From positions 1 through 31,638 of the forward strand of contig JAYNIA010000029.1 of the NCBI GenBank assembly GCA_038108555.1: 31,638 nt of DNA, given 5' to 3'. The notes beneath the pieces were generated by a model. That model saw only the letters and a list, made by a program, of their open reading frames with translations, was not told where the DNA came from and ran no database searches. Both the position numbers and the translations under genes were made by a program. Shown in pieces: positions 1 to 31,638 of the stretch (positions within the stretch are counted from its first letter, which is position 1; every line of letters starts with the position of its first letter). This DNA comes from Nitrospinota bacterium (GTDB lineage: Bacteria; Nitrospinota; Nitrospinia; Nitrospinales; VA-1).

Positions 1-104
1 ACAAGACTTGTCCTTTCCTTCATTAATGAGAAAAGGCAGGATACTAAAAAAAAGGACAGGTTAAAACAGAAAGAAGTATTTTTTAACTGAAGGTTGCCTT
101 TAAA

Positions 105-1034
105 TTATTTCTTTTGTAGTCCGTGTCGGAACTGATGATAAAAATCCCGGACGCTTTCATATTCATCCAGCGCATGGTCTTCGAGTTGGTCTTTATCATC
201 CAGTATAAATGAAGCTGAATTAACCATATCTTCAGCATTAACTACGACATTTGTGCCGAAGCTCGCCCCGGTCAAAGCACCTGGGCTCATTAGGGCATCA
301 ACGGTTCGGCCAACTATATTACGAGCTGTGGATGGGCCAAAAAAAGGCAAGACCACATAAGGTCCGGTGGGAATACCGTAATACCCCATTGCCTGATCAA
401 AATCTTCATTTACATCTTCGATTTCATATTCTTCCCCGGCAACATCTGCAAAGCCACCAAACCCAACGGTAGTATTAATCAAAGTGCGGGCTAAAACCCT
501 ACCCGATTTTTTGAATTCCAACTGCAACAGGCTGCTTAAAAATTTGACGGGAGCCAGGGCATTGTTGAAAACATTCCTTATGCCAATCCTCAGGTGTTCA
601 TGAACTGTGTCCCTGTAGCCTCTTGCAACAGGTTCCAATGCATAATCATATATGGCTTCATTTATTCCAAACATCCATCGGTTGTAACCTTCAAAAGGGT
701 CTGAAAGAATGGGAATGTCCTCTTCCGCCCCAGCAAAAGGATCTTCTAAACCCTCGTAATCATCTGGATCCTGGGAATATCTCTGGGTTCCCTGAGCCGT
801 TTCAATGGAATTAGGCCAGTCATCGCCACTGGATTTAGGAAGTTGTTTTTCAAGTTTAATAGTGACATCAGAAGTTTGAGCAACTACATTATCACCCACA
901 TTGGAAATGAAATTAGGGGTTCCATTTTTTGCAGATGCGTTCTGCGGATTACTTGCCCACAAAGATGAACAATTTAAAGAAAGAAAAATTACGGCAATGA
1001 AAAATGTTTTGCCTATAAACGTTTTTTTAGACAT
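105..1034 (-). CDS. mlaA: MlaA/VacJ family outer-membrane lipid asymmetry protein with N-terminal extension
   Basis: Motifs DPFEGYNRWMF, RTLINTTVGFGG, EDFDQAMGYYGIPTGPYVVLPFFGPSTAR and YESVRDFY match the MlaA family; hydrophobic N-terminal signal. Confidence 0.9.
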   Translation of the reverse strand: MSKKTFIGKTFFIAVIFLSLNCSSLWASNPQNASAKNGTPNFISNVGDNVVAQTSDVTIKLEKQLPKSSGDDWPNSIETAQGTQRYSQDPDDYEGLEDPFAGAEEDIPILSDPFEGYNRWMFGINEAIYDYALEPVARGYRDTVHEHLRIGIRNVFNNALAPVKFLSSLLQLEFKKSGRVLARTLINTTVGFGGFADVAGEEYEIEDVNEDFDQAMGYYGIPTGPYVVLPFFGPSTARNIVGRTVDALMSPGALTGASFGTNVVVNAEDMVNSASFILDDKDQLEDHALDEYESVRDFYHQFRHGLQKK

Positions 1035-1249
1035 TATTCCTCTCTATTTATCTAATGTTATGAAAGTGCTGCAGCCGTCAAAACTGGCCAATGCAATATG
1101 AATATATCAAAATTTTTAGTTTGTGCACCTAAATTTCTTGTCTAAATACAAATGTTTGCAATTTTGACACAAAACCCAATTTTATGAAAATAAAGCATTT
1201 TTCATGCCATTTTCCATTAGTCGGGTCCCCCTGCAAAACTTATCAGAAA

Positions 1250-1990
1250 TTATTTAGGTTCTGGAAAGGACTGGGCCAATCTGTCGATAGAACCCTGGGG
1301 AATGGAAAGGTTTGCCTCACGGGCCTTTTTAACGGTCTCCCAAGCCTCTTTATAACGTTTGAGATTATATAGGACATCCACACGGATTCCATATGCCATA
1401 CTATTTAGGGGGTGAAGAGCAAGACTTTCCTCCAGCTTGGAAAGGGCATCCTCATAATTTCCCAGAGCATTTAATGACGCTCCCCAGTAGGCATAAGCAT
1501 TACTATGTTCCGGGTTTATTTCAAGGACAGTACGGTAATGCTTTATAGCTTCTTTAAATTTCTTGTCCATTGCCAGAGTCAACCCCCAATAAAGATGGGC
1601 TTTTTCGTCTGTGGGATCATTTTTAGCGGCAATCACAAAATGATTTATGGCTTCCTGGGTTTTCTTGAGTTTAACAAGTGAAATTCCCCACCAGGTGTGA
1701 ACTTTGGCGTGATCAGGAAATTCACCGGCCACCTTTTGAGCCATATCAACAGCATCCTGGTACCGACCCAACGCATTCATTTCTCGAATAGTTTTTATTG
1801 GGTCGATTTTTATTTTCTCTTTCTGCTCCGCTGATTTTTTTAATTGCTGAAGACGGGCCTGGGATCTTTTATCCGCCCTTTCCTCCGCCAGCATAGCTTC
1901 CTGCATCTGATCTTTTGCAGCCAGATACAAAAATCCGACAATCGTAATAACGATACAAAGGTACCAAATAAGTTTGATTTTAGTGGGCAT
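1250..1990 (-). CDS. Membrane-anchored tetratricopeptide repeat protein
   Basis: N-terminal TM helix, charged helical linker, then repeated TPR units (AHLYWGLTLA...EAIKHYRTVLEINP, AYAYWGASLN...ALSKLEESLALHP). Confidence 0.85.
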   Translation of the reverse strand: MPTKIKLIWYLCIVITIVGFLYLAAKDQMQEAMLAEERADKRSQARLQQLKKSAEQKEKIKIDPIKTIREMNALGRYQDAVDMAQKVAGEFPDHAKVHTWWGISLVKLKKTQEAINHFVIAAKNDPTDEKAHLYWGLTLAMDKKFKEAIKHYRTVLEINPEHSNAYAYWGASLNALGNYEDALSKLEESLALHPLNSMAYGIRVDVLYNLKRYKEAWETVKKAREANLSIPQGSIDRLAQSFPEPK

Positions 1991-2073
1991 TCAATTTGAC
2001 TTTCAAATATTCGGGATAATTTTTCCGGCAGGGCCTATGATATTTGTGTGAGTATACCTTATATTCAAAAGGA

Positions 2074-5000
2074 TCAAAGCCTCTTTAATAATTTTTCTGC
2101 TTTTTGAATTAACCTTCCGTGTTCCGTCCGGCCCTCCTCTAATTTCAGAAATGAAGATAGATGTCCCCGGGCCGATGATGGATCCGAATTTGCCAACTGC
2201 ACTCCCAGATAATAATGGGCCAAAGAATAATTCGGATTTCTTTTCAAAGAATCCTCAAATTCTTCGATGGCTCGAGAAGCCTCCTTTTTAAAAGCGTGGG
2301 CCAATCCCATAAAAAGGCTGAGTTCATGATCCCCTTCATACCATTCAAGGGTACCTTTTAAAAGTTGGATGGCTTTATCCGGTTGGCCTGAAAATATATA
2401 CAACCTTGCCAAACGGATACTTCCAAAAACATAAAAAGGGTTGGCATCAAGAGCCCCCAAATAAGCCTCTTCTGCTTCCCGGTTCAATTTTAATTCCTGA
2501 TAGATATTTCCCATATTCATCCTGGCCAGGATATGACGGGAGTCCATCGCAAGAACTTGTTTGTAAAAAGTCAGGGCTTGAGTGATATCTCCCACATTGT
2601 ATGCGGCTTCTGCCTGCTCCAATAAAGTTTCAATTCGAGCCTTGAGTTTTATCTCCTCAATCTGGCTTTCAGACCGCTCCAGTTTCGACAGCCTTTTTTT
2701 AATCCCGGGAATAATTTCAGGGTCCGTATTTCCAAACCGCACAAAATCCGGTTGCAACTTAACAAAGGGGGTTATTTGCCTTACCAACACATCCCTTTCA
2801 TCTTTATAAACGTACTCCGGGGCATTGAATTCAAGAAGCGAGTTATCATCGGTATGCAAGGGAGCATTCTGGCTGAACTCTACGAGTTGGGGGCGAGACA
2901 TGATCATTAGACTCATCAGGTCAGGTACGTTCCGGACCCCTATCTGAGCTAAATCTTTTCCTGTAGCTTCGTCTGCAAAAAGCTTTTCCGCCTTTTCAAA
3001 TGACAACCCATATTCCTGTTCAGAACCAATCAGCAGATAGTCGTCCCCTGCAATAGACTCCCACATCGTCACAAAAGGAAATTGGTCAGTAAATGATCGG
3101 ATAATGGATTTAAAGCTATCTGGGGACATGTTGGTATGAACCCAAATGCAGGCTAAACCACCCGGATTCAACCTCTTTTTTAACCGTTCAAAAAAGTCCA
3201 CCGTAAACAAACCACCCACACCGGAAATCCAGGGGTTGGAAGGCTCGGAAACAATCACATCGTAGGTATTGTTGGACAAGGCAATATGGTTCCTCCCATC
3301 CTCCAGTAAAAGCGTAAGTCTCTTGTCATTTAGCGCTTCATGGTTGAATGGATCAAAAAATCTCGAACCTTCTATTACAGCCTTTGAAATTTCTACAAGA
3401 TTAATTTTGTCCACCGGAAATTGTGTAACCGCACCTAAAGTAATTCCACTTCCCTGGCCAATTACCAGGGCCGATTTTGGATTTTTATGAAAAAGCATGG
3501 GCAAATAGCCGGATAACAACTGAGTTCTCATATCCAACGCCAATGAAGCATCTGTTTTTCCATTAACCCGCAGAAAAATGTTTCCCGAAGTGGAAAGTTC
3601 GGTGGTAACCGTTGTGTGCATGCCCTCTTTAAAATAAAGGATCTTATTTTTCTTAAGTTCGGCCTCTTTAAGATCTCCAATCCGATAAGGCATGAAAGAT
3701 CCACTGGAAATTACAGATTTATCCCAGGGCGCTATTCGATTGGCCATTAACACACAGAGAATTAAAAGCCCTGGTAGAAAATACATTTTCCAGTTAAAAC
3801 TGAGTTGAGAGCCAAAAGCCAAAAGGCTGATTCCCAATAGAACATTCAGAAAAACCACGGTCACAAGAGTGGCCTGCAACCCTAAAAAAGGAATGAGGAC
3901 AAAGCCTGCCAGAAAGGAACCAATAATCGTCCCCACAGTATTGAAGGCATAAATCCTCCCGACGTTTTGGCCAACGGTTTCCAGCCGTGTTGCCAACAAC
4001 CGGACCACAATCGGAAATTGAGCCCCCATAAAAAAGGTTGGGATAAAAAGCAGACTCATAATAGTGATGAAATTGGCTCCCTGCACAAACAGAAATTCCT
4101 GTCCCCAATTCTCATAAACCCACCGGTTGATAAAAGGAATATAACCAAAGAGGGGGACCGTCGATAGAGAAGAAAATCCAATTATTATTTGAATTAGGCC
4201 ATACTCCCTTATGCCATACTTAAATAGATTAAGGGCTCTGGAGGCGGTTACGGTTCCCACCGCCAATCCAAAAATAAAGACGGTCAGAATAAGGCTAAAG
4301 GCATAAACAGATGACCCAATCAGTAGGGATAAAATTCGAGTCCAGGCGACCTGATATACCAGGGCAGCTAACCCGGAAAGAGCAAAGCTAAGCAGGATGA
4401 ACCCATCCCGTTTTTGCATTGGAGGAAGTTCCTCTGAAGACTCTTTAAAATCCCCCTCCCTTTTCAGCCCTGGCTTAAACACAAAATAAATTATTAAAGC
4501 GATTCCAATATTGGCAGCTGCCGCTACAGCTATCGTGGCCTGCACTCCTATAAATCGCATCAAAATAAATGCAGAAGCCAAGGCACCTACTACTGCACCA
4601 AAGGTGTTCAGCGAATATAGAGTACCGACGTCTTTACCTATATAATTTTCATCCTGAGAAACAAATTTACTGAGAACAGGAAGCGTAGCTCCCATAAAAG
4701 TGGCAGGAATAATTAACAAAGAGGCACAAACCAAAAATCGAACCAGACTGGTTTGGGTGTAGGAATCCCCCAGATTTAGATAAATCCATTGGAAAAGAGG
4801 GAATGCCATCTCGATCAATGTGGGAATGAGCAAACAGTAAACCCCTATCCCCGCCTCAAGGATGGCATAGGCGGCCAGGGGATTGAATTTACGATCAATG
4901 ATTTTACCGCCAAAGAAACTCCCGAGTGCCAACCCTCCCATGAATGCAGTTAAAACAGTCGCAATGGAGTACTGAGTATTCCCCATGATTAAGGTGAGCA

Positions 5001-5106
5001 GACGCGTCCACACCACCTCGTAAATGAGACCGGTAGCACCTGAAATGAAAAAAAACAGGAAAATCCAGATTCTGGAAGGGAGTTTCAGCGGAGCCTCTCC
5101 ACTCAT
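2074..5106 (-). CDS. Fused multi-TM (MFS-like) / spermidine synthase-like SAM-binding domain protein with C-terminal TPRs
   Basis: Two repeated membrane modules (SGATGLIYEVVWTRLL / SGLAALVYQVAWTRIL), Rossmann motif LVIGQGSGIT, VEIS, EDGRNHI, YDVIVSEPSNPW, then TPR repeats. Confidence 0.88.
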   Translation of the reverse strand: MSGEAPLKLPSRIWIFLFFFISGATGLIYEVVWTRLLTLIMGNTQYSIATVLTAFMGGLALGSFFGGKIIDRKFNPLAAYAILEAGIGVYCLLIPTLIEMAFPLFQWIYLNLGDSYTQTSLVRFLVCASLLIIPATFMGATLPVLSKFVSQDENYIGKDVGTLYSLNTFGAVVGALASAFILMRFIGVQATIAVAAAANIGIALIIYFVFKPGLKREGDFKESSEELPPMQKRDGFILLSFALSGLAALVYQVAWTRILSLLIGSSVYAFSLILTVFIFGLAVGTVTASRALNLFKYGIREYGLIQIIIGFSSLSTVPLFGYIPFINRWVYENWGQEFLFVQGANFITIMSLLFIPTFFMGAQFPIVVRLLATRLETVGQNVGRIYAFNTVGTIIGSFLAGFVLIPFLGLQATLVTVVFLNVLLGISLLAFGSQLSFNWKMYFLPGLLILCVLMANRIAPWDKSVISSGSFMPYRIGDLKEAELKKNKILYFKEGMHTTVTTELSTSGNIFLRVNGKTDASLALDMRTQLLSGYLPMLFHKNPKSALVIGQGSGITLGAVTQFPVDKINLVEISKAVIEGSRFFDPFNHEALNDKRLTLLLEDGRNHIALSNNTYDVIVSEPSNPWISGVGGLFTVDFFERLKKRLNPGGLACIWVHTNMSPDSFKSIIRSFTDQFPFVTMWESIAGDDYLLIGSEQEYGLSFEKAEKLFADEATGKDLAQIGVRNVPDLMSLMIMSRPQLVEFSQNAPLHTDDNSLLEFNAPEYVYKDERDVLVRQITPFVKLQPDFVRFGNTDPEIIPGIKKRLSKLERSESQIEEIKLKARIETLLEQAEAAYNVGDITQALTFYKQVLAMDSRHILARMNMGNIYQELKLNREAEEAYLGALDANPFYVFGSIRLARLYIFSGQPDKAIQLLKGTLEWYEGDHELSLFMGLAHAFKKEASRAIEEFEDSLKRNPNYSLAHYYLGVQLANSDPSSARGHLSSFLKLEEGRTEHGRLIQKAEKLLKRL

Positions 5107-5196
5107 AGAAACAGGGCCAAAATTGGCCGGTGGTGAAAGTCAAATACCAAACGTTTTAAGAATTCTATATAACGGAATCGTTCTTTAATGATGCAA

Positions 5197-6093
5197 TTAT
5201 TTTTTTTCTTCTTTTGAGCGAGCACAACGAAAACCTACAATGCTGTCTTTACGCCCTGGAGAAGCCGCAAACCTTTTTGAGGTACGAATGTCGACACTCC
5301 TGGCATCCCATGATCCGCCTTTAAACACATGATTCTTTCCATCTTCGGGGCCGGTTGGATTCATGATGGGAGCTTTCTGGTAATAAAACTGGTCGTAAAA
5401 ATCGTTCACCCATTCGGAAACGTTTCCGGCCATATCGTAAACCCCGTAGACACTCCTTCCCATAGGGTAACTCCCCACCGGACCCATATAGGAGTACCCG
5501 TCCTTGGTTCCGGCAAAGTTGGCACGCTTAGGAAGAATTTTATTTCCCCAGGGGTATTTTAAGCCATGAGTCCCTCTGGCCGCTTTTTCCCATTCCGCTT
5601 CGGTTGGGAGTCTTTTACCAGCCCAGGTGCAATAGTTTGTTGCATCGTGCCAGGAAACCCCTACAACCGCATGACTGGGCACCTTCATCACTTTATCGTC
5701 TCCCGGGAAAAACGGTACGGAGGGCTCTACATAATTGGCGGCTTTTCGAAATTTGTCATATTCTTTCACACTGACTTCGTATTTATCTATATAGAAGGCA
5801 TCCAGATAAATTTCCTGCGATGGTTTTTCATCATAACCACCTTCGTCGGACCCGCGTGTAAAAATTCCTTCCGGAATCAAAACCATTTCCCGACCATCAT
5901 CGCCCACCAGAGTTTCATAGATACTGAAATCCCGATTATCGGCCACCTCCACATCATTGGTTTTTTTTGCCATTTGTTGTACTCTCTCGTCATGGTCAAT
6001 GGATTTTTTAATCTCCCAGATTATGACAAGCAAAAACGCTATTGAAATGACAAAGCAGAAGATAACACCGATCATTAAATTTTTATCACGCAT
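5197..6093 (-). CDS. Formylglycine-generating enzyme (SUMF1/FGE-sulfatase) fold protein, membrane anchored
   Basis: FYIDKYEVS, VSWHDATNYCTWAGKRLPTEAEWEKAARG, DMAGNVSEW, KGGSW, VGFRCA. ATG at 6093 preferred over the TTG at 6117. Confidence 0.88.
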   Translation of the reverse strand: MRDKNLMIGVIFCFVISIAFLLVIIWEIKKSIDHDERVQQMAKKTNDVEVADNRDFSIYETLVGDDGREMVLIPEGIFTRGSDEGGYDEKPSQEIYLDAFYIDKYEVSVKEYDKFRKAANYVEPSVPFFPGDDKVMKVPSHAVVGVSWHDATNYCTWAGKRLPTEAEWEKAARGTHGLKYPWGNKILPKRANFAGTKDGYSYMGPVGSYPMGRSVYGVYDMAGNVSEWVNDFYDQFYYQKAPIMNPTGPEDGKNHVFKGGSWDARSVDIRTSKRFAASPGRKDSIVGFRCARSKEEKK

Positions 6094-6220
6094 GGGCAGT
6101 CCCAAGAAATAGTTCAATCACAAATTTTTCAAAGAGATGATTATAGTTTAATCCCTCATTAAAGCAATATCATTTTAAGATCAAACTTAAAAGGCATTTA
6201 TAAAAAAAACAGGATAAAAA

Positions 6221-7006
6221 ATGGCAATGAATTTGTTAAAGGTGAAAGATCAGGCTCTGTCTTTTATGAAACCTGCGAAAACGGAGATCATGAAATGGTT
6301 CCGGGGACAATACCAGGTTGACCTCAAAACCGACTCCAGTCCTGTAACCATTGCTGATAGAAACGCAGAAGAAATTCTCAGGAAAAAGCTTGCAAAACAT
6401 TTTCCCGAACACGGGATCATTGGAGAAGAGTTTGGAAACCACAACACCGATGCAGAATGGGTTTGGACCATCGATCCCGTGGATGGCACCCGGTCATTCA
6501 TTCAAGGCTTGCCCCTTTTTGCTTCTATGATGGCACTGCTTCACAAAGGTGAACCGGTACTGGGTATCCTTGAGCTCCCTGCTCTCGGAGAAACTGCCTG
6601 GGCCGTTCAAGGTAAGGGAGCTTTTTTAAACGGAAAACCATTAAAAGTTTCCAGGCAAAAAAAATTAAAAGGAGCTTTCGTTGCAGTCGCAGACTGGTAT
6701 TGCTTCAAACAACAAAAACACACCTCGCTTTATAACCAACTGAACAAAGAAGCAAATATTGTCAGGACCTACCCGGATGCTTTCGGCCATCTGATGGCAA
6801 TCCGAGGGTCCGTAGACGTTATGATTGATCCCATCGCAAAAATATGGGATTACGCCCCCTGTAAAATTCTTGTTCAGGAAGCAGGAGGAAAGTTTGCAAA
6901 CTTTTCAGGGAACCGCGCAAGTATCGAGGAAGGAACCGCAATTGTCGGCAACGCACAAATCGTTGGGGAAGTACGGAAATTATTATCGGAAAAAAGCTCT
7001 AAATAG
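6221..7006 (+). CDS. hisN: Inositol monophosphatase family protein, probable histidinol-phosphate phosphatase
   Basis: SPVTIADR, IIGEEFG, WTIDPVDGTRSF, IWDYAP..ILVQEAGG. The family is clear; HisN specificity is inferred. Confidence 0.75.
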   Translation: MAMNLLKVKDQALSFMKPAKTEIMKWFRGQYQVDLKTDSSPVTIADRNAEEILRKKLAKHFPEHGIIGEEFGNHNTDAEWVWTIDPVDGTRSFIQGLPLFASMMALLHKGEPVLGILELPALGETAWAVQGKGAFLNGKPLKVSRQKKLKGAFVAVADWYCFKQQKHTSLYNQLNKEANIVRTYPDAFGHLMAIRGSVDVMIDPIAKIWDYAPCKILVQEAGGKFANFSGNRASIEEGTAIVGNAQIVGEVRKLLSEKSSK

Positions 7007-7379
7007 GTTTTCTTCCCGCAAAACCAGTATTGAGATCATGCCAAAATAAAATTTCTTTTTCTGGCATCCGCCAGCAAAGATAAACCTCCTTGCCATCTCT
7101 TATTGAAGGGAAATCAACAAGCCCTTCACGGATTCCTTTAACCTCACATCCGACCTCATCCAGCTTATGCATGAGGTTATTATATTTTAGAACCGCATTC
7201 AGATACTCTACCCCTTGCTGACTTCCCCCGCCCCATTTAGCCTTTTCTCTGGCGTTTTTAATATCCGGGAAATCATTATTTAAAGAAACAGAGAGTTTTT
7301 GAATCTGAGGGACCCATTCCAGAAGCTTTGGCACATAAGAATTAGCTTCTTGAACAGTAAAAAATTTTTTAGAAGCCAT
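6999..7379 (-). CDS. DUF2203 family protein
   Basis: FTVQEAN, GCEVKG...GLVDFP...VYLCWR..E..I.FWH....GFAGRKPI pattern. ATG at 7379 chosen; stop overlaps the convergent hisN end. Confidence 0.8.
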   Translation of the reverse strand: MASKKFFTVQEANSYVPKLLEWVPQIQKLSVSLNNDFPDIKNAREKAKWGGGSQQGVEYLNAVLKYNNLMHKLDEVGCEVKGIREGLVDFPSIRDGKEVYLCWRMPEKEILFWHDLNTGFAGRKPI

Positions 7380-7654
7380 ACGGGAAATTGTTGCAGGTAT
7401 TAGAGGCAAAATTAATAAGAATAAATATTATACGGATTCAAAAATATAATTCCAAGCTCTCTTCTACGCACAATATTTCCTGTAGAAAATTTCAATCTCC
7501 ATAAATTCTTTTTAATAAATTTACTCTTAAATACAGGTATTACCCTTACCCCATATAAATGATTAAATTTAAAAGCCTTATTGGGTTAAAAATGATTGAT
7601 TTTTTGTTTTTTATTAAGATCCACACGAAGATTTTATTTTAATCCGGTTTTCTA

Positions 7655-7683
7655 TTGACAAATGAGCCATAAGGTTATAAATT
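7655..7683 (+). promoter_or_regulatory. Sigma70-type promoter upstream of secreted paralog A
   Basis: TTGACA (7655-7660), 17-nt spacer, TAAATT (7678-7683) in an AT-rich intergenic region. Confidence 0.5.
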
Positions 7684-7874
7684 CTGACAAACTTAGAATA
7701 TTTAATCCTATAAATAAAAGGGATTTTAAGGAATAAAATTTTAGGACGATCACCAGCTTGGCTTAGAAAGAAGCCATTAAAAATATCAGCTTTTGTTTAA
7801 AGGTTATTTGTTAGTTAGAAGTCCAGTTTAGTAAGAAAGTGGTTACTTAAACATCAAGTGTGGGGAGGTTAATA

Positions 7875-8339
7875 ATGAAAAAGGCAATTCTTTTCGTAGC
7901 AATCAGTGCATTTGTGGGTTTCTTGGGTTTCGGTTCCCTTGCTTCCGCTGACGACATTCTTCCGGGAGCTTATGTTCAAAATGACTCAAGTGTAATGGGT
8001 GTTGGCAGAACTATGATGGATATTGGGGCTGCAACAAGAACCATCACCAACGCGACCAATTTACGATCCCAAGCTGCCAACTCTCGAAGGCAAGTTGGAG
8101 TTAACTCTGACTATCAGTTTGGCTCTTCTCAATCTGAGCAATCCTGGAAAGCTGCCAGGACAATTGAAGAAGCTCAAGTTCGCGGCCTGGTTCCGGGCGA
8201 CTGTCAAGGCGACAACTCTGATGGCCAATACAGAAGCCAAATGAACGACAATCGTATCGATCCTTTTGGAAATCCTTACATGAAGGAAAATCTGGTATCT
8301 AACGCTCAATGCGCGGAAAACCACCCAACATTGAAGTAA
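7875..8339 (+). CDS. Secreted hypothetical protein, paralog A
   Basis: GGGAGG RBS before ATG 7875; Sec signal peptide ending ASA; strong similarity to 9095..9553; two Cys. Confidence 0.9.
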   Translation: MKKAILFVAISAFVGFLGFGSLASADDILPGAYVQNDSSVMGVGRTMMDIGAATRTITNATNLRSQAANSRRQVGVNSDYQFGSSQSEQSWKAARTIEEAQVRGLVPGDCQGDNSDGQYRSQMNDNRIDPFGNPYMKENLVSNAQCAENHPTLK

Positions 8340-8385
8340 ACCAGATTCAAATTAAAGAGAAGCAATCAACCTCTCAATGAGGTAT

Positions 8386-8422
8386 AAAGCCGGTAGAACA
8401 TAAGTTCTACCGGCTTTTTTTT
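8386..8422 (+). terminator. Intrinsic terminator
   Basis: AAAGCCGGTAGAAC-ataa-GTTCTACCGGCTTT followed by a T tract. Confidence 0.9.
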
Positions 8423-8448
8423 GGAAAATTTCTACCCTTAGAACTTGC

Positions 8449-8871
8449 ATGCCATTAAATTTCACCGCCCAGCTCATAATCTTATTTCTCCTGGCCATAG
8501 CAAAACCCTGCCTTGCTATTGATCAGGTTTCCCTGAAAAGATATCCACAACTCAGCATTCCAGTCCCTAACCCCCTGGAAACAGCCAAACTAACTCCTGG
8601 CAAAACCTTTCAAGTCAACCACAACGATTTTATCCTACAGTTTTTTTTAAACGGTCGGGATATTTTTGGCTATGTTCTGGAAAGAAACAAGAGTCGCCCT
8701 ATTCATTTCCGCTGGTGTTTTTTCAAAACCTGCGAGGAAAGCCCCTATGACTTCAAAAAGGTAATCGCCGTACCTTTCAATCCCCCCTACTCCTCCGATT
8801 TTTTTTCGATCGATTTCCCAACTTATCTTAACTACAGCTTCCAGGGTATCGAGTTTTCCTCACCCAAATAA
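8449..8871 (+). CDS. Hypothetical exported protein
   Basis: 140-aa ORF with N-terminal hydrophobic signal (…KPCLA) and an aromatic-rich mature part containing CFFKTC. Confidence 0.65.
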   Translation: MPLNFTAQLIILFLLAIAKPCLAIDQVSLKRYPQLSIPVPNPLETAKLTPGKTFQVNHNDFILQFFLNGRDIFGYVLERNKSRPIHFRWCFFKTCEESPYDFKKVIAVPFNPPYSSDFFSIDFPTYLNYSFQGIEFSSPK

Positions 8872-9094
8872 AGCCTCAAAAGCAAGAATTATCCTACATA
8901 ACGTTAGGCGAGAATACTCCTATCAATTCCCCATATAAAAATCACACGACTTATCCCCCCAAACATAGACCTACATGAATTAGGATTTATCAACATAAAA
9001 AAAACAGTCTTTAACCTATACCCCGGTTTTGAACAAATCGCTAGGATAGGTCAGTTTTTAATCCTATATAATCCTTGCAAGGGGGAGGAAAGTA

Positions 9095-9553
9095 ATGAAG
9101 AAAGTATTCATGTTTGTAGCAGCAAGCGCTTTGTTGTTCAGCTCTATCGCCTCAGCAGACACCAACATTCCTGGTGCCTACGATCAAGACAACAATGCTC
9201 AAGTAATGGGTGTTGGTCAGACCATTATGCAAATGGGTGCGCATGATCGGGCTCTCACAAATGCAGCAAACTTGCGATCAAGAGCAGCAACCTCTCGAGC
9301 CCAAGTTGGAGTAAACTCAGACTATCAGTTCGGCTCTTCTCAATCTGAGCAGTCTTGGAAACAATGGAAAACAGTAGAAGATGCAGGTGGAGTTGTAGGT
9401 CTGGTAGTCGGAGATTGTCGTGGAGATAATTCTGACGATAAATACCGAAAGCAAATGAATGCTCCACGTATTGATCCTTTTGGAAATCCTTATATGGAAG
9501 AAAAACTGGTTTCTCAGTCTGACTGCGAAATAAACCACCCAACAATTAAGTAA
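9095..9553 (+). CDS. Secreted hypothetical protein, paralog B
   Basis: GGGGAGG RBS; signal peptide ending ASA; shares QVGVNSDYQFGSSQSEQSWK and RIDPFGNPYM with paralog A. Confidence 0.9.
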   Translation: MKKVFMFVAASALLFSSIASADTNIPGAYDQDNNAQVMGVGQTIMQMGAHDRALTNAANLRSRAATSRAQVGVNSDYQFGSSQSEQSWKQWKTVEDAGGVVGLVVGDCRGDNSDDKYRKQMNAPRIDPFGNPYMEEKLVSQSDCEINHPTIK

Positions 9554-9576
9554 ATAAGTTTTTTCGTAAAGTTTTT

Positions 9577-9618
9577 AAAAGCCGGTAGAACATTTCGTTC
9601 TACCGGCTTTTTATTTTT
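9577..9618 (+). terminator. Intrinsic terminator with the same stem as 8386-8417
   Basis: AAAAGCCGGTAGAAC-atttc-GTTCTACCGGCTTTT followed by a T-rich tail. Confidence 0.9.
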
Positions 9619-9676
9619 CTCCACACCACAAATTCCCTTTCCATTAAATCACTTCTTTTTTCTACTGAAAAAAACC

Positions 9677-9685
9677 TGCTATAAT
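9677..9685 (+). promoter_or_regulatory. Extended -10 promoter element
   Basis: TGCTATAAT about 37 nt upstream of ATG 9722. Confidence 0.45.
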
Positions 9686-9721
9686 TTCACTATTATTTGA
9701 CACAAATGATTGAGGTTTAGC

Positions 9722-10138
9722 ATGTCACGATTTACCGACAATGGAAACGACACCATTTTAGATACACAAACAGGATTGACCTGGTTCAAAAAAGACTCAC
9801 GCCAGATAATGGGGAAATGGCTGCATCTGGAAAAATCCAGGAAGTTTGCTGACGAGCAAAATGCCGCCAATTTTGGTGGTTATAACGACTGGAGAATCCC
9901 AAAACTGGAAGATATAAAGACTATTTTTGACAAAAGCTTCAGCCAGCGGGATTTTGGAAATAACGAAATACATATTCCGGCTGAGTTTGAACCGAAGGGA
10001 GCCGATTGCACCTGGACAGATACTGTCAATGGGGACCGGGCCATGATGTTCAGTCTGGTCAAGGGCCGTTCGAGCTGGATCAATAAGTTCGGGGAAGGTC
10101 CATTTGCGGTACGATTAGTACGTGGTCCGGATAAGTAA
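9722..10138 (+). CDS. DUF1566 (Lcl C-terminal) domain protein
   Basis: RFTDNGNDTILDTQTGLTW, FGGYNDWRIP, AVRLVR. GAGG RBS precedes ATG 9722. Confidence 0.82.
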   Translation: MSRFTDNGNDTILDTQTGLTWFKKDSRQIMGKWLHLEKSRKFADEQNAANFGGYNDWRIPKLEDIKTIFDKSFSQRDFGNNEIHIPAEFEPKGADCTWTDTVNGDRAMMFSLVKGRSSWINKFGEGPFAVRLVRGPDK

Positions 10139-10149
10139 AATAAGCCGGA

Positions 10150-10503
10150 TCAGTTTTTGGATTCTACAAACATCCAAACAGCCGTAATAACCAGCAACAC
10201 GGCAAACCCCCTCTTGAAGTTTTGCTGCGACACATGTTGTAAAATTTGAGGCCCTATCTGTGCGCCCAAAATCCCGCCAAGTCCCAGAACTAAACCCGTT
10301 TTGAAATCCACATTCCCCAGGCGATAGTGGGCAAAGATGGAAGAAATTGCCACCACTATAATAAAAACGAAAGAAGTCCCCACAGCCAGCTTGGCCTCGC
10401 GTCCCAGAAAGATAAGCAAAGGAACCACCATAAAGCCTCCCCCGAGTCCACTTACGGAGGACAGTATTCCCACAATTAATCCAATTAACGCTAAAGTGAT
10501 CAT
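10150..10503 (-). CDS. TauE/SafE (TSUP) family permease, half-length
   Basis: GLGGGFMVVPLL, AVGTS, GGILGAQIG motifs; about 4 TM segments in 117 aa. Confidence 0.85.
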   Translation of the reverse strand: MITLALIGLIVGILSSVSGLGGGFMVVPLLIFLGREAKLAVGTSFVFIIVVAISSIFAHYRLGNVDFKTGLVLGLGGILGAQIGPQILQHVSQQNFKRGFAVLLVITAVWMFVESKN

Positions 10504-11732
10504 GCCTCACCTCCCTTCTCAACCCATTTTTCTTCAAGCGTGTCCACCACCGCGACACCCACTGAATCTCCCCAAACATTCAAAGTTGTTCGACATCGAT
10601 CCAGAAACCAATCGATAGAAAGCAGCATACCGATTCCCTCTAATGGGAGTCCCACCGCCTGCAGAACCATGACCATGGTTACCAGTCCTGCTTCAGGAAT
10701 TCCTGCTGCGCCAATCCCTGCCAGAGTCGCAGTAATCAGCACAATCATTTGTTCAGCAAATCCCATATCAATCCCCATCATTTGGGCAATAAACATAACC
10801 GCAACAGCCTCATAAAGTGCCGTTCCATTCATATTTACCGTTGCCCCCAGAGGCAAAACGAATAAAGAGGATTTTCGACTGACATTATTATTTAATTCCG
10901 CGCACTCTATAGTCACCGGTAAAGTTGCCGAGCTGCTTGCTGTAGAAAATGCGGTGGTCAATGCCGCTGTTAAGTTTTTAAAATACTGAATAGGATTTCG
11001 CCCTGTTACCAAATACAAAATGGCTGGCAAAACCAATAAACCATGTACAAGAAGAGCCAGGATTACCGTCCAAGCGTATTTGCCGATTTTTGCCAGTTCT
11101 GCAAGAAACAAATCCCCTCCTCCGGCAGCTCCCAGCTTGGATGCAATCAGGGCAAACACTCCAACAGGAGCAAAATACATGAGCAAATGGACAATTTTCA
11201 TAATGGCCGTATTGACCGTATCAAAAAATCCAATCGCCTGTTTGCCTGGCTCCCCCAATGTTGTCAACACACCGCCAAAGACCAGTGAAAAAACAATTAG
11301 CGGAAGGATTTCCATATGGGCCATGGAATGGATTAAATTGGGAGAAACAAAACTCTGTAAAATATCCGTAATTCCTATGGCTTCTTTTCCAGCAACATTC
11401 TCCGGAACTTTTTCTACTGTCATTTCCACCGATGCGCCTGGCTCCAATAGATTGACCATCGCCAGACCAATGCCCACTGCAATACCGGTTGTTGCCATAA
11501 AGTAGAGCAGTGTAACAAATCCCGTTTTCCCAACTTTCCTTATATCTCCCAGACCGGAAATCCCCACAATCATGGAAGAAATAATGAGAGGTACGACCAG
11601 CATTTTCAGGGAATCCAGGAACATATCCCCTATCCAACCCACTGCCACCATGGTTTCGCCAAAAAACCAGCCGCAAAAAATTCCCAATACAATTCCTGCA
11701 ATCATCAAATAAAGCAGTTTGTTACTTTTCAT
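10500..11732 (-). CDS. Dicarboxylate/amino acid:cation symporter (DAACS, GltP/GltT family)
   Basis: LKMLVVPLI, AFSTASSSATLP, LPLGATVNMNGTALYE, DWFLDRCRTTLNVWGD. ATG at 11732 chosen. Confidence 0.93.
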   Translation of the reverse strand: MKSNKLLYLMIAGIVLGIFCGWFFGETMVAVGWIGDMFLDSLKMLVVPLIISSMIVGISGLGDIRKVGKTGFVTLLYFMATTGIAVGIGLAMVNLLEPGASVEMTVEKVPENVAGKEAIGITDILQSFVSPNLIHSMAHMEILPLIVFSLVFGGVLTTLGEPGKQAIGFFDTVNTAIMKIVHLLMYFAPVGVFALIASKLGAAGGGDLFLAELAKIGKYAWTVILALLVHGLLVLPAILYLVTGRNPIQYFKNLTAALTTAFSTASSSATLPVTIECAELNNNVSRKSSLFVLPLGATVNMNGTALYEAVAVMFIAQMMGIDMGFAEQMIVLITATLAGIGAAGIPEAGLVTMVMVLQAVGLPLEGIGMLLSIDWFLDRCRTTLNVWGDSVGVAVVDTLEEKWVEKGGEA

Positions 11733-11850
11733 AAAAATAAACCTAAAAACAAAAAATCTCGGAATTTGGCCAACACCGTTTATAATACAGTTAAACACAT
11801 ACTTTGCAATCGCTAGGACAAAAGAAGACTACCTTTTCAGGAGAGATAAA

Positions 11851-13137
11851 ATGGCAGAAACCGTCACGCTCACATACCAAGGTAAAACGTACGAACTTCC
11901 ACTCCTCGAAGGTTCTGCTGGTGAAAAGGCAATCGATATTACTGCCTTAAGGAAAACCACCGGATTAATCACTTTTGATCCGGGATTTATGAGTACCGGG
12001 TCCTGCAAAAGTGAAATAACTTATCTGGATGGGGAAAAAGGAATTTTACTCTACCGGGGATACCCCATAGAACAGATTGCTGAAAAAAGCTCGTTTATTG
12101 AAACATCCTATCTATTGATTTACGGGGAGCTGCCTACGAAGGAGCAACTGGAATACTTCCAGTACCATATAGTGCATCACTCAATGGTTCATGAGTCTAT
12201 TAAAAATTTCTACGATGGATTTCCCAACAATCCCCATCCCATGGCGGTCTGTAGTGCAGTGGTCGGTTCGCTGGCAACATTTTATCAAAATGAAATTAGC
12301 GTAAGAGACGAAAGGGAAATCGAAATTACCATACATCGGTTGATGGCCAAGTTACCAACCATTGCCGCCTACAGTTACAAAAAATCGATTGGCCTCCCCC
12401 TAACCTATCCCGACAATTCCTTGGGATATGCGGCAAACTTTTTAAAAATGATGTTCTCCCTACCCTGTGAAAAATATGAAATTGATGAAGATGCCGCCCA
12501 GGTTCTGGATGTTTTATTGATTCTTCATGCCGACCACGAACAAAACTGTTCCACAAGCACTGCAAGAATTGTTGGAAGTTCCATGTCCAACCTGTTCGCA
12601 TCGGTTTCGGCTGCCATTTATGCACTTTGGGGTCCACTCCATGGTGGAGCGAATCAGGCAGTGATCGAAATGCTCCAAGAGATCCACGAAAATGGCGGCG
12701 ATGTAGATAAATACGTGGGCAAGGCTAAAGACCCTAACGATCCCTTCCGTTTAATGGGGTTTGGCCATCGGGTTTACAAAAACTTTGATCCCCGCAGCCG
12801 CATCATAAAAAAACTCGCACATAAAATTCTCGACAAACCGGGAAACAAAGAACCCCTTCTTGAACTTGCTCTTAAGCTAGAAGAGATTGCTATCAAGGAC
12901 GACTACTTTGTTGAGAAAAAGCTTTACCCGAACGTAGATTTTTACTCAGGCCTGATTTACAAAGCCCTGAACATTCCAGTAAATATGTTTCCTGTCATGT
13001 TTGCTATGGGGCGGCTCCCAGGTTGGATCGCCCAGTGGAAAGAATTACAGGAAGATGAAAGTTTCAGAATCAGTCGACCCCGACAAATCTATACAGGAGC
13101 TGAGAAAAGAGATTACGTGCCCCTGGAAAACAGGTGA
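11851..13137 (+). CDS. gltA: Citrate synthase (type II-like)
   Basis: DPGFMSTGSC, LHADHEQNCST, LWGPLHGGAN, LMGFGHRVYKNFDPR, LYPNVDFYSG. AGGAG RBS before ATG 11851. Confidence 0.97.
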   Translation: MAETVTLTYQGKTYELPLLEGSAGEKAIDITALRKTTGLITFDPGFMSTGSCKSEITYLDGEKGILLYRGYPIEQIAEKSSFIETSYLLIYGELPTKEQLEYFQYHIVHHSMVHESIKNFYDGFPNNPHPMAVCSAVVGSLATFYQNEISVRDEREIEITIHRLMAKLPTIAAYSYKKSIGLPLTYPDNSLGYAANFLKMMFSLPCEKYEIDEDAAQVLDVLLILHADHEQNCSTSTARIVGSSMSNLFASVSAAIYALWGPLHGGANQAVIEMLQEIHENGGDVDKYVGKAKDPNDPFRLMGFGHRVYKNFDPRSRIIKKLAHKILDKPGNKEPLLELALKLEEIAIKDDYFVEKKLYPNVDFYSGLIYKALNIPVNMFPVMFAMGRLPGWIAQWKELQEDESFRISRPRQIYTGAEKRDYVPLENR

Positions 13138-13232
13138 CCTATTTCTAGAATTGGCTTGAGGAATTAATACTAAACTTTAACAGGAAAAATTTTCGAAAGG
13201 AAAGTGAGTCAAGTAACGGCTGGGGATTTTGC

Positions 13233-13553
13233 TCAGGCCTGTTCTATGGTACAGGTAAAAGGAAACTCTTCCATTGCAGCAGCCCGGTGAACCTGCTCAA
13301 CCTTGAATTCTGCTTGTTCAAGCGGCAGGGTGGCAACCGTTGCAGCTCCCTGGAGATGAATTTCGTACATTAGCTTTTCAGCCGTAGAGTATTCTTTACC
13401 CAGCAGGGTGATTAGAATACGAATGACGAATTCCATGGTGGTGACATTATCATCCCACATAATTATTTTATACATGGGGAGATAAGCTCGATCTGTTCTC
13501 CCTTCAGATTCTTCAACCACCCCGGGAGATAGGGGTAATGCTTCAGTACTCAT
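13233..13553 (-). CDS. clpS: ATP-dependent Clp protease adaptor ClpS
   Basis: PMYKIIMWDDNVTTMEFVI, LMYEIHLQG, AEFKVEQV, FPFTCTIE. Confidence 0.9.
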   Translation of the reverse strand: MSTEALPLSPGVVEESEGRTDRAYLPMYKIIMWDDNVTTMEFVIRILITLLGKEYSTAEKLMYEIHLQGAATVATLPLEQAEFKVEQVHRAAAMEEFPFTCTIEQA

Positions 13554-13676
13554 AACAAAATTTCAAAAATTAAACAAAAAACTGGTTTGGATACATATAT
13601 ATACCAAACAATACACTTAAAAATATAATATAAAAATTTCCGGCTATTTCAAAATTTTTTCAAACCGAGAGCCCCC

Positions 13677-14546
13677 ATGCCATTCACCGGAAAGCGATAC
13701 CACCCATTTTGGGCCATTGTTTTTACCCTATTTGGGCTAATTATAGCCAATCCTTATGGCCCGTCAGCTGCAGAAAATGAAAGCGATACGGGAAAATACT
13801 TTAACTTCAAATCCCGGGGAGATATCACCCGTTTTGAAGGGGAAATACTAAATTACAATATTAGTTTCCTCTGGTTTGAAAATGCAGCCACCGCCCAGGT
13901 ACATTTTTTCAAAAAGAGAAACCGATATTATTCAACTCTGGAAGCAAGCACCAAAGGGTTCGTAGGATTTTTCACATCTTACCGCAAACATTTCTATGAG
14001 ACAGAATTTGAGCTGGTTGATAACAATAAAAGTCTTCGTCCCTTATCGTTTCTACGAAAAGTAACCATAGGGGATCATGCTGAAACAACCCGGCATAAAT
14101 TTAATTACGCGGAAAAAAAACACTATTGGTTCAATTATGTAGATGAAGAGGAAATAGAATCAGGAGTTAACGATATTCCGACTGAAAAGGGTTTTCATGA
14201 TATTTTGACTGCGTTTTACAATGTTCGAAACGGAAGCTATGGCCCCCTGGAAAAAGGCAATAGTTTTAAAATTAAAACCATCCCCGAAAAAGGACACGAT
14301 GAAATATCAGTCCACGTTTGGTCTCAGGAAGAAGAAGAAAAATTCCGCGAAGAAGAAGGGCGGAAAAAAAACGATGAATTGTTGCTGAATATCAAAGTTC
14401 CCAAGGAAATTTTCAAGACAGAAACGGGGGAACTGATGGTTTGGAGTTCCACCCATTATATACCGGTAGAAACCACCGTGAAGGATTACATCCTACTCGG
14501 GGATTTACACGCTATTTTTACGCATCGGGAAATTTCCCTGCGCTAA
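13677..14546 (+). CDS. Exported protein, DUF3108-like
   Basis: Signal peptide; GEILNYNISFLWF, FHDILTAFYNVR and WSS..YIPV patterns typical of DUF3108-type beta proteins. Confidence 0.6.
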   Translation: MPFTGKRYHPFWAIVFTLFGLIIANPYGPSAAENESDTGKYFNFKSRGDITRFEGEILNYNISFLWFENAATAQVHFFKKRNRYYSTLEASTKGFVGFFTSYRKHFYETEFELVDNNKSLRPLSFLRKVTIGDHAETTRHKFNYAEKKHYWFNYVDEEEIESGVNDIPTEKGFHDILTAFYNVRNGSYGPLEKGNSFKIKTIPEKGHDEISVHVWSQEEEEKFREEEGRKKNDELLLNIKVPKEIFKTETGELMVWSSTHYIPVETTVKDYILLGDLHAIFTHREISLR

Positions 14547-14559
14547 CCCTTTCTATTTT

Positions 14560-14904
14560 TCAAACATCAAAGGCAGGTACAGGAGGGTCTTGCCAAAGGT
14601 TGACTTCGGTGGTCTCATCAAGAGTCACCGCTCCCCATTTCACCACATAAGGGTCTTCACCTTCGCATTGATAATCGACGGTAATCTTATCTATATCCCA
14701 TTTTCCTTTTTCAGGTCCCACCAAAGTCAAACTATGAGCGAAACTGTTGACATCAAAACTTCCCTCAAAAATCGAGTCGGGTTCGTTGGAGCCAATCACA
14801 TTTTCAAAAGGCATCTTGTGTCCATTGAAATTAAAGTTCACGGTTTCGTTGGGACCCTGCTTTCCCGTTTCTATATTTACTTTAAAAGTCAGTACTCGTG
14901 GCAT
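14560..14904 (-). CDS. Hypothetical small beta-rich protein
   Basis: 114-aa ORF with GAGG RBS, 7 nt downstream of the Nfu gene; alternating beta-strand pattern. Confidence 0.75.
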   Translation of the reverse strand: MPRVLTFKVNIETGKQGPNETVNFNFNGHKMPFENVIGSNEPDSIFEGSFDVNSFAHSLTLVGPEKGKWDIDKITVDYQCEGEDPYVVKWGAVTLDETTEVNLWQDPPVPAFDV

Positions 14905-14911
14905 TTTATCC

Positions 14912-15718
14912 TCATGAAAAATACGGATTCAAACCCGCAGTGTGATCGGTTTCGTCAAATATGGCCCCAACCTCAGGGACTGCCTTTCGGAACGAGGTAT
15001 GGATTCCCTGCTTCAAAGTAAGGTCAGCCGCACTACACCCCTGGCAACCACCTCCCATTTGAATGGTCACCGAATTTCCTTTGACTGAAAGGAGGTTTAT
15101 TTGTCCACCATGCCCGGCAACACCGGGATTCACTTCTTCATCAATTACTTTTTGAATTCCCGCCCGAATTACTTCTTCCGTGGGGATAGAAGAAATTATT
15201 TTTTCTGCAATTAGGGGCCTGCCCTCTTCCAATGCACCTCGAATGGCACCCCCAATTTCTTTTGCCAGAGGTACCCAGTCAATCAGGGTTTTATCTTTAC
15301 GCGTAACGGTAACGGTAGATTCACAAACCAATACTGTTTCTACGTCATCCAAAGAAAAAAGGGATTCTGCAAGAGATGATTCAGCTGCACTTTCAAAGCT
15401 GTCGAAATACCAGGAGCAATCCGCCATAAGTACCCGGTTCACGGTGAACATGCATTGGTCCCCAGTGGGAGAAGGTTGGGCTTTAATTAAAATCTGTTCA
15501 GATTCTTCTGGAAAAACACTGTCCTTAAGCGCAGGCGCATGTATAACAGTACGGGGTGCAGGTGGAGCGTCAGAAAATGCTGTCGCGCTTTCCGTCGGCT
15601 CTGGTGCAGGTGATGGATTCGGCTCTATTTTTTCCGAAACGCTTTCTACAGGTTTAACAGGCTCAGAAACAGATTCTTCTTGTTTCATTCCTGAAAAAAA
15701 ACGTTTAATAAAATTCAA
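14912..15718 (-). CDS. Nfu/NifU-type Fe-S cluster carrier (Nfu N-terminal scaffold plus NifU C-terminal domain)
   Basis: EVNPGVAGHGG and MGGGCQGC (CxxC); upstream PSPTG..SSLAESLF..VTVTRK..DW resembles Nfu_N. TTG start with AGGAGA RBS. Confidence 0.9.
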   Translation of the reverse strand: MNFIKRFFSGMKQEESVSEPVKPVESVSEKIEPNPSPAPEPTESATAFSDAPPAPRTVIHAPALKDSVFPEESEQILIKAQPSPTGDQCMFTVNRVLMADCSWYFDSFESAAESSLAESLFSLDDVETVLVCESTVTVTRKDKTLIDWVPLAKEIGGAIRGALEEGRPLIAEKIISSIPTEEVIRAGIQKVIDEEVNPGVAGHGGQINLLSVKGNSVTIQMGGGCQGCSAADLTLKQGIHTSFRKAVPEVGAIFDETDHTAGLNPYFS

Positions 15719-15906
15719 TGGAATATCTCCTATTAATTTTTCTTAAATTATATAACGCTTTATTCTTCATATAGATGCACAAAACACCAAAAAGTAGCAG
15801 TTTTACGAAGGAATATAACCAGATTCAGGATAAAATCCTTTTTTGCAGGGAGTTACGCGGACCACTTTAAGCATTTATCAGGACAACCCTTTGTCCAAAT
15901 AAATTT

Positions 15907-16281
15907 TCAGGAAATTTGAAAGGCATTTTCAAGCAATTCAATGTTAAAGCCTTTTGAGTTTTGCGGATCGATGGTCAATCCAATCACATCGAATCTTGCC
16001 TTATTTTCCACCAATCGATGTTTGACAAGGTAGGTTTGTGCGACCTGAATTATTTTTTTCTGTTTGGCTGGGGTTATTGCATTGAAAGGGTGACCAAACT
16101 GGTGATCCAATCTTGATTTCACTTCAATAAAAACTACTGTTGTATCTTTTTCGGCAATGATATCAATCTCACCGAGTTTGGAGCGAAAATTAGTTTCTAA
16201 AATTCGATAGCCTTTCTTTTTTAAATAGGCCACCGCTGCTTCTTCCCCTTCTCGTCCAAGCTTCAGTCTTTTTTCAGTCAT
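15907..16281 (-). CDS. yraN: YraN family (UPF0102) PD-(D/E)XK-like protein
   Basis: LGREGEEAAVAYL..KGYRIL..NFR...GEIDIIA, VFIEVKSR, RFDVI. Confidence 0.93.
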   Translation of the reverse strand: MTEKRLKLGREGEEAAVAYLKKKGYRILETNFRSKLGEIDIIAEKDTTVVFIEVKSRLDHQFGHPFNAITPAKQKKIIQVAQTYLVKHRLVENKARFDVIGLTIDPQNSKGFNIELLENAFQIS

Positions 16282-16293
16282 GCAGAGCCATCA

Positions 16294-18987
16294 TCAATGG
16301 GCGTCATGCCAGTTTTTCCCCCACCCCATATCCACCACCAGAGGAACTTTGAGGGTAAGAACTCCTTCCATTTCCTTTTTGACAAGATTACGCATTTCCT
16401 TCTCTTCCTTGGGTGGACATTCGAACAACAATTCATCATGTACTTGAAGAATCATTCGAGATTTCAATTTCCTTTTACTTATTTCATTATCTAAATTAAT
16501 CATTGCAAGCTTAATCAGGTCTGCCGCACTCCCCTGGACCGGAGAGTTGATAGCCACTCTTTCTGCCGCTTCCCTTGCCTGCCTGTTCTTGCTATTGAGA
16601 TCCGGCAAAAACCGTTTTCGGTTCATCAACGTCAGGGTGTAGCCGGATTTCCGAGCCTCTTCCACAGTCTTTTCCATATAAACTTTTACGTTTTTATAAA
16701 GGTCGAAATATTGATCGATAAACTTTTTTGCATCTTTCGGGAAAATTTTTAATTGCCTCGACAATCCAAAAGCACTCAACCCATATACAATCCCGAAGTT
16801 GACCGCCTTTGCCATCCGCCTCGCTTCTGCATCCAAACGTTCGGCTTTCGTTCCAAAAATTTCAACTGCGGTTCGTGTGTGAATATCTTCTCCATCTACA
16901 AAAGCTTCTATCAGGGACTCGTCCTCAGACAAATGCGCAAGTATTCTCAATTCGATTTGAGAATAGTCAGCGGACAAAAGCATATTGTCCCCTTCGGCAA
17001 TAAAAGATTTACGAATTTCCCTCCCCATTTCTGTACGAATGGGAATATTCTGCAGATTCGGATTGCTACTACTCAAACGGCCTGTAGCCGCCACCGACTG
17101 ATTGAAGGAGGTATGCACACGACCTGTCTTGTTGTATATTTCTTCCTGCAACGCATCCACATAGGTCGATTTTAATTTCCCCAATTGCCGGTACAAAAGA
17201 ATAATTTCCGGGAGGTCATGTTCCGCAGCAAGTTCCTCCAGCACGGATACGTCTGTGGAATAACCGCTTTTGGTTTTCTTAATAACCGGCAACTCCAGCT
17301 TCTCAAACAATATCACCGACAGTTGCTTGGGAGAGTTGATATTAAATTTCTCTCCTGCCAAATCATAAATCTCCTCCTCTTTCTCTTTAAGCAAATGATG
17401 GATTTTCTGGGAAAGTTTTTGCAGATGGGATTTATCCAAAGCCATTCCCTGTAATTCCATGCCTCCCAAAACCTGAAGAAGTGGCAACTCCATTTCTTCA
17501 AAGATTTTTAAATCATCTCCCTTCAATAGACCGGAAAGCTTCTCATACAAACGCCAGGTAATATCTGAGTCTTCCGCTGCATATTCGGTGGCACGCTCCA
17601 CATCCACCTCATCGAAACCTATTTCTTTTGAAGCGGTTCCAACTACATCCTTATACTTGATAGTAGTGTAGCCAAAATGCTCCAATGCCAGAGCATCCAT
17701 ATTGTGTCCTCGACCGGAAGGATTCAAAACATAGGAAGCAAGCATCGTGTCAAATACGATCCCTTGAAGATCGATTCCTTCATTTTTTAAAACGATGTAA
17801 TCGTATTTAATGTTTTGGCCCACTTTTTTTATTTTGGGGTCTTCTAGTATAGGTTTGAGTTTTTCAAAAACCCATTCCACCCTCAACTGTTCGGGAACCC
17901 CAAGATAGTTATGAGCCAGAGGAATATAGCAAGCCTCCCCGGCTTCACATGAAAAAGAAATTCCTACCGCTTTTGCCTGTACCGGTCGCAAGCTGGTGGT
18001 TTCCAAATCCAGGGCGAAAATTTTATTTTTCTTTAGCTTCTTTATCCATTTATTGAAATCTTTTTCCGTCAAAACCGTTTCGTAATTTTTTTTGACCGGT
18101 TTCGTTTCCTCTTGAGGCTCTTCAGTTCTTCCACCTAATCCTTCCAGCATTGAGGAAAATTCAAACTCTGTAAAAAACTTTCTTAAATCTTCATTTTTCG
18201 CAGGGCGAACCTTCAAATCCTCCAGTTCGCAATCCAGTTTCATGGCCGTGTCAATCGTAACCAGCTTTCGACTCAAGAGGGCGAGCTCTTTGTCCTGAAC
18301 CAGTTTCTCTTTCAGTTTCTTCTTGTCTATTTCATCAATACTTTTATAAAGCCCCTCAATCGAACCATATTTTTGGATAAGGTCCGTGGCGGTTTTGGGT
18401 CCTACACCCTTAACTCCTGGGATATGGTCGCTGGAGTCCCCCATCAAACCCATAACTTCGATTACTTTTTCTGGAGGCACGCCAAACTTTTCTTCCACCT
18501 GCTCAACACCAATCCACTTGTTCTTCATAGTATCCAGCATTTTGATTTCAGGGGTTACCAATTGCATCATGTCTTTATCGCCACTGACAATAACCACACG
18601 GTAGCCTGCCTTTGCACCTTTCGCTGCAAGGGTTCCGATGATGTCATCGGCCTCGAATCCTGGAACACGAAGACTGGAAATGTTAAAAGCATCGACTAAC
18701 GGTTCGAAATAAGGGAATTGTTTCGCCAGATCTTCGGGAGGGGCATCTCGATTGGCTTTGTAGTCCGAATAAATATCATGGCGGAAGGTTTTTTCCTTAC
18801 TGTCAAACGCTACACATAAATAATCCGGCTTCTCATCTCTAACCACCTTTTGCAGCATGGTGATGAATCCGTATAAGGCATTTGTGGGAAATCCTTTGGA
18901 TGTCGACAGGAACTGTCTGATCCCAAAATAGGCACGAAAAATATAGGAAGAACCGTCAATTATGTATAAAGATTTGGATTTTTTCAT
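16294..18987 (-). CDS. polA: DNA polymerase I
   Basis: 5'-3' exonuclease (IIDGSSYIFRAY, EADDIIGT), 3'-5' exonuclease (ALDLET), polymerase motifs ADYSQIELR, AKAVNFGIVYG, LQVHDEL. Confidence 0.99.
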   Translation of the reverse strand: MKKSKSLYIIDGSSYIFRAYFGIRQFLSTSKGFPTNALYGFITMLQKVVRDEKPDYLCVAFDSKEKTFRHDIYSDYKANRDAPPEDLAKQFPYFEPLVDAFNISSLRVPGFEADDIIGTLAAKGAKAGYRVVIVSGDKDMMQLVTPEIKMLDTMKNKWIGVEQVEEKFGVPPEKVIEVMGLMGDSSDHIPGVKGVGPKTATDLIQKYGSIEGLYKSIDEIDKKKLKEKLVQDKELALLSRKLVTIDTAMKLDCELEDLKVRPAKNEDLRKFFTEFEFSSMLEGLGGRTEEPQEETKPVKKNYETVLTEKDFNKWIKKLKKNKIFALDLETTSLRPVQAKAVGISFSCEAGEACYIPLAHNYLGVPEQLRVEWVFEKLKPILEDPKIKKVGQNIKYDYIVLKNEGIDLQGIVFDTMLASYVLNPSGRGHNMDALALEHFGYTTIKYKDVVGTASKEIGFDEVDVERATEYAAEDSDITWRLYEKLSGLLKGDDLKIFEEMELPLLQVLGGMELQGMALDKSHLQKLSQKIHHLLKEKEEEIYDLAGEKFNINSPKQLSVILFEKLELPVIKKTKSGYSTDVSVLEELAAEHDLPEIILLYRQLGKLKSTYVDALQEEIYNKTGRVHTSFNQSVAATGRLSSSNPNLQNIPIRTEMGREIRKSFIAEGDNMLLSADYSQIELRILAHLSEDESLIEAFVDGEDIHTRTAVEIFGTKAERLDAEARRMAKAVNFGIVYGLSAFGLSRQLKIFPKDAKKFIDQYFDLYKNVKVYMEKTVEEARKSGYTLTLMNRKRFLPDLNSKNRQAREAAERVAINSPVQGSAADLIKLAMINLDNEISKRKLKSRMILQVHDELLFECPPKEEKEMRNLVKKEMEGVLTLKVPLVVDMGWGKNWHDAH

Positions 18988-19125
18988 TAAGCACTCGAAT
19001 CAAATTTTGAAGCCCCAAGTATAAAGTCGCGCCTTTACCGTGTCTAATCATTTGTGCTATGATAATACCTTTAAGTATCCTTAAACTTATTGAATTAAAA
19101 GGCTTAAACAAGCTCTTCCCATACC

Positions 19126-20115
19126 ATGAATACCGGTTCTTCCGTGGAAAACAAATCACAAACAATAATCGACTCGGCTCAGCGAGCACTGAAAATTGAA
19201 AGCAAGGCCATTGAGGAATTAGTCGGCCGGATCGATGAAAGTTTTGTCAATGTGGTTCATCATATCGACCAATGTCAGCATCTTGTGGTAACCGGCATGG
19301 GAAAGTCCGGAATTATTGGTAAAAAAATAGCATCCACATTTTCAAGTCTTGGTTTGCCGACCCTGTTTTTACATGCTGCCGAGGCGAGTCACGGTGACCT
19401 GGGAATGATAATGGAAAACGATACTGTAATCGCCATTTCAAACAGTGGGGAAACAGAGGAAGTTTTAAAACTCCTCCCCTCTTTTAAAAGAATCAATTGC
19501 ACCCTGGTAGCCATTACAGGAAAAACCTCATCGACCCTGGCCAAATGCAGCGACTTTGTTTTAAATGTCCACGTTCAGGAAGAAGCTTGTTCTAAAGATC
19601 TGGTTCCCACTGCAAGCACAACTGCAACGCTGGCTTTAGGAGATGCTCTTGCGGTCTCCCTTATGGAACTGAGGGGATTTCAGGAAGAGGATTTCGCCCA
19701 AAACCATCCGGGGGGTAGCTTGGGACGGCGTCTATTAACTACGGTAGAGGACCTGATGCACTCGGGCGATGAAATCCCAATCGTATCAAAAGATGCTCCT
19801 TCCTCTATCGTTCTCGGAGAAATTTCTAAAAAACGTCTGGGAGTCACTTTGGTAACAGATCAGGAGGACAACCTGAAAGGTTTAGTTACCGATGGTGACC
19901 TGCGGCGAATTATCGAAAAAGGAAAAGATATTTCAGTAATGAAAGCATCCGATATGATGGTTGAAAACCCCAAGACCATTACCAAAGAAACTCTTGCAGC
20001 AAAAGCGGTACAAATAATGGAAGAACATTCAATCACCTCATTGATTGTTTCAAATAATAATAAAATTGAAGGCATCATTCACCTTCACGACATACTAAAG
20101 GCAGGGGTGGCTTGA
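19126..20115 (+). CDS. kdsD: KpsF/GutQ family arabinose-5-phosphate isomerase (SIS plus 2 CBS domains)
   Basis: TGMGKSG, EASHGDLG, SNSGET, PTASTT, NHPGGSLG, TDGDLRR, HLHDILKAG. Confidence 0.93.
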   Translation: MNTGSSVENKSQTIIDSAQRALKIESKAIEELVGRIDESFVNVVHHIDQCQHLVVTGMGKSGIIGKKIASTFSSLGLPTLFLHAAEASHGDLGMIMENDTVIAISNSGETEEVLKLLPSFKRINCTLVAITGKTSSTLAKCSDFVLNVHVQEEACSKDLVPTASTTATLALGDALAVSLMELRGFQEEDFAQNHPGGSLGRRLLTTVEDLMHSGDEIPIVSKDAPSSIVLGEISKKRLGVTLVTDQEDNLKGLVTDGDLRRIIEKGKDISVMKASDMMVENPKTITKETLAAKAVQIMEEHSITSLIVSNNNKIEGIIHLHDILKAGVA

Positions 20116-20135
20116 TCCGCTCTCAATAAATTCAT

Positions 20136-22775
20136 ATGACAGGCGAAGAACTTCGAAATAAATTTATACAGTATTTTAAGGACCGGCAACACGAGGTCGT
20201 TTCCAGTTATCCCCTGGTCCCTAAAAATGACCCCACCCTGCTGTTCACCAATGCGGGAATGGTGCAGTTTAAAGATGTGTTCCTCGGCGATGAAAAACGA
20301 AATTACAATCGCGCGGTGACCGTTCAAAAATGTGTTCGCGCCGGAGGAAAACATAACGACCTTGAAATGGTGGGAAGAACTGCACGCCACCATACTTTTT
20401 TTGAAATGCTGGGAAACTTTTCCTTCGGAGATTATTTCAAAAAAGAAGCCATTCAATACGGGTGGGAGTTCTTAACCGAAGTCATTGGCCTGCCCCGCGA
20501 CCGTCTCTACATTTCCGTTTTCCAGGATGATGACGAAGCCTTCGAAATCTGGGCAAACGATATGAAAATGCCTCGGGAGCGGATCTATCGAATGGGTGAA
20601 AAAGATAATTTCTGGGCCATGGGACCCACGGGACCCTGCGGACCTTGCTCTGAAATCTTTATCGACCAGGGAAAATCCATTGGATGTGGAAAACCAACCT
20701 GCGAAGTGGGATGCGATTGCGACCGGTTTCTTGAAATCTGGAATCTGGTATTCATGCAGTTCGATCGGGACGATTCTGGAAAACTGACCCCCCTCCCCAA
20801 ACCAAGCATAGACACCGGAATGGGACTGGAACGCCTGGCAGCCGTGGTTCAGGGACGCACTACCAACTACGATACGGACTTGATGATGTCGATCATCAAT
20901 GAATCCGCAAAAATTACAGGCCGGGAATATGGCCCAAACGATGACGTGAATGTCTCTCTTAGAGTTCTTACAGACCATGCACGTGCAGCAACGTTTTTGA
21001 TAGGTGATGGCGTCATTCCTTCCAATGAAGGTCGCGGATATGTCCTTCGAAAAATTATGCGTCGCGCTTTGCGTCATGGAAAACTGCTTGGACAAAAAAA
21101 TCCCTTCTTCCACAAAATAACCAGCAAGGTCATTGAGGACTTTAAAGATGCCTACCCTGATTTGACGGGAAACAGTGACTTCATTCAAAGAGTCGTGCTC
21201 AACGAAGAAGAAAGTTTCGGCAACACCCTGCATTTCGGTACGCAACGGCTGGAAGAAATCCTGCAAAAAGTCCGCAAGGAAAATCTCTCCTCCATTCCCG
21301 GAGAAGAAATATTCAAGCTTTACGATACCTATGGCTTTCCAACCGACCTGATAGAGGAAACTGCGAAAGACGAAGGACTGGAAATGGACATGGAGGGATA
21401 TGAAAAAGCCATGCAGGAACAAAAATCTAAAGCCATGGCTTCTTGGAAAGGTTCCGGCGAAAAAGAAGTGGCTCCTTTCTATAAAGAATTTTCACAAAAT
21501 TCATCCGCCACTCAGTTTAACGGTTACCAGTCAACCGAAGGCGAAGCAAAAGTCCTCGCCATCCTTAAAGATGGAACCAAAATTGATTCTGCAAATACAG
21601 GTGATACGGTGGAGTTGCTTGTCGACCAGACTCCTTTTTATGGAGAGTCCGGGGGACAAGTCGGCGACTCGGGAAACGCATTCAATGATGAAGTTCAAAT
21701 GGATCTATTGGATGCAACCAAACCCCTTCCCGAATTAATCGTTCACAAAGCCAAAATAACCAATGGGACCCTAAAAAGCGGAGCTACTTTAACCATGCGG
21801 GTCAATAAAGATACTCGTAATGACACGGCCTTGAACCATTCCGCAACCCACCTCTTACATGCAGCCCTCAAGGATGTATTGGGGGAGCATATCAAACAAG
21901 CGGGCTCTCTCGTTGCACCGGATCGATTACGATTCGACTACACTCATTTTTCTCCCCTGACGGAAAAAGAGCGGGGAAAAATCGAATCCCTGGTGAATGA
22001 AAAAATCCGCGAAAACATTTCCGTCTCTACCAAAGAAATGGAAATTGAGGATGCCCTCAAAGAAGGTGCTATGGCCCTCTTTGGTGAAAAATATGGCGAT
22101 CGCGTCCGCGTGGTAAACGTTCCCGGATTCAGCATGGAGTTATGTGGCGGCACGCATGTATCAGCTACGGGAGACATCGGTTTGTTTCGAATCGTATCGG
22201 AAGGTGGCATTGCATCTGGAGTCCGCCGGATTGAAGCGGTTACTGGAAAAACCGCTTTTGAAAAAACCTACTCCGAATATGAAACCCTCGCGGCAATTCG
22301 CTCCCTGCTAAAAGCTCCGTCGGAGGAAGAACTGTCAAAAATTAAAAAGCTCCTAGACAAAAATCGCGAACTGGAAAAAGAAATCGAAGTCTTGAAAGAA
22401 AAAATGGTCAGCGGGGGTGATTCTTCAGACAATGACAATATCCAGAAACTGGGAGATGTTTCCCTTTTAATAAAAAACCTGGATGGAACCGATGCAAAAA
22501 CACTGCGAACCTTTATCGATAATGCAAAGAACAAACTCAAATCCGGAATCGTAGTTGCCGGTTCAGTCACCAATGGAAAAGTGGCCATGGCTGCTGGAGT
22601 AACCAAAGACCTGACCCATAAGTATCATGCCGGCAATATCATCAAGGAAATCGCAGGCGTTGTCGGTGGTAGTGGTGGCGGACGCCCTGACATGGCACAG
22701 GCTGGCGGCACCCAGACAGACAAACTCGATGAAGCTCTGAAAAAAGCCGAAGAGATCATCAGAGCCACAACCTGA
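20136..22775 (+). CDS. alaS: Alanine--tRNA ligase
   Basis: DPTLLFTNAGMVQFK, RHHTFFEMLGNFSFGDYFK, IDTGMGLER, NHSATHLLH, ELCGGTH, GGGRPDMAQAGG. Confidence 0.99.
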   Translation: MTGEELRNKFIQYFKDRQHEVVSSYPLVPKNDPTLLFTNAGMVQFKDVFLGDEKRNYNRAVTVQKCVRAGGKHNDLEMVGRTARHHTFFEMLGNFSFGDYFKKEAIQYGWEFLTEVIGLPRDRLYISVFQDDDEAFEIWANDMKMPRERIYRMGEKDNFWAMGPTGPCGPCSEIFIDQGKSIGCGKPTCEVGCDCDRFLEIWNLVFMQFDRDDSGKLTPLPKPSIDTGMGLERLAAVVQGRTTNYDTDLMMSIINESAKITGREYGPNDDVNVSLRVLTDHARAATFLIGDGVIPSNEGRGYVLRKIMRRALRHGKLLGQKNPFFHKITSKVIEDFKDAYPDLTGNSDFIQRVVLNEEESFGNTLHFGTQRLEEILQKVRKENLSSIPGEEIFKLYDTYGFPTDLIEETAKDEGLEMDMEGYEKAMQEQKSKAMASWKGSGEKEVAPFYKEFSQNSSATQFNGYQSTEGEAKVLAILKDGTKIDSANTGDTVELLVDQTPFYGESGGQVGDSGNAFNDEVQMDLLDATKPLPELIVHKAKITNGTLKSGATLTMRVNKDTRNDTALNHSATHLLHAALKDVLGEHIKQAGSLVAPDRLRFDYTHFSPLTEKERGKIESLVNEKIRENISVSTKEMEIEDALKEGAMALFGEKYGDRVRVVNVPGFSMELCGGTHVSATGDIGLFRIVSEGGIASGVRRIEAVTGKTAFEKTYSEYETLAAIRSLLKAPSEEELSKIKKLLDKNRELEKEIEVLKEKMVSGGDSSDNDNIQKLGDVSLLIKNLDGTDAKTLRTFIDNAKNKLKSGIVVAGSVTNGKVAMAAGVTKDLTHKYHAGNIIKEIAGVVGGSGGGRPDMAQAGGTQTDKLDEALKKAEEIIRATT

Positions 22776-22796
22776 TCTTCATATTGCGTAATAGAG

Positions 22797-22870
22797 AAAT
22801 CCCCCCAACCCCTTCGTAGAAGGGGGAGCTTAAATAATCCCCTCTTTTAAAAGAGGGGCTGGGGTGATTT
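22797..22870. repeat. REP-like composite palindromic element (two hairpins inside an outer inverted repeat)
   Basis: Outer arms AAATCCCCCCA / TGGGGTGATTT; inner CCCCTTC-gta-GAAGGGG (22809-22825); perfect 20-bp palindrome CCCCTCTTTTAAAAGAGGGG (22839-22858). Confidence 0.7.
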
Positions 22871-23025
22871 AGAATCTCTCATTAATAATTAAGTCTAACC
22901 TCCCTCTCCTATTTCCCCTGTCTTCCCAGGTTTTTCAATAGGCTTTTCATCAAATCCAGACTGGTCAATCCCTGCGGAATCGGGTATTATTTTCACTATC
23001 CTTATTAATTATTCAGGATTTTACC

Positions 23026-23409
23026 ATGAGCGAAATTCTCGGGGCCACCGGCTCGACTTCACCTATCAATCCCATCCGCAAAAAAGAGCTGGATGATAAA
23101 TGGAAAACCATCGTTACAAAAGCAGTAACCGATGAACAATTTAAAAAGCAACTGGTCGGCGACCCCATGAAAATTATCGAAGAGCAGGGTTTGAAACCGG
23201 CTGAAGGTGTAAAAGTTGCTTTCGATGAATTGACCCAAACCCATAAAGTAGGTGTCGACGCCGATGCCAACGAAGAACTGACTGCAGAAGGCAAGTGGTG
23301 GGGCATTCGTCTGAAAATGATCAAAGAGTTTGGGGTGGAACTCGATCGGCAGGTGGGTAATGTTGCCGGTTTTGAAGAAGGCACTAAAGCCAGAAGCATC
23401 ATCAACTAA
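23026..23409 (+). CDS. Small protein with nitrile-hydratase-leader-peptide (NHLP)-like domain
   Basis: [36 protein letters not shown] matches the NHLP/NHase-alpha leader pattern (A..D..F...L..DP......G); AGGA RBS. Confidence 0.7.
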
Positions 23410-23413
23410 AAAT

Positions 23414-23490
23414 GCGCCCGTAGCTCAGCTGGATAGAGTGGCGGTTTCCGGTACCGTAGGTCGGAGGTTCGAATCCTCTCGGGCGTGCCA
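23414..23490 (+). tRNA. tRNA-Arg(CCG)
   Basis: 77 nt; acceptor GCGCCCG/CGGGCGT, D-arm AGCTCAGCTGGATAGAGT, anticodon stem GCGGT/ACCGT with loop TT-CCG-GT, GGTTCGAATCC T-arm, encoded CCA. Confidence 0.97.
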
Positions 23491-23507
23491 CCCCCTCCTA
23501 GAAAATT

Positions 23508-23663
23508 TCAGGCGATGGGCCTTTTATCCCTTGAGGAATCTCTTTGATCGAATTTTCTGCGTTCCTCTTTACGCCTCTCTTCTTCTACCTCCTGGGTGTC
23601 TTTCCTTCTTTCTCCCAGTCTTCGACTCCATGGATTTCTTCTTTCGCCGCCACGTTTAAACAT
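23508..23663 (-). CDS. 51-aa Arg/Glu-rich small protein with ERR repeats (not in the ORF track)
   Basis: AAAAGGAGG RBS just upstream of ATG 23663; hand translation MFKRGGERRNPWSRRLGERRKDTQEVEEERRKEERRKFDQRDSSRDKRPIA. Confidence 0.7.
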   Translation of the reverse strand: MFKRGGERRNPWSRRLGERRKDTQEVEEERRKEERRKFDQRDSSRDKRPIA

Positions 23664-23810
23664 CGATCCTCCTTTTGCGTTTTAAGTAGCAGTCCGGTTG
23701 ATGACTGCAATAATTCATAAAGGGGTCATATCCATTCTAACCCTTCGTGGCATGAAATCAAATGTTTAGATATAACAGGGGCAGAAATATTTCACTCGCC
23801 CTTTTCTTGA

Positions 23811-23969
23811 CTACGGATGGGTCATTAACGGGTTTTTAAGTCGACTTTCCCTTTTAATTTTTCCATTCGTTTGCCGATTCTTCTTTTTTCCTTCAATGGT
23901 TTTTGTCAGTGGATTGCGATGCTCAAAGATTGCGGGTGTGATAGGGGAAGCGTTGTGGTAGTTTTCCAT
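23811..23969 (-). CDS. 52-aa basic small ORF (not in the ORF track)
   Basis: AGGAG RBS upstream of ATG 23969; hand translation MENYHNASPITPAIFEHRNPLTKTIEGKKKNRQTNGKIKRESRLKNPLMTHP; GTCGATAG element upstream. Confidence 0.4.
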   Translation of the reverse strand: MENYHNASPITPAIFEHRNPLTKTIEGKKKNRQTNGKIKRESRLKNPLMTHP

Positions 23970-24192
23970 AACCCGGCTCCTGAAACGAAGTGCCTATACC
24001 TTTCCTATCGACCTTTCCCGTAAAAATATAAGTTCCCTCTTTTTATTCCCGGTTTTAAAGCCCTAACCCTTTGGAAATAAAAGACAAATAAAATCTTATT
24101 TTAGGGTCAAAGTTTCTTGACTGTACCAAGGGTTTGAGGTTAAGTTTATTGCTTCCGTTTACCCCGTAATTAACTTTTGATTTCCATCTCCC

Positions 24193-25644
24193 TTGAAAAA
24201 GTTTTTCTCACTGGTTTTTCTTTTTCTCCTGTTTTTGTTTTCCGGCATTTCTGCGTCTGCTTCCACTTTCCATGAAAGTCTACCGGAGAACCGGCGTGAG
24301 GAAATTTCCATAATTGACGAATATACGGTGAAGGTCGGGCTGGGTCCCGACCAGCGTTCTGTCAGTTGCAACATTCTCGATGCGGTGGGCAGCATTCCTT
24401 CTATCAACGGAACCACAGAGCCGGATGTCGTTTATGTGAACAAGGAAAAGGTGCACCACATAAGCAAGGGATTGTATACCTGGGACCGGGCGGGAAAGTA
24501 TCGCGTGCGGTTGACGACCAAATACATCCGCGAGTTTGGCGACATCACCATCCGCGTGCCTAACGAGGCAGCCGCAGGGGAATCCATTCCAGAAAAAATG
24601 GAAGAGGCTCACCGGGTCCCTTCTTATTACCAGAATCTTCCTGAAGACAAGCGCGAGGAAATCACCATCATCGATCCCTATATGGTGGAGGTGGGGATGG
24701 GATCTGACCTTAGGACCGTCGCCTCGAATATTCAGGATGCGATTCAAAGCATCCCCACGGTAGAGGAAGACCGGTTTCCGGAATTTGTAAATGTAAATGG
24801 ACGCCCGATTTTCTTCATTGGTAATGGACTTTATAGCTGGGACTCGGAAGGCAACGATCCTGTAAGACTCACCACACGATTCATAAAAAAATACGGCAAC
24901 ATCAAAGTCTCCATTGTGCCGCTGGATTCACCGGCGACTCCGCCCAAGAAAATAAATAAACAATTATCTGAGAAGGCTTCAATGGAAAAAAAATCTCCAT
25001 CCACAACAACTTCTGTTCCGGTGAAAAAAGATGTGGTTGTTCTCACTCCAGATCCTGTAAAGAAAATAGAGGGAGCGTTTTCGTTGCCAAAAGAAGAGGA
25101 CATTACTACGTCCTCAAAAAAAGTGAAGGTTGCTAAAATCCAACCTCAGGTTTCAAATCGTCAACAGGCGAAGCCTGCCTCTCCTGCTCCTGTAAAGAAG
25201 AAGGGACTGGGGTTGAAAGGATTCCGCAAGGCTCAATTTGGGATGGACATGCAGCAGGTTAAACAAGTGATCCGTGAAGATTTCAAACTTGACGATTCAC
25301 AGATAAAAACTTTTGGCAGAGAAAAGAACATTCTCGCAATTTCCACCGACAAACTTTCCGAAAGTGGAGAGTCTGCTTCGGTCCAGTACTATTTTTCCAA
25401 CGACAAACTTGCTCGCGTGAATGTTTTATGGGGACCTTCTGAGAACACGGACCAACTGGCAGCAAAACTGGTGCAGCAATTTTTAAGTTTGCGGTTTCTG
25501 GAAAAGCAATCCCCAGAGAACCGGGATGCCCAGCTTTACTACGGAAAAGATTCTCAGGGGAATGAATTGAAGCTTTCCTGGGCCAACAGCCCTGATGGCA
25601 ATTCCCGTCCCCTCTCCCTGTCTTACCTCGCATTTAATCCCTGA
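24193..25644 (+). CDS. Secreted hypothetical protein with two tandem ~100-aa repeats, Pro/Lys/Ser linker and C-terminal domain
   Basis: TTG start, signal peptide ending ASA; repeats LPENRREEISIID...VRLTTKYIREFGDI and LPEDKREEITIID...VRLTTRFIKKYGNI. Confidence 0.85.
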   Translation: MKKFFSLVFLFLLFLFSGISASASTFHESLPENRREEISIIDEYTVKVGLGPDQRSVSCNILDAVGSIPSINGTTEPDVVYVNKEKVHHISKGLYTWDRAGKYRVRLTTKYIREFGDITIRVPNEAAAGESIPEKMEEAHRVPSYYQNLPEDKREEITIIDPYMVEVGMGSDLRTVASNIQDAIQSIPTVEEDRFPEFVNVNGRPIFFIGNGLYSWDSEGNDPVRLTTRFIKKYGNIKVSIVPLDSPATPPKKINKQLSEKASMEKKSPSTTTSVPVKKDVVVLTPDPVKKIEGAFSLPKEEDITTSSKKVKVAKIQPQVSNRQQAKPASPAPVKKKGLGLKGFRKAQFGMDMQQVKQVIREDFKLDDSQIKTFGREKNILAISTDKLSESGESASVQYYFSNDKLARVNVLWGPSENTDQLAAKLVQQFLSLRFLEKQSPENRDAQLYYGKDSQGNELKLSWANSPDGNSRPLSLSYLAFNP

Positions 25645-25922
25645 GCATTTTACTAATTCACTTGCCAAATCGGAAAAGAGTGGTAACATTTAATGTAAAT
25701 TTATAACTTTTCTGGGGAGAGCAAGTTATGGATAACCAAGTAAACCCATCAGGCTAACCGCCTTTTTCCAAGCATAATAAAATTAAATATTTTTTTACAG
25801 TTTGCAATATCCCATCAAGGATTTTTAGGCCCCATTTTTCCCCTTTTTGAGGGATACCTTATCTCCCCAAGTTATATTATTTTTGTTTGAGAAAACGCAG
25901 ATATTAGAGGAAAGGTTGTGTA

Positions 25923-26762
25923 GTGGAAATAGAGGAATTGTTTGAAGGGGATGTGGAAATTCCCACCCTGCCCGAAATTTATTATGACTTCAAGGAAGCC
26001 ATGGAAGATCCCGAGGGTTCCTTTGAGCAGATTTCTGTCATCATTTCTACTGACACCGGCCTCACGGTGCGCCTCCTGCAAATTGTCAACAGCGCCTTTT
26101 ATGGTTTTCCTTCGCAGATAGAAACCATCTCTCACGCCATCAGCGTGGTGGGTTTGGAACAATTAAACAACCTGGTTCTTTCCACGGTGGTTATGGACCG
26201 TTTCAAAGGCATTCCCGACAGTGTGATCAATATGGAATCTTTCTGGAAACACAGCATTGCCTGTGGGCTTGCAGCAAGGGTGATTGCCTCGCACCGAAAA
26301 GAAATCAACACCGAACGGTTTTTTGTCGCGGGCATGTTGCATGATATTGGACGACTCGTGATTGCCTTATCTGCTCCCTTCAGCATCCTTGGTGTTTTCA
26401 TGCGTTGCAAATCGGAAAAGATTCCTCTGCACGAGGCAGAAAAAGATATTCTCGGATTTAATCACACCGATGTTGGCAAACATCTTTTGACAGACTGGTC
26501 GCTGCCCGAGTTTCACCAGAAGGTGGTGGGAAACCATCACAGCAGCGTTGCTGATCTGGACTCAGGAATTTTAAATATCGCCGATCATATTGCCAACGAC
26601 TTGAAACTGGGTGACAGTGGCGAAGCATCGTTCCCTCCTCCATTTGATCAGGAAATTTGGTCCAAGCTTGAATTGCCTGAAGAGATTAACCTGGAAACCA
26701 TCAAGGCAGAGGTTGAGGAACTTTATAACGCCACCAGCGCGTTATTTTTACAATCAGCATAA
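25923..26762 (+). CDS. Stand-alone HDOD domain protein
   Basis: IPTLPEI, DTGLTVRLLQIVNSAFYG, FWKHSIACG, AGMLHDIGRL, EKDILGFNHTDVG..L...W.LP. GTG start. Confidence 0.93.
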   Translation: MEIEELFEGDVEIPTLPEIYYDFKEAMEDPEGSFEQISVIISTDTGLTVRLLQIVNSAFYGFPSQIETISHAISVVGLEQLNNLVLSTVVMDRFKGIPDSVINMESFWKHSIACGLAARVIASHRKEINTERFFVAGMLHDIGRLVIALSAPFSILGVFMRCKSEKIPLHEAEKDILGFNHTDVGKHLLTDWSLPEFHQKVVGNHHSSVADLDSGILNIADHIANDLKLGDSGEASFPPPFDQEIWSKLELPEEINLETIKAEVEELYNATSALFLQSA

Positions 26763-26859
26763 TCCTCTCTTCCCCATTCAGATAAAGCCGCAAATGATAG
26801 GAAAGGCCCTTTCAGGCCAAGACTTATACCCCTACCTGCCTATTTTTCAATAACTTAAT

Positions 26860-26887
26860 TAAAGCTGATTTGGCAAAATTCCGATAA
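26860..26887 (+). promoter_or_regulatory. Sigma28 (FliA)-like promoter
   Basis: TAAA-N16-TCCGATAA versus the consensus TAAA-N15-GCCGATAA; lies 24 nt upstream of ATG 26912. Confidence 0.6.
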
Positions 26888-26911
26888 ATAAGTAATAACG
26901 AGGATATTATT

Positions 26912-27082
26912 ATGAAAATCGACACCCCATACGGGAAAGAAATATTCAGGGTAAACCCTTTGCCTCAAAAAAGAAGAAGGCAGGGAAAAAGTTTCCAGGA
27001 GCAACTGGAAGATAGCCTGAATACCAAAAAAGAAGAAGTTCAAAAGCAAATCAAGAAAAGCCTTCTGGATATTCTTGTATAA
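26912..27082 (+). CDS. 56-aa small protein (not in the ORF track)
   Basis: GAGGA RBS; hand translation MKIDTPYGKEIFRVNPLPQKRRRQGKSFQEQLEDSLNTKKEEVQKQIKKSLLDILV; follows the sigma28-like promoter. Confidence 0.7.
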   Translation: MKIDTPYGKEIFRVNPLPQKRRRQGKSFQEQLEDSLNTKKEEVQKQIKKSLLDILV

Positions 27083-27306
27083 GCCAAAACCCCTGAAAAA
27101 CCGTCCCATCTCACCAGAGTTTTTTTACCCCCCTGCTTTCGGGCCTTTTTTTAAGCACTATTCCCTTCTAAATATTTAATTTTCTTCATCCTTTTAAACT
27201 TATTTTTCTATAAAAATTTTTGAGTTGGGTGCTATAATTTATTACAAGGTCGATTCAGCGATAGGCCTTTTATGTCAAAATTTCAAGTTGAAGAGGGGGA
27301 GAATCA

Positions 27307-27609
27307 ATGAATAAAGGAGTAGTTTTACTGGGAGCGATACTGGCACTTTTTTTTTTAACTTCATGCGCCTCAAACGGAACAGTGGTTCCAAAAGCTTTTC
27401 CAGGCTCTGCGGAAATGTTCAAAGTAAACGATCTGGGTACTGTTGAAGTCAAAGGATTTGACATGAAAGACCAGCCCATGCATTGGGTTTTTGTTCGCTG
27501 CGATTACTGGAGTGGCTGCTACATGCGTTGTCAAGGACCGGTAAATACCTGTAAGGAAATTGCGACCAAATCGGATTTGGAAGTCAGTTACGTTCAGAGC
27601 ACCCACTAG
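27307..27609 (+). CDS. Small Cys-rich lipoprotein
   Basis: GGGGAG RBS; lipobox LTS-C; four further Cys (CX5CX3CX6C); TGCTATAAT extended -10 at 27230-27238. Confidence 0.8.
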   Translation: MNKGVVLLGAILALFFLTSCASNGTVVPKAFPGSAEMFKVNDLGTVEVKGFDMKDQPMHWVFVRCDYWSGCYMRCQGPVNTCKEIATKSDLEVSYVQSTH

Positions 27610-27643
27610 TTTCCGGGTAAGAGTGAATCTTCAAAATACTATT

Positions 27644-27672
27644 TTGACATTCGCTATAAATTAAGTCATTCT
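27644..27672 (+). promoter_or_regulatory. Sigma70-type promoter for the small structured transcript
   Basis: TTGACA (27644-27649), 17 nt, CATTCT (27667-27672). Confidence 0.5.
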
Positions 27673-27678
27673 TACGAG

Positions 27679-27860
27679 TGCGTTGCCCGATGGGCTTAAC
27701 AGGGAAGCCCATGGGGTGTTGATGGATACCCTGAGAAGGAGGTGATCCCATGCTATCTGACAGTATTAGGGGAGCTTCCGGAGTAATTTGTTAACGCCAA
27801 GTTAACGGGAGCTCCTGTGCTTCTATAGCGCCCCACTTTAAATAGTGGGGCGTTTTTTTT
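27679..27860 (+). ncRNA. Candidate structured small RNA / mini-mRNA containing a 13-nt complement of the 16S 3' end and a 14-codon ORF (27750-27794)
   Basis: GC-richer island between a promoter and a terminator; hairpins ATGGGCTT/AAGCCCAT and GGAGCTTCCG/CGGGAGCTCC; AAGGAGGTGATCC at 27736-27748. The 5' end is estimated. Confidence 0.6.
27828..27860 (+). terminator. Intrinsic terminator
   Basis: GCGCCCCACT-ttaaat-AGTGGGGCGT followed by a T tract. Confidence 0.92.
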
Positions 27861-27941
27861 GAACTCCTTCTTGCCTGCAACGGGCAGATTTATACTATAT
27901 AATTACCCTTTCAAAATTCTCTCTTAGATCAAAAGCAATAA

Positions 27942-29027
27942 ATGTCAGAACTACAAAGTTTAATTTCAAAAGAAAATACCTATATCTTCCAGGTTTTCTT
28001 TATTATTTTCTTGTCCCTTATAGCGGACTTAGTACAAAAAAAAATATTTAGGGGCTTATCAAAAAAAGCTGAAAAAACAAAAAACAAGTGGGACGATGCC
28101 ATCCTGTCCTCTATCCCCCGCCCCCTTAGTGTCATCATCTGGGTTTCCAGTATTGCTTTTTCTGCAGAAATTTTTCAAAAAGAAACCGGGGCCGTTATTT
28201 TTGAAGCCTTCCAACCTTTAAAAAATGCGATTGTAATTGCGTGTCTTGCCTGGTTTTTAATTCTTTCAATAAAGAAAACCGAAAAAAACTACCTCAAGAG
28301 CGAAGAGGATTATGATCACACAACGGTAGATGCCATTTCCAAATTGGCAAGAATATCCGCCGGGATCACCGCCGCTTTGATGATTTTGCAGACGTTGGGA
28401 TTGAGCATTTCAGGTGTCCTTGCTTTTGGAGGTGTCGGAGGTATCGCCATTGGTTTTGCAGCGAAAGACCTGCTCTCTAATTTTTTTGGAGGATTGTTTA
28501 TTTATCTCGACCGGCCTTTTGCAGTAGGTGACTGGGTACGTTCGCCGGACCGGGAGATTGAAGGGAACATAGAAAATATTGGGTGGAGGGTGACCCGCAT
28601 TCGGACTTTTGACAAACGCCCCCTTTACATTCCCAATTCAATTTTCTCACAAATTGCCGTTGAGAATCCTTCCCGAATGTCAAACCGCAGGATTAAAGAA
28701 ACCATTGGAATACGCTATGATGACGCATCGAAAATAGAGCCCATCATCAAACAAGTCAAAGAAATGTTACAAAACCACTCGGACATTGACACAACAAAAA
28801 CACTAATCGTTAACTTCAATAGCTTTGCACCTTCTTCCCTTGACTTTTTTATTTACACTTTCACAAAAACAACCGATTGGATAAAGTTTCATGAAGTCAA
28901 ACAAGATGTCCTTTTAAAAATAATAAAAATAATTGAAGATAATGAAGCTGAAATTGCTTATCCAACATCAACCTTACATTTTGCAAGTCAGGAAATGCTA
29001 AACAAAGCAGAAACTGACAGTAACTAA
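27942..29027 (+). CDS. MscS family mechanosensitive channel (YnaI-like, extra N-terminal TM helices)
   Basis: GVLAFGGVGGIAIGFAAKDLLSNFFGG, DRPFAVGDWV, IGWRVTRIRTFD, YIPNS, EIAYPT. Confidence 0.95.
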   Translation: MSELQSLISKENTYIFQVFFIIFLSLIADLVQKKIFRGLSKKAEKTKNKWDDAILSSIPRPLSVIIWVSSIAFSAEIFQKETGAVIFEAFQPLKNAIVIACLAWFLILSIKKTEKNYLKSEEDYDHTTVDAISKLARISAGITAALMILQTLGLSISGVLAFGGVGGIAIGFAAKDLLSNFFGGLFIYLDRPFAVGDWVRSPDREIEGNIENIGWRVTRIRTFDKRPLYIPNSIFSQIAVENPSRMSNRRIKETIGIRYDDASKIEPIIKQVKEMLQNHSDIDTTKTLIVNFNSFAPSSLDFFIYTFTKTTDWIKFHEVKQDVLLKIIKIIEDNEAEIAYPTSTLHFASQEMLNKAETDSN

Positions 29028-29042
29028 TTCCCAATTCACTCA

Positions 29043-30131
29043 ATGAAACAAAATACTATTCGCTTATCCTATTTCTTATTTTCAATTTTATTGTTTTTTT
29101 CAGCCTGCGCCAAGCTCGGGCCCACTACTTTGAAAAGTGAACGCAGCAATTATAATCTGGCTGTGCAAAAAACCAACGATGAGCAGTTATTACTCAATCT
29201 GACCCGTTTAAAATATCGAGACACCCCGTTTTTCATGGAGGTGAGCAGCGTGGCTTCTCAATTCACCCTATCCACAACAGGAAATGCCAGTGCCACTTTA
29301 CAGGAGGGTGTCAACGGCCTTTTCGGATTGGGAGGATCAGTAGGCATAACCGAAAGACCAACGGTTACCTATTCTCCATTACAGGGAGACCAGTTTATTC
29401 AGCGTGTCCTTTCTCCCTTGCCATTACAAACCATAACTCTTTTGTTCCATTCCGGCTGGAGCATCGAAAGAATTTTCAGGCTTTGTTTTCAAAGAATGAA
29501 CAACGTCAAAAATGCTCCGGGCGCATCAGGCCCAACACCCCAAAAAGCTCCCCAGTTTAAAGAATTTATTGAAGCAACAAAATTTTTGAGAGAACTTCAA
29601 ACTCTGGATGCTTTAAACCTTTCTTATGAAAACGAAGATGGGATTCCTCATATAATTTTAAACATCTCAGAGGAAGGAAAAAATTTAGAATCCGCGCAAA
29701 AGTTTGCCAGAGCTCTCCATGTTGAACCGGGACTTAAAAAGTACGTCATTTCATTTTCACCAAAGCAAAACGAAACCAATCAAATCCGTGTCATCACAAG
29801 GTCACTGCTGGGAATTTTGTTTTACCTATCTCAGGCTGTCGAGGCACCCGAGGAGGATGTCCGGGCAGGCAAAGTGACGCGAACACTCAAGGCCTCAGGG
29901 GATGTTTTCGACTGGAAGGAAGTTACCGGGGAATTACTGAGGATTAGGTCTAATCCAACCCAACCTGGCGATGCAACATTAATGGTATATTACAGAGGAA
30001 CCTGGTTTTATATTAAAGATTCGGATCTCAAATCAAAATCAACATTTTCCCTGCTTTCCCAAATTTTTTCATTACAAGCCGGAAAAATAAAAGACACGAC
30101 TCCTCTTCTAACCCTACCGGTCGGCCAATAA
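29043..30131 (+). CDS. Hypothetical lipoprotein
   Basis: Lipobox FSA-C; 362-aa ORF 15 nt downstream of mscS. Confidence 0.8.
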   Translation: MKQNTIRLSYFLFSILLFFSACAKLGPTTLKSERSNYNLAVQKTNDEQLLLNLTRLKYRDTPFFMEVSSVASQFTLSTTGNASATLQEGVNGLFGLGGSVGITERPTVTYSPLQGDQFIQRVLSPLPLQTITLLFHSGWSIERIFRLCFQRMNNVKNAPGASGPTPQKAPQFKEFIEATKFLRELQTLDALNLSYENEDGIPHIILNISEEGKNLESAQKFARALHVEPGLKKYVISFSPKQNETNQIRVITRSLLGILFYLSQAVEAPEEDVRAGKVTRTLKASGDVFDWKEVTGELLRIRSNPTQPGDATLMVYYRGTWFYIKDSDLKSKSTFSLLSQIFSLQAGKIKDTTPLLTLPVGQ

Positions 30132-30138
30132 GTTATAA

Positions 30139-30636
30139 TTAATTTTCCATTCGCCTTTTGAGATCACTTCTTTTTCCCATCAGGTTGTCGATGAAAAGTT
30201 TGCCGTCCAAATGATCTATTTCATGTTGAACTGCCCGTGCCTCGTACCTTTCCATTTTAAAAGTCACACTGGCACCCAATGGGTTTATAGCTTTTACCTC
30301 AATAAACTTTGAGCGTTTAACCTTGCCAGTATAGTCTGGAACAGAAAGGCACCCTTCTCTTCCAATACTGTTCCCTTCGCAGGAAGTGATTTTTGGATTG
30401 ATCAAAATCAAACGCCCATGATTTATATGTTGGGGGCGGGATGAAACATCGACAACAATGATTCTTTTAAAAAAGCCGACCTGAGGGGCAGCAATTCCAA
30501 CACAACCTGGAAGGGAATCCAGGGTTTCTTCCAAATCAGAAATAAACCTTAAAATTTCATCATCCACAGATTGCACGGGCTGAGAAACCTGGCGCAATCG
30601 TTCATCAGGGTAAACCAGAATTTCTAATTGAGCCAT
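30139..30636 (-). CDS. def: Peptide deformylase
   Basis: All three PDF motifs present: GIAAPQVG, EGCLS, QHEIDHLDG. Confidence 0.97.
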   Translation of the reverse strand: MAQLEILVYPDERLRQVSQPVQSVDDEILRFISDLEETLDSLPGCVGIAAPQVGFFKRIIVVDVSSRPQHINHGRLILINPKITSCEGNSIGREGCLSVPDYTGKVKRSKFIEVKAINPLGASVTFKMERYEARAVQHEIDHLDGKLFIDNLMGKRSDLKRRMEN

Positions 30637-30640
30637 TCAA

Positions 30641-31165
30641 TCAACCTACCATGGTATCAATGGGGATCAAATGCGCTACAATTTCTTTTTCTTTTATTAA
30701 AGGTTGCAGGCTGCTTTCCAAACTTGACAAACTGCAATCTGCAAAGCCTTCAATATGCATTATATAGATGGGGTTTTCCGGGCTGCCTCCAACATCGGAT
30801 TCAAGGTTTAAAATATTTATATTTAATTTTGCCAGCGAATCGGTTACTGCCGCAACAATTCCGCTCTTGTCGGCACCATGAACACTTAACCTGAAATTAG
30901 GGTCAATATGTTGGTGCAAATCACCTTTAATCTGGTCGATATGAAAAAACAATCCCATTTTATCTTTTAGAGGTTGAAGTATCTTTTCTATCTCATTTTT
31001 TTCTGAATCAATTTGCAGCATTAGCATTACGGTAAAGTTTCCACCCAACCGGGCCATAGAAGCTTCTCCCAGGTTCCCTCCCTCTTTAAACAATGCCTGG
31101 CTGACTTCCGCAACAATTCCCGGACGATCTTTTCCAACCATGGTTAGCATGTACCAGTTTTGCAT
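30641..31165 (-). CDS. Double ACT-domain protein (GcvR-like)
   Basis: LTMVGKDRPGIVAEVSQAL...GGNL..ASM and SVHGADKSGIVAAVT..LA...INILNLES. Confidence 0.88.
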   Translation of the reverse strand: MQNWYMLTMVGKDRPGIVAEVSQALFKEGGNLGEASMARLGGNFTVMLMLQIDSEKNEIEKILQPLKDKMGLFFHIDQIKGDLHQHIDPNFRLSVHGADKSGIVAAVTDSLAKLNINILNLESDVGGSPENPIYIMHIEGFADCSLSSLESSLQPLIKEKEIVAHLIPIDTMVG

Positions 31166-31174
31166 TAACTTCCC

Positions 31175-31435
31175 CTATCGTTTATTAGCACCCAACTCTT
31201 TTTGGAACAATTCAAGAGCTTCATTCATTCTTCCAGCTACAAATCTTTTTTCGGTGGGTTCGGATTTCCCTTCATCAATTGAGATGACAATATGTTTTTC
31301 ATGGAGACTTTCCCTTTCCATAAACGCTGAAACTTTTTCTCCCATAACAAAACCCGTACCTCTAATTAGTTCTTCCTGAATGGCCTTCATATTATTTTTT
31401 ATTGAAAGTCCATTTTTGTTTATTAATTGTTCCAT
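31175..31435 (-). CDS. Hypothetical protein (start may be the ATG at 31390)
   Basis: ORF ends 9 nt upstream of the ACT gene on the same strand; plausible composition. Confidence 0.6.
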   Translation of the reverse strand: MEQLINKNGLSIKNNMKAIQEELIRGTGFVMGEKVSAFMERESLHEKHIVISIDEGKSEPTEKRFVAGRMNEALELFQKELGANKR

Positions 31436-31638
31436 GATTAAAATATAAAGGTTTAAATTTTTAATATTATTTATCTATAACACTTAACAATCACTTTGCC
31501 GAAAAAAATATTCAGGAGCTTTTAGGCTTTCCCCATGCTTGGATTCTTTGCCCATTTCTTCTTTTTAAATAGCTATTTACCCACTTTTAGGTTAAAGTTA
31601 ATAGCATATAGTATTGACTTTTTTGACTTTATATAACA

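Follow-up and report, generated by a model that had tools for sequence, protein, structure and literature searches.

The window analysed here, a stretch of 31,638 nucleotides from a bacterium of the phylum Nitrospinota (contig JAYNIA010000029.1 of assembly GCA_038108555.1), carries on its forward strand, at positions 27678-27861, a small RNA unit of about 185 nucleotides. It is present in one copy in the 2.9-Mb genome, where no paralogue was found. A sigma-70-type promoter precedes it, with the -35 box TTGACA at 27644-27649 and, after 17 nucleotides, the -10 box CATTCT at 27667-27672, from which transcription is predicted to start around 27677-27680. An initial annotation of this DNA had put the promoter at the right position, but CATTCT is a weak -10 box that agrees with the consensus at 3 of 6 positions, and the promoter is absent from the list of a consensus scanner. 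Support for the call comes from the homologs, in which the -35 box is conserved at a set distance: TT[GT]AC lies 85-115 nucleotides upstream of the Shine-Dalgarno element (SD) in 143 of 216 homologs versus 10 of 215 control windows. A perfect inverted repeat with 8-bp arms around one base (27631-27647) overlaps the -35 box; within the genus it is only partly kept, and it could be the site of a regulator.

The transcript begins with a hairpin, P1, whose arms (27685-27697 and 27705-27717), supported by covariation, enclose a loop at 27698-27704. The initial annotation had recognized this hairpin (27690-27697/27705-27712) but missed that the loop sequence CAGGG (27700-27704) pairs with CCCTG (27729-27733), 3 nucleotides upstream of AGGAGG, to form the second stem of a pseudoknot, the pairing of which is conserved. 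An extended SD sequence follows (27735-27748), which can form 13 Watson-Crick pairs (27736-27748) and one G-U pair (27735) with the 3' tail of 16S rRNA, then a single C and the ATG (27750) of a micro-ORF of 14 codons, MLSDSIRGASGVIC (27750-27794), with a conserved frame and the stop codon TAA at 27792-27794. A further hairpin, P3 (27770-27816), consists of a lower stem, 27770-27780/27806-27816, which opens at codon 7-8, and an upper stem that, in the consensus fold, pairs 27784-27790 with 27798-27804 and leaves the stop codon in the loop. This register replaces the one proposed initially, in which the two GTTAAC sequences paired with each other. The unit closes with an intrinsic terminator (27827-27861, stem 27827-27854 and U-tract), indicated by terminator prediction and by compensatory changes. 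The 13-mer, the C, the ATG, the long stem and the terminator all lie where they had been annotated. On sequence grounds, the RNA is a real, free-standing, conserved transcription unit with its own promoter and terminator.

The flanking genes are common to the loci within the genus and change beyond it. Throughout the genus, an mscS-like gene lies 3' of the RNA on the same strand; outside the genus, the RNA is flanked by unrelated Pfam families and the downstream genes are often convergent (SnoaL, CBS, Lhr, RF3). Directly upstream, a gene of 100 amino acids (27307-27609), kept in 12 loci of the genus, has an N-terminus that looks lipoprotein-like by eye and has no Pfam or NCBIfam match. Elsewhere in the window, an ORF of 127 amino acids (23026-23409), directly followed by a tRNA-Arg(CCG) gene (23414-23490), has a sub-cut-off likeness to NHLP-leader RiPP precursors (TIGR03793, E 5e-8).

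All four marine metatranscriptome runs examined contained contigs on 27634-27863, and one contig of 152 nucleotides ends at 27860, in the U-tract. This is weak evidence of the transcript, since the runs had been picked for containing the stretch, the contigs derive from relatives, and in three of the four runs contigs extend beyond the promoter or the terminator. Contigs are, moreover, uninformative about transcript ends, strand and level. None of the 24 sequencing runs listed (19 of them RNA) contained half of the query words, and the 20 runs beyond these four count as evidence neither way.

Complementarity to the 16S rRNA tail and the upstream pseudoknot

The 13-mer at 27736-27748 occurs once in the 2.9-Mb genome, with 0.065 copies expected. 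The assembly does not include the organism's own 16S gene; in 4 of the 5 relatives searched, this gene ends with GGATCACCTCCTTTCT, whence the count of 13 Watson-Crick pairs and one G-U pair for the window RNA. These 14 contiguous pairs end at 27748, one C before the start codon. The exceptional length of the complement, already remarked upon in the initial annotation, is borne out at the scale of the genome: the duplex has an energy of -26.1 kcal/mol, as against -22.8 kcal/mol for the best of 2716 ORF starts. Across 226 homologs the contiguous pairing spans 12-17 bp, a range to be read knowing that the central part of the complement was demanded by the search pattern; variants of the SD mostly yield G-U pairs, and the start position is fixed 7 nucleotides downstream of AGGAGG. 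A remnant of a 16S gene on the opposite strand was considered and rejected, as the match stops after GATCC and the genome gave no SSU match.

The region folds with a z-score of -5.55, none of 200 shuffles equalling the native fold, and RNAalifold selected the CAGGG/CCCTG helix unprompted. Among 21 close homologs (equal-length rows picked from 32), 10 of the 12 pairs of P1 vary on both sides, and 94% of the cells are paired. The covariance-model alignment of 89 sequences, which is fitted to the model and leans toward the pseudoknot structure, has 99.3% of the cells of the pseudoknot helix paired, versus 32-70% in slid controls; 4 of 5 pairs show both-side change, the double changes amounting to only 7 among 444 cells. 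To guard against circularity, metagenomes were scanned with a pattern devoid of the knot, which gave at least 120 rows and 115 distinct hits, 5 of which were dropped because upstream sequence was missing. Among the matches listed, the knot test was passed by 105 of the 110 remaining hits, versus 178 of 1100 shuffles. Two of the 105 (L171 and L271) are chance-like, and three members failed through the script picking another helix. At one locus, L164, the downstream part is kept and the knot loop is absent. In the consensus fold, compensatory changes are also found in the upper stem of P3 and in the terminator, the lower stem of P3 being nearly invariant. In three loci (L014, L015, L374), inserts that contain additional hairpins separate P1 from the partner strand; the knot pairing is intact.

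What the knot might do is suggested by computed folds that lack it. The CCCUG strand then pairs with the SD about 50% of the time in the window RNA, and a local hairpin covering the SD forms in 136 of 181 homologs; the knotted and the SD-covering folds have similar computed energies. Because CCCUG would otherwise fold onto the SD, the knot plausibly keeps the SD open. This open/closed switch may be incidental, since a C-rich strand beside a G-rich SD pairs in silico anyway.

By BLAST, the RNA is present in 27 of 41 genomes, its own included; the covariance model detected it, nearly always as a single copy, in 68 of 76 further genomes from the order and in none of 15 genomes from other orders of its class. 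The closest named homologs are labelled Nitrospina, Nitrospinaceae or Nitrospinota. Genome G013 has two copies (L002 and L028) on separate contigs with similar neighbours, possibly from strain mixing in the bin. A scan of the genome collection with a knot plus SD pattern gave at least 120 matches, 87 of which also have a downstream stem resembling GGAGC[CT]TCC, a feature that was absent from the pattern and served as a filter; of the 33 of 120 that failed it, inspection by eye assigns about 10 to the family, the others being chance-like (among the matches listed). Again among the matches listed, the records are labelled Gammaproteobacteria (SAR86, Pseudohongiella, Azotimanducaceae), KSB1, Calditrichota, Bacteroidetes, Cytophagia, Chlorobiota, Fibrobacteres and Lentisphaerae; these labels are titles of MAG records, in which lone contigs are possibly misbinned.

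Beyond the order, the distribution is patchy, as judged by searches with strict filters and with a model whose training covered few lineages. The RNA was found in 18 of 61 genomes of the phylum of G612, in 11 of 41 genomes of the family of G044 (two of the 11 being weak and knot-less), in 3 of 151 genomes of a gammaproteobacterial sample, the centre genome counted, and in 6 of 151 genomes of the phylum of G043, the centre counted and one (L352) being chance-like. In the phylum of G608, 3 of 151 genomes gave weak partial matches that were judged to be chance, and none was convincing. Plasmids gave no match by blastn; viral contigs gave two matches to the knot pattern, both chance matches in coding sequence, and none to a knot-independent pattern. 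Four divergent loci (L113, L128, L102 and L122), in records labelled SAR86, Gemmatimonadales and Kiritimatiellaeota, combine a knot-like leader and an SD with another downstream part and score 26-32 bits against the model.

A micro-ORF of fixed position and length

The micro-ORF is kept in all 27 order-level loci that have the motif in range. It starts with ATG in 14 and TTG in 13, stops with TAA in 21 and TGA in 6, and counts 14 or 15 codons, the changes in length being of whole codons. Among the distant matches listed, the frame opens one base past GAUCC in 84 of 87 homologs, the start codons over all 87 being ATC (41), ATT (16), ATG (14), TTG (7), GTG (4) and ATA (3); all three stop codons are used, and an ORF of 13-15 codons is found in 85 of 87 and in 101 of 105 homologs in two scans. 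The tallies of start codon and length were taken outside a subset prefiltered for a middle T and 12-16 codons. The other two frames are without a fixed length in distant homologs. Thus the comparison with relatives upholds the complement, the stems and the start position as conserved features but not AUG itself, most homologs having AUC, AUU or UUG. In the genus of the window, an AUG start occurs together with the knot, indicating that the link between the knot and a poor start is not strict. Initiation on codons of this kind is familiar from the infC gene, the autoregulation of which relies on an AUU or AUA start gated by IF3. By eye, at five loci, infC itself apparently starts with ATT in G000, G018 and G612, and probably with ATA in G043, which indicates that such codons are usable as starts in lineages that carry the RNA.

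Conservation of this sort might mean that the micropeptide is the functional product, the knot, the extended SD and the poor start merely throttling its amount. In the N-terminal, unpaired half of the ORF (73 pairs, transition bias left in), pN/pS is 0.52, while the shifted frames give 1.23 and 0.79 (naive Fisher p = 0.002), and serine is retained through both of its codon boxes, three codons before GAS (TCT 72, AGT 53) as well as at codon 3 (AGT 110, TCT 23). Together with the tight length, the pN/pS contrast and the retention of serine offer a modest hint of selection on the peptide. Against this, the pN/pS ratio is uncorrected and the changes counted are 72 amino-acid and 32 silent. Moreover, conservation of the best-kept residues, GAS, resides in the nucleotides: their codons, which make up the base of P3, show 2 synonymous changes in 218 sites, a constraint that therefore acts on the RNA. 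Two homologs, L127 and L129, have a one-base frame shift within the ORF and yet, by eye, a stop near the usual place. Finally, the available text on the related RNAs rreB and rreR, presented below, describes their peptides as unstructured, with presumed overproduction without effect (PMC5711450). We therefore consider it unlikely that the peptide is what the RNA is for. What is most strictly kept, as far as sequence comparison can tell, is the act of translation, that is, the position of the start, the length of the frame and the stop in the loop of P3.

Relation to known RNA families

At the gathering score, Rfam has a tRNA as its sole match in the window and no match in 20 distant loci; in E-value mode, there are 16 sub-threshold matches, most of them over the terminator. 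6S RNA (RF00013), which the initial annotation had cited as an example of a known family to be looked for, has no match at the locus, and the genome's 6S RNA lies elsewhere (contig C2, 86.8 bits). A tmRNA was likewise rejected, ARAGORN finding none in the window and one elsewhere in the genome. CC2171 (RF01867, cut-off 75 bits) has no match in G000 at E 1; its score is 23 bits for the homolog in G018, 22-30 bits for six loci of the pattern scan, and 82 bits for one rre-type locus fetched. Ms_IGR-5 (RF02471, cut-off 45 bits) has no match at the locus even at E 1, one match elsewhere in G000 (13.9 bits), and none in G043 or G044. The initial statement that this is not a recognised named family thus holds in that no Rfam match reaches cut-off, but the kind of RNA is known: rreB/rreR, CC2171 and Ms_IGR-5 share with it an extended SD and a micro-ORF.

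The closest likeness is to rreB and rreR. In the portions of the report by Hahn et al. that we could draw on, rreB is an RNA of 165 nucleotides with a 17-nucleotide 16S complement and a GTG-initiated ORF of 14 codons, which co-sediments with 30S subunits and is weakly translated; removal of the start codon lengthens its half-life from 10 to 37 min (PMC5711450). It is far scarcer than ribosomes, and its 20-fold overproduction leaves growth unchanged (PMC5711450). Like rreB and rreR as described there, the RNAs of the knot family are stand-alone, of 165-185 nucleotides, in a context that is not conserved, and have AGGAGGUGAUCC, one base and then the start codon, 7 nucleotides past AGGAGG, as well as a structured 3' part and a terminator (PMC5711450). 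The 14-codon ORF is common to rreB, and so, often, is its UCU second codon. The leader differs, with about 29 nucleotides in rreB (PMC5711450) versus 60 nucleotides with a pseudoknot. The rre class was defined by at least 16 nucleotides of 16S complementarity that take in the start codon's first base (PMC5711450). There are 14 pairs in the window RNA and 16-17 pairs in 30 of 226 homologs. A conserved small ORF does open 7 nucleotides past AGGAGG; the leader is not short as in rre, the -35 box being 91-115 nucleotides upstream of the SD and a pseudoknot lying between them.

Among 201 alphaproteobacterial genomes searched, 29 contained rre-type loci, 30 in all, and many of these loci have -35 candidates about 51-54 nucleotides upstream of the SD. 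Their ORFs count 18-56 codons, versus the fixed 13-15 of the knot family, and against model R1 rre RNAs score at most 26 bits versus 42-110 bits for members. Unlike rre RNAs, the knot family has mostly AUC, AUU or UUG starts, the GGAGC[CU]UCC stem, and a pairing that ends one base before the start. The Streptomyces member of Ms_IGR-5 resembles it by a 5'-proximal, extended and wobble-containing 16S complement, a 12-codon ORF and long stems, and differs by an SD without leader or pseudoknot, a longer spacing and an AUG start.

Other parallels are found in ordinary mRNAs. In the rpsU mRNA of Flavobacteriales, a 13-bp SD-ASD helix was seen in a real 70S initiation complex, where it excludes bS21 (PMC13000457); such a helix can thus read the composition of the ribosome. 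The rpsU case differs in that a ribosomal protein gene is regulated in cis, from an AUG start and, in the part of the report at hand, with no pseudoknot described; its helix extends as far as U1541 and U1544, at the 3' tip, while the extension in the knot family runs toward the start codon (PMC13000457). The tisB mRNA has a 5' pseudoknot that, in the available account, binds S1 and the 30S subunit and helps loading (PMC7708055). Both infC and tisB are parts of ordinary protein-coding mRNAs and lack the combination of extended SD and micro-ORF as a free RNA. In three genomes of a genus from another order of the same class (g22; L400, L401, L422), rpsP (bS16), the protein having been identified for L400, starts with GTG past an extended, wobble-containing 16S complement, with one base between them, a spacing as in the knot RNA. 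By analogy with the rpsU gene of Flavobacteria, this is possibly an SD-based autoregulation.

Knot-less RNAs of the rre type were also found in 16 gammaproteobacterial genomes, in the family of G044 (L407-L420, L425, L427), with a -35 box about 55 nucleotides before the SD, an ATG or GTG start, and ORFs that open with MSS[DG] or similar and count 23-33 codons in 15 of 16; the rre report, in its accessible part, deals with Alphaproteobacteria only (PMC5711450). In this family, 8 of 40 genomes have strong model matches, which are of the knot form (7 were fetched, all starting with AUC), and 16 of the 32 genomes without a strong match carry the knot-less ATG/GTG form. None of six knot-form genomes checked also carries the knot-less one, which suggests one job done in two ways. 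The two forms have no neighbour in common, so that synteny makes no case for their common descent. The literature searched, mostly open-access, contained no description of a pseudoknot-bearing family. In sum, the rre-like kind of RNA is already known, and the pseudoknot leader and non-cognate starts set this family apart from the examples examined.

Possible roles on the 30S subunit

The initial annotation had proposed a dedicated RNA that pairs with the 16S tail and contains a micro-ORF. Conservation supports this, but the idea of a bulk ribosome decoy appears doubtful in view of the harmless overproduction of rreB mentioned above (PMC5711450). The RNA would rather be a trans-acting, stand-alone mini-mRNA: it would dock on the 30S subunit, and its translation would be slow and conditional. 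The pseudoknot would occupy the C-rich strand that otherwise folds onto the SD, leaving the SD open, and may also contact the 30S platform or bind S1, as in tisB. The subunit would be held tightly, through the whole single-stranded 16S tail. With a start codon that is usually AUC, AUU, AUA or UUG, and a helix within one or two bases of it, initiation should be slow; since the helix is so close to the start and the codon mostly non-cognate, as in infC, it may depend on the level of IF3 and on the state of the 30S subunit. An initiating ribosome covers roughly 15 nucleotides, and P3 begins about 21 nucleotides into the frame, just past this footprint. The ribosome would meet P3 after a few codons, unwind it, terminate and be released, the output being a little Ser-rich peptide, turnover of the RNA, or both. 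Conditional initiation followed by release would make the RNA a sensor of initiation capacity rather than a bulk sink. In the available part of one study, extended start-proximal SDs aid non-canonical starts, and IF3 modulates such starts (PMC13009471). The steps that take place on the ribosome are all deduced from the architecture of the RNA and from its analogues. On these grounds, it is very probable that the RNA binds the 30S subunit and is weakly translated; that its purpose is to sense the state of initiation is a serious possibility, which we hold at somewhat less than even.

A related view is that the RNA stores or shields 30S subunits, covering the 16S tail, holding idle subunits during slow growth and blocking 3' exonucleases, with translation of the ORF serving for release. 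The duplex spans essentially the entire free tail (12-17 bp), nearly all genomes of the order have the RNA, in a single copy, it was assembled in all four preselected metatranscriptomes with little or no cover of the flanking genes, and hibernation factors are reported to oppose RNase R (PMC8406268). All five carriers checked already have genes for the HPF/RaiA family and for bS21, however, so that the RNA replaces no missing protein, and the scarcity of rreB relative to ribosomes, like its harmlessness when overproduced (PMC5711450), speaks against storage in bulk; we find this role distinctly unlikely. The RNA could also be a base-pairing sRNA, or a sponge for CU-rich sRNAs or SD-binding proteins, with an incidental ORF, as its sRNA-like size, own terminator and variable neighbours would allow; this is very improbable, as the match runs on into GAUCC, a sequence peculiar to the 16S tail, and as the start position, frame and stop, needless for a sponge, are kept across phyla. 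A cis-acting leader-peptide attenuator or riboswitch for the downstream gene, brought to mind by the short ORF, the overlapping stem, the terminator and the same-strand mscS-like gene of the genus, is scarcely credible, no riboswitch family matching and the unrelated, often convergent downstream genes beyond the genus excluding a leader role.

To return to the mini-mRNA that docks on the 30S subunit, its widest version would have the family consist of purpose-built 30S ligands, in which the pseudoknot and the full-tail SD helix hold the subunit on AUC, AUU or AUA, and escape into the 14-codon frame needs scarce IF3 or an altered platform (bS21, S1, maturation of the tail). Taken as a whole this is tentative and, we think, rather unlikely. 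If true, it would amount to an RNA-based initiation checkpoint or hibernation device in nitrite oxidisers, marine Gammaproteobacteria, KSB1 and others, of which rre/CC2171 would be the knot-less counterpart.

To our knowledge, the rre class has been without an assigned function since 2016. The family presented here adds constraints that can be tested: a covarying pseudoknot at a set distance from the SD, natural starts on AUC, AUU and AUA that resemble the one of infC, an ORF of constant length, and a stop codon placed within the loop of a hairpin. It is a near-universal, single-copy RNA, invisible to Rfam at cut-off, in an order that, judging from its named homologs, is one of marine nitrite oxidisers. 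If the RNA holds or samples 30S subunits, slow-growing bacteria would have a further, new level at which translation is controlled, and cryo-EM of initiation on non-cognate codons would have a natural substrate.
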